Shown here piece by piece: positions 1-64,000 of a DNA stretch of 64,000 bases. The notes beneath the pieces were generated by a model. It was not told the DNA's origin. It did not search any database and worked only from the letters and a program-made list of their open reading frames with translations. Location of the stretch: positions 17,856,001 to 17,920,000 of the forward strand of contig NC_086097.1 in assembly GCF_963921235.1 (NCBI RefSeq), in the 5' to 3' direction. The number at the start of each line of letters is the position of its first letter. Position 1 is the stretch's first letter. Both the position numbers and the translations under genes were made by a program. Source of the DNA: Mobula hypostoma (lineage: Eukaryota).

Positions 1-1236
1 TAAGCCCTTTGTCCTCCTCTGCTGAACTCTGAATTTCTCCCAGTCCTCAGGTGAGCCACTTTCTCTGGCTAATTTGTATGCTACTTCTTTGGAATTGATA
101 CTATCCCTAATTTCTCTTGTCAGCCACGGGTGCACTACCTTCCTTGATTTATTCTTTTGCCAAACTGGGATGAACAATTGTTGTAGTTCATCCATGCAAC
201 CTTTAAATGCTTGCCATTGCATATCCACCGTCAATCCTTTAAGTGTCATTTGCCAGTCTATCTTAGCTAATTCACGTCTCATACCTTCAAAGTTACCCCT
301 CTTTAAGTTCAGAACCTTTGTTTCTGAATTAACTATGTCACTCTCCATATTAATGAAGAATTCCACCATATTATGGTCACTCTTATCCAAGGGGCCTCTC
401 ACGACAAGATCGCTAATTAACCCTTCCTCATTGCTCAAAACCCAGTCCAGAATAGCCTGCTCTCTAGTTGGTTCCTCGACATGTTGGTTCAAAAAACCAT
501 CCCGCATACATTCCAAGAAATCCTCTTCCTCAGCACCTTTACCAATTTGGTTCACCCAGTCTACATGTAGATTGAAGTCACCCATTATAACTGCTGTTCC
601 TTTATTGCACACATTTCTAATTTCCTGTTTAATACCATCTCCGACCTCACTACTACTGTTAGGTGGCCTGTACACAACTCCCACCAGCGTCTTCTGCCCC
701 TTAGTGTTACGCAGCTCTACCCATATTGATTCCACATCTTCCCGGCTTATGTCCTTCCTTTCTATTGCGTTAATCTCTTTTTTAACCAGCAACGCCACCC
801 CACCTCCCCTTCTTTCATGTCTATCCCTCCTGAATATTGAATATCCCTGAACGTTGAGCTCCCATCCCTGGTCACCCTGGAGCCATGTCTCTGTGATCCC
901 AACTATATCATAATCATTAATAACAATCTGCACTTTCATTTCATCCACCTTATTACGAATGCTCCTTGCATTGACACATAAAGCCTTCAGGCGCTCTTTT
1001 ACAACTCTCTTAGCCCTTGTACAATTACGTTGAAAAGTGGCCCTTTTTAATGCTTGCCCTGGATTTGTCGGCCTGCCACTTTTACTTTTCTCCTTTGTAC
1101 TTTTTGCTTCTTCGCTCACTTTACACCCCTCTGTCTCTCTGCACTGGTTCCCATCCCTCTGTTGTGAACTAACCTCCTCACGCCTAGCCTCTTTAATTTG
1201 ATTCCCACCCCGCAACCATTCTAGTTTAAAGTCACC
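1..1236 (-). CDS. CR1 ORF2 N-terminal part (linker plus APE endonuclease), open to the window edge
   Basis: Manual translation gives LCVNARSIRNK, GITETWL, RDR-GGGVA, VYRPP, MGDFN, LDWVL and SDH motifs. The frame opens after a TGA at 1237-1239; the first in-frame ATG is at 939. It is absent from the ORF track, probably because it has no stop inside the window. Confidence 0.88.
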
Positions 1237-2156
1237 TCAGTAGCCCCCGCTAATCTCCCTGCCAGGATATTGGTCCCCCTAGGATTCAAGTGTAACCCGT
1301 CCTTTTTGTACAGGTCACGCCTGCGCCAAAAGAGGTCCCAATGATCCAAAAACTTGAATCCCTGCCCCCTGCTCCAATCCCTCAGCCACGCATTTATCCT
1401 CCACCTCATCGCATTCCTACTCTCACTGTCGCGTGGCACAGGCAGTAATCCCGAGATTACTACCTTTGCGGTCCATTTTCTCAACTCCCTTCCTAGCTCC
1501 CTATATTCTCCTTTCAGGACCTCATCCCTTTTCCTACCTATGTCATTGGTACCTATATGTACCACGACCTCTGGCTCCTCACCCTCCCACTTCAGGATAT
1601 CTTGGACACGATCAGAAATATCCTGGACCCTGGCACCAGGGAGGCAAACTACCATCCGGGTCTCTGGACTGCGTCCACAAAATCGCCTATCTGACCCCCT
1701 TACTATCGAGTCCCCTATCACAACTGCCCTCCTCTTCCTTGCCCTACCCTTCTGAGCTACAGGGCCAGACTCTGTGCCGGAGGCACGGCCACTGTCGCTT
1801 CCCCCGGGTAAGCTGTCCCCCCCAACAGTACTCAAACAGGAGTACCTGTTGTTAAGGGGCACAGCCACCGGGGTACTCCCCATCACCTGACTTTTCCCCT
1901 TCCCCCTCCTAACCGTGACCCACTTGTCTGCCTCCCGTGGCCCCGGCGTGACCACCTGCCTTCCACTCCTCTCTATCACTTCCTCGCTCTCCCTGACCAG
2001 ACGAAGGTCATCGAGCTGCAGCTCCAGTTCCGTAACGCGGTCCCTTAGGAACTGCACCTCGATGCACTTGGCGCAGATGTAGACGTCCGGGAGGCTTGGA
2101 GACTCCAGGGCCTCCCACATCCGACACCGAGAACAGCAAACTGCCCTCACACTCAT
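1221..2156 (-). CDS. CR1 ORF1 protein (311 aa from ATG): zinc finger, leucine zipper and SGNH esterase
   Basis: CxxC-x16-CxxC (CSRC...CAKC), heptad Leu run, and SGNH blocks GDSIVRG, HIGTND and DGLHLN. Confidence 0.9.
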   Translation of the reverse strand: MSVRAVCCSRCRMWEALESPSLPDVYICAKCIEVQFLRDRVTELELQLDDLRLVRESEEVIERSGRQVVTPGPREADKWVTVRRGKGKSQVMGSTPVAVPLNNRYSCLSTVGGDSLPGGSDSGRASGTESGPVAQKGRARKRRAVVIGDSIVRGSDRRFCGRSPETRMVVCLPGARVQDISDRVQDILKWEGEEPEVVVHIGTNDIGRKRDEVLKGEYRELGRELRKWTAKVVISGLLPVPRDSESRNAMRWRINAWLRDWSRGQGFKFLDHWDLFWRRRDLYKKDGLHLNPRGTNILAGRLAGATEVTLN

Positions 2157-2319
2157 AATGCCCCTCTCCTCAAATAGCAACAGAAAATGAATGCCAAACC
2201 TTCCTCGCCTCGCCCGCTTCCGCCTAAGCCCGGTGAGCCGAAGCCCTTAAGTCTTCACTCTGCTCCCGGCTCACTCCGCCGCCCGCAAACTACGCTGCCC
2301 GCTCTATGAGGCTTTGTTT

Positions 2320-2557
2320 CTTTTAAATCTGCCGCGCTGCACTGCCCGATGTCACTCGCCTGCGCAGTCCCGCCTCTCAGAAAGCCGTTGGAGGAAAAAA
2401 AATAACGAAAATTTCAAAAATCTCTTTCTCGGCACTCCCACTCAGACTCTCAGACTCCTTCTTCGAATCAAACCCGAAGCAGGATGTCTGCCCTTTTAAA
2501 TCTGCCGCGCTGCACTGCCCGACGTCACACGCCTGCGCAGTCCCGCCTCTCAGAAAG
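2320..2557 (-). promoter_or_regulatory. Two 65-bp direct repeats in the CR1 5' UTR; putative internal promoter monomers
   Basis: 2320-2384 and 2493-2557 differ at 2 positions. On the minus strand each has GGCGGGA, TGCGCAGGCG, TGAC(G/A)TC and ATTTAAAA motifs. Confidence 0.6.
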
Positions 2558-3000
2558 AATATATCTAGGATATATTAAATAACAGGTGCATGGAAAGTGC
2601 ACAACTCAAAGAATGTCAAGCTCATAACCTATAAAACAACAGAAAATAAAATTTGAAAAAAGAAGACCTGCAAGGTTTTACATTTTATTTCTCTGTAACG
2701 CATTCAACAAAATTTTGTCCCAGGCTGCTTAAGGCAATAGCCTTCCCATTTTGCCACCAGGAATGTAGGTTCAATCTAAGATCTGGTGCTATTTATCTCT
2801 GTTCTTACTTTAAATCTATTATTCCCCAAAAGAGTAAATTCAGGCATAGCCTAACACTTTGGCAGTTTTCTTTAATTGTAATCCTCATAGTATGCACTGA
2901 TGACCCTACACCTACCATGCAGCATCACACAAGCAACTTAGTACGGGCAAAATCACTGAGGATCTGCAAGGGATTTAGAACATCTAAAAGTATATTTCAT

Positions 3001-3347
3001 GCAACACACACAAAAAGTGCTGGTGAACACAGCAGGCCAGGCAGCATCTATAGGAAGAGGTACAGTCGATGCTTTGGGCCAAGACCCTTCGTCAGGACTA
3101 ACTGAAAGAAGCGATAGTAAGAGATTTAAAGGTGGGAGTGGGAGGGGGAGATCCGAAATGACAGGAGAAGACAGGTGGAGGAGGGATGGAGCTAAGAGCT
3201 GGAAAGTTGATTGGCAAAAGGGATACGAGGCTGGAGAAGGGAGAGGATCATGAGACGGGAGGTCTAGGGAGAAAGAAAGGGGGAGGGGAGCCCAGAGGAT
3301 GGAGAGCAGGCAAGGAGTTATAGTGAGAGGGACAGAGGAAGAAAAGA
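3001..3347 (-). mobile_element. Penelope-like element pseudo-LTR fragment with decayed hammerhead (3063-3100)
   Basis: Homologous to the non-coding end of the GIY-YIG element at 15970-16350; the CUGACGA core is kept and GAAA is mutated. Confidence 0.8.
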
Positions 3348-3438
3348 AATTAGAACTTAGTGTTTTTGAAGATACAAGCTTATGGTGTATTAGAATGGTA
3401 TTCCTAAATATTCCATCCTATTGCTTGTATTTACTTAG

Positions 3439-3570
3439 ATATTGATGAGTGTAGTTTATATGCTGGCTCTCTATGTGGCATCTGGAAATGTGAGAATACT
3501 ATTGGTTCCTATCAATGCATTATGGGATGCCAGCCAGGATTCCAACGTACAGCTATTGGGGAATGCATTG
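3439..3570 (+). CDS. LTBP2: LTBP2-like internal exon, calcium-binding EGF domain (D)[43 protein letters not shown]
   Basis: ttacttag|AT acceptor and G|gtaag donor; 132 nt, phase 1-1, no stops. Six Cys plus DIDEC and ENTxGSY motifs. The CGxWKCEN and atypical C-x3-C (CIMGCQPGF) pattern match the LTBP2 EGF as I recall it ([23 protein letters not shown]). Confidence 0.88.
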
Positions 3571-3702
3571 GTAAGTACTCTTACAAGTAATTAGATGATG
3601 GATCCAGAACATTTTAATTATATAATGGTTTGTTAACTTAATAATTTTAACCCTTTAACCCTTTTGGTTGAAGAATATACCATTTGTTTGACCCAGTGAT
3701 TT

Positions 3703-3895
3703 CATAAGACCACAAGACATAGGAGCAAAATTTGGCCATTCAGGCACTGAGTTTGCTAGGCCATTCTATCGTGGCTTACTTATTATCCCTCTCAATCCCA
3801 TTTCCCTGCCTGCCCCCCCCCATAACCTTTGATACCCTTACTGATCAAGAATCTTAACATATCCCCCATGACTTCGCCTCCTATAGCAACTTGCC
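3703..3895 (-). mobile_element. CR1 3'-end fragment
   Basis: cataagaccacaagacataggagca tail and 3' UTR shared with other CR1 ends in the window. Confidence 0.65.
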
Positions 3896-6818
3896 TTCAA
3901 AGGACTACTTCTGAAACAGACTGTCTTCTCAACTTACTTTGCAGTTTCTTTAAAAGGAGTAATTATACATTGTTGATATCATTTAGTGTATACAAGTGTG
4001 CCATCTTGGTTCTTAAAAAAAATTGGATAAACTGTATGAGAATTGGTGGAATTAATCTGCAACCCTATGTAGTTAATATGCACAGTAAATCATTATTACC
4101 TAACTTTAACATGCTTCAGTACTGTAGAAAAGTATTCTAGTAGCTAGAATGCAAACAGCTCTTTCATTCTTGTTATTAAATGCTTACATTTAACAGATCA
4201 TGTTAATATTCATAATTTTATAACACTTAAAAAATTGTTCTTCCACCAATAGAATTTCACACTGGTGACTTGTGCATCATCCTTGAATAGAGCACTACAG
4301 CTTAGAAGCAGATCTATTGGCCCATCTAGTTTGTGTAAAACTGTTAATATAAATCATAGAACAGTACAGCCCTGGTTTAGATCATTCTTCTTCTAAATAA
4401 TTGACTTGTAGTAGATCTGCCTCCTTTATCCAATCTTTTCTAATGAAATGTGATATTGTTGATGTTTGGCATTTTTTGCATCCAACAGATAAAGAGTACT
4501 CAATTTTTTCTCATGTTCATTGTACGTATTCCAGGATTGATTATTTTTTTGTTGATAGCTAATTGTTTCCATTAGTTCGATCCTGTGAATTTAAAGAAAT
4601 TGCTGTTTCAGATCATGCTGCTGTGTTTTTATCTTTAAATCATCCGGGTATCTCCCAAATAAACAGATTCTCGTGTTTTAATCCAACTTTGTTATCAGAT
4701 AAAGATTTTTAAAAATTTTTGGAGGGACAAATTATTTTTTTTGAAGAGAATACACTAGAAGAGATGTCTAGTCTTATTTTATGGGATGCTTTTAAGGCTT
4801 ATATTAGAGGTCAAATTATTTCTTTTACTGCAAGTGATAAGAAAAAAGCTAATAAGGAGAGAATTGAATTAGCCAATCAGTTGAAACAATTAGACCAAAA
4901 ATATGCTTTGGCTCCAGATACTGTTTTATATAAAAGATGTGTTGAAATTAAAACCAAATAAAATCTGCTCTTATCCAATTGAAATGCAACTTTTAAAAGA
5001 TAAAAGTCAGTTTTATGTTCCTGGAGATGAAAAGGATAAACTTTTAGCTAACCAATTAAAGACCTTTATAGTTAAATGTCAAAATAAAGCTAATGGTGAT
5101 AAAACATCTGATCATTTAGAAATAAACGATGCTTTTAGAGAATTCTACTCTAAACTTTATAGTTCTGATCCTCCTAAAGATAATACTCTAATGAATAATT
5201 TTTTAGATCGATTAAACATTCCTACACTTTCTGATGATACTCAAAAGTTGTTGGATCAACCTATGATCCTATGAGGAAATTGCCAAGATTGTTCATACTT
5301 TGCACTCAGAGAAGGCTCCAGGTCCTGGTGGATGGAGAGTTTTATAAGGTTTTTTCCTTTTTGCTTATACCTTGTTTATATTCAGTCCTTTCTGACTCCT
5401 TTAAATTAAGTAAGTTGCCACAATCTTTTTGTGAAGCCTCTAATTTCGCTTATTCTTAAAAAGAATAAGGACCCAATTGAAAGCTCTTCTTATAGACCTA
5501 TTTCCTTACTAAATGTTGATACTAAAATTTTATCTAAACTTTTGGCTCATAGGTTTGAAAATATTTTGCCATCTATTATCTCTGATGATCAGACTGGATT
5601 TATCAAAAATCGATACTCCCACTTTAATATTCATCCTTTATTGAATGTTATTTATTTTCTTTCTCAAGAGATTTCAGAATGTGTGATATCGTTAGATGCT
5701 GAGAAAGCCTTTGATCGGGTTGAATGGAATTATTTATTTAAAACTTCAGAAAAATTTAACTTTGGGCCCGATTTTGTTCAATAGATTAAATTACTTATCT
5801 CCCTCCGCTCAGATTCTTACTAACTGTCAGTACTCTAAACCATTTAAACTTTATCATGGAACTGGACAAGGTTGTCCTTTGATTCCTTTGCTTTTTGATT
5901 TGGTCTTAGAACCGTTAGCTATTGCTTTCCGGGAATCTAATGATATTACTGGTATATTAAGGGGGGGTATTACCCACAAAGTTTTGCTTTATGCTGATGA
6001 CCTTTTGCTCTACATTTCTTATGTGGAGTCTTCTTGGTCTTTACTTTCTCTACTTTCCTGCTTTAGTCAGTTTTCTGGATATAAACTTAACTTCCACAAA
6101 AGTGAACTTTTTCCTTTGAATAATTTGGTATTAGTTAATACTAACCTTTCTTTTGAGATTGTAAGAAATCAATTTACTTATTTGGGCGTCACAATTACTA
6201 GGAATTATAAATTCCTTTTTAAAGAAAATTTTTTACACTTCTGAATTATGTTAAGAAGGCACTTTCAAATTGGTCATCCCTCTCTTTATCGTTGATTGGC
6301 CAAATCAATTCCATTAAATTGAATATTTTGCCTAAATTTTTGTATTTATTTCAGGCCATACCTATTTTTATTCCTAAATCCTATTTGATTCTTTGGATTC
6401 TGTTATATCTTCTTACATATGGAAAAGTAAAATTTCTCAATTAAATAAAATTCCTCTTCAAAAAGCTGAAAAGAATGGAGGTTTAGCCTTACCCAATTTT
6501 AGGTTTTATTACTGGGCAGTCAATATACAGTATCTTACGTTTTGCTTATAATAATTGAGAGGACTGTCCGGTTTTTTTAGAAGCTAACTCTGTTAATAAA
6601 TTCTCTATCATTTCTCTTCTTGGATCCTCAATTCCTTTACCTTTAAGTAATTTAACTGATAATTTTGTAGCTAAACACACTTTGAGGATTTTGGTACAAT
6701 TTAGAAAATATTTTGGTTTATTGAGTTTTTCACTTTCCAGTCCCATTTTTTCTAACTTTTTTTTTAAACCTATATTTTTATGTCCTATGTAGTTTTTAAT
6801 GAGTGGAATAGATTGGGT

Positions 6819-7073
6819 TGTGGCAGCTCGCCCACACGGCAAGCAAACCGGCTCCAGCAGTCGCGGGCGAGTCCGCAGCCAGTGGCAACCGAGAGGGCTC
6901 TGAGTGCGGGGCAGACCTCGGCCTGGAAGCCGACGTCACTTCTGCCCCGCAAAGAGCGGGGGATGCTGGGAGCGGGCACTTAAGTGCGCGCAAATTTAAA
7001 CAGTAAACAGTTCAACCAGATCCTGCTCGACTCAATATGTTGCTTTCACTCATTGCATATCAGCACGACTACA
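6819..7073 (+). repeat. 5' LTR
   Basis: TGTGG...CTACA; direct repeat of 10827-11081 with 24 substitutions by hand count and no indels. Confidence 0.95.
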
Positions 7074-7074
7074 T

Positions 7075-7086
7075 TGGTGACCCCGA
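7075..7086 (+). promoter_or_regulatory. Primer-binding site complementary to the tRNA-Trp 3' end
   Basis: TGGTGACCCCGA, 1 nt after the 5' LTR. Confidence 0.85.
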
Positions 7087-7111
7087 TGGTCCAACGGCAT
7101 TTGGACCCAGC

Positions 7112-7799
7112 ATGAACAACTTGGCTCTGCAGAACGCAGTTTCCCTTAAACTGCCAACCTTCCGGACCACTCAACCCCTGGTCAGGTTCAAGCAAGCAGA
7201 GGCCCAGTTCCAGATCAGGCAAATTGTCTCAGACGCCACCAAGTATTACTACATGGTGTGCGCCCTCGACCAGGAGACAGCAGGCCGCATTACCGACTTT
7301 CTGCATCAGCCTCCGGCAACAGACAGGTACAAGGCACTCCAGGCCCTGTTAATCCGCACATTTGGCCTCTCCCGCTGCACGGTTACTGCATATGGACGGC
7401 CTGGGTGACCGCGTGCCATCAGCCCTGATGAGCGACATGCTAGCGCTGGCAGACGGCCATAAGTCTTGCTTGTTTTTTGAACAGATCTTCTTGGAGCAAA
7501 TGCCACAAGACATCCGCCTCCTGCTAGCAGATGAAGACTTCAGAGACCCGTGCAGGGTGGCTGCCTGCGCGGACGTGCTTTGGCGTGCCAAACAAAATGG
7601 CGGAACCACCATCGAAATTAGTGCTGCAGCACGGTCGAAAGCCCAGCCCTCCCACACCCCAGCAGCAGTAACACTCACACCAAGGGACGGCACTGCTTCT
7701 GAGTCTTGGTGTTTTTATCATCAAAAGTGGGGTTCCGGGGCCCGCCACTGCCGACCGCCATGCTCGTTCCAGGGAAACGCCAGGGTCAGCCGTCGCTGA
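7112..7799 (+). pseudogene. Gypsy gag (one frameshift near 7370)
   Basis: AVSLKLPTF...FKQAEAQF N-terminus and CFYHQKWGSGARHCRPPC motif; ORFs 7037..7408 and 7362..7799. Confidence 0.85.
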
Positions 7800-10700
7800 T
7801 GGCTACGGCGTCTGGTCACCGTGATAGCCTCCTCTATGTTTGGGACAAGCACTTCGGGCGTAGATTCCTGGTGGGCAGAGGGGTGGAAATCAGTGTCCTA
7901 CCCCCCTCTAGCCATGATACCTGAGCTAGAAGAACAGTACCGGAACTTACGGCAGCCAACAGCAGCACCATCTGCACCTACAGCACAAGAACCATCCCCT
8001 TGAAGTTCGGTTCCATCTGCTTTACATGGACATTTACGCTGGCTGCAGTATCACAGCCATTTCTGGGTGCGGACTTCCTCCGCGTGCACTGCCTGCTCGT
8101 GGATTTGAAGGGACGACGATTGGTCGATGTGAAGACGTTCCAGACTTTCTCCCTCGGTGAGGCCAGGTTACCGGCCCCACACCTGGACTCCGTCACTTAT
8201 TCCGACAACGAGTTCGCCAGAGTGTTATTGGAGTTCCCATCTATCATCACGCCGCAGTTTTCCTCAACAGACCCCAAACACGGTTTGATGCACCACATCC
8301 CCACACAGGGACCTCCCCTTCATGCCCAGGCCCGCAGGCATCCGCCCGACAAGCTCCACCTCGCAAAGGAGGAATTCAAGAAGATGGAGGAGATGGGGAT
8401 TGTGCGGCGTTCCAACAGCCCGTGGGCCTCCCCACTCCGTATGGTGCCCAAGTCCGAGGGAGGGTGGAGACCGTGCGGCGACTATAGGAGGCTGAACGAC
8501 GCCAGCACGTCCGATCGCTATCTAGTACCACACATCCAGGACTTTACAGCCAACTTGCACGGGGCACACATCTTTTCGAAGATTGACCTGGTACGAGGGT
8601 ATCATCAGATCCCAGTCCACCCAGACGATGTACCCAAGACGGCCCTCATTACCTCCTTTGGCCTGTTCGAGTTCCTCAGGATGCTGTTCAGGCTCAAAAA
8701 CGAAGTGATGACGTTCCAGCGCCAGATGGACGCAGTAGGGCGAGATCTGGGCTTTCTGTTCATCTACCTGGATGACATACTTATCGCCAGCCACTCCCAC
8801 CAGGAACATATAGCACATTTATACCTGCTCTGCTGCTGCCTAAGCAACAACGGTCTGGCTATCAACCCCACCAAGTGCCAGTTCGGCCTACCTGCCATCG
8901 ACTTCTTGGGACACTGGGTTGACTACCATGGAGCTGTGCCCCTGCCAGCAAAAGTTGAAGCCATCTGCCAATTTGCCAGACCCAGTGCTGTTAAAGGCCT
9001 GCAGGAATTTGTTGGGATGGTTAACTTTCACCATCGTTTCCTGCCGTCAGTGGCCCAGATCATGCGGCCCCTTTTCGGCTTGATGTCCGGCAAGGTCAAA
9101 GAGGTCACCTGGACAGAGGAGGCGACGTCGGCTTTTGAACAAGCCAAGAACATACTAGCAAATGCCACGCTCCTGGTCCACCCCTGGGTCGACATCCCCA
9201 CTGCCCACACCGTGGATGCCTCCGACGCGGCAGTTGGCGGCGTGCTCGAGCAGCTCATCGAAGGCCAGTGGAAACTGCTCGCTTTTTTCAGCCAGCACCT
9301 ACGACCCCTGGAACTTAAGTACAGCGCTTTTGACAGGGAGCTGCTGGCCCTGTACCTTGCCATCTAGCACTTCAGGTAGTTCCTGGAAGGGAAGGAGTTC
9401 ACGGTCTTCACAGACCACAAGCCCCTCACTTTCACGTTTGCCAAAGTGCCGGACCCATGGTCAGGCCGCCAACAATGCCACCTGTCGTACATCTCAGAGC
9501 TTACCACCACGATCAAGCACATCTCCAGGAAGAACTACGTGGTGGCCGTCACGCTGTCACACACCTCTGTCCAATCAGTGCACTCTCTGTCTCCGGGGGT
9601 GGATTATGCAGCATTAGCTAAGGCGCAACGACTGGACAGCGAGATGCCGGCGTACCGAACCGCAGTCTCAGGACTCCACCTCGAAGACATACCCATTGGG
9701 CCTGAAGGTAATGAGCTCCTTTGCGACGTGTCCACCGGGCAACCTCAGCCCATTGTCCCGACTGCTTGGGGGCGCCGGGTTTTCGACAGCTTGCACAGTT
9801 TAGCCCACCCTTCCATCCGGGTGACCATCCGGCTGATTGCAGACAGGTTTGTGTGGCACGACCTACACAAGCAGGTCGGGCACTGGGCCAGGACATGCAC
9901 GCACTGCAACCCTTCCAGCTGACACATAGGAGGTTTGAACATGTCCATGTGGACATCGTCAGCCCACTGCCGGTTTTGAGAGGAGCGAGATACCTGTTCA
10001 CCATGGTGGACAGGTTCACGAGGTGGCTGGAAGCTATCCCACTCGCTGACACGTCCACGGAGACATGTGCCAGAGCCCTGATTACCACCTGGGTGGCACG
10101 GTTCAGACTCCCAGCCCACGTCACTTCAGATAGGGGTGTGCAGTTCACATCGGCTTTGTGGTCTGCACTGGCACAACTCCTCAGAACCCAGCTCCACCGA
10201 ACGACTGCTTACCACCTGCAGTCCCCAATGGCCAGGCGGAACGTTTCCACAGGCACTTGAAGTCAGCCCTGATGGCATGCCTCCGAGGGCCAGACTGGGT
10301 TGACGAACTCCCCTGGGTGCTGCTTGGCATCCGCACGGCACCCAAGGAGGACCTGGCCACATCATCGGCTGAACTTGTTTACGGTGCCCCGCTCACAGTT
10401 CCTGGTGAGTTATCCCAGCACCCCGTGGCCAAAAGGACACACCTACGGCGGTCCTAACTAAACTCTGGGAGCGACTTGAAACACTTGCCCCAGTCTCGAC
10501 GTCCCATCACAGAACAGCACCCTCTTTCATGCCCAAGGACCTACAACAGAGCAAGTATGTTTTTGTTCGCTGAAGCGCACACAGACCACCCCTGCAGCGA
10601 CCATACAAAGGACGGTGCGCCATAATGGGACGACCTGCGTTCTCCACATCGGCGGCCATGAAGAGACTTTTACCATTGGCCATCTCAAACAGGCACATCT

Positions 10701-10826
10701 AGACCTTGAACGCCCGGTTGCGGTGCCACCCCCACGACGACAAGGCCGGCCACCTAAAAGAACTGACAGTGTGCAGGCTGTGGACTCTGCACCTCCTAGC
10801 GCTGGTTCTGGGTGGGGGGGGGGTCA
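7772..10826 (+). pseudogene. Gypsy pol (protease, RT, RNase H, integrase), disrupted
   Basis: FLVGRGVEIS (decayed protease DTGA motif), WASPL, DYRRLN, YLDD, DASD, RELLA, HHCC zinc finger, integrase core (HVDIV, SDRGVQF, NGQAERFH); multiple stops and frameshifts. Confidence 0.92.
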
Positions 10827-11081
10827 TGTGGCAGCTCGCCCACGCGGCAAGCAAACCGTCTCCAGCAGTCGCGGGCGAGTCCACAGCCAGCGGCAACTGA
10901 GAAGGCTCTGAGTGCGGGGCAGACTTCGGCCCAGAAGCCAACGTCACTTCCGCCCCGCAAAGAGCAGGGGATGCTGGGAGCGGGCATTTAAGCACGCGCG
11001 GATTTAAACAGTAAACAGTTCAACCAGACCCTGCTTGACTCAGTGTGTTGCTTTCACTTATTGCATATCAGCGCGTCTACA
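10827..11081 (+). repeat. 3' LTR
   Basis: Preceded by a G-rich polypurine tract at 10810-10823 and followed by the TSD GGGT. Confidence 0.95.
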
Positions 11082-12225
11082 GGGTGTTAAATGTTTTCCT
11101 GATTTATTTGTTGGAGATAGTCTCTCTTCATTTGAACAACTGTCAGTTAAGTATAGCCTACCGAGAACTCACTTTTTTCGATATTTACAAATTAGAGACT
11201 TCTTGCGTCCTCAAGTACATACGTTTCCTAAAAGTTCAGATAAAAATTTACTTGATATAATTTTAATTTGAAACCCTTCCATAATGCATCTATGTCTAAT
11301 ATTTATGGTATGTTGTTGGGAATGAGAAATATTCCTTTAGATAAAATTAGAAATCTTTGGGAACAAGATTTACAGAATTCAATTTCTGAGGACACTTGGA
11401 ATGAAATTTTTAAATTGGTTAATACCTCATCGTTATGTGCCCGTCATTCCGTCATTCCCTTCTACAATTTAAAGTGGTTCATAGGGCCCATATGTCTAAA
11501 GATAAGCTGTCTCATTTTTATTCGGATATATCTCCCTTTTGTAATAGATGTAATAATGGAGAAACTTCACTAATCCATATATTTTGGACTTGTCCGAGTC
11601 TTGAAAAATATTGAAAGGAAGTATTTCAAACTTTTTCGGTGCTTTTTAAAGTAAATTTTAAACCTAATCCTTTTACTGCCTTATTTGGTATTGTTGGAGG
11701 AAATGATATTATTTTGGAGACACATGATCTGCATATTTTGGCCTTTATTTCTCTCATAGCCAGGAGAGAATTGTTGCTTAAGCAGACGGATGCCACTCCA
11801 CCTACTCATACTCATTGGTTACATGATGTTATGTCTTGCTTAAATTTAGAGAAGATTCGCTGTTCAATTTCTGAACCTAGACAAGATTTTTTTAGCATTG
11901 TGGGGAGCTTTTTTGAATTATTTTCAAAATCTTTGATTTGCTATTAAACACAGATGTTGGCTAATAATATGTTTTACTATGTGTTAAGGATTTCTTCCTT
12001 TTTTTTAACCTAACAGCTGTTTTTTTTTCCGGTAGTGGGTTCAGATTTTTTGTATAATAAAATTATCTTTTTTCAATATTATGTTTAAATTTAATTTTAT
12101 ATGGATATGGGGTAATTGCACTTTATCTGTGATTTCAATATATTGTAATCGATATATATTATATATCCTACTGTACTCTGTATTTTTTATGTAAGAAATT
12201 AATAAAAATATTGAAAAAGAAAGAA

Positions 12226-13595
12226 AGAACAGTACAGCCCAGGAACAGGCCCTTTGGCCCAAAATGTTATGCCAAACCAGTTAAATTAGTGATCAAATTG
12301 CTAACTAAACTAATTTCTTCTGCCTACACAATGTCCATATCCCTCTATTTTCCTCATATTCATGCGCCTATCTAAACGTCACTTAAATGTCCCAAGTATA
12401 TCTGCCTCTACCACCAGGCAAGACATTCCAAGCACCTACCACTCTCTGTAAAAAAAAAAAAAAAAAAACTTGCCCTTCACATCTCCTTCAAAATGACCTC
12501 CTCTCACTTTTAATGCATGCCCTCATGTAATAGACACTTCAACCTTGGGAAAAAGATACTCTCTGTCTACTGTATCTATGCCTTTCATAATCTTATAAAC
12601 CTCCATCAGGTTAGTCTAACCTCTCATTATAGCATATGCCAGGCAGCATCCTGGTAAACTTCTGCACACTTTCCAAAGCCTCAACTTCCTTCTGATAATG
12701 GGGTGACCAGAACTGCATGCAATACTCCAAATGCAGCCAAACTAGAGTTTTATAAATTATAAATCGGCAGCATATCTTCCTGACTTTTAACCTCAATGCC
12801 TCAACTAATAGTGGTACTGTAAGCATGCCATATTCCTTTTTAACCACTCTATCAACCTTTGTAGCCACTTTCGGGGTGCTATGAATATGGACCATCTGCT
12901 CATTAACACTGTTAAGAGTCTTGCCCTTAATGGTGTACTGTCCCTATACATTTGACCTGCCAAGGTACAACACTTCACATTTAGCTAGGTTAAATTTCAT
13001 TTGCCATTTCTCCAAACTTATCTGCAATTAATCTATATTCCACTGTATTCTTTGTAAGTCATCTGCAGTATCCACAACACCACCAATCTTAATATCATTT
13101 GCAAACTTACTAACCCATTTATCTACATTTTCATCCAGGTCATTCATATACATAACTAACAGCAGAGGTCCCAGGCAAAATCACTATGGAACACTACTAA
13201 TCATAAACTTCAAGCCGGAATAAGTCCCTTCAACCACTACCAGTATGTCTTCTATGGGCAAGCCAGTTCTGAATCCAAACATCAATTCACCATTGATCCC
13301 ATGCACCATAATCTTCTTGATGAGGCTCCAGTGAGGGATCTTGTCAAACACCTTATTAAAATCTATGTAGATAACTGCTCTACCTTCATTAATCACCCAC
13401 CTCACCTCATCAAAAAACTCTTATCCAGTTAGTAAGACACAACTTGTCCCATACAAAGCCATGCTGACACTCCCTACTTTAGCCATGGTTTTCCCAATGC
13501 TCATAAATCCTATCTCTAAGAATACTCTCTTTTAACTTCCTACCACTGATATGAGACTTATCAGTCTATAGTTTTCAGGATTATCCCTGGTAACC
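12226..13595 (-). mobile_element. Degenerate CR1 LINE (RT to 3' end); its tail continues at 4352-4372
   Basis: ORFs with YKTLVWLHLEYCMQFWSP and YIDFNKVFDKIPH. Its 3' tail is the L1 insertion site. Confidence 0.85.
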
Positions 13596-13681
13596 CTTAG
13601 GTTCCCCTTAAATATTTCTCCTTTTACCCTTAATCTGTGCCCTCTGGAAAAAAGTCTGCTTGCATTAACTTTATATATAAA

Positions 13682-14666
13682 TTTTACAATATATATTAAT
13701 GACTTGGATGAGGGAATTAAATGCAGCATCTCCAAGTTTGCGGATGACACGAAGCTGGGTGGCAGTGTTAGCAGTGAGGAGGATGCTAAGAGAATGCAGG
13801 GTGACTTGGATAGGTTGGGTGAGTGGGCAAACTCATAGCAGATGCAATTTAATGTGGATAAATGTGAAGTTATCCACTTAGGTGGCAAAAATAGGAAAAC
13901 AGATTATTAACTGAATGGTGGCCGGTTAGGAAAAGGGGAGGTGCAACGAGACCTGGGTGTCATTATACACCAGTCATTGAAAGTGGGCATGCAGGTACAG
14001 CAGGCGGTGAAAAAGGCGAATGGTATGCTGGCATTTATAGCGAGAGGATTCGAGTACAGGAGCAGGGAGGTACTACTGCAGTTGTACAAGGCCTTGGTGA
14101 GACCACACCTGGAGTATTGTGTGCAGTTTTGGTCCCCTAATCTGAGGAAAGACATCTTTGCCATAGAGGGAGTACAAAGAAGGTTCACCAGATTGATTCC
14201 TGGGATGGCAGGACTTTCATATGAAGAAAGACTGGATGAACTGGGCTTGTACTCGTTGGAATTTAGAAGATTGAGGGGGGATCTGATTGAAACGTATAAA
14301 ATCCTAAAGGGATTGGACAGGCTAGATGCAGGAAGATTGTTCCCGATGTTGGGGAAGTCCAGAACGAGGGGTCACAGTTTGAGGATAGAGGGGAAGCCTT
14401 TTAGGACCGAGATTAGGAAAAACTTCTTCATACAGAGAGTGGTGAATCTGTGGAATTCTCTGCCACAGGAAACAGTTGAGGCCAGTTCATTGGCTATGTT
14501 TAAGAGGGAGTTAGATATGGCCCTTGTGGCTACAGGGGTCAGGGGGTATGGAGGGAAGGCTGGGGCGGGGTTCTGAGTTGGATGATCAGCCATGATCATA
14601 ATAAATGGCGGTGCAGGCTCGAAGGGCCGAATGGCCTACTCCTGCACCTATTTTCTATGTTTCTAT
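13682..14666 (+). mobile_element. CR1 family A, 5'-truncated young copy
   Basis: KFADDTK and YKALVRPHLEYCVQFWSP motifs, (TTCTATGT)n tail; two nonsense changes; inserted into an older minus-strand CR1 fragment at a TATATA site. Confidence 0.92.
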
Positions 14667-14814
14667 ATACCTTTTATAATTTTGTATACCTCCATCAAAT
14701 GTTCTTGTTAATCACGTTAAGATGTGAAAACCACATATAGCTATGTATACAGGAGATGGGATGTTATGTTCAAATTGTATAAGACATTGGTGAGGCCTAA
14801 TTTGGAATATTGTG

Positions 14815-14852
14815 CAGTCGACATTTCAGGCCGAGACCCTTCGTCAGGACTA
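14815..14852 (-). ncRNA. Minimal hammerhead ribozyme motif (inverted arm)
   Basis: Same layout; ACGU palindrome changed to AUGU. Confidence 0.65.
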
Positions 14853-15143
14853 ACTGAAGGAAGAGTGAGTAAGGGATTTGAAAGTTGGAGGGGGAGGGGG
14901 AAATCCAAAATGATAGGAGAAGACAGGAGGGGGAGGGATAGAGCCAAGAGCTGGACAGGTGATAGGCAAAAGGGGATACGAGAGGATCATGGGACAGGAG
15001 GTCCGGGAAGAAAGACGGGAGGGGGGACCCAGAGGATGGGCAAGAGGTATATTCAGAGGGACAGAGGGAGAAAAAGGAGAGTGAGAGAAAGAATGTGTGC
15101 ATAAAAATAAGTAACAGATGGGGTACGAGGGGGAGGTGGAACC

Positions 15144-15437
15144 TTAGCGCAAGTTAGAGAAGTCGATGTTCATGCCATCAGGTTGGAGGCTACCCAGACG
15201 GAATATAAGGTGTTGTTCCTCCAACCTGAGTGTGGCTTCATCTTTACAGTAGAGGAGGCCGTGGATAGACATGTCAGAATGGGAATGGGATGTGGAATTA
15301 AAATGTGTGGCCACTGGGAGATCCTGCTTTCTCTGGCGGACAGAGCGTAGATGTTCAGCAAAGCGGTCTCCCAGTCTGCGTCGGGTCTCGCCAATATATA
15401 AAAGGCCACATCGGGAGCACCGGACGCAGTATATCAC
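15144..15437 (-). pseudogene. PLE GIY-YIG endonuclease domain (inverted arm, open frame but N-terminally truncated)
   Basis: 97-aa ORF IYCVRCSRCGLLYIGETRRRLGDRFAEH...EEQHLIFRLGSLQPDGMN. Confidence 0.85.
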
Positions 15438-16252
15438 CCCAGTCGACTCACAGGTGAATCCTGAGGCACATCCTGAGAGCAGATGCAGCGCTCCCTACGC
15501 AACTCCCTTGTCCATTCGTCCCCCCCATCCCTCCCCACTGATCTCCCTCCTGGCACTTATCCGTGTAAGCGGAACAAGTGCTACACATGCCCTTACACTT
15601 CCTCCCTTACCACCATTCAGGGCCCCAAACAGACCTTCCAGGTGAGGCAACACTTCACCTGTGAGTCGACTGGGGTGATATACTGCGTCCGGTGCTCCCG
15701 ATGTGGCCTTTTATTTATTGGCGAGACCTGATGCAGACTGGGAGACCGCTTTGCTGAACATCTACACTCTGTCCGCCAGAGAAAGCAGGATCTCCCAGTG
15801 GCCACACATTTTAGTTCCACATCCCATTCCCATTCTGACATGTCTATCCACGGCCTCCTCTACTGTAAAGATGAAGCCACACTCAGGTTGGAGGAACAAC
15901 ACCTTATATTCCGTCTGGGTAGCCTCCAACCTGATGGCATGAACATCGACTTCTCTAACTTCCGCTAAGGTTCCACCTCCCCCTCGTACCCCATCTGTTA
16001 CTTATTTTAATGCACACATTCTTTCTCTCACTCTCCTTTTTCTCCCTCTGTCCCTCTGAATATACCTCTTGCCCATCCTCTGGGTCCCCCCCCCCCTTGT
16101 CTTTCTTCCCGGACCTCCTGTCCCAAGATCTTCTCATATCCCCTTTTGCCTCTCACCTGTCCAGCTCTTGGCTCTATCCCTCCCCCTCCTATCATTTTGG
16201 ATCTCCCCTTCCCCCTCCAACTCTCAAATCCGTTACTCACTCTTCCTTCAGT

Positions 16253-16290
16253 TAGTCCTGACGAAGGGTCTCGGCCTGAAACGTCGACTG
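16253..16290 (+). ncRNA. Minimal type-I hammerhead ribozyme motif of the PLE
   Basis: UAGUC-CUGACGA-A-GGGU(CUCG)GCCU-GAAA-CGUC^GACUG: stem I, both core boxes, stem II, and a palindromic ACGU in place of stem III. Confidence 0.78.
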
Positions 16291-16890
16291 CACCTCTTCC
16301 TACAGATGCTGCCTGGCCTGCTGCGTTCACCAACAACTTTAATGTGTGTTGCTTGAATTTCCAGCATCTGCAGAATTCCTCGTGTTTGCATATATCCTTT
16401 ACTGTTTAATTCCAAGATATTCAGAGGGCAGTTAAACGTCATTGGTGATATGGGCTGGTGTCAAAGACATGAACTTTCTCAAAGAACGCAATGGAACATT
16501 TGTGAATATGATAGTTTAAGTGCATTATAATCATTTACTCTTAATCACTTCACTACTCCCTCTTCCAAATGGTTACATAACTAAATTCTGAGAATTCAAC
16601 TAAGTCTCTAGAATTTTCCCATTTTAGGTACTCAGAGAATTGAAAATAACTTACACTCAGATTTTATGGATCCTTAAGTGGCTAATAAGGCATATGTGGA
16701 AACAGCAGACTCTTCCTTATATAGAGCAGATAGTGGTTGATGGGATTGGTTGGTGTACAGGTTGAAGGGTGGCTGGCTTCTTTTGCCACAACCACAGGAT
16801 CTTGATGATTTTAATATTATTGTGAATGCTGTTTCTCCACTTTGAGTAGTAGTGGACCTGATATTCCCAAACCAGTGAGTTGTTTTTTTT

Positions 16891-16916
16891 ATATTATATA
16901 TATATATATATATATA
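16891..16916. repeat. (TA)n microsatellite
   Basis: Direct reading; it lies next to the R4 element tail. Confidence 0.85.
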
Positions 16917-16939
16917 AAAAATATATTTCAAATAATTAA

Positions 16940-17600
16940 TTTATTTATTTTTTCCCCTCATCCCTTATGGGTGATGTGTATATGCATTTTTCCCTCAATC
17001 GTGGGTCCTCCACCAGAGGCCTGGGAGCTTAAAGGTTCAGCGCAGTATCCTTGCTGTTCCTAGTAGTGCGCTCTTCTGCACTGAGATCCCAGATGTTGTT
17101 CCTGTGATTTGTTGGAACCAATCTCCCAGTCCAAGTGTCACAGCTCCAAATGCTCCTATCACCATTGGGATTACTCTGGGTTTAATCTTGCACATCTTTT
17201 ATATCTGCTTTTTCAAGTCCTGTTATTTCTCCATTTTCTCATATTCTTTCTTCCTGATATTACTGTCGTTTGCAATTGCCACATCTATTACTATTGCTTT
17301 CTTCTGTTCCTTGTCCAGCATTACTATGTCTGGCTGGTTGGCCATTACCTGCTTATCAGTCTGTATTTGGAAGTCCCACAGGACTTTCTCCTCTACCTTC
17401 TCGGGTGGTTCCCATTTGGACTTGGGAGTGTCCAATCCATACTCAGAGCGGATGTTCCTGTACACAATTCCTGCAACTTGATTGTGTCATTCAGTGTATG
17501 CTGTCCCTGCCTGCATTTGCACCCTGCTACTATGTGCTGGATGGTTTCAGCAGATTCAATGCACAGTTTGCATCTTGGGTCTTGTCTGGTGTGATGTGAT
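16940..17600 (-). mobile_element. R4/Dong (Rex6-like) non-LTR retrotransposon 3' fragment with restriction-like endonuclease
   Basis: CKLC...ETIQHIVAGC zinc knuckle, (R)HNQVA, LWDFQIQTD, NQPDIV...IDVA and KEYEKMEK motifs; A/T-rich tail. Confidence 0.85.
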
Positions 17601-18094
17601 AGCTAGACCCCAAGAACAATGTATTTTTTTTATATAGGCTTTAAATCTTTTCCCCAGTCATCCTGGTAAAGGCTTTCCCTGATAAAGCTCTGAGTGTGCA
17701 ACTACAGATTACAAACAGAAAGACACTGAAAGACAGATGAGTTTGTCATATGGATTGGACAATTTAGTTATAGATTGTAAATCACAAAGCTGTACAATAG
17801 TTCACTGTCTGGTTGATGTTCTTGAAAAGGGAGGTGAGTGTGGTAGTTCAGGTTTGGGGAGCAAGAGTGAAGAGGCTCAGGTACCCTACCTCCACTGAAC
17901 CTTATTTCTCGGTTGCTAATTACTGGTGACAGATGTAACTACCCATAAAATTCTCCAAATGACTGTCATGTCCACAGAGACTGCAAATCTGTACAAAGAA
18001 AAAAAAAATCAGCATTCATAAAATTTGCTTAATAGCAGGTTTTCTTTATTGTCAGGTGCTACTATTTATTATCAAGAGGGGGACAGTTGACCGT

Positions 18095-20340
18095 TATAGA
18101 GTCAGTATTGCATTTTGACCCAACTTATCCATGTCAACCATTGTCCTATGAGCTCATCCTATCTGCCTGTGTTTAGCCCATAGCCCTCTAAAACTCTCCT
18201 ATCTGTGTACTTGTCTAGATTACTTTTAAACTTTGCTCATAAGACCGTAAGACGTAGGAGCAGAATTAGGCTGAATCTGCTCTGCCATTTCCTTTAATGC
18301 CCTGACCGAACAAGAAACTATCAACTTTCACCTTAAATATACTCACCATCTGGGTCTCCACCGCAGTCTGTGGCAGAGCATTCAACAGATTCACCACTCT
18401 CTGGCAAAAAAAAAAAATCCTCTGTACCTCCACTCTAAAGGGTCTCTCCTCAATTTTGAGGCTTCGCCCTCTAGTTCCAGATACACCCACCAGAGAAAAC
18501 ATCCCCTCTACATCCCCCCATCTAGTTCTTTCAACATGTAGTTCGATGAGATCCCCTCTTTTCCCAAAGAGTACAGGTGCAAAGCAGCCAAAGAGTCCTC
18601 ATATGTTAATCCCTTCATTCCCAGAATCATCCTTAGAAACCTCCTCTAGACTCTCTCCAATGAGAACACATCTTGTGCACATCTCAAGCACTATTCCTCA
18701 CAGCTCATTGCAAATACCCAGCACCTTTTGTGTGAAGAAGCTGCACAATGTCTCTTTTAAATCTTGCCTTTTAAACCTATACCCTCTGGTTTTTAAGCAC
18801 ACTCTTCCCGGGGAAAAGATTTTGTGCTTTCATCCTGTCTATGTCCTCATGATTGTGTATACTTCTATCAGGTCACCCCTCAATCTCCTATATTTCAGGG
18901 AATAAAGTCTACACAACCTTTCCAGTGACTTGGACCCTGAGTCCAAGTAACATCCTGAGAAAGCTTTCTGATTTAATAGCATCTTTCCTATAACAAGGTA
19001 ACTAAGACCGTACACAGTACTCCAAGTGAGACCTCACCAACATCTTCTATAACTGTAACACAACTTCCCAACTCCTGTACTTAGTGTCCTGATTGTTGGA
19101 AGGCCAGTGTGCAAATGCCTTCTTCACCACCCTGCCTACCTGAGATGTTGCTTTCCGCAGACTATGATTTTGTACTCCAAGGTCATTGTTGCATAACACT
19201 CTTCAGGACCTACCATTCACTGTGGAAGACCTACCCTGTTTTAATTTCCCGAAATGCAGTACCTCACATTTCTGGACTGAAAGCCTTTTGTTAATCCTCA
19301 GCCCACATACAACACCTAGTTGTTCAAGATCACTCTGTAATTTTTTTCATATCCCCATATGGTATCTAGAACACCATCTATTTCAGGTATCACCTACAAG
19401 CCTCCTACCTATGCTTTGTATATTCATATTGTTTATATAAATTAAAAACAAGGGTCCCAGCATCAACCCTTACGGCACATCACCAGACATGCCCCCAGTT
19501 CGAGAAATAACTTTCAGCTATCAGCCTCTTGCTTCCTACCACTGAGCTAATTACGAATCCAGTCAACTACCTCCCTCTGGATCCAGGAAACTAATCTTCC
19601 AGACTAGCATGCCATGAGGGACCTTGACAAAGGCCATATAGACAACATCCACTGTCTTACTCTCATCTACTCTTTTAGTTACCTCTTCGAAGAACTCCAA
19701 GGAATTTTTCAGACACCACCCCCTATGTACAAAACCATACTAATGGCCCCAAATCAGACCTTGCCTCTTCAAATGTTGATACATCCTGTCCCTCATTATC
19801 CTCTCCAGCAATTTACCCATCACTGATGTCAGACTCACCAACCTATAGTTTAATAACTTGTTTTTCTATCTTTTTAAAAGTGGTGCCATATTAGCCACTT
19901 CCATCCTCCAGAATGGCACCTGTGGCCAGAATTGAAGTAAAAATTTCTCCAAGGCCATTAAATTTTCTTTCCTGGCTTTCCTCAATGTTTGGGTGTGCAC
20001 CAAGACAGGCCTTGGGTATTTATCCATCTTAATGTAGTTTACGGCCTCCAATACCTCTTCCCTGCTAATCAATATGTTTTCCAAGACATCACCGGTCATT
20101 GCCCTCATTTCTTTAGCTTCTTTCACTTTCTCCATAGTAAACACTGAAGAGAAATATTCGTGAAAAAAAATCTCTTCCATTTCTTTGGCATCCACACACA
20201 GACAGCAATGCTGATCTTTAAGGGATGGATTCTTCCGTAGCCAATCTTTGACACTTAATATACTCAAAGAATCTTCTACGATTTTGGTTCCTCTCACCTG
20301 GCAGATGCTTTTCTTATCCTCTTTTTGCCTTCCTAATTCC
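18095..20340 (-). mobile_element. Degenerate CR1 LINE with a second CR1 3' fragment nested at about 18238-18670
   Basis: ORFs with EYFSSVFT and QRVVNLLNALP; two 3' tails. Confidence 0.8.
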
Positions 20341-20435
20341 CAATGTAGGGAAGTTGAAATCTCCCACAAACTATCCACGATCTCTACACATCTACTCCTC
20401 CAATTCCAGCAGAGTACTCGGGGTCTATTAGGCCT

Positions 20436-21075
20436 TTAGCAAGGCCTTTGACAAGGTCCCACGTGGGACGTTGGTCCAGAAGCTGAAGGTTCAGTCGCTT
20501 GGTATTCAGGTTGAAATAGTAAATTGGATTAAATATCAGATTTGTGGGAGAAGCCAAAGATTGGTAGCAGATAGTTGCCTCTGACTGGAGACTTGTGACT
20601 AGTAGTGTGTTGCAGGGATTGGTGCTGGGTCCATTTGTTGTTTGTCATCTATATCAATGACCTAGATGATAATGCAGTAAATTGGAACAGCAAATATGCT
20701 AATGCCACCAAGATTAGGTAAGCGAGGAAGTCTATCAAAGATTGCAGTGAGATCGGGAACGGTTGGAAAAATGGTCTGTAAAATTGCAGATGGAACCTAA
20801 TGCAGATAAGCATGAGGTATTGCACATTTGGAGGACAAGCCCATGTAGGACGTACTACGTAGGTAGTAGGACACTGCGGAGTGTGGTAGAAGAGAGGGAT
20901 CTGAGGAAACAGATCCATAACTCCTGGAAAATGGCGTCATAGGCAGATGGGTCATGAAGAGCCTTTGGTATATTGGCCTTCATAAATTAAAGTATTGAGT
21001 ACAGGAATTGGAATGTTATGTTGAAGTTGGAATATTGTGTCTAGTTCTGATCACCTACCTACAGGAAAAATGTAA
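20436..21075 (+). mobile_element. CR1 RT fragment
   Basis: FSKAFDKVPRG and YINDLD remnants. Confidence 0.8.
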
Positions 21076-21171
21076 GTAAATGAAACCCCTTGGTTTTCTT
21101 GGCTGCATAAGTCTAGGGAAAACAACCTCCAGCCCCACCAAACTCATGAGATTGAGGCACTCTCCCACCCC

Positions 21172-24100
21172 ATTTTGATCATACCTCCTCTTATTTCCTT
21201 GATTCTGCTTGGCAGCCACGACCTCAACTAATTCATAAGCCTTTTTCAGCTCCCTTCTCATATCAGACACATACTTAAGATAAGTCTTCAGTTGTAGATC
21301 TTCCTCGCTCCCAAAACAGAGGCCGATGGGCAACCTTGCAAGTACCTGGTAACATCATTTCACGTACAGTTGTAGCAGTGGAACAGATGTCCAATATGTT
21401 GACTTCACTTGTTCTTTTTGCTGATCTCCAAGGTTCTGAGCATGTCTAGCAAGGTCCACTTAAACCTCTTGGGCTGAGATCACCCTGCGGGTGCTAAGGC
21501 ATAGTCCTCAACTTCTCGTCTCCAAGCATGCTCAGTAACTCATGTATGAGCCTACTCTCGAAATCCCGTCCCAGATCACTATGTATAGTCATAGTAGTCA
21601 TAGTCATACTTTATTGATCCCGGGGAAAATTGGTTTTCGTTACAGTTGCACCATAAATAATTAAATAGTAATAAAACCATAAATAGTTAAATAGTATTAT
21701 GTAAATTATGCCAGGAAATAAGTCCAGGACCAGCCTATTGGCTTAGGGTGTCTGACCCTCCAAGGGAGGAGTTGTAAAGTTTGATGGCCACAGGCAGGAA
21801 TGACTTCCTATGACGCTCAGTGTTGCATCTCGGTGGAATGAGTCTTTGGCTGAAAGTACTCCTGTGCCCAACCAGTACATTATGTAGTGGATGGGAGACA
21901 TTGTCCAAGATGGCATGCAACTTGGACAGCATCCTCTTTTCAGACACCACCGTCAGAGAGTCCAGTTCCATCCCCACAACATCAGTGGCCTTACGAATGA
22001 GTTTGTTGATTCTGTTGGTGTCTGCCTGGGAAGGCCATAATAAATGAAATACTTCTCCCATAACACTTTGGCCACCATGGACGCCCTCTGATCCTTGGTA
22101 GGGAAAGCTTGCGCATATCTGGTGTAGTGATCCGTAATGACCAAGATATTCGCCATGTTGCTGGCATCTGGCTCTATTGACAGGAAATCCATACAAGGGG
22201 CCCTGAACCCTGCAAGTGGGACAACAGAGTGGCCCTATGAGCAGCCTTTTCCGCTGTGTACATCAAATATATGACTTGCAGCACTCCTCGACCCTGGCCT
22301 CATCCGGGGCCAGAAGAACCGATCTCTGAGCAATCCATGGGTCTTGTCAACCCCCAAATGGCCGGAATCATCATGAAGCGACTTCAACACAATCCTCTGA
22401 TACTTCTCAGGCAAAACCAGCTGAGAACACTGAGGCCAGTCCGGAGGTGACATGACCCAATGTAGGATCTACTTCCTCAACTCCAATCTAGGCTGTTCTG
22501 TCAGTAATTTAGACACCACAGTGTGTTTCATCCTCTCCGCTTGGGCCATCTCTCCTTTTTCGACCGCTGACCAAATGGTACCAATGCCCAGGTCATCTCG
22601 CTGAGCAGCTGCCACTTCCCCAGGACACAATTCCAGCAACTGGTCTGTCTTCAGAGTAGTCAGGTTGCAGTAAGCTTGTGGAATTGCGCCATCAGAAGCT
22701 CCCAATTGATCTACCGCTCGATCCTGCCCTTGACTTTCCTCTGCCTTCACCATGATGGAAAACTGGCACATGACTTTCACTCCCGGGACAGGAATGCTCT
22801 CCCACTCTCCGTCCCCGTCCAACCCATCATGAGAATGTCGGAACAATGCATCGGCATCAATGTTTCTGCTTCCCAGCCAGTCCTTCAGGCTGAAATTGTA
22901 GACAGACAACTCCGCCAAGTACCGATGGCCTGTGGTGTCCAATTTCACTTAGGATAGGATATAAGTTAGGAGACTGTTGTCTGTCCTCACCTCAAACTTG
23001 GCATCATAGAGGTAGTCACTTATCCACCACAGCCAATTTCAATGCCTGGAACTCTAACTTGTGTGAGGGATGGTTTTTCTCAGAGGGTGACAGACTCCGG
23101 CTGACAAATGCAACAGGTCTCAACCTGGTGCCCTGATCCTGATACAGGACACCCCCTAAGCCCTCTCTGCTTGCATCCGTATGCTGTAGATACGGCAATT
23201 GGGGGTCTGCAAAAGCAAGCACAGCTGCTTTTGTCAGCAGCTCCTTCAGTGACTGAAAAGCCTCTTCACATTTCTCATCCCACCTCGCTACGAAGGGCCA
23301 AGATAATCTTTACCCTCCTCTCCTTTTGTTCTCCTCCCTTTCTTCCCCAAAGGAGGTAACCGCACAGAAGCTGATCACACTTTCACGTAGTCCTTCACGA
23401 ACCTTCGATAATAGCCACAAAACCCAAGGAATGAACATAAAGCGCTCACAGTCTGGGGCCTTGGCCATGGGGTCACCACCTCTATCTTAGATGGACCTGT
23501 AACTACTCCACTTTATGAGATTATGTGCCCAACATAGTTGACAGATGCCTTGCAGAGCTGGCATTTGTCCAGGGAAAGTTTTAACCCTTCAGCTTTCAGG
23601 CGGCCCAGTACCTAAAGTAGCCTTGCTTCATGTTCCTCCAAGGTGGACCCGAACTCTATGAGATCATCCCGATACACCAGTACCTCAAGCAAGTTCATAA
23701 CCCCCACCATTTCTCCATGACATGCTGGAAAGTCTCAAAGGTGCCCAATATGCCCTGGGGCATCCTTTCAAACTGGAAGAATCCCAGTGGACATATAAAT
23801 GCCATCTCCTCTTTGTCAGCCTCACTCATAGGGATCTGGTAATACCCATTCCTCAAGTCCAGCACAATGAATCACTTCGCACCACTCAGAAAGGTCAACA
23901 TTTCTTTGATCCTCAGGACCATATACTGGACAGGGATGGTACACCTGTTCAGTGTCCTATAGTCTACACATACCTGTATCTTCCCATTCTTCTTCCTGGC
24001 CACTACAGATGCACAGGGGCTTCGGGATTCAATGCTGATCCCAGTTTCCTTCAACTTACACAAATGCTGCCAAACGTCTTCCACTTCTGCAGGTGCCAGT

Positions 24101-24892
24101 TGCCATGACCTTTCTCTGAACGGAATGTCCTCGGTCACCCGGATGGTATAGTGAATGCTCTTGGAACAACCCACATCAAACTCGGCAGTAGAAAAAACAC
24201 CTTCCACTTTCAATATCTTCCCTACCATCCTCTCTTCCAAACTGCAGGTACCAGGGAGTCCCCAAAGTTAAATGACTCAGCAGTCAACTTTCCCTTTTTT
24301 GGAGAGAGTTTCTCCCCAGCTTGTTTCACAGGGACACTAGACATTACCGTCACTGGGAAGAGGTGTACCAGGGGCATCCCCCATTTGAAGGTGACCTCCC
24401 TCTTCATAGTGTTCCTGACAATCACTGCCATCCTGTTCACCTGTACAACCAAGGGCTTCTACAGTTCGGACCTCACCAGTACCCCAGCAGGTAAGCCTGA
24501 CTCCTCTTTGTGGTCTTCCGGAGCATCCACCAAGAGGGTCTCGGCCTCAGGCATTCTGGGAAATTTGGAATTTCCCATCACACTCTCTACTTCCCCAGGC
24601 TGTAACACGACTGGTTTTGATTTGGTGAACCACATAGTCCTTGCCGAAGCTTGTTATCCGGCCCAGTGCAGACATGCCCTTCCTCAAAAGCAGCTCGAAA
24701 CACTGGGTGAATGGACAATGTTTTCAGAAAGCGCCCTCCAACTCTCTCCTTGCAGGCTTCCATTAGCCTCCTCACAATAAGAGTATTTGTCCCCACAAGA
24801 ATTGAAACTCCACCCTTCTCAACGGGATCCAGACAAAGCAGCGCTAATATATCAAGGACTTTCAGCTGCTCCCAAAATGTATGACCATACAC
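21172..24892 (-). mobile_element. Second Ty3/Gypsy element: internal pol fragment (protease end, spacer, RT, RNase H, integrase), no LTRs seen
   Basis: ILVGTN, CVDYRTLN, YRDD (decayed YLDD), HTDAS, KLEF, NIDADAL, LHDDSGHLG, DHYTRYAQAFP and IHSDLG motifs. Confidence 0.9.
21586..22020 (-). mobile_element. Rex1/Babar LINE 3' fragment inserted in the Gypsy integrase
   Basis: SHPLH...RLIPPRCNTERHRKSFLPVAIKLYN motif, AATAAA and (ATGACT)n tail. Removing it rejoins the host reading YGLPR-QIHSD. Confidence 0.85.
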
Positions 24893-24974
24893 TTCCTAAC
24901 ACTGTATTCCATCTGCATTTTTTTGCATATTCTCCTAATCTGTCTGTGTCCTTCTGTAGCCTCTCTACTTTGTA

Positions 24975-26470
24975 ATAATCTTTCAAGTAGCACTAGATTC
25001 TGGAATGGTACTGGAAGACTGGATAATTGCAAATGTCACTCCACTCTTCAAGAAGGGGGAGAAGCAGAAGAAAGGAAACTATAAGCCAGTTAGTCTGATC
25101 TCAGTGGTTGGGAAGATGTTGGAGTTGATTATTAAGGGTGAGGTCTCAGAGTTCTTGGAGGCACATGATAAAATAGGCCATAGTCACCATGGTTTCCTCA
25201 AGGGAAAGTCTTGATTGACAAATCTGTTGGAATTCTTTGAAGAAATACCAAGCAGGATACGCAAAGGAGAATTGCTTGATGTTGTATACTTGGATTTTTA
25301 GAAGTCCTTTGACAAGGTGTCACACATGAGGCTGCTTAACACGCTATGAGTGCATGATATTACAGGAAGGATTCTAGCATGGATAAAGCAATGGCTGATT
25401 GGCAGGAGGAAAATATTGGGAATAAAGGGGCTTTTTCTGCTTGGCTGCTGGTGACTAGTGTTCTACTGGGGTCTGTAATTGGGACCGATTCTTTCTACAT
25501 AATGTGTCAATGATTCGGATGATGAAATAGATGGCTTTCTTGCAAAGTTTGCAGATGATATGAAGATAGGTGGAAGGGCAGTTAGTTTTGAGGAAGTAGA
25601 GAGGCTATAGAATGACTTAGACAGATTAGGAGAATGGGCAAAGAAGTGACAGATGGAAAACAGTGTCGGGAAGTATAAAGTCTGTACTTTGGCAGAGGAA
25701 ATGAAAGGGTAGTCTATTTACTAAATAGAGAGAAAATACAAAATACTGAGGTGCAAAGAGATTTGAAAGTCCTTATGTAGGATTCCGTAAAGGTTAATTT
25801 GCAGGTTGAGTCTATGGTGAGGAAGGCAAATGTGATGTTAGCATTCATTTCAAGAGGACTAGAATATAAAAGCGAGGATGTAATGTTGAGACTTTATAAA
25901 GCACTAGTGAGGACTCACTTGGAGAACTATGAGTAGTTTTGGGCCCCTTATCTTAGAAAGGGTGTGCTGAGGGTGGAGAGGGTTCAAAGGAGGTTCACAA
26001 AAATGATTCCAGGATTGAATGGCTTATCACATGAAGAGTGTTTGATATCTCTAGGCCTGTATTCACTAGAATTCAGAAGATTGAGAGGTGATCTCATTGA
26101 AACTCATTGAATGGTGAAAGGTCTTGATTAAGTGGGTGTAGAGAGGATATTTCTTATGGTGGAGAGTCTAAGACCAGAGGCCACAGCTTAGAGTGGTGTC
26201 CTTTCAAAATTGAGATGAGGAGGAATCCCTTTAGCTAGAGAATGGTGGATCTGTAGAATTCATTGCCACAGGCAGCTGTGGAGTCCAAATCTTTATGTAT
26301 ATTTAAGGCAGAGGTTGATAGATTCTTGATTGGTCAGGGCATGAAGAGATATAGGGAAAAGGCAGGAGTTTGGAGCTGAGAGGAAAATTGGATCAGCCAT
26401 GATGAAATGGTGGAGCAGACTCGATTGGCCAAATGACCTAATTCTGCTCCTATATCTTTTGGTCTTGTAA
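24975..26470 (+). mobile_element. Degenerate CR1 LINE (RT to 3' end)
   Basis: DWIIANVTPLFKKG, KFADD and 3' UTR ending gctcctatatcttttggtctt. Confidence 0.85.
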
Positions 26471-27167
26471 CTTTATAAACTTCTACCGGTAAACCCTGAG
26501 CTTCAGCACTCTGGAGAAAACAATCCAAGTTTATCCAACCTCTCCTTAAATCTAATTCCTTCTAATCCAGGTAATGCATCCTGGTAAACCTTTTCTGAAC
26601 TCTCCACATCCTTGCTGTAATGGGGTGACCAGAACTGTACACAGTACTTTAAATGTGGCTTCACCAAAGTTTTATACAACAGCATGACTTCCTGATTCTT
26701 GTATTCTACACCTCTAGCAATGAAAGCAAGCATGCCCTATGACTTCTTTACCGTTCTGTCTACTTCTGTTACCACTTTCAGAGAGTATGGTCTTGATCCC
26801 CCTAGGTTCCTCTTTTAACTCTGTACTTTACCCTTCTGTTTGACCTCATAACTCCAACTGCCGTGTCTCCTCACCGCATAAGTGATCTCCTGTGTATCTT
26901 GCTGGATCCTTTGATAACTTTCATTACTGACCAAAATTATGCCATCTGCAAACTTAACAACCAACACTTCTACAGTTTCATCATTTGTATATATAACAAT
27001 CAACAGCAATCCCAGCACTGATCACTGTGGAACACCACTGGCCACAAACCTCCGGCTGGAAATAACACCCTCCCACCACTACCCCTGTTTTTATTGGGTG
27101 TCAATTTTGAATCAAAACTACCAATTCACTGAAGATCATGTGCATCTGAATCTTCCTGATCAACTCA

Positions 27168-27498
27168 GCATCTCACCCTAGCCATGGACTTTTTACACTC
27201 CTCCCATCTGGTAGGCGCTACAGGAGCCTCCACTCCTACACCAGCAGGCACAGGAAGAGCTTCTTCCCTGAGGCTGTGACCCTGCTGAACCTCACATCAC
27301 AGTGCTAAGCAGTATTGCACCCATATTGTACTGTCTCAGTACTTTTATATTTGTGTGCTGTAGCACTTACTTTTCATTGCAGTTATTTTGTAAATAACAC
27401 TATTCTTTGCATTTCTGGTCAGATGCTAACTGCGTTTCATTGACTTTGTATCTGTACTCGGCACAATGACAATAACGTTGAATTTAATCTAACCTAAT
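27168..27498 (+). mobile_element. Rex1/Babar-like LINE 3' fragment
   Basis: SHPSHGLFTLLPSGRRYRS...SFFPEAVTLLN motif and (AATCT)n-like tail. Confidence 0.75.
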
Positions 27499-27706
27499 AG
27501 GAGATGTTGTCGAATGCTTTACTAAAATCCATGTAGACAATATCCACCATACAATCCTTATCACTCACCTTGGTCATCTCCTCAAAAACTCAGTCAGGTT
27601 AGTGAAATAACCTGTTCTATATAAAGCTGTCCTGATTGATTCTTGCAACACACATCAAAGTTGCTGGTGAATGCAGCAGGCCGGGCAGCATCTCTAGGAA
27701 GAGGTA

Positions 27707-27744
27707 CAGTCGACGTTTCGGGCCGAGACCCTTCATCAGGACTA
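27707..27744 (-). ncRNA. Minimal hammerhead ribozyme, best-preserved copy
   Basis: UAGUC-CUGAUGA-A-GGGU(CUCG)GCCC-GAAA-CGUC^GACUG with all core nucleotides intact. Confidence 0.82.
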
Positions 27745-28046
27745 ACTGAAAGAAGAGCTAGTAAGAGATTTGGGAGGGGGAGGGGGAGATCCAAAATGTT
27801 AGGAGAAGACAGGAGGGGGAGGGATGGAACCAAGAGCCAGAAAGTTGTTTGGCAAATGGGATACTAGGCTGGAGAAGGGGGAGGATCATGGGACGAGAGG
27901 CCTAGGGAGAAAGAAAGGGGGGGTGGGGAAGCCCAGAGGATGGGCAAGGAGTTATAGTAAGAGGGACAGAGGGAGAAGACTTCTCCTATCATTTTGGATC
28001 TCCCCCTCCCCCTCCCACTTTCAAATCTCTTACTAGCTCTTTCAGT

Positions 28047-28084
28047 TAGTCCTGACAAAGGGTCTCGGCCCGAAACGTCGACTG
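28047..28084 (+). ncRNA. Hammerhead motif with a core mutation (CUGACAA)
   Basis: Same layout; catalytic G8 is replaced by A, so it is probably inactive. Confidence 0.6.
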
Positions 28085-28593
28085 TACCTCTTCCTAGAGA
28101 TGCTGCCTGGCCTGCTGCGTTCACCAGCAACTTTGATGTGTGTTGCTTGAATTTCCAGCATCTGCAGAATTCCTCGTGTTTGCCTGATTGATTCCAATTA
28201 GGCTGTGCTTTTCCAAATGCTCATAAATTCTATCCCTACAATCCTCTCCAGTAACTTTGCTACCACTGATAAGGTACTTGCCAGCCTATGATTTCCTGGA
28301 TTATCCCTATTTTCCTTCTTAAATAAAGTTCTCTGATTTTCCTTTCTCACATTTATTTAGAATATATGCATATTTTACATTCCATTCAACTAGACCTTGC
28401 CTTCATTTTTTTTATTCCAGCTTCATCGCCGGTCATGCATACAGCCAGTTACAGTTGCTCCGTAGTTTCTTACTTTTAAACTTTTTAACTTAGTTATTTG
28501 TTGTTTTTTTTTTCTCACGGTAACTTGTTGAAGCTGCACCCTCTCTAACATGCTAGTGGAAAGAGTTTTACTTGTTTTTTTAGCACTGGAATA

Positions 28594-28800
28594 CTGTGGC
28601 CATCAAACTTTACAACTCCTCCCCTGGAGGGTCAGACACCCTGAGCCAATAGGCTGGTCCCGGACTTATTTCATAATTTACTGGCATAATTTACATATTA
28701 TTATTTAACTATTTATGGTTCTATTACTACTTATTATTTATGGTGCAACTGTAATGAAAACCAATTTCCCCCGGGATCAATAAAGTATGACTATGACTAT
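28594..28800 (+). mobile_element. Rex1/Babar 3' end (same family as 21586-22020)
   Basis: Close reverse-complement match to 21596-21793, with an (ATGACT)n tail. Confidence 0.85.
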
Positions 28801-29153
28801 CCAGCAGCTGAGAAAACTGATTGCCCAGATCCTGCAGAGAAACAATTGAGGAGACTGATGAAATCACTGTTAATAAAAATAATGGTGGTAAATAAGATTG
28901 ACAACTCCCCTAGAGCAGGTGATATTACACTAGGAATTTAAAGTAGATGAAAACTTCCCAAAGTTTTATTTGATTCATGAAACATTCCTTAGATTGGTGA
29001 ATTGCACTTACCAATCAGGTATTTGAGAAAGGTCGGAGAGGGCAGTTTACCTAACATCTAAAATACTATGATCTATAACTAGGAATAACAGCTAATGAAC
29101 AGGTTAATATGCATAATCATATAGAACACGGAAACAGCAAGAATTAAAATGAG

Positions 29154-29690
29154 TGGTTGTGGCATCCGTTCATCTTGCGAGACCATGGTTCTTTGCCTGG
29201 AAGATCTCCAGGGCGCAGGTGCAGCAAGTCTTCCCTCTCCATGATACCGACGTTGTCCAAGGGAAGGGCAAGGGCCGATACACCTTGGCACCAGTGTCGT
29301 TGCAGGAGCTGCCAGAATGAGGTTGAAGGCAACGTCAGACTGCCTTAGGGACTCCAGCTCCAGATTTGGCCACAGGGTTTACTCCCAAAGCCTTTCCCAT
29401 GAGTGGGTATGGCCACAAGGCAGCGGAGGTTTGAAATCAGAGTTTTCCTTCTCTTATATGGACTGCCTTCCCAGGCTGACGAGTTCTATCTACCTGAAGC
29501 ACTGGTTTTAAGGTGCCAGGACCTGCCTTCGCCCCTTCTCCTGTCAGTAGAAACAGTGCCAAGGTTGTCAAGCCAAGGAGTGGTAGTGGGGACGAGCTCC
29601 CACTACCTAAAAGTGCTCCTCATGGCATACGCCTCAAATAGCCTCTGACAACCAAATCCAACTCCTGGCTTTCTCGTGTGGCTTAGCCTC
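29154..29690 (-). mobile_element. Non-coding GC-rich retroposon, probably a bipartite RTE/RTEX/Vingi-type derivative; family unresolved
   Basis: 9-bp TSD TAAAATGAG at 29145-29153 and 29691-29699; no TIRs or credible ORF; nested hairpins at 29563-29653. Strand inferred. Confidence 0.6.
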
Positions 29691-30008
29691 TAAAATGAGC
29701 AGAAAGGTACAAAATTGAGAAATTTTTTGAAGTATGGTTTTATTCCAAATCATTACCATAAATAAGCTTTATGGCAATAACTTTTAAATCTGTATTCCCT
29801 TCTACTTAACTAATTTGTTGTATTGTTAACCATTATGTTGATCTGTGGGATATTGCCATCATTTCACTTACAAATAATATTATTATGACCTACTAGAGTT
29901 TGAAGTGTTTATTTCAACACTCCCAACAGTATATTCCACTGTATTTCATCATCACTTTGTCTTTATGAAATTGTACTATTAATTCCAGCTGTTTTGGATC
30001 TTTTGCAG

Positions 30009-30134
30009 ACATTGATGAATGTGTGAATGCAACTATCTGTGGTACTCATGGGTATTGTGAAAATACAGATGGTTCATTTCGCTGTCTATGTGATCAGGGG
30101 TTTGAAGTTCCAGCAGGAGGGCAGGCATGTGTAG
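30009..30134 (+). CDS. LTBP2: LTBP2-like internal exon, cbEGF (D)[41 protein letters not shown]
   Basis: ttttgcag|AC acceptor and G|gtaag donor; 126 nt, phase 1-1. [15 protein letters not shown] matches the next LTBP2 EGF; N-A-T glycosylation sequon present. Confidence 0.88.
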
Positions 30135-30399
30135 GTAAGAATGAAATGAAAATTTTACACTAAACTTCAGAATGTAAATTCCTGCAGTCCAATTAGTTTC
30201 TTTGTGACAAGTTGAAATTCCAATGGAGATATACAACTCTTTAATAACTAAACAGATTTCTATTTGGAAGGGATAGATGATATAGTTCTGATTAAATTTT
30301 TTGATAAATACTGGTGCCTTCTACTCTGTTGTGATCGAACCTGATATCCACTTGTCACTGTGCTACAAAATCACCATTACCAGACTTCTCAATCTAAAT

Positions 30400-31060
30400 G
30401 CAACACAAATGCCCTGCGGACTCTGGTAAGCCAAAAGACGGTGGCGTGTACATTATGGTCAATTCTCGTTGGTGCTTCGATGTGGTGGTTATGTTGAACT
30501 CACGGTCCCCCGACTTGGAACACCTATCAATCAAATGCAGATCATTCTATTTGCCTCAGGTGTTCTCATCCATGATCCTGAAGGCAGCCTAATATACCAC
30601 CAGTGGCTGACTGAAGCAAGCACTTGTGACACTGCATAATATTGTCTGCAGACAAGAAACAACCCATCCCAATGCATTTCAAATTATAGTCAGAGGCTTC
30701 AACCTGGCTTGTTTGAAGAAAATCCTGCCCAATTATTACCGGCATATAACCTGTAGCACTAGAGGTCTGAACACACTGCTACACAAAGATAAACAATGCC
30801 GACCATTCCTTACTCAGATTGCATTTTGGTAAATAAGATTGCCTGGCTGTCCTCCAACCAGCCTACGGGCAGAGCCTAAAAAGCAAGGCTCGGGAATTAG
30901 GACAATTCAGGGGTGCTTGTGGGAGGCAGAGGAACAGCTACAGGATTGCTTTGAGTCAGTGGACTGGGCCATGTTCAAACACTCATCTTGAGATTCGAAT
31001 GAATACACCAGGGTTGTAACGGACTTCATTAGAACAGCTGGAGATGAGTGTGTCCCCACT
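30400..31060 (+). mobile_element. Rex1/Babar LINE endonuclease-region fragment
   Basis: SGKPKDGGVYIMVNSRWC, DLEHLSIKCRSFYLP and LQDCFESVDW remnants. Confidence 0.8.
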
Positions 31061-31795
31061 ACGTTGGGTGTTGTGCAATGATCTGGAGGTGATGAGAGCT
31101 TAACATTAAGGAACCCTTGGGGAACAATATGATCGAGTTCACATTGAAATTTGAGAGGGAAAAAGTAAAATCCAATCTGTCAGTATTTCAGTGGAATAAA
31201 GGAAATAAAATGGCATGAGAGGAAAACTGGCCGAAGTTGACTAGACAGGGACATTTGCTGGAAGGACAGCAGAGCAGTAATGGCTGGAGTTCCTGCGAAA
31301 AATGTGGGAAGTGCAAGACAGATATATTCCAGGAATGAAAGATTACTGTATGAGGAACGTCTAGCAGCTCTTGGACTGTATTCCCTGGAGTTCAGGAAAA
31401 TGACGGGGATCTCATACAAACATTCTAAATTTTAAAAGGCTTGAACAGATTAGATATGGTAAAGTTATTTCCAATGGTAGGGGATTCTAGGACAAGAGGG
31501 CACGACTTCAGAATTGAAGGACATACTTTTAGAACTGAGATCCGGAGAAATTATTTCAATCAGAGGGTGGTAAATCTGTGGAATTTGTTGTCATGAGCGG
31601 CTGTGGAGGCCAAGCCATTGGGTGTATTTAAGGCAGAGATAGATAGGTTCTTGATTAGCCAGGGCATGAAAGGGTATGGGGTGAAAGCAGAGGAGTGGGG
31701 ATGACTGGAAGAATTGGATCAACCCATGATTGAATGGTGGAGCAGACTTGAATGGCTGAATGGCCTACTTCTGCTCCTATATCTTATGGTCTTAT
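31061..31795 (+). mobile_element. CR1 fragment(s) with internal deletion and 3' end
   Basis: Endonuclease C-terminal remnant joined directly to LGLYSLEFR...QRVVNLWN and the 3' UTR. Confidence 0.75.
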
Positions 31796-31974
31796 TTATA
31801 TTTGTATTTGCACCGTTTGTTGTCTTCTATGCTCTACTTGATCTTTCAGTTGTCCTGCTATAGTTACTATTAAATATATTTGCTGAGTATGCCCACAGAA
31901 AAATGACTGTCAGGGTTGTATGTGATGACATATACTGTATGTACTCTGATAAAATTTACTTTGAACTTTGAAAT
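31796..31974 (+). mobile_element. Short LINE/SINE 3' end with (CTTTGAA)n tail; an inverted relative lies at about 32590-32840
   Basis: The two copies share gagtatgcccagaa...agggttgta...aaatttactttgaactttgaa in opposite orientation. Confidence 0.55.
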
Positions 31975-32029
31975 AGACGTCAGATCCACTGGGTGGTACT
32001 TATTCAGGTATATTATCTTGTTTTTCTTA

Positions 32030-32510
32030 GGTACTTAGATGATTGAATGTCCATAAAGTGACACTAGGCACAGGAGTATCTGTACATAAAGTGACTGACA
32101 GGAAATGATAAACTAGTGGTGTTGGAGGGGTGGGATGTGGAGAGGTGAATTAGTTGGTGGAGGTGTTGATCAGCCTTACTGATTGGGGAATGGAACTCTT
32201 TTTGAGTCTTGTAGTCCTGGCATGTATGCTAAGTAGCCTCCTCCCTGATGGGAGTGAGAGAAATAGTCCACAAGCAGGGTGGGTGGAATATTTCATGAGG
32301 TTGCTGGCCCTTTTCCGGCGCCTTTCTGGATATATGTCCTTGATGGTGGGTAAGCTTGTTCCAGTGATGAGTTGGGTAATTTTGACTGCCCGTTGTAGAG
32401 ACTTCCTGTCTGCCGCAGTGCAGTTTCCATATCAAGCAATGATGATACTTGTCAGGATGCTCTCTATTGTGCATCTATCAAATGATGTGAGTATGGATGT
32501 GCAAAGTCCA
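32030..32510 (-). mobile_element. Rex1/Babar-like LINE 3' fragment
   Basis: IESILTSIIIA*YGNC and HPACGLFLSLPSGRR remnants. Confidence 0.75.
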
Positions 32511-32854
32511 TTATATAATTTTCAATTCTCAGTATTGTCATCTTCATCACATGGTGAACTGAAATCAGCTATGGTCCATGATAGCTTTTCAAAGTTCAAA
32601 ATAAATTTACTATCTAAGTACATATATGTTACCATAACAACCTTGAGATTCATTTTCTTCTGGGCATACTCAATAAATCTATAGAATAACCATAACGGAA
32701 TCAATGAAAGACCACCCAACCTGGGCTTTCAACCAGAGTGCAGAAGACAACAAAGTGTGCAAATACGTAAAGAAAAATAATAACAGTAGTAAAAGATAAG
32801 TAAGTAAGCAATAAATATTGAGAATATGAGTTAAAGAGACAATACTCTCCGGAA

Positions 32855-33112
32855 AAGCAGTTTCTCTTCATCTCCATCCTAAATCTATTTGCTTGAATCT
32901 TGAGGCTATGTTCCCCGGTTCTAGTCTCACTCACCAGTGGAAACAACTTTGCCTCTATTTTATCTATCTCTTTCATAATTTTATATGTTTCTATAGTATC
33001 CACACTCATTCTTCTGAATTCCAACAAGTATAGTCCCAGGCAACTCAGTCTGTCCTCATAGGCTAACCCCCTCATCTCCAGAATCAACTTGGTGAACCTC
33101 TTCTGCAGCGCC
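32855..33112 (-). mobile_element. CR1 fragment
   Basis: YEDRLSCLGLYLLEFRR remnant. Confidence 0.75.
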
Positions 33113-34229
33113 TTTCCTGATAATTTCTCACCCCTCTGGGGAACCTAAGCATTTCTTTGTAGGCAAACTCTTATAAGTTCTTCCAGGCAGCAATGACTTA
33201 TGACCTTGAGTTGTGCTACATTTTGTTGTAATTATTATGTTGTCCTTCACACATCAAAGTGATCTAAAATTTGATTTAGGGTGGTCTAAAATAGCACACC
33301 TGCATTGTGATCCTTTATCACTTACATGTTTGACTGATATTATTATGCTAAGTCCTTTAAACCTCAGTAAGAAAGAACATATTGCTTTGAACCTTTCACT
33401 GTGGAAAATGTCTGAATTTAGAATGGGACGAATGTAATTCTGCTGTGATTAAAACGAGAGCTAACATAAATTTTCCATTATTTGATTGGAAGTTTGACAA
33501 TAATTATTTTAAATTGTTTGAATAAATTGAAACAAGAATACTCAGAAAGTTAGGTGGCATCTACATGTAGGAAGAAGAACAAGTTGACATTTCAGTTGAA
33601 GATTCTCTATCCAATACAAATATAGGTAACTTTAATAACCTATAGTATATTTTCTGAATTGATAATAGGTATTCCACTGATTTTTTTTCTCATTTCTTTA
33701 ATCAAATTTATTGGCAATGCTGGTTTTAATGTGTGCTGAAATCAATATGAATATTTAACATACAAAAGTCAGGATTTATTTTACTCTCTAGTAACATATT
33801 AAAATTGTTGAAATGAAGTTTTATTGAATACAATTGCGACCTTCAAAGGATACCAAATTCATAAACCATATATTGTAATTATAGGTTTACTTTGACAGCC
33901 ACATCTCTTCAGCACAGAAATATCACTGGAAATTTTGTCAGAATCATTGTATGTATTATGCAATGCATCTCTTAAAAAGCTACCTATTGAATATTTTACA
34001 AAGCTTTCATAAATAAATACATTTTGATATGGTATTTACAATCATTTATTAAACCCTGCTGAAGTATTAAGTGTCTTTTTTCTACAATTGGATTAAAGGT
34101 ATTTTCTGAAATAATTCAAGTTCTTACATGTGTATAAGATATACATGAAAAAGGATAGAGAAGCATAAGGTAAATAGGAGGTAATGGGTGTTTGATACAA
34201 CAGGGAAGTTTCATTCAGGTAGATAGTAC

Positions 34230-37200
34230 ACTAGTCACTGGCAGCCAACCAGAAAAGGCCCCTTTTATTCCCACTCACTGCCTCCTGCTTGTCAACTATT
34301 CCTCTATTCCTCTATACATGCCAGTATATTTCCTGTAACGCCACAGGATTTTATCTTGTTAAGCAGCCTCATGTGTGGCACCTTATCAAGTGCCTTTTGA
34401 AAATCCAGGTAAATGACATCCACTGCCTCTCCTTTGTCTGCCCTCGAAAAACTAACAGATTTATCAGGCAAGATTTTCCTTTACAGAAACCATGCTGACT
34501 TTGACTTATTTTATCATTAGTCTCCAAGTATCCCGAAACCTCAACCTTGAGAATAGACTTCAATACTTTCCCAAACATTGAGGTTAGACTAACTGGCCTA
34601 TAATTTCCTTTCTTTTGCCTTCCTCCCTTAAAGAGTGGAATGACATTTGCAATTCTCCAGTCCTCCGGGACCATGCCGGAATCAAGTGATTCTTGAAAGA
34701 TCATGACCAATGCAACTGTTATCTCTTCAGCAACTTCTGTCAGGACTCTGGAATGTAGTCCATCTGCTCCAAGTGATTTATCCACCTTAAGGCCTTTGAG
34801 TTTGCCTAGCACTTTTTCCTTTATAATAGTAACGGCACTCAATCCTGCTCCCTGACACTCATGGACCTCTGGCACACTGCCAATGTCTTCCACAGTGAAG
34901 GCTGATGCAAAGTACCCATTAGGTTCATCTTCCATTTTGGTGTCCCCCAATACTACCTCACCAGCATCATTTTCCAATGGTTCAATATCAACTCTCACCT
35001 CCCTTTTACTCTTTATATAACTGGAAAAAAAAACATTTAGTATTTTTGTTTTATATTATTGGCTAGTTTGCCTCATATTTCATTTTTTCCCTTTCAGAAA
35101 GCTTTTTTAGTTGACTTTTGTTGGATATTAAAAACTTCCCAATCATCCAACTTCCCACTCACTTTTGCTACATTATATGCTCCTTCCTTGGGTTTTACTT
35201 GCCTTGTCTGCCATGATTGCCTACTTCTTCTGTCAGACATATCTGTCCTGCACCTTGTGAATAATTCTCAGAAACTTCAGCTACCTCTGCTCTGCCATCA
35301 GCCCCACCAGTATCCTCCTCCAATCCACCTGGGCAAGCTCCTCTCTCATGCCTCTGTAATTCCCTTTATTCCATTGTGACAGTGATGCATCTGACTTGTG
35401 CTTCTCCCTCTAAAATTGCAATATGAATTCAATCATACTATGGTCACTGCCTCCTAAAGGTACTGTACCTTTATGTTCAGCTCCTTAATAAGATCTGGGT
35501 TATTACACAACACCCAAGCTAAGATGGCCTTTCCCCTAGTAAGCTCAAGCTGAAACTGCTCTAAAAAGCCATCTAGTAGGCATTCAACAAATTCCCTGTC
35601 TTGTAATCTGACACAAACTTGATTTTCCCAATCCCCTTGCATATTGAAGTCCCCCATTTCGATTGTGACATTACCTTTATTACATGCCTTTTCTAGCTCC
35701 CTTTGCAATCTCAACCCCACATCTTGGCTACTATTTGGAGGCCTATATATGATTCCCATAAACTTTCTGTTACCCTTGCAGTTTATTCCCATATTGTTTT
35801 TCTTTACCTATACAGCTTCTTAACTCCACTCACAAAGATTCAACATTCTCTGACCCTATGTCATCTCTTTTTAAAGATGTAATTCCATCTCTTACCAACA
35901 GAGCCACATCACTTTTCGTGATTTTTATTAACGACCTGGATGTGGGGGTAGAAGGGTGGGTTGGCAAGTTTGCAGACGACACAAAGGGTTGGTGGTGTTG
36001 TAGATAGTGTAGATGATTGTCAAAGATTGCAGAGAGACATTGATAGGATGCAGAAGTGGGCTGAGAAGTGGCAGATGGAGTTCAACCTGGAGAAGTGTGA
36101 GGTGGTACACTTTGGAAGGACAAACTCCAAGGCAGAGTACAAAGTAAATGGCAGGATACTTGGTAGTGTGGAGGAGCAGAGGGATCTTGGGGCACATGTC
36201 CACAGATCCCTGAAAGTTGCCTCACAGGTGGATAAGGTAGTTAAGAAAGCTTATGGGGTGTTAGCTTTCATAAGTCGAGGGATAGAGTTTAAGAGTCACG
36301 ATGTAATGATGCAGCTCTATAAAACTCTGGTTAGGCCACACTTGGAGTACTGTGTCCAGTTCTGGTCACCTCACTATAGGAAGGATGTGGAGGCATTGGA
36401 AAGGGTACAGAGGAGATTTACCAGGATGCTACCTGGTTTAGAAAGTATGCATTATGATCAGAGATTAAGGGAGCTAGGACTCTATTCTTTGGAGAGAAGG
36501 AGGATGAGAGGAGACATAGAGGTGTACAAGATAATAAGAGGAATAGATAGAGTGGATAGCCAGCGCCTCTTCCCCAGGGCACCACTGCTCAATACAAGAG
36601 GACATGGCTTTAAGGTAAGGGGTGGGAAGGTCAAGGGGGATATTAGAGGAAGGTTTTTTACGCAGAGAGTGGTTGGTGCGTGGAATGCACTGCCTGAGTC
36701 AGTGGTGGAGGCAGATGCACTAGTGAAGTTTAAGAGACTACTAGACAGGTATATGGAGGAATTTAAGGTGGGGGCTTATATGGGAGGCAGTGTTTGAGGG
36801 TTGGCATTGTGGGCCTAAGGGCCTATACTATGCTGTACTATTCTATGTTCTATGTTCTATCACCGCCTATGCCTTCCTGCCTGTTCTTCCAATTGAAAGT
36901 TTATCTATGGCCGCCTTTCAGCCACGACTCAGTGACTTCCACAACGTCATACCGACCAATCTCTAATTGCGCAACGTGTTTGTCCACCGTATTCTGAATA
37001 CTAAGCACATTTAAGTACAGCACCTTCAGCCTGCATTCTTCATCCTTTTGAATTTTGCCTCTGTGGTACACCGTAACTCTTTGCTCTGTCTGCGTTTGTA
37101 CCCAGTCATTGGCTTGCCTTACATTCATGTTTCACCCATCATCTCCTTGTAAACCTGCTGGCTCATCCTTATCTTTATCATACTGCTTCCCAACCCCTAC

Positions 37201-38420
37201 CATATTAGTTTAAATCACTCCCTACAGCTCTAGTAAACCTGTCTGAGAGAATATTGGTACCCCTCAGATTCAAGTACAACCCATCCCTTTTGTACAGGTA
37301 CAAATGCACATTGCACGTTTAGACAGGGAAATAACGTAAAGATCTTTACTCCTCATGTTTGTGAAGGATGTAAGAAATAGTCAATTCAATTTATCTGTCC
37401 CAGAAGAGTTTCCAATTATCCAGAAATCTGAATCTCTGCCCCCCTGCTCCAATTCTTCAGCCATGCATTTATCTGCCACCTCATTCTATTCCTATCCTCA
37501 CTGTTGTGTGGCGCAGGCAGCAATCCCGAGATTACTACCCTTAAGGTCCTGCTTCTCTGCCTCTTTCCTAAATTCCTGTATTCTGTTTTCTGAACCTCCT
37601 TCCTTTTTCTAACTAGGCCATTGGGACCAATATGTACCACAACCTCTGGCGACTCACCCTCCCTTTGCAGGATATTTTGGACACGTTCAGAAACATGGAA
37701 ACTGGAACCTGAGAGGGAAACTACCATCCATGTTTTTTTTCACGTCCACAGAATGGCCTATCTGTCCCTCTAACTATAGAGTTCCCTATTACTGCTGCCA
37801 TCTTCTTCAGTTTCCTACCCTTCTGAGCCACAGGGCCAGACACAGTGTCAGAGGCATGGCCGTTGTCGTTGTTTCCTCTAGTTAGGTTGTTCCCCCCAAT
37901 AGTACTCAAATTGGAGTGCTTGTTATTGATGTTCTTCCTTCCCTTTCCTGACAGTCACCCACTTTTCTGCCTCCTATAGCTTTGGGATGACTACCTCCCT
38001 GTAACTCATGTCTGTCACCTCTTCACTGTTCCTAACAAACCTAAGGTCATTGAATTGCAGCTCCAGTTCCTTAATACGGTCCCTAAGGAGCTGCTTCTTG
38101 ACGTACCTGGTGCAGATATGGCCATCAGAGTGGCTGGTAGTCTCCCAGAAATCCCACATCTGACATCCAAAACAGAACACTGGCTCTGTAGATGTAACCC
38201 CTATTCTCTCAAAAGTTAAATAAGAAATAAGGTATGAACCTACCTTCTTACCTTGCCTCCGCCTGTTCTTACTGAAGCCTGTTGAGCTAAAGTCACTCTG
38301 ACTCAGACCACTCCAACAATGATGGCTCCACTAGATGGTACCCCTCGTTTATGGAGACTGGGGTTTTAAAGCTCTTTGCTGGACTTGTGCGGGAACGCTT
38401 CTACTGCGTCTGCACAGTGC
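34230..38420 (-). mobile_element. Older CR1 LINE (second family) with 5' UTR, decayed zinc-finger/esterase ORF1 (about 37205-38180), endonuclease and partial RT
   Basis: CFGCQMW...ICTRY, IGNSIVRG, VVHIGPN, LKVLYLN, YRPPN, MGDFN and NYRPVSLTS remnants. Confidence 0.85.
35913..36858 (+). mobile_element. Young 5'-truncated CR1 (third family) nested in the older CR1
   Basis: 278-aa ORF covering the RT C-terminus, (TTCTATG)n tail, and 5-bp TSD ATCAC at 35908-35912 and 36859-36863. Confidence 0.9.
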
Positions 38421-38429
38421 TCCAATTGA

Positions 38430-39880
38430 AGATATCTTGGTCAAGTGCCCAGCAGTCTCACTACTTGCCTGCTACAATATCCTGGGTTAAGTTCCATCAA
38501 TTCCTGAGGATTTATCCAACTTAATTTCGTAAAGAATCCCAACTCCTCTTCTTTCTTAATATCAAAATGCTTTAGAATATAAACATACTCCTCCCTGATC
38601 TTATCATTGTCTATGTCTTTCTCATTCATGATTATCAATGCAAAATAATTATTCAGAACCTTGCCCAGTACTCCACGCATAGATTCCCTCCTTTGTTCTT
38701 GAATGGACCCTTTCCCTAACTACACTACTACTTTTAATATATGCATAAAAATGCCGTGGTATACTTTTTCTGTCTACTTGCCAAGGATATTTTATGTCCC
38801 CTCTTGCTCCTCCTAATTCTTTGTTTAAATTCTTTCTTGCTTCTTTTATATTTCTTAAGAGCCTTGTCCAATTTCAGCTTTCTTAATCTTGCTCATTGTT
38901 TTTTTAAGCTCAGCTTAAAGTATGTCTTTTCATCCAATATTCCTGAATGTTCCATCCTCATTTTTCATCCTCATAGGAATGTGCTAGTCTGTAGCCCAAC
39001 CATCCTGCCTTTAAAGGACTCCCACATGTCATATGTGGATCTATCTCTAAATAGCCACTCCCAACCCCTCACTTATTTCTGTCTAATACCTTTGTAATTA
39101 ACATTTCTCTAATTCAGCAAAATGTCTTCGTCTTATCCTTATCTATATCTATCTTAAAACTTCCAGAATTATGATCATTCTTCCCAAAATACTCCCCCAC
39201 AGAAACTTCACTTATCAGGCACAGCTCATATCCCAGATCTGTTACGGTTCCCCCTTTAGTTGGACTATCTACTTACAGACCTCTCTGCATAAAAGCGGTT
39301 TGAGTGATGGAAATACACATTTACAGAATTTATAAGTCACTTTTCATAGTTTTGGGATACAAAATAAAATTTGCCCTTACAGATTTGTGTATGGGTCTAG
39401 ATGCATGCAAAAGTAGTGTGACTTTGCATTATGGACTATTTTCTTAGAACATCCCCATAAACACCACCCCACTGTAAAGTATGTGTCACCTGTATTGTTT
39501 CAAGAAACGCACCTGAATATACCTAATGAATTTTGCTCCATCTAAGACCCTGGCAAGAAGGGAATCTCAGTCAATATTGGGGAATTTAAAGTTACTACAA
39601 ATATCCTGTTGTTTTAGCATCTTTCCATGATCTGCCTGCACGTCTGCTCTTCTAGATGCTGCTGATTTTAGAGAACCCCACCATGGTAACTGCACCTTTC
39701 TTATTTCTAGCAATGTGGCCTCAGTGGATGAGCCCTCTCGATATTCTCTCTAAATGCATTTGTGATATTCTCCATGATCAGTAAGAGAACTTTCCCATCT
39801 CTTTTACACCTTTCTCTATCACATCTGAAACATTTAAAACCTGGACCTTTGAGCTGCCATTCCTGATTTCTGAAGGACAA
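38430..39880 (-). mobile_element. Old CR1 ORF2 fragments
   Basis: VLNNYFA and ILGEF remnants; heavily decayed. Confidence 0.55.
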
Positions 39881-40184
39881 GATTTGGAGATGTTTCTGTA
39901 ATTAAGTTCTGTGTAATGAATAGTTAATAGTTATGTAATGAAATGCATTGAATAAAATGTTTGATTCAGTTGTTGGTGTTTATTGGTCACCATTAATTAG
40001 TACAAAGAGTAATAAAGAGTTATAAATACAAGTATTATCAAACCTATTTTAATTTGCTCTTCTGTATTGGATTATTTATATTAGTGAGAAGTATGTAACA
40101 ATGAAAGAAAAGCTAACAATATACTTAAGGGTAAAAGTATGTGAATATTTTAAGTAAAAATAAAACATGATATTTCTGCCTCAG

Positions 40185-40328
40185 ATATTAATGAATGTGA
40201 GATGATGAATGGAGTCTGTGGAAGGGCTCTTTGTGAAAATGTGGAAGGCTCCTTCTTCTGTATCTGCATGGATGAGAATGAAGACTTTGATCCAACAAAA
40301 GGTCAATGTGTCCCTCGTGCAGCAATGG
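40185..40328 (+). CDS. LTBP2: LTBP2-like internal exon, cbEGF (D)INECEMMNGVCGRALCENVEGSFFCICMDENEDFDPTKGQCVPRAAM
   Basis: ttctgcctcag|AT acceptor and G|gtaag donor; 144 nt, phase 1-1. LCENVEGSF is the LTBP-family EGF preceding the third TB (8-Cys) domain; exon order matches LTBP2. Confidence 0.88.
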
Positions 40329-40671
40329 GTAAGTTTAAGTAAAATCTCCAGAAATATTGGGCTATTTAGCAGTAAATTTGAAAAGCAGAAATTGCATTGT
40401 AGATTTTTCTACAGTTCGTCCATGTTTCTGTTTCACCATTTATGGTGTTTTTGCTCTGGGCCAGTAAAATTAAACAAGCTTTAAACAAAGCACTAAATAA
40501 TTACAAAGTTGCAACTGAAAATTTAAACATTGAGTTAAACCTTTCCAGAGTCTGATATTAATAGTGCTGCAGCATTATTCAGGAATCTGTTCTGAGGTCA
40601 GAGTTGTGGAGTAAGAACGGGATAACACCATTGTTATTGGTCTTTTAGGTAAAGGAATAGAAAGGTATATA

Positions 40672-41138
40672 CGAGGGGTGATTGATAAGTTTGTGGCCTA
40701 AGGTAGAAGGCGATGAGTTATTAACTTCAAACTTTCTGCATTATCACTCAAAGAGTTAAACTGCACGTGCATGTAACGAGAGCGTCTTGGACCACCAGGT
40801 TGTCCACAGCAGGGGTGATTGATAAGTTTGTGGCCTAAGGTAGAGGGAGATGAGTTATACAGCTCTCATTACTTGCACGTGCAGTTCAGCTCTTTGAGTG
40901 AAAGTGCAGAAAGTTTGAAGTTAATAACTCATCTCCTTCTACCTTAGGCCACAAACTTATCAATCATCCCGGCTGTGGACCACTTCTGGAGGTCCAAGAC
41001 ACCGACCTCTACAAAGAAGGGATCCGTTTGCTCCATGACTGCTGGACTAAGTGTGTAAATGTAGGAAAAATAAATGTGCTAGGTTTTCTAAAATTGGCTC
41101 CTTCTACCTTAGGCCACAAACTTATCAATCACCCCTCG
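40672..41138. mobile_element. Tc1/mariner-derived MITE (467 bp) with four TIR copies
   Basis: Perfect 39-bp TIRs (40672-40710 and 41100-41138), TA on both flanks, and a transposase C-terminal remnant LYKEGIRLLHDCWTKCVNVG at about 41008-41067. Confidence 0.92.
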
Positions 41139-41331
41139 TATTTAGGTTTTCAGTTTGACACTAAGCATTGAGGAACATTGATAACTATATGTGAAAAGGC
41201 TAAATAAGTGGGTAAAATAAGGACAAATGTATATAATTCAGCAAGTGTAAGTGTGAGGGCAACAACTTCAGATCTCCAAAAGAGAAATCTGATTATCTTG
41301 CTACTCAATGCCACTATTATTAAAAGTTCCT

Positions 41332-41497
41332 AACATAGAAACATAGAAAATAGGTGCAGGAGTAGGCCATTCGGCCCTTCGAGCCTGCACCGCCATTTAT
41401 TATGATCATGGCTGATCATCCAACTCAGAACCCCGCCCCAGCCTTCCCTCCATACCCCCTGACCCCTGTAGCCACAAGGGCCATATCTAACTCCCTC
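41332..41497 (-). mobile_element. CR1 family A 3' end
   Basis: Reads as an exact reverse complement of about 14504-14666. Confidence 0.9.
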
Positions 41498-41734
41498 ACT
41501 AGCTATAATGTTAGATATTTGAGAGAATAATTATCAGGGCCATGGGAAAGCAGGATAGATTTATCAAATTGTTTTGCCAGGGGCTGGTATTATAGCTGCA
41601 ACAGTTCTGTAATTGTATAAAAATCTCCTCAATAATATCTCAATAACAATGCATAAATAAAAGCTGCATGAACATGTCAACTTGAGTGGTTGCATACACT
41701 GAAACATTTCAACTACCCTAACACAGCTAGCAAA

Positions 41735-41955
41735 GACAAGAAAATCTGCAGATGCTGTAAATCCAAGGCAAAACACACAAAATACTGGAGCAACTCAGCA
41801 GGTTAGGCAGCATCTATGAAAATGAATAAATGGTCGATGTTTCGGGCCAAGACTCGTCATTAGGACTGGAAAATCAGATGAGGTCAGAGTGAGGAGGTGG
41901 GAGGGGAGGAAGAAGAACAAGGTGATATGTGATAGGTGAAACTGGGAGAGGGCAC
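41735..41955 (-). mobile_element. Older PLE pseudo-LTR fragment with decayed hammerhead
   Basis: tctgcagatgctg...gtcgatgtttcgggccaagac...aggactgg homology to other PLE ends. Confidence 0.7.
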
Positions 41956-42634
41956 CTTTTGTTTTTGGATGCTCTTATTAGTGACTTACAGAGATCATAC
42001 AGTGGAGAAGTCAAACTCCACACATTGACATTGCATAGCAACATGTCCCTATGAGAAGCCATCAATTAAGACATGATAATATGCTGAACTGATCCATTGT
42101 TTCCTGAAAGATTCTTCCTCATTCTTTTCTTAAATTTGCACACTTCATTGTAAAAAAAATTTCTGTCAAGTTTATCATCTTTCAGTTGAACCATTAACTT
42201 AATTGATCAAGCACTCCCTTGATCAACCTTGGTCCATACAAGAATTATAGAGGTGGGGTGTGTGTCACTGTCCTTGACTTCTAAACAACATTTGACTGAG
42301 CATGGTATCAAGAAACCAGAGTGATAATCAGTTGTTATCAGTGCCAAGAGGCTGAAGGATGTTGGAAAATGATTGTGGTGTTTGGACGACAAATCCCAAG
42401 ATGTCTCTGCAGAAGTTCCTCAGCAGAGTATTAAAAGCCCAATCATCTTCAATATTGGGTTCAATCTTCAAGCTCAATCTTGGGTTATCTGAAACCAGTA
42501 CCTCTTCTTCTGATTCTAAAGCCTTTCCACTCTTCATAATGCACAAGTCAGAAGTGCGTTGGAATCTGGTTTGCTTGATTTGATGTGTGCAACTCAAGAA
42601 AGGAGCGCTGATGAGTCTTACAGCAAATGATTAG

Positions 42635-43304
42635 CCTACACTGGCATTGCTCCTCAACTCTTCCTATGCTACATCAACTACTGCATTGGTGCTGCTTCCT
42701 GCACCCATACTGAGCTCTTCGATTTCATCAATTTTGCCTCCAACTTCCACCCTGCGCTCAAATCTACTAAATCCATTTCCAACACCTACCTCCCCTTTCT
42801 CAATCTCTCTGTCTCCATCTACTCATACCTTTCACAAATCACTGACCTCCTCTACTGCCACGATGAAGCTACACTCAGGTTGGAGGTGCAATACATTATA
42901 TTCCATATTGATAACTTCAAAACTGATGGCATGAACATTGATATCTCAAACTTCTGGTAATTGCCCTCCTCCCTCTTCTCCTTCACCATTCCCCATTCCT
43001 GTTTCCCTCTCTCACCGTATCTCCCTACATTACCATTACCTGCCTCTGGTGCTCCACCCACTTCCCTTTCTTTCATGGTCTTCTGTCCTCTCCTATCAGA
43101 TTCCCCCTTCTCCTGCCCTTTATATCATTCAGCAATCAACTTCCCTGCTATTTTCTTCACCCCTCCCCCTCTCCTGGTTTCACCTATCACTAGCCACTGT
43201 GTACTTCTTCCTCCATTTCCCCTACCTTCTTACTTTCACTTCTCCCCTTCCTTTCCAGTCCTGATGAAGGGTGTCAGACAAAAATGTTGACTGCTTACTC
43301 TTTT
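42635..43304 (+). mobile_element. Older PLE (RT end, GIY-YIG end, pseudo-LTR); its 3' remainder is at about 44546-44602
   Basis: NFASNFHPAL and DGMNIDISNF remnants, polypyrimidine tract, decayed hammerhead at 43257-43294. Confidence 0.75.
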
Positions 43305-44535
43305 AGACCATAAGATACAGGGGCAGAATTAAGCCATTTGGCTCATCAATCCATTTCATCATGGCTAATTAAAATTTTCCTCTCAGCCTAATGTCCTGCC
43401 TTCTCCCTGTATCCGTTCATGCCCTAACGAATCAAAAATCTATCAACTTCTGCCTTAAATATACATAAAGAGTTGCCTCCACAGGTGCCTGTGGTGAAGA
43501 ATTCCACAGATTCACCACTCTCTGGCTAAAGAAATTCCTCCTCATTTCCGTTCTAAAAGGACGTCCCTCTATTCTGAGGCTGTATCCTCTGGACTTAAAC
43601 ACTTCCACCATAGGAAACATCCACTCTATCAAGGCCTTTCACCATTTGATAGGTTTCAATAAAGTCACCCCTCATTTTTATTAATTCCTGTGGATACAGG
43701 CCCAGAGCCACCAAACACTCTTCATATGAAATGCCATTCAACCTTGGAATTATTTTCAGATCAGCATCTAACTTGCTATTGAGCCCACATTTTCTTTGTG
43801 TGGCTGGTCCAGTTCAGTTTTTGGTTGGTCTGGTCCAGGAGTTGACTAATGGCCAGGTGCAGGGGACAGAGATGAGATCTAGTAATGGAAAAAGTATTGA
43901 ATGTCATGTTCAGGAAGATAATTATGCCCTTGTTGGAAATGCTGTCTAGGCTAGTAAGACAAATAAATTATACATTGCGTGCAGATTGAATATTGTCTCA
44001 ACATTACATTATTACTTTTATATTCTAGTCCTCTTGAAATGAATGCTAACATTGCATTTGCCATTATCACCACAGACTCAACCTGCAAATTAACCTTTAG
44101 GGAATCTTGCACAAGGTCTCTCAAGTCCCCTTGCACCTCAATTTTTTGTACTTTCTCTCCAGTTAGAAAATAGTCAACCCTTTCATTTCTTCTACCAAAG
44201 TGCATGACCAGACAATTCCCGACACAGTACTCTATCTGCCAATTCTTTGCCCATTGTCCTAATCTGTCTAAGTCCTTCTGTAGCCCCTCTACTTCCTCAA
44301 AACTACCTGCCCCTCCATCTATCTTCATATCATCTGCAACCTTTGCAACAAAGCTATCAATTCCATACTCCAAATCGTTGACATATAATGTAAAAAGACA
44401 GTCCCAATACAGATCCTTGTGGAACACCACTAATCACAGGCAGCCAGTCAGAAAAGGTGCCCTATGTTCCCACTCAGTGAATGCTTTATCCATGCTAGAA
44501 TCTTTCCTGTAATACCATAGGTCTGTAGCTCATAG
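43305..44535 (-). mobile_element. Degenerate CR1 (RT to 3' end) inserted in the PLE
   Basis: YVNDLE...KVADD and FFSQRVVNLWNS remnants. Confidence 0.8.
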
Positions 44536-44874
44536 TTGTAAGGCCTTTTCCATAGATGCTAACTGGCCTGCTGAGTTCCTCCAGCATTTTGTGCTTGTTA
44601 CTGTGAGAGATTAAGAGTCTACATTGCTTAAACTTTAATTATGTATACTTCTACTGCTTGCTAAGGAGGAAAACCTTGGGCTAATATTTAGTGCTGGGAT
44701 CATGACTGAGATGGAGGTATGAGCATGATATCATCATGCAGTCACTGCAGTGTAAAAGTCTGGCTCGCGAAGCAACCATTGCAACACTCTAAACAATGCA
44801 CCAAATGACCTGCCAGCCACAAATACACCTGCCCTCTTAACAACTTCTTTCACACTATCCAGGCTGCATACATT

Positions 44875-45295
44875 AGAGTCATGGAGAAGTACAGCAGAGA
44901 AAATGACCATCAGCCCATTTAGTGTGTGCCAAAACCATTTAAGCTGCCTACTCCTTGACCTGCACCAAGACCATAGCCCTCCATGTACCTATCCAAACCT
45001 CTCTTAAACATTGAAATCAGGCTCGCGTGGACCACTTGTGCGGTCAGCTCATTCCACACTCTCACGACCCTCTGAGTGAAGATGTTTCCCCCACGTTCCC
45101 CTTAAAATTCTCACCTTTCACCCTTAAGCCATGATCTCTGGTTGTAGTCCCACCCAGCCTCAGTGGAAAAAGCCTATCTATACCACACATAATTTTGTAC
45201 AGCTTGAGAAAATTTCCTCTCAATCTTCTACATTCTATAGAATAACCTATTGAAGCTTTCCGTATAACTCAGTTCCTCTAGACCTGGCATTCTTA
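44875..45295 (-). mobile_element. CR1 3' fragment
   Basis: Homologous to 54392-54830. Confidence 0.75.
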
Positions 45296-45894
45296 ACATT
45301 CTTAACATGTAGTCAAAGTATCATACATTATGCAAGCTGGCCCTTTGATCCATTGAGAGAAGACTGAAAATTAGCACCTAATAACATTCCCCACATTCCC
45401 ATCAGCATCACCCATGATTTACTATTCACCAACACACCAGAGGAAGTTTATTGTAAATTAATCTACATAGCCATGTGTCTTTGAGAGATAAGTGAAAATG
45501 AGAGCACCTGGAGGAATCCAACTGCCCTTCTGTCTTTACTAAGCTCTACTCCATTCTTGGCTCCCAGTGAGAGGGGTCCTTGGGTATTTGGAAGTTGATT
45601 GTCTTCAACAGCACTGAACAGGACTTATATCAATACTGCATCCCTGAAATCATTCCACTGCTATCTTAGAGCATGTTTATTCCTAATTATTCACAGTTCT
45701 GATGAAAGATCACCAACTAGAAATGTGAACTCTATTTCTCCAAAACTGTCTCCTGATCTGCTCAGTGTTTCCACCTTTTCTTCCTATTGTTACAGAATTC
45801 CAGCATCCATGTTTCCAAATAATAATTTCAACAAAGGAAAAATATGTAATCAACACAATTATTTAATTATCCAGCTCATTACGATGGAACACAC

Positions 45895-46468
45895 ACCATA
45901 GAGCAGTACAGCACAGGATGTGGTACACCATGATCAATCTAACTCTTCCTTGTAACATGACCCTCCATTTTTCTTATACCATTGTGCTGATCTGAGAGTC
46001 TCCTAAATGGTTCTGTGGTATCAGCCACTACCACTAACCCTGGCAGTGCATTCCAGGCATCTATTACTGTGTTTTAAAAAAAACTGCTATAACTGCATCA
46101 ATACGTTGGGACCAGGTTAGTTTCTCAGAGATCTTGACACCCAGGAACTTGAAACTGCTCCTTCTTTCCACTTCTGATCCCTCTATGAGGATTGGTATGT
46201 GTTCCTTCGTCTTACCCTTCTGAAGTCCACAATCAGCTTTTTCGTCTTACTGACGTTGAGTGCCAGGCTTTTGCTGTGACACATCTGCCCTAAACTTTCC
46301 TCCATTCACCTTAGATGGATGTTAGCTGCCCAGGAAAAATGATGCTGGCTGACCACACTAACTCTACTTCTCATAAACTTACACACCTGTAGCAAGACAA
46401 ATCTTACCCTCCTTCACACCAAAGAGAAAGGCTCTAGCTTGTTCAACACTTCCTCTTAAGATTACGTT
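45895..46468 (-). mobile_element. Old CR1 3' fragment with a Rex1/Babar piece at about 46090-46280
   Basis: atagagcagtacagcac tail; the insert encodes KLIVDFR...ERRSSFKFLGV. Confidence 0.6.
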
Positions 46469-49400
46469 AAATCATTACAAAGAGGTGACATAGGGTCAGA
46501 AGCTGTTGAGTCATTATGGATAAAGCTAAGGAACTTCAAGAGTAAAAAGACCCTGACGGGGATTGTATACAGACCCCCAAACAGTAGTAATGAGGTAGTT
46601 TACAAATTACAATGGGAGATAGAAAATGCATGCCAAAAATGCAATGTTATGATAGTCATGGGTGGGGGGGTGGATTTCAATATGCAGGTAGATTGGGAAA
46701 ATCAGGTTGGTGCTGGGTTCCAGGAGGGAGAATTTCTAGTGTGCCTATGAGATGACTTTTTAGAGCAAATCAAGGTTGAGCCCACGAGGAGATCAGCTGT
46801 TCTGGATTGGGTGTAACGCAATGAACCAGAATTGATTTAAAGTAAAAGAACTCTTAAGGGCAAGTGTTCATAATATGATAAAATTTACCCAAAAATTTGA
46901 GAAGGAGAGGCTAAAGTCAGATGTATCAGTATTACAATGGAGTAAAGGGAATTACAGAGATATGAAAGAGGAACTGGCCAAAATTGACTGGAAAAGAACA
47001 CTGGCAGGGATGACAGCAGAGCGGCAATGGCTGGAATTTCTGGAAGCAATTTGGGATGCTCGGGATACATATATCTCAAAGAGGAAGAAGTATTCTAAAG
47101 GCAAGATGACACAACCGTGTCTCACAAGAGAAGTCAAAGCCAACATTAAAGCCAAAGAGAGGGCATATAATAGAGCAAAAATTACTGGAAGTTAAAGAAT
47201 TGGGAAGCTTTTTAAAAACAACAGAAGGCAACTAAAAAGTCATTAATGTAAAGATAGAAACATAGAAACATAGAGAATAGGTGCAGGAGTAGGCCATTCG
47301 GCCCTTCGAGCCTGCACCGCCATTTATTATGATCATGGCTGATCATCCAACTCAGAACCCAGCCTTCCCTCCATACCCCCTGACCCCTGTAGCCACAAGG
47401 GCCATATCTAACTCCCTCTTAAACATAGCCAATGAACTGGCCTCAACAGTTTGCTGTGGCAGAGAATTCCACAGATTCACCACTCTCTGTGTGAAGAAGT
47501 TTTTCCTAATCTCGGTCCTAAAAGTCTTCCCCTCTATCCTCAAACTGTGACCCCTCGTTCTGGACCTCCCCAACATCGGGAACAATCTTCCCGCATCTAG
47601 CCTGTCCAATCCCTTTAGGATCTTATACGTTTCGATCAGATCCCCCCTCAATCTTCTAAATTCCAACGAGTACAAGCCCAGTTCATCCAGTCTTTCTTCA
47701 TATGAAAGACCTGCCATCCCAGGAATCAATCTGGTGAACCTTCTTTGTAGTCAGATTAGGAGACCAAAACTGCACACAATACTCCAGGTGTGGTCTCACC
47801 AAGGCCTTGTACAACTGCAGTGGTACCTCCCTGCTCCGGTACTCGAATCCTCTCGCTATAAATGCCAGCATACCGTTCGCTTTTTTCACCGCCTGCTGTA
47901 CCTGCATGCCCACTTTCAATGACTGGTGTATAATGACACCCTGGTCTCGTTGCACCTCCCCTTTTCCTAATCGGCCACCATTCAGATAATAATCTGTTTT
48001 CCTATTTTTGCCACCAAAGTGGATAACTTCACATTTATCCACATTAAATTGCATCTGCCATGAGTTTGCCCACTCACCCAACCTATCCAAGTCACCCTGC
48101 ATCCTCTTAGCATCCTCCTCACTGCTAACACTGCCACCCAGCTTTGTGTCATCCGCAAACTTGGAGATGCTGCATTTAATTCCCTCATCCAAGTCATTAA
48201 TATATATTGTAAACAACTGGGGTCCCAGCACTGAGCCTTGCGGTACCCCACTAGTTACCGCCTGCCATTCTGAAAAGGTCCCGTTTATTCCCACTCTTTG
48301 CTTCCTGTCTGCTAACCAATTCTCCACCCACACCAATACCTTACCCCCAATACCGTGTGCTTTAAGTTTGCCCACTAATCTCCTGTGTGGGACCTTGTCA
48401 AAAGCCTTTTGAAAATCCAAATATACCACATCCACTGGTTCTCCCCTATCCACTCTACTAGTTACATCCTCAAAAAATTCTATGAGATTCGTCAGACATG
48501 ATTTTCCTTTCACAAATCCATGCTGACTTTGTCCGATCATTTCACCGCTTTCCAAATGTGCTGTTATCACATCCTTGATAACTGACTCCAGCAGTTTCCC
48601 CACCACCGACGTTAGGCTAACCAGCCTATAATTCCCCGGTTTCTCTCTCCCTCCTTTTTTAAAAAGTGGGGTTACATTAGCCACCCTCCATCCTCAGGAA
48701 CTAGTCCAGAATCTAACGAGTTTTGAAAAATTATCACTAATGCATCCACTATTTCTTGGGCTACTTCCTTAAGCACTCTAGGATGCAGACCATCTGGCCC
48801 TGGGGATTTATCTGCCTTCAATCCCTTCAATTTACCTAACACCACTTCCCTACTAACATGTATTTCACTCAGTTCCTCCATCTCACTGGACCCTCTGTCC
48901 CTTACTATTTCTGGACGATTATTTATGTCCTCCTTAGTGAAGACAGAACCAAAGTAATTATTCAATTGGTCTGCCATGTCCTTGCTCCCCATAATCAATT
49001 CACCTGTTTCTGTCTGCAGGGGACCTACATTTGTCTTTACCAGTCTTTTCCTTTTTACATATCTATAAAAGCTTTTACAGTCCGTTTTTATGTTCTCTGC
49101 CAGTTTTCTCTCATAATCTTTTTTCCCCTTCCTAATTAAGCCCTTTGTCCTCCTCTGCTGAACTCTGAATTTCTCCCAGTCCTCAGGTGAGCCACTTTCT
49201 CTGGCTAATTTGTATGCTACTTCTTTGGAATTGATACTATCCCTAATTTCTCTTGTCAGCCACGGGTGCACTACCTTCCTTGATTTATTCTTTTGCCAAA
49301 CTGGGATGAACAATTGTTGTAGTTCATCCATGCAACCTTTAAATGCTTGCCATTGCATATCCACCGTCAACCCTTTAAGTGTCATTTGCCAGTCTATCTT

Positions 49401-50938
49401 AGCTAATTCACGTCTCATACCTTCAAAGTTACCCCTCTTTAAGTTCAGAACCTTTGTTTCTGAAGTACAAAAGTAAGCTAGCCAATAATATTAAAGAGGA
49501 TACCAAAAGTTTCTTCAGATATATGAAGTGTAAAAGAGAGGCGAGTGGATTTTGAAGTGCTAGAAAACAATGCTGGAGAGGCAGTAATGAGGGACAAACT
49601 GAATAAGAATTTTGCGTCAGTCTTTGCTGTGGAAGACACTGGCAGTGTGGTGGAAGTTCCAGGTGTCATGAAGTGTGTGAAATTACCATTACAAAAGAGA
49701 AGGTTCTTGGGAAACTGTAAGGTCTGAAGGTAGATAAGTCACCTTGACCAGATAGTGTACATCCCAGGCTTTGATGGATGTGGCTGAAGAGATCGTGGAG
49801 ATATTAGTAATGATCTTTCAAGAATCACTAAATTCTGGAATGGTTCCAGAAGATTGGAAAATTGCAAATGTCACTCCACTCTTCAAGAAAGGAGAGAGAC
49901 AAAAGAAAGAAAACTATAGGTTAGTTACAACCAACAAAAATCTACGGATGCTGGAAAGATTCTAGCATAGACAAAGCAGTAGCTGATTGGCAGGAGGCAA
50001 AGAGTGGGAATAAAGGGAGCCTTTTCTAATTGGCTGCCAGTGACTATTGGTGTTCTACAGGGTTCTATGTTGGGACCAATTCTTCTAATGTTATATGTCA
50101 ATTATTTGGATGATGGATTTAATGGCTTTGTTGCAAAGTTTTCAAACAATATAAAAATAGGTGGAGGGGCAGGTAGTTTAGAGAAAGTAGAAAGGCTACA
50201 AAAGAACGTAGATTGGGAGAAAGGGCAAAGAAATGGCAGATGGAATATGGTATCGGGAAGGGTATGGTTATGCACTTTGGTAGAAGAAATGGAAGGGTTG
50301 ACTGTTTTCTAAATGGAGAGAAAATACAAAAATACAAAAAACTGAGGTGCAAAAGGACTTGAGAGTCCTTGGTTAGGATTCGCTAAAGGAAAATTTGCAG
50401 GTTGAGTATGTGGTGAGGTAGGCAAATGCGATGTTAGCATTCATTTCAAGGACTAGAATATAAAAGCAACAATGTAATATTGAGAATTTATAAAGCACTA
50501 GTGAGGGCTAACTTGGAGTGTCGTGAGCAGTTTGGAGCCCCTTAGCTTAGAAAGGATGTCCTGAAACTGGAGAGGGTTGAAAAGAGGTTCATGAAAATAA
50601 TTCCAGGATTGAATGGCTTGTTAGATGAAGAACATTTGGTGGCTCTGGGCTTGTTTTCACTAGAATTCAGAAGAATGAGTGGTAACATGATTGAAACCTA
50701 TCGAATGGAGAAAGGCCTAGATAGAATGGATATGAAGGATATGATTCCTATGGTGGGAGAGTCTAAGACCAGAGGTCACAGCCTCAGTATAGAGGGGTGT
50801 CCTTTTGGAATGGAGATGAGGATCTTTTTTAAACAGAAAGTTGTGAATCTGTGGAATTTTTGCCATAGGCAGCTGTGGAAGCCAAGACTTTATGTATATT
50901 TAAGGCAGAGGTTGATAGGTTCTTGATTGGTCAGAACA
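46469..50938 (+). mobile_element. Degenerate CR1 ORF2, split by a family A insertion
   Basis: Endonuclease remnants at 46469-47254 resume at 49465 and run through the RT. Confidence 0.82.
47255..49464 (-). mobile_element. CR1 family A, 5'-truncated young copy with nearly intact RT
   Basis: ORFs 48672..49418, 47698..48684 and 47352..47729 (two frameshifts); [24 protein letters not shown] and KFADD motifs; (TTCTATGT)n tail. Confidence 0.93.
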
Positions 50939-53900
50939 TGGGAGGATCTACTTTGTATCGAAAGGACAGGAAACAAGGCATAGGCGGTGGTGTGGCTGTA
51001 TTGGTAAGAGATGGAATTAAATCTTCAGAAAGAGGTAACATTCGGTCAGAGAATGTTCTATCTTTGTGGGTGGAGTTAAGAAACTGCAAGGGTAAAAAAA
51101 TCATTATGGGAGTCATATATGCCTCCAAATAGTACCTAAGATGTGGGTTTGAGATTGCAAATGGAGCTGGAAAAGGCATGTAATAAGGGTAATGTCACAA
51201 TTGTAATAAGGGACTTCATTTTGCAAGAGGATTGGGAAAATCAGGTCGGTGTAGATTGTAAGAGAGGGAATTTGTTGAATTCCTACGAGATGGCTTTTTA
51301 GAGCAGCGCTGTGCTTGAGCCTACGAGAGGAAAGGCTATCTTCAATTGGGTGTTGTGTAATAATCCAGACTTTATTAGCCAGCTTAACATAAAGGAACTC
51401 TTAGATCATATTATGATCATATTATGACTGAATTCATACTGCAATTTGAGAGGGAGAAGCACAAGTCCGATGTATCAGTATCACAATGAAATAAAGGGAA
51501 TTACAGGGGTATGAGAGAGGAGCTTGCCCAGGTGGATTGGAAGAGGATACTAGCAGGGTTGACAGCAGAACAGAGGTGGCTGAAGTTTTTGGGAATATTT
51601 CACAATGCACTGTATAGATATGTCCAGCAGAAGAAGTTGTTCTCAAATGGCAGGATTAGGCAACCGTAGCTAACAAGGGAAGTTAAGGACTACATAAAAG
51701 CCAAGGAACGGGCATATAAGGTAACAAAACTAGTGGGAAGTAGGATTAGGAAGCTTTTAAAATCCAACAAAAGGCAGCTAAAGAAGTTATAAGAAGGGAA
51801 AGGAATAAATATGAGGGCAAACACCGATAATATAAAGCAGGATAGTAAAAGTTTTTTTCAGTTAAATAAAGAACAAAAGCAGGGTGGAGTTGATATTGGA
51901 CCACAGGAAAATGATGCTGGTGATGTAGCAATGGGGCCAAAGAAAGGGCAGATGAACAATGGGTACTTTGCATCTGTCTTCACTGTGGAAGACACTAGGT
52001 ATATGCCAGAGGTCCGTGAGTGTCAGGGAGCAAGAGTGAGTGCCATTGCTATTACAAAGGAAAAAGTGCTAGGCAAACTAAAAGGTGTTAAGGTGGATAA
52101 GTCACCTGGACCAGATGGACTACATTCCGGAGTCCTGAAAGAGGTTGCTGAAGAGGTAATGGATGCATTGTTCATGATCTTTCAAGAATCACTTGATTCC
52201 GGCATGGTCCCAGACGACTGGAAAATTGTAAATGTCACTCCACTCTTTAGGAAGGAAGGAAGACAATAGAGAGGAAATTATAGGCCTGTTAGCCTAACCT
52301 CAGTGTTTGGGAAAGTAGAGTGCATTATTAAGGACAAAGTTTCGAGGTACTTGGGGACCAGTTAGGAAATAAGTCAAACTCAGCATGGTTTCTGTCGCAG
52401 GAAAACTTGCCTGACAAATCTGTTAGAATTCTTCAAGGAAGTAACAAGCAGGGTGGACAAAGGAGAGGCAGTGGATGTCATTTATTTAGATTTTCAGAAG
52501 GCATTTGATAAAATCCTATGGTGTTACAGAAAATATACTGGCATGGGTAGAGGGATGGCTGACAGTCAGATGGCAATGAGTCAGAATAAATGGGGCTTTT
52601 TCTGGTTGGCTGCCAATGACTAGTGGTGTTCCTTGGGGGTCTGTATTGGGACCGCTACTTTTCACATTGTTTGTCAGTGATTTAGATAGTGGAATTGATG
52701 GCTTTGTGTCAAAGTTTGCAGATGATGCAAAGATAGGTAGAGGGGTAGGTACTGCTGAGGAAGCAACGCGATTGCAGTTCTCTCTCTCTCTGGCTATCCA
52801 TCCCATAGGATGATGATGGTTCCTTTCAGTCAGTTAGTGGGGTGGTACCCCACTCCTCAGAAAGGAACAACGTGCGCGTGAACAGATTTTAGGTGAGTAA
52901 GGGGTTGCACAGGTCCAGACCCACCCTCTCGACATCCCCTCCCGGATCCAGCGGCATAGTGGGGTCCAAGACGGCTGAGGGAAGTTCTGTTCCAGTGAAT
53001 GGCCAAACCAAGCTTTGACGCAAGGGATGCCCTTTCCGTGCTTCACAGCACGTGTTTGCTAGATGGCCGTTGACCCTACGAGAGGGTTCATCTGCTCTTT
53101 GACAGGTCTTGTTTTTCGTCCTGCAGGGTGTCCAGCCACCATCCTCCCCAGGCAAGCCTGGTGGGGGAGCCGGTTTAGTCGCTGACTACCTGACCGTGGG
53201 ACAGGAAGTACTGGGTTACATGGTACCAGTAGCACTCAGATGAGTGACCTGACCTAATTCTCTTGATTGCAGCAGGACTTAGACAAACTGAAAGGCTGAG
53301 CAAAAAGTGGCATACAGTGTTGGGAAATGTATGATAAGGCATTTTGGCAAAAGGAAAAATAGTGCAGACATTTATCTAAATGGGAAGAAAATCCAAACAT
53401 CATACTTGCAAAGGGACTTGGGAGTCCTCATGCAAGACTCCCAGGAATTTAATTCACAGGTTGAGTCTGTGGTAAAGAAGGAAAATGCAGTGTTGGCATT
53501 TATTTCAAGGAATAGAATATAAAAACAAGGAGGTATTACTGAAGCTTTTTAAGACACTGGTCGGGCCACACGTGGAGTATTGTCAACCGTTTTGTGCCCT
53601 CTATCTCAGAAAGGATATGTTGTCATTGGAGAGAGTCCAGAGGAGGTTCATAACAATAATTCTGGGAATGAAGGGGTTAATATATAAGGACTGTTTGGCA
53701 GCTTTGGGCCTGTACTCACTAGAATTTAGTAGAATGTGTAGCATTCTCTTTGAAACTTACCGAATGTTGAGAAGACTAGATAAGGTGGATATGAAGAGGA
53801 TGTTTCCTGTGGCAGGGCTATCCAGAACGAGAGGGGCAACCTTTTAGAACAGAAGCAAGGAGGAATTTTTTTAGCCAAAGAGTAGTGAATCTGTGGAATG

Positions 53901-54210
53901 CTCTGCCACAGTCTGCGGTGGAGGCAAAGTCCATAGGTATATTTAAATCGGAAGTTGATAGATTCTTAATTGTGTAGAGCATCAAGCAGTATGGTGAGAG
54001 GGCAGGTGTATGGGGTTGATCGAGACCCTGGATCAGCCATGATGAAATGGTGGAGCAGACTCTACGGCTTATGGTCTTATAAAGGGACATGGAGAGAAGG
54101 CAGGAAATAGTGGCTGAGAGGAAAATTAGATCAGCCATGATGAATGCTAGAACAGACTTGATGGGCCAAATGCCCTAATTCTGCTCCTGTATCTTATTGT
54201 CTTATCGTAT
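50939..54210 (+). mobile_element. Degenerate CR1 ORF2 to 3' end, followed by a second CR1 3' end (about 54075-54210)
   Basis: RKDRKQGIGGGVA, KSPGPDGLH and KFADD motifs; two successive 3' UTRs. Confidence 0.82.
52778..53264 (-). mobile_element. Non-coding GC-rich retroposon with (GA)n tail; family unresolved (RTE/RTEX/Vingi-like derivative)
   Basis: 8-bp TSD GATTGCAG at 52770-52777 and 53265-53272; host CR1 RT rejoins across it; (TC)n at the left end; many hairpins at the right (5') end. Confidence 0.7.
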
Positions 54211-54214
54211 ACTA

Positions 54215-56260
54215 CAATAGCCTTCTATACTATCCACAATGCCATCAACTTTCATGTCATCTGCAAACTTAGTAACCCACCCTTTATGAAAATCTCAAAA
54301 CATTAGGGATCCTAGGATAGGTCCTTGGAGAACATTACAAGTCACTATACCCCAGGCAGAATATGTTCCATCTACCTATCACTCTCTGCCAGAGAGTCAT
54401 AGGGAAGTACAGCACAGAAACATGCCTTTTGGCTCATCCACTCTATGCCGAAACCATTTAAACTGCCTACTCCCAATGACCTGCACCTTAACCATAGCCC
54501 TCCTTATCCCTACTATCCATGTACCTATCTAGAAACATTGAAATCGAGCTCACATGGTGCTGGCAGCTATTTCCACACTCTCACAACCCTCTGAGCGAAG
54601 AGGTTTCCCCTCATGTTTCCCTTAAACTTCTCACCTTGTACCCTTAAGCCATGACCTCTGGTTGTAGTCCCATCCATCCTCAGTGGAAAAAGCCTGCCTG
54701 CATTTACCCTATCCATACCCTTCATAATTTTGCATACCTCTATCAAATCTCCTCTAAATCTTCTGCATTCTGAAGAATACAGTCCTAACCTTATAATCTT
54801 TCCTTATAACTCAGGTCCTCCAGACCCGGCGGCATCCTTGTAAATTTTCTCTGCATTTTTTCCACCTTGTTTATATTTTTTCTGTAGGTGGATGACCAAA
54901 ACTGCACACGATACTCCAAATTAGGCCTCGCCAACGTCTTACACATCTTTAACATAACATGCCATTTTCTGTACTCAGTACATTGATTTATGAAGGCCAA
55001 TGTGCCAAAAATTTTATTTGCAACCCTATCTCCCTGTGAAACCTCTTTCAACAAACTATGTAGCTGCATTCCTATTTTCCTTTGTTCTACCACACTCCTC
55101 AGTCCCCTACCATTCACAATGTAAGACCTACCTTATTTGGTCCTACCGAAGTGCAAAACCTCGCAGTTGTCTACATTAAATTCCATCTACCACGATAGCC
55201 TTCCTCACTGTCCTCTACACCCCCAATCTTGGTGTCATCTGCAAATTTACTGATCCAGTTAACCACATTATCATCCAGATCATTGATATAAATGACAAAC
55301 AATAAAAATTTCCTTCAAAAAAACTCGATAAGATTGGTTAGACATGACCTACCACGCATGAAGCCACCGTAACTATCCTAAATCTGTCCATGTCTATCCA
55401 AATACTTGTATATCCAGTCACTTAGAATACCTTACAATAACATTTCCACAATTTATGTAGGACTCTCCAGCTTATAATTCCCTGGTTTTGTTTAGAGTCT
55501 TTTTTAAACAGCAGAACATCATTGGCTATCCTCCAATCATCTGGGTACCTCTCCTGTCACTAAGGATGCTTTAAATATCTCTGCTAGGGCCCCGGCAGTT
55601 TCTGCATTTGCCTTCCATAGGGTCCAAGAGAACACCTTGTCAGATCCTGGGGATTTATCCACCCCCAATTTGCCTCAGGGTAGCAAACACCACCTCCCCT
55701 GTAATCTGTATAAGGTCCATGACCTTGCTGCTGCTTTGCCTCACATCTATAGACACCATCTGTCTCCCAAGTAAATACAGATGCAGAAAAAAAACATTTA
55801 AGGTCTCCCCCATCACTTTTGATTACCTCCACACGTTGATTACCTTTCTGGTCTTCCAGAGGACCAATTTTGTCCCTAGCAATCCTTTTGCTCTTTACAT
55901 ATCTGTAAAAGCCCTCAGGATTTTCCTTTACCTTGTTTGTTAGAGCAACTTCATTCCTTCTTTTAGTACTCCATAAGCACCTCAATTGTTTCTACAAATG
56001 TTTGTACTTGCTTATACCTGCTAGGCACCTCATTTTTTTCTTTTAATCAGGCCGCAATATCTCTTGAAAACCGAAGTTCCCTTTACTTATTATCTTTTAA
56101 GGGAAAGTCTGGATCCCATGCTCTATGACTTTCTGGATGAGTGAACTGTGGGGGCACATTGTTAAACATCTTACTAAATTCCATATACACCATATACACC
56201 TCTCCACCTTCATCAATTTGTTTTGTCACTTCCATAAAAAACCCAAACAAGCTTGTGAGG
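54215..56260 (-). mobile_element. Degenerate CR1 fragments
   Basis: KTLARPNLEYRVQFWS and FYRYVKSKR...IGPLED remnants. Confidence 0.8.
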
Positions 56261-58199
56261 CAGTGTTTAAAATTTCAGTGGAAAATGGTAAGTTTAATGA
56301 TATTAATCACAAACACATATAGTAAACTTAATTAAAGACAAACTTCTGAGACATTTTATGAAAACAGCAAGATTGCTGGCATTGGTAGGAGAGAAAATAA
56401 AAAATGACTGAAGGTGTGTAATCAGTTTTGGTGAGACTCTTAAAAGTGAAAAAGATGAAAATTGAAGAGAATTCCAGGGTACTGACGCATGAGATAGATA
56501 ATGTTTCTGCCACCATATTTAGAGTGGAGACATGAGTAGCACACATTATAGACCAGATTTAGATGGTGCTGCTTAAAGGGCTGGCAAGGATTTTGCTCAT
56601 GAAATCAAAGCTTGAGGTGAAGCAAAGCTATAGGTAATGTGTTGAGTGGAAATAGACTTCCTTCAGCACAATATCAAAATTATGAATTTAGTCCGTAGGT
56701 AAACGTGGATGTCATCAACACACATGGTGATATCCTTGCATTTACACATCATATCACTGAGATGAATTAATTAGCCAGGGTAAACCATGGACCAGGATAT
56801 TCCTGAAACCATTCAAGGGAAAAAATGATAATTCCCACAGAAGATGCAACTTAAAGATAAGACAAAGAGCATGGGAAGCAAATAATATTTAACGGAAATA
56901 TTTCTTTTAAATTATAAATTAAAAGACTGGATTCCAATCTATTCTCCTACAGAGGTCAATCCTGCCATCTACTGGCTGATGGTAAAATTTCTGACCATCA
57001 AGTTCATGCAGGGGATCAGAGCAATTCTATTTCTATTCATTTTATCTGTAACTAATTCTCCTCACATTCCCATAAATTCCCCTAATATTCTCTAACTAGG
57101 CTGCACACTCAGAAAGTTTAATATATTAACTAGCATATCTTTGGATATGGGGGGAAACTGGGGAACCCAAGGAAATTCACATTATCATTGAGAGAAGATA
57201 CAGACTACACACAGACAATACCTGGGATGGCCATTGGTGGTTTAGATTTTATAACATGTGATATTAGTGTACACTGTGGTGAAAGTAATTTGTTACTTTA
57301 GGGTTTTGTGAATTTCCAAATGCTGATGTATGTTTTTTTTTACTCTCGGTTTTGCACACTAAAAACTAAACTAATTTCATTCTAGATGCTTGAGATACCA
57401 TCAGGCTGACTGTAAACTAGCTTCTGAAAGAAAGGAGCAGTGTACTAATGTACTGCATAGCAAACTCTAAATTAAAGTATTTAACTCATTTTAAATGTAT
57501 GATTTCACTATTTTATCATTTGTCATGCAGGAAAAAGTGGTTATTACTTATTTTCAAAATCTTTCTACACCCAATCACTACACTGCCCATTTACCCTGAG
57601 TTGTTTTCCATTTATCATATTTAATTTGATATATAATTTATTGATGGTGGAGGAGAGGATTTTTACTAGTGAAAACCAGGGTGGTAAATACATAGATTCT
57701 TCATATTTCTAAATTTGTTATAACTATACTGTAGCACAGAATCAGATTTTTTTACATGGTAGAAGTTTGCAGTTTGGCCTGTTTACATACCTGTTTATAA
57801 TATTTATCCATGTCCTTTTAGCTATAGTTAGGATAGAATATGCTGTAACCTGACATTATTGTGCCAGATAAATTCTCCGAAACTTTCAAGCCATTAGTGT
57901 TTTTGGTAATTATATTTTTGCAGCCTACATACTGGACCAGTTTAATCAGATTTCTTCAGTACCTTTTCGATGATCTTGTTAATCTGCATAACAAAATAGA
58001 CAGTGTATGGGTCAAGCAGTGAAAGGAATTTAAACAAAAGTACTAAAGAGATTGAAACAGTAGTAAGCCATTTGGCCTTTCAAGACTGCACTTCCATTCT
58101 GCAAAGTCATCACTCATATTTTATCTTAACATTACTTTTCTCCGTGTTCTTTGATTTCCTTATAATAAGTCTGGCTCTGTCTTGAATGTGCTTAGTAAA

Positions 58200-58810
58200 T
58201 GAGGCCACATGAAAAGAAAATTATATACATTCACTCCTTTCTGGTCAAAGAAATGTATTCTAATCTCATCTTGAATGTGCATCTAGTTCTAAACATCCCA
58301 GCCATGTGAAACATCAGTTTGACATCTATCAAGATTTGTCAGAATTTTGTACATTTCGATATAAACCTCCTTCTTTTCTTAATCTCTTTTTATATGACAT
58401 CCAATGCCAGGAATCAGTCTGGTGGATCTTTGTTTATTTCCTCTATAAGATGTATGTTCTTCTTTGGGTAGAATTACCTTCCATGTGCAGTTTTATAAGG
58501 ACCCTATGCAAATGAAGCAAGAGACTCATGTACTCAAAAGTTCTTAGAATAAAAGCCAACGTGTCTTCCTATCTGCTTACTGTATCTGCATATTACCTGT
58601 TTTAGTGATGGTGTATATAGACACAGCAGATCTCTCTGAACACCAAAACCATTCATTCTTCTATGTTTAAGGAATACTTAGACTTCCTATTTTCTCCAAA
58701 GGTGAATGATCTCAATTTTTTTTGTAATATTCCTTCCATGTCCTCATCTATTCTCTCAGCCTGTCTCTGTCCCCAAAGCTTCTCTGCATTCTCCTTATAG
58801 CCCATACTGC
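58200..58810 (-). mobile_element. Very old CR1 RT C-terminal fragment
   Basis: Decayed similarity to CR1 RT C-termini elsewhere in the window. Confidence 0.5.
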
Positions 58811-59009
58811 CACCTGCCGCTGGCTTTCAATCATCAGTATTGAATGAGGAACCCAAGGAGCTAAATGTCTCATTCTATTTCAATATTATGTTGGGCTAAT
58901 TCATTCATCTAAATGTATATTCCATAACTAGGGAATGAAACCTAGAACACTGCATCCTTTAGGTTTTAAACAGAATAAATGCATTATCTAAACTGGAAAG
59001 ATTTATTTT

Positions 59010-59497
59010 AGATGATGCCACTCTCAGGATGGAGGAGCAGTTCTTCACATTCCTTCTCCAGGTAGCTTCCAACCAAATGGCATGAACATCGACTTTTCCA
59101 ATTTCCAATAATTCTACCACACACCCCTTCTTCAGTTTCCCTCTCTGGTCCCCCCCCCCCCTTACCCCTTCTCTTCTCCTCACCTATCTATCACCTCCCT
59201 CTGGTGTTCATCCTCCTTCTCCTTCAATGGTCCACTCTACTCTCCTATCAGATTTCTTCTTCTCTAGCCCTTTACCTTTTCCACCTATCTCCTCCTAACT
59301 TCTCACTTCATCCCCCTCTCCCACCCACCTGGCTTCTCCTATCACCTTCTAGCTTTTACTCCTCCCCCTCCCCTACCTTTTTATTCCAGTTCTGATGAAA
59401 GGTCTTGGTCCAAAATGTCAACTGTATTTTTTTCATTTCCATAGATGCTGCCTGACCTGCTGAGTTCCTCCAGCATTTAGTGTGTTGCTTAAGATTT
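59010..59497 (+). mobile_element. Older PLE 3' end (GIY-YIG C-terminus, polypyrimidine tract, decayed hammerhead at about 59388-59425)
   Basis: DDATLRMEEQ and PNGMNIDFSNF remnants; ctgatgaaaggtcttggtccaaaatgtc. Confidence 0.8.
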
Positions 59498-60134
59498 ATT
59501 ATCTACTTAATTCAATTCCAAATTGCAATTTTTCTAAATTTTCAGTAACAGCTGATAATGGTTTCTACACTTGTGGGGAGTGCAAGGAGTCAGGGGGAAC
59601 ATGAGATGATATAATTCTCCAAACAATTCGTTCTTTTGAAGAATTGCAAGGGCACTTCTGGGATTACGTAGCTATGCTTACTTGGTGCCAAATCATAAAG
59701 TCAACAAATAAATTCATGCTTGGCAGGGAGCTATTTCCAGAATTACAAGTCCTACACAATCATTTGGTCAAGTACCAACTGTTGCTCGCCATTTGGTTCA
59801 AAACATATGAACCTTGCTTCTTCAGATATTTTTGTCCTAAACCTAGTGTGGCAGTTTCAGCTATTCTGTCTCAAGTTCTGTTTCCAAATTTATTCTGTTG
59901 CTGTCTTTATATTAAACCCAGAAGACAGGGACAGTTTATTTACAATATTGCTTCTTGCTGGATTTGGAATAGTTGCTGCTGCTTACTAGGTATAACTGCA
60001 GTTGAAATTAACAGAATAATCATTTCCTTAACATTGAGAACTATGGTATCCAACTTGCACAGAGTTGTAAGAGAGTCACGGGCATTTAGGAATCTGTTTA
60101 TTAATTGAGTGATACATATTGGGCAGGATATTAA

Positions 60135-63100
60135 GAACATAAAAAAGTACAAGCTTTTCAGTCCATGATGTTGTGCCAACCTTATAACCTACTCCAAGAT
60201 CACTCTAACCCTTCCCTCCCACATAGCTGTCTATTTTCCTTTCATCCAAATGCCTATCTGAGTCTTTTGAAAAGCCCTAATGCATCTCCCTCTACCACCA
60301 ACCCTGTCAGTGCCTTCCACACATTTATTATTCACTGTATAAAAAACCTACTTCTGATATTTGCCCTATACTTTCCTCCAATCACCTTAAAATTATGCCC
60401 TCTCATATTAGCCATTGCTGCCCCAGGGAAAAAGGCACTGGCTATCCACTCCATCCATGCATTTGATCATTTTATACACCTCTGATGAGTCATCTCTCAT
60501 CCTCCTTCACTCCAAAGAGAAAGCCCAAGCTCATTCAACTTTTCAAAGAAACATAGAAAACCTACAGCACAACACTGGCCCTTCAGCCCACAATGCTGTG
60601 CTGAATATGAACTTACTTTAGAAATTACCTAGAGTTACCTAAAGACCTCTATTTTTTTAAGCTCCATGTACCTAACCAGGAGTCTCTTAAAAGACTCTAT
60701 CACATCTGCCTCCACCACCGTCGCCGGCAGCCCATTTCATGCACTCACTACTCTCTGCATAAAAAACTTACCCCTGACATCTCCTTTGTGTACCTACTTC
60801 CAAGCACCTTAAAAGCCTCTGACTATCCACACGGTCAATGTCTCTCATCATCTTATACACCACTATCAAGTCATGTCTCATTCTCCCACTGAAGAAGAGG
60901 ACAAGTTCACTCAACCTATTCTCATAAGGCATGCTCCTCAATCCAGGCAACATCCTTGTAAACTATGTTCCCTCTAAGCTGTGCACATGTGCGTGCACGC
61001 GCGCACAAGTTTTTCAGCCAGCGCACAAAGGAAATTAATGTGCACACAAAAGGTTAGTTACCTAAAAGAATGTAGTAATTAATAATTATATTTTTTGAAA
61101 ATAATCTTTTAGCTCAATGTTTCTGTTAACTAGTTAGTCAGTTTTTCAAATACCACAATGCACGTCACTAATTTACGTCACCTCACCTTTCCTGTTCCGG
61201 TTTGTACAGCTGCAGCACAGCAGCAGCCATCTTTGGTGGACAGTGTTCATATCGTAAAGTTTACAAAGATCTGTTTCAAATCCTGTAGATAGCTTACTAA
61301 GTTTTTATTGAAAAAGATCAGTCAAATGACCCTGTGCCTAAATACTGTCACAAGATATTGATAAAGGTCACATACAAAGTAGCTTTACAGGTTTTAAGTG
61401 ATGTCTTTGATGAACTGGCTGCACTGTGCAAGATTCTGCAAAAGAGTGCCTGACACCGACTGATTCACTTCATTTTGCGCGAGGTAAAATTAACAAGATA
61501 AGAAAGCAGTATTGGGAGACAATGTTTCGTGGAGTGACAAAGTTAAAGTTTTGCTAAACCAACAACATGAAGAAAACGTCATAGTAGATACACATTCACT
61601 GTTGACTTTTATAAATAGTCTTTGTGTTCATCTAGAAGAAAGGTTTCCTGAAGATGAGGAACAAGAATGGTCAGCTTTTAATTTCTCCGCAATTGCAGAT
61701 TGTGACTTCACATTTGGTGATGAACAAGTTAATGCCTTATGTCTAAAATACCATGATTTTCTAGCTAAGAATACTGTAAAAGATAGACAGTTTAATGACT
61801 TCAAATTTTCCGTGCAAGAAAAATTAAATCCAAACTGATTTAAAACTTTGCTCAAATGGTGGCATTTGTACTTCAAAATGAACAGTTTTGGGACCTTGCA
61901 CAGTTGATGGACATTGGGGAAACCTTTCTTGTGTCTCGTGCGGACTGTGAGCGAGGTTTTAGCCTAATGAATCAGCTCAAAAACAAGCTGAGAAACCGTT
62001 TATGTGAATGTCATTTGGATATATTAATGAGAATCAAAAGCTATCAATTGGATGGAAGTTCTATTAGTCTAGATAGAGTTTACAAAGAATGGATAAATAC
62101 CAAAGACAGGAGAGAGGAAAAAATAACTGAGTGACTTAAATATGTATGTTATTTTTTTATTATTCTGTGCAGTTTTATGTCAAATATTTTGTAAACCTAC
62201 ATAAACTGTGCCATGTGTGCATTCAGTGTGCACATACTTTTGTCACAGGAAAAAAATTTGCACAACATACGATTTTTGCACACACTGACTACTAAAAATT
62301 AGAGGGAACATTGCTTGTAAATCCCCTCTGCACTCTTTCTATAGTTACCACATCCTTCCTGTAGTGAGGTGTCAGAACTGAGCACAGTACTCCAAAGTGG
62401 GGTCTGACTAGGGTCCTATATAGATGTAACATTACCTCTTGGCTCTTAACTCAATCCCATGGTTGATGAAGGCCAATGCACCATATGCCTTCTTATCCAC
62501 AGAGTCCACCTGTGCAGCAGCTTTGAATGTCCTATAGACTCGGACCCCAAGATCCCTCTGATCCTCCACACTGCCAAGAGCCTTACCATTAATACTATAT
62601 TCTCTCAACATATTTGACCTACCAAAATGAACCACCTCACACTGATCTGAGTTGAACTCCATCTGCCACTTCTCAACCCAGTTTTGCAAACTATTGATGT
62701 CCTGCTATAACCTCTCACAGCCCTCCGCACTATCCACAACACCCCCAACCTTTGTGTCATCAGCAAATTTACTAACCCATCCCTCCACTTCCTCATCCAC
62801 GTCATTTAAAAAAATCATGAAGAGGAGGGGTCCCAGAACAGATCCCTGAGGCACACCACTGGTCACTGACCTCCATGCAGAATATGACCTGTCTGCAACC
62901 ACTCTTTGCCTTCCGTGGGCAAGCTAATTCTAGATCCACAAAGCAAGGTCCCCTTGGATCCCATGCCTCCTTACTTTCTCAATAAGCCTTGCAAGGGGTA
63001 CCTTATCAAGTTCCTTGCTGAAATCCATATACACTACATCTACTGTTCTACCTTCATCAACGTGTTTAGCCACATCCTCAAAAAATTCAGTCAGGCTCGT

Positions 63101-64000
63101 AAGGAACAACATGCCTTTAACAAAGCCATGCTGACTATTCCTAATCATATTATGCCTCTCCAAATGTTCATAAATCCTGCCTCTCAGGATCTTTTCCATT
63201 AACTTACCAACCACTGAAGTAAGACTCACTGGTCTATAATTTCCTGAACTATCTCTACTCCCTTTCTTGAATAAGGGAACAACATCTACAACCCTCCAAT
63301 CCTCTGGAACCTCTCCCATCCCCATTGATGATGCAAAGATCATCGCCAGAGGCTCAGCAATCTCCACCCTTGCCTCCCAGAGTAGTCTAAGGTACATTTC
63401 ATCCAGTCCCGGAGACTTTTCCAACTTGATGCTTTGCAAAAGCTGCAGCACATCCTCTTTCTTAATGTCTATATGCTCAAGCTTTTCAATCTGTTGTAAG
63501 TCATCCCTACAATTGCCAAGATACTTTTCCATAGTGAAAACTGAAGCAAAGTATTCATTAAGTACCTCTACTATCTCCTCCATTCCATACACACTTTTCC
63601 ACTGTGACACTTGATTCATCCTATTCTCTCACGTCTTATCCTCTTGCTCTTCACATACATGTAGAATGCCTTGGTCCTGCTCAACAAGGCCTTCTCATGG
63701 CCCCTTCTGGCTCTCCTAATTTCACTCCTAAGCTCCTTCCTGCTAGCCTTATAATCTTCTAGATCTCTTTCATTACCTAGTTTTTTGAACCTTTTGTTAT
63801 CTTTCCTTCTTGACTAGATTTTCGACAGCCTTTGTACACCATGGTTCCTGTACCCTACCATCCTTTCCCTGTCTCATTGGAACTCCACACAAATATCCCC
63901 CTGAACATTTGCCACATTTCTACCGTACATTTCCCTGAGAACATCTGTTCCCAATTTATGCTTCCAAGTTCCTGCCTGATAGCTTCATATTTCCCCTTAC
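60135..64000 (-). mobile_element. CR1 LINEs (3' fragment 60135-60545; longer copy from about 60548 to the window end) interrupted by a hAT element
   Basis: [32 protein letters not shown] and KFADDTK motifs. Confidence 0.85.
60963..62313 (+). mobile_element. Internally deleted hAT DNA transposon (Tip100-like), 1351 bp
   Basis: 15-bp TIRs C(T/A)ATGTTCCCTCTAA with 1 mismatch; 8-bp TSD CTTGTAAA at 60955-60962 and 62314-62321; hAT dimerisation motif SRADCERGFSLMNQLKNKLRNRL in ORF 61856..62134. Confidence 0.93.

Follow-up and report, generated by a model that had tools for sequence, protein, structure and literature searches.

The window, a 64,000-nucleotide stretch of the Mobula hypostoma genome, carries on its minus strand a young CR1 LINE of the esterase type, whose first open reading frame (ORF1) ends in the in-phase slippery heptamer U_UUA_AAC. 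Programmed −1 ribosomal frameshifting at this site very probably yields a fusion in which the ORF1 esterase is joined through a linker to the endonuclease and reverse transcriptase (RT) of ORF2. Such a fusion had been proposed in a preliminary description of the window, and the comparison of related sequences supports it. In esterase-type CR1 elements, the predicted frameshift is a new variation on a known mechanism; no earlier report of frameshifting in CR1 was found in the literature covered, which did not extend to the primary papers of 1997–2006.

Table 1. Features of the two CR1 copies in the window (positions counted within the window)
Feature	Position	Strand	Basis or remark
CR1 5′ UTR	2157–2557	−	sister-copy similarity
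65-nt direct repeat in CR1 5′ UTR	2557–2493 and 2384–2320	−	97% identical; self-BLAST
ORF1, 311 aa, Cys-rich N-terminus	1221–2156	−	tail ...EVTLN-stop
SGNH esterase domain of ORF1	about 1721–1275	−	Pfam PF13472 (Lipase_GDSL_2), E 7.5e-16
TGA shutting the −1 frame	1237–1239	−	two codons 5′ of heptamer
Slippery heptamer U_UUA_AAC	1224–1230	−	ORF1 codons acU UUA AAC; −1 frame UUU AAA C
ORF1 stop UAG	1221–1223	−	immediately 3′ of heptamer; UAA or UGA in other lineages
G-rich motif GGGGG-N(1-2)-GGG, candidate stimulator	1204–1213	−	from +11 of heptamer
Out-of-frame AUG with 8-codon mini-ORF	1193–1219	−	just 3′ of ORF1 stop; not the ORF2 frame
Charged linker, about 80 codons, −1 frame	991–1223	−	shift site to endonuclease, without AUG
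ORF2 (−1 frame), APE endonuclease	1–1236	−	leaves window toward RT domain
Endonuclease motif I, NARS	972–961	−	codon 86 after heptamer
Exo_endo_phos (PF03372) match in ORF2	about 924–373	−	Pfam, E 4.4e-12
AUG private to window copy	937–939	−	UUG (Leu) in family; sister-copy comparison
First in-frame ORF2 AUG in most family copies	583–585	−	codon 215, just 5′ of GDFN motif
Second, older, decayed CR1 copy, junction T TTA AAC TAA	37205–37214	−	73% identical over ORF1

The element was assigned to the esterase-type CR1 LINEs from its domains and its sister copies. The ORF1 bears an SGNH domain and is 96% identical to a Mobula hypostoma protein; ORF2 encodes an APE endonuclease followed by RT, both PF03372 and RT (PF00078) being found in sister copy L171. 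The 3′ end of that copy consists of a short 3′ UTR and then TTCTATGT TTCTATGT, an octamer-repeat terminus without poly(A) or LTR; this (TTCTATGT)2 tail we take to be of the CR1 type. At the other end, similarity among sister copies starts at 2557–2558 in 11 of the 12 copies that match there (29 compared). The ORF2 of the window family is about 90% identical to that of ray family B, whose junction text matches the published consensus ScyCan_CR1-1a, labelled LINE/CR1. Young copies of the family are abundant in the genome.

The frames and the phase of the junction can be read directly from the minus strand. As the preliminary description had it, ORF1 ends ACT TTA AAC TAG with the heptamer (1230–1224) in the X_XXY_YYZ phase, and ORF2 occupies the −1 frame, which reads TTT AAA CTA across the heptamer and has no stop over the 412 codons up to the edge of the window. 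Because the TGA at 1239–1237 closes the −1 frame, entry into ORF2 is confined to 1236–1221, and since that frame opens at 1236, the overlap with ORF1 amounts to 16 nt including the stop; the heptamer lies within this sole entry window, again as described before. The TGA was present in 30 of 30 young copies, and a −1-frame stop 1–5 codons 5′ of the heptamer was seen in 11 of 16 representatives. TTTAAAC occurs 21 times in the window and is directly followed by a stop at two sites, the two CR1 junctions. The AUG at 1219 was correctly described as out of frame and closing after 8 codons, its frame being the third; as such, it offers no UAAUG-type coupling in the window copy.

Two earlier statements were revised by the sister copies. 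The first in-frame AUG of the window copy does lie beyond NARS, at 939 and 97 codons past the heptamer, but this does not hold for the family: position 939 is A in 1 and T in 29 of 30 near-identical copies, and the alternative base was found at essentially all depth in contigs of three public runs. As the AUG at 939 is private to the window copy, the first in-frame AUG of the family is that at 585, at codon 215 in 26 of the 29 copies scored (the others at codons 180, 185 and, in the window copy, 97). No family-wide in-frame AUG upstream of NARS, which would have contradicted the proposal, appeared among the sister copies. The trans-frame peptide given as LEWLR had to be replaced, since 28 of 30 copies have G at base 1212 and 2 have C, so that the family reads LEWLGGG. 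The window copy itself carries the minority C at 1212, within the G-rich motif.

Among related lineages the linker differs in length and sequence, and motif I lies 39–110 codons past the heptamer. An in-frame AUG before motif I is absent in ray lineages Y, D, D2, E and G and present in ray families A, B, C and F and in the amniote-type loci L070 and L071. Where present, it stands anywhere from codon 3 to codon 38, with no start position conserved; loci L085, L071 and L094 have an AUG at codon 3–4, and an overlapping UAAUG in the ORF2 frame is confined to ray family B and locus L085. In the window family (first AUG at codon 215) and in D, D2, E and G, ORF2 is without a usable start of its own. 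The junction comparison anticipated in the preliminary description thus bore out the heptamer and its phase, whereas the missing AUG is not universal.

Judged by codon choice, the heptamer is conserved beyond the needs of the protein. Its exact presence in 30 of 30 young copies is uninformative because these are about 99% identical to each other; it was also exact in 24 of 30 copies of an older family, in 29 of 40 further genome junctions (displaced by nearby indels in 2) and in 4 of 12 copies of the oldest ray family. The arrangement NNT-TTA-AAC-stop was found in all 14 representatives (nine ray lineages and five amniote-type loci), counts that are not independent events because the lineages share ancestry. 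The codon before TTA varies (ACT, GGT, GCT, GAT) and encodes four amino acids, its third base being T in 14/14. A control leucine at −22, about 20 codons upstream and equally conserved, is encoded by CTG in 11, TTG in 3 and TTA in 0 of the 14; overall, TTA accounts for 10% of Leu codons and AAC for 34 of 89 Asn codons. Ray and amniote-type elements use identical codons for the same residue in 118 of 331 cases. Variation of the heptamer at synonymous positions, which would have spoken against a frameshift, was not observed across lineages whose ORF1 tails are 21–80% identical.

A metagenome scan produced 51 loci, 23 of which matched the C-terminal profile; 14 amniote-type loci reached the end of ORF1. 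The heptamer was exact and in place in eight of these (L062, L065, L068, L070, L071, L076, L085, L094), carried substitutions in three (L063, L079, L084) and was shifted by indels in three (L069, L078, L093). Three further profile matches were set aside as non-LINE-looking esterases. Scans of viral contigs gave no usable junctions, and a prokaryote genome scan gave two loci, both uninformative. Directly 3′ of the heptamer, a stop was present in 19 of 19 junctions. Published consensuses in the supplement of PMC13343379, scored for presence only, have TTTAAAC plus a stop at the matching place in alligator, crocodile, bullfrog and elephant shark, and likewise in coelacanth, bearded dragon and several elasmobranchs.

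Protein records extend the comparison. Among 120 listed ORF1 tails from rays, sharks, coelacanth, frogs, turtles, lizards and snakes, 68 of the 72 scoreable ones end in LN. In a distant set of 94 tails, representatives of 50%-identity clusters, a tripeptide compatible with X_XXY_YYZ forms the end of 58, against 2–11 at offsets 1–11; LN ends 43 tails, GN 12 and KN 3. The preceding residue co-varies, with Q before GN in 9/12 and before LN in 0/43, and residues that have no codon ending in T stand before LN in 1/43 and one position earlier in 12/43. The remaining 36 tails have no slippery-compatible terminal tripeptide; 11 of them carry KN at the same internal position, followed by a variable tail and a stop up to about 14 codons on. 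We interpret LN, GN and KN as probable zero-frame readings of U_UUA_AAC, G_GGA_AAC and A_AAA_AAC, the latter two deduced from protein ends alone. PMC5009743 names four heptamers as the shiftiest, and these are three of them. Four individual records (P0037, P0132, P0317, P0321) in which ORF1 continues in frame into ORF2 make the crossing at the junction. A weak search found no long fused forms of the GN/KN group, and a query of the Mobula hypostoma genome with P0112 for a G_GGA_AAC lineage returned only weak matches (129–141 bits), partly at places already listed.

A conserved G-rich motif downstream of the heptamer had been overlooked in the preliminary description. Its spacing is fixed, GGGG occupying +11 to +14 in 19 of 19 junctions, with G at +15 in 17 and at +18 to +20 in 16–17. 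In the −1 frame, codon 6 encodes five different residues, every codon ending in G (19 junctions), and codon 7 is GGG in 19/19, GGG making up 31–38% of Gly codons. The motif is a likely candidate for the stimulator of the shift. Folding of the window junction gave no significant downstream structure (z −0.5, −0.7, −1.0), the junctions folded for comparison (z −1.0 to +1.9) shared no fold, and neither a conserved pseudoknot nor a stable hairpin was found 5–9 nt downstream by folding without an explicit pseudoknot model. The earlier designation as a coronavirus-type site therefore holds for the heptamer and not for the pseudoknot or conserved hairpin that would follow it. Rfam gave no matches in window positions 1–3000, and a strict C-rich partner (CCC-N1-2-CCCC, Watson-Crick pairing only) was absent from the sense strand of two longer copies. 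ViennaRNA included a G-quadruplex in the minimum-energy fold for 8 of the 19 junctions; because only two G-runs are conserved, it would be at best a weak two-tier structure.

We propose that ribosomes would translate ORF1 from its 5′ end and that the majority would stop after U_UUA_AAC, releasing ORF1p. In a minority, tRNA-Leu and tRNA-Asn paired to UUA AAC would slip back to UUU AAA, and these ribosomes would resume at CUA, continuing into the linker, endonuclease and RT. The product would be a Gag-Pol-like ORF1p–ORF2p fusion made at a fixed low ratio, with the junction ...VTLN followed by LEWLGGG.... The pause probably arises from the adjacent stop codon plus the G-rich element at +11. That element forms no conserved Watson-Crick fold; it could be a G-quadruplex, a protein-binding site or a partner in long-range pairing. 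The ribosomal shift, its efficiency, the fusion protein and the mode of action of the G motif are predictions from sequence comparison. Points against frameshifting are the in-frame AUGs before motif I in several lineages, the lack of a conserved downstream fold, the 36 distant tails without a slippery-compatible end, the few exact copies in the oldest ray family, and the existence of CR1 lineages without ORF1 (PMC13343379), in which ORF2p works unfused. A much broader reading is conceivable, though we doubt it: all esterase-type CR1s, those of sharks through birds as well as those of remoter lineages, might fuse their endonuclease-RT in Gag-Pol fashion through interchangeable heptamers (U_UUA_AAC, G_GGA_AAC, A_AAA_AAC), switched in vertebrates by a structure-free G element at +11 that either binds a protein, whether ORF1p itself or a host factor recognising G-tracts, or forms a G-quadruplex.

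Other routes to ORF2 were weighed against tandem slippage. Ribosomes might terminate and restart near the ORF1 stop, at an AUG or a non-AUG codon, to make a free ORF2p as in L1 or SART1, with the conserved bases acting as a reinitiation signal or persisting as a relic. The UAAUG in the ORF2 frame of family B, the AUGs at codon 3–4 in L085, L071 and L094, the use of UAAUG by SART1 (PMC3708506), the independence of L1 ORF2 initiation from its AUG (PMC5009743) and the ORF1-less CR1s (PMC13343379) are in keeping with this. We nevertheless consider it unlikely: it leaves a perfect in-phase heptamer before the stop unexplained, it accounts neither for the switch to GN or KN in distant lineages nor for KN kept with a stop up to about 14 codons later, and start codon position is conserved nowhere. 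Quite improbable is a stop-driven slip of a single tRNA, still a −1 shift, in which the ribosome pauses with its P site on AAC and its A site on the stop, and tRNA-Asn alone re-pairs on AAA. It would suit the stop abutting the heptamer in 19/19 junctions, the absence of a strong conserved structure and the case of pea enation mosaic virus, where a stop close to the site of shifting matters (PMC5009743); under such a slip, however, nothing would hold the first T and the TTA codon constant, yet they are invariant, and the internal-KN lineage has no adjacent stop.

That ORF1p merely requires a C-terminal Leu-Asn, its codons inherited by chance, deserves next to no credence. The lineages are all related and LN is conserved in the protein, but nearby synonymous sites have largely diverged (the 118/331 above), TTA is never used for the control Leu, T fills the free position ahead of TTA in 14/14 whichever of four amino acids is encoded, and ORF2 would be left without a start; the codon comparison of 14 representatives largely refutes this explanation. 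It is extremely improbable that the frames are joined at the RNA level, by splicing or polymerase slippage, or that ORF2 has a separate transcript from an internal TATA-like TTTAAA promoter. CUAG does resemble a splice acceptor and TTTAAA is a TATA variant, and a published consensus labelled Crack (AldAff_Crack-2) retains the heptamer but lacks the G motif. Many lineages, however, stop with TAA or TGA, so there is no invariant AG for splicing; a downstream transcript would meet no AUG before the endonuclease in five lineages, and the site has no long homopolymer for polymerase slippage. The splice-acceptor and internal-promoter readings were rejected on these sequence grounds. No sequencing run recorded as RNA was among those containing the sequence. 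Among the contig rows listed from four runs, which may derive from DNA, there was no junction indel or splice-like joint, and they were given no weight as evidence on expression or splicing.

How LINEs translate a second ORF is an acknowledged open question, for which the reviews consulted suggest either reinitiation (L1, SART1) or 2A skipping and nothing else. In most vertebrates CR1 dominates among retrotransposon groups (PMC13343379). If frameshifting is true, CR1 would have a retrovirus-like expression strategy with a set ORF1p:ORF2p ratio, a membrane-binding esterase would be tethered to RT, and annotation of CR1 ORF2 from the first AUG would give a wrong N-terminus. Should the broader reading hold, CR1 would provide a genome-resident counterpart of arterivirus trans-activated frameshifting that predates the shark–tetrapod split, and host or element could tune retrotransposition via the G element.

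Among non-LTR elements, L1 and SART1 are likewise bicistronic, and their ORF2 expression depends on ORF1 translation (PMC2881922, PMC3708506). Unlike the fusion proposed here, unconventional reinitiation in L1 and UAAUG coupling in SART1 yield a separate ORF2p, and the relevant parts of these sources describe no slippery heptamer; ray family B resembles SART1 in having UAAUG. Drosophila HeT-A is the sole non-LTR element cited for a frameshift requirement in the pertinent section of a 2016 review (PMC5009743); unlike CR1, this telomeric element shifts within gag and has no RT. The esterase-ORF1 CR1s (CR1 subgroup 7, ORF1 type IVB; Metcalfe and Casane 2014) have a zinc-finger-like N-terminus, an SGNH ORF1 and an APE-RT ORF2, as here, and the word ‘frameshift’ is absent from the papers searched on this group.

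The junction resembles Gag-Pol −1 frameshifting of retroviruses and LTR retrotransposons, such as that in avian leukosis virus and PEG10, as well as coronavirus ORF1a/1b, where an in-phase heptamer ends the upstream structural ORF and the enzyme ORF lies in the −1 frame without its own start. Rous sarcoma virus likewise has its stop immediately behind the heptamer. CR1 differs from these systems in being a non-LTR element with an esterase ORF1, no protease seen and no conserved pseudoknot or hairpin 5–9 nt downstream. The heptamer U_UUA_AAC is that of IBV and is ranked among the shiftiest in PMC5009743. The same review describes the nsp2 shift of the arterivirus PRRSV, trans-activated by nsp1beta and a poly(C)-binding protein, with CCCANCUCC 11 nt 3′ of the shift site. 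In PRRSV and CR1 alike, a short linear motif keeps a set distance from the shift site in place of a structure, the CR1 G-run starting at +11; unlike that of PRRSV, the CR1 motif is G-rich and has no known binding protein, and the two resemble each other in layout alone. In synthetic constructs, G-tracts downstream of a slippery site stimulate −1 frameshifting as G-quadruplexes (PMC3919603), and natural use of such structures for new-frame access is given as unknown in the corresponding passage of the 2016 review (PMC5009743). CR1 shares the downstream G-tracts with these constructs, although it conserves only two G-runs, and its G motif would be a naturally occurring candidate stimulator of frameshifting of the non-structured or G-quadruplex kind.

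On the minus strand, the window opens with 2.56 kb of an esterase-type CR1 LINE, its 5′ half; the RT domain and the (TTCTATGT)2 tail are present in a sister copy. ORF1 is 96% identical to an annotated Mobula hypostoma protein, and the junction matches in the genome are 99–100% identical (40 scored of 857 first-look candidates, window copy included), which indicates that the window family is young. The 5′ UTR contains a 65-nt direct repeat (2557–2493 and 2384–2320, 97% identical).

Features of the CR1 junction and its surroundings, in window positions
Feature	Position	Strand
5′ UTR start	~2557	minus
ORF1, 311 aa, SGNH esterase domain	2156–1221	minus
ORF2, −1 frame, APE endonuclease domain	opens at 1236	minus
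Heptamer T TTA AAC, in phase, TAG next	1230–1224	minus
TGA, closes −1 frame upstream	1239–1237	minus
Out-of-frame AUG, 8 codons	1219	minus

The window family looks chimeric: its ORF1 and junction appear to come from one lineage and its ORF2 from another, joined just 3′ of the shift site. When window 2200–1 is compared with L172, a locus of ray family B, identity is 59–83% per 100 nt over ORF1 and jumps to 87–96% from ~1200 downward. Neither of the two linker AUGs seen in family B is present in the window family. Elsewhere in the window, a 331-nt minus-strand fragment (49137–49467, 99.4% identical to window 1–331) also derives from the young family, and more ORF2 fragments lie near 35.1–35.9, 46.5–47.2 and 50.9–51.7 kb. 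An older, decayed CR1 copy occupies 36900–38250 on the minus strand; its ORF1 has stops and indels, with an insertion near 37300–37400, and its junction TTTAAAC TAA is still intact.

The preliminary description proposed a −1 ribosomal frameshift joining ORF1 to ORF2, and on re-reading all its coordinates were correct, including the phase of the heptamer directly before the stop, the upstream closure of the −1 frame and the short out-of-frame reading from the AUG beyond the stop. The lack of an early ORF2 start is more marked than that description had it. The ORF2 AUG that it placed at 939 is present in this copy but is not a family feature, occurring in 1 of 30 copies with TTG in the other 29; contigs from three public runs agree with TTG. 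In 26 of the 29 copies scored, ORF2 has no in-frame AUG before codon 215 (window 585), and a start there would remove most of the endonuclease, because that codon adjoins the GDFN motif. The predicted junction peptide LEWLR gives way to the family reading LEWLGGG, base 1212 of this copy being a minority allele (2/30).

To extend the analysis within this genome, it was queried with the older copy at 37.2 kb and three diverged ORF1 proteins. Among 30 copies of the older family, 24 have the exact heptamer, and four of the other six differ only in the last base (A or T). Forty further junctions were taken as projected ORF1 ends, from top-ranked matches extending close to the C-terminus for two queries and from matches spread across frame lengths for the others; the heptamer is exact and in place in 29 and indel-displaced in 2, while eight of the nine misses come from the decayed family A, four of them with indels over the site. 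The −1 frame starts FKL in every lineage, and in the lineages of these junctions endonuclease motif I comes 49–110 codons on, after an unalignable linker. Single copies whose ORF1 reading is altered by an indel at the heptamer or immediately upstream of it were seen at loci L148 and L149 and in protein records P0037, P0132, P0317 and P0321; the four protein records continue in frame into ORF2, and host annotations list some of these copies as genes.

Beyond rays, Leu-Asn ends 68 of 72 scoreable ORF1 tails (120 homologues listed, from sharks, rays, coelacanth, frogs, turtles, lizards and snakes). Amniote-type loci were obtained as host DNA within metagenome contigs, most of them nearest a cluster including a turkey protein. 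GCT TTA AAC is in place in 8 of the 14 that reach the ORF1 end, with the stop next in seven; three of the rest have substitutions and three are indel-shifted. Loci L070 and L071 have a −1 frame that continues past the heptamer as far as the endonuclease. The consensus table in the PMC13343379 supplement was searched for the motif too, for presence only and with no denominator. Of 23 matches, some lie elsewhere in their elements; TTTAAAC plus a stop occupies the corresponding site in consensuses of alligator, crocodile, bullfrog, elephant shark, coelacanth, bearded dragon, stingray, sawfish, catshark and dogfish and in one fish Crack element.

AldAff_Crack-2 (fish, labelled Crack; same supplement) has an esterase-like ORF1 end and TTTAAAC TAG without a G-run 11 nt downstream, hinting that the heptamer may move with ORF1 between ORF2 clades. 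SquAca_CR1-3 and CR1-18, also from the supplement, have TTTAAAC plus a stop and then GGGAAAC in the 5′ UTR, upstream of the apparent ORF1 start. The protein records P0319 and P0320 are permuted single frames, endonuclease-RT then esterase, ending ...RYLN, as expected of tandem copies in which ORF2 is fused to the next copy's ORF1. Two protein records of vertebrate-type CR1 ORF1, P0020 and P0086, are attributed to Pseudomonas aeruginosa and a frog parasite, probably through host contamination.

Codon usage was analyzed in 14 representatives (nine ray lineages and five amniote-type loci, last 60 aa 21–80% identical). The final two codons are TTA and AAC in 14/14, and the codon before them, encoding T, G, A or D, ends in T in 14/14, counts that are not independent trials given the choice of the amniote-type loci among those with an intact end and the kinship of all lineages. 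The internal control differs sharply: the equally invariant Leu of the DGLHL motif is CTG in 11, TTG in 3 and TTA in none. TTA makes up 10% of Leu codons in the region, and same-residue codons of ray and amniote sequences over the last 26 positions are identical in 118 of 331 comparisons.

Searching 50%-identity cluster representatives with a profile yielded a list of 150 proteins, 103 with the DxxH motif and 94 with a tail of 20–45 residues. Of these 94 tails, 43 end in LN, 12 in GN and 3 in KN, the zero-frame readings of U_UUA_AAC, G_GGA_AAC and A_AAA_AAC, although LN and GN may rank slightly higher through their presence in the search profile; by tail identity the 94 form 59 sets (LN 23, GN 10, KN 1). 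The terminal tripeptide is compatible with X_XXY_YYZ in 58 of 94, against 2–11 at each of 11 upstream offsets, and 36 termini fit no heptamer. GN follows a Gln in 9 of 12 tails, LN in none of 43, which is what G_GGA_AAC and U_UUA_AAC demand. In eleven additional proteins, KN occupies the same internal position; the residue before it always has an A-ending codon, and a variable tail comes after it. We infer from the protein ends of the GN and KN groups that the three heptamers interchange; they are three of the four named shiftiest on mammalian ribosomes in the recoding review PMC5009743.

Downstream, a G-rich motif at constant spacing is the candidate stimulator of the shift and may act through a bound protein, a G-quadruplex or long-range pairing. 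G occupies +11 to +14 after the heptamer in 19 of 19 junctions (10 ray, 9 amniote-type), +15 in 17 and +18 to +20 in 16–17, and none of the remaining columns from +4 to +40 exceeds 15. In the −1 frame, +11 is a third codon base, always G across five residues (R, Q, K, L or M). The codon after it reads GGG in 19/19, compared with 31–38% of Gly codons in two ORF2s, so the constraint acts on RNA. In PRRSV, the motif to which nsp1beta and PCBP bind lies the same 11 nt from the shift site (PMC5009743), and G-quadruplexes stimulate −1 shifting in synthetic constructs (PMC3919603). Predicted folds contain a G4 in 8 of 19 junctions. Folding showed no conserved downstream structure, with z-scores ranging from −0.5 to −1.0 for this copy and from −1.0 to +1.9 for the folded junctions; Rfam gave no match, and a strict search of two longer copies found no C-rich partner.

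In the best account, ribosomes would slip −1 in tandem at the heptamer beside the ORF1 stop, making mainly ORF1p and, as a minor product, ORF1p–linker–EN–RT; given these sequence patterns, we consider this mechanism very probable. The main rival is reinitiation at ORF2, given for L1 and SART1 in PMC2881922. An AUG precedes motif I in ray families A, B, C and F and at L070 and L071, family B has a SART1-type UAAUG overlap, L1 reportedly begins ORF2 independently of the ORF2 AUG (PMC5009743), and CR1s without ORF1 exist (PMC13343379). However, five ray lineages have no AUG before motif I, its position is scattered among those that do, and reinitiation predicts neither the slippery heptamer nor its interchange. 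In loci L126–L133 (family B) and L085, TAATG comes next after the heptamer and its AUG is in frame with ORF2, so that slippery site and stop-start occur together; frameshifting and reinitiation could operate side by side in family B. Tandem slippage also fits better than a stop-driven single-tRNA slip, splicing, an internal promoter or plain protein constraint.

No proposal of CR1 frameshifting was found in the consulted portions of the literature on CR1/LINE ORF2 expression and G-quadruplex stimulators; an earlier passing suggestion, for instance in the original CR1 papers (Haas 1997, Kajikawa 1997, Kapitonov and Jurka 2003) or in Repbase Reports, is possible, if rather unlikely. The term 'frameshift' has no occurrence in the main texts, as accessed, of PMC13343379, PMC4120745, PMC3905857, PMC3708506 and PMC11303007, and its uses in PMC4255032, PMC9004415 and the first 300,000 characters of PMC11835228 concern decay, alignment or avian leukosis virus. 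Within the first 300,000 of 449,034 characters of PMC5009743, 'CR1' does not occur, and the non-LTR elements cited are HeT-A, TART and L1.

Together, the sequence comparisons indicate that the CR1 junction is a real, deeply conserved recoding signal. The preliminary description called it a coronavirus-type site, which holds for the conserved U_UUA_AAC heptamer but not for the class, as the lack of a structured stimulator places it outside the coronavirus and retrovirus pseudoknot class. The signal would work much as retroviral Gag-Pol frameshifting does, but in a non-LTR element.
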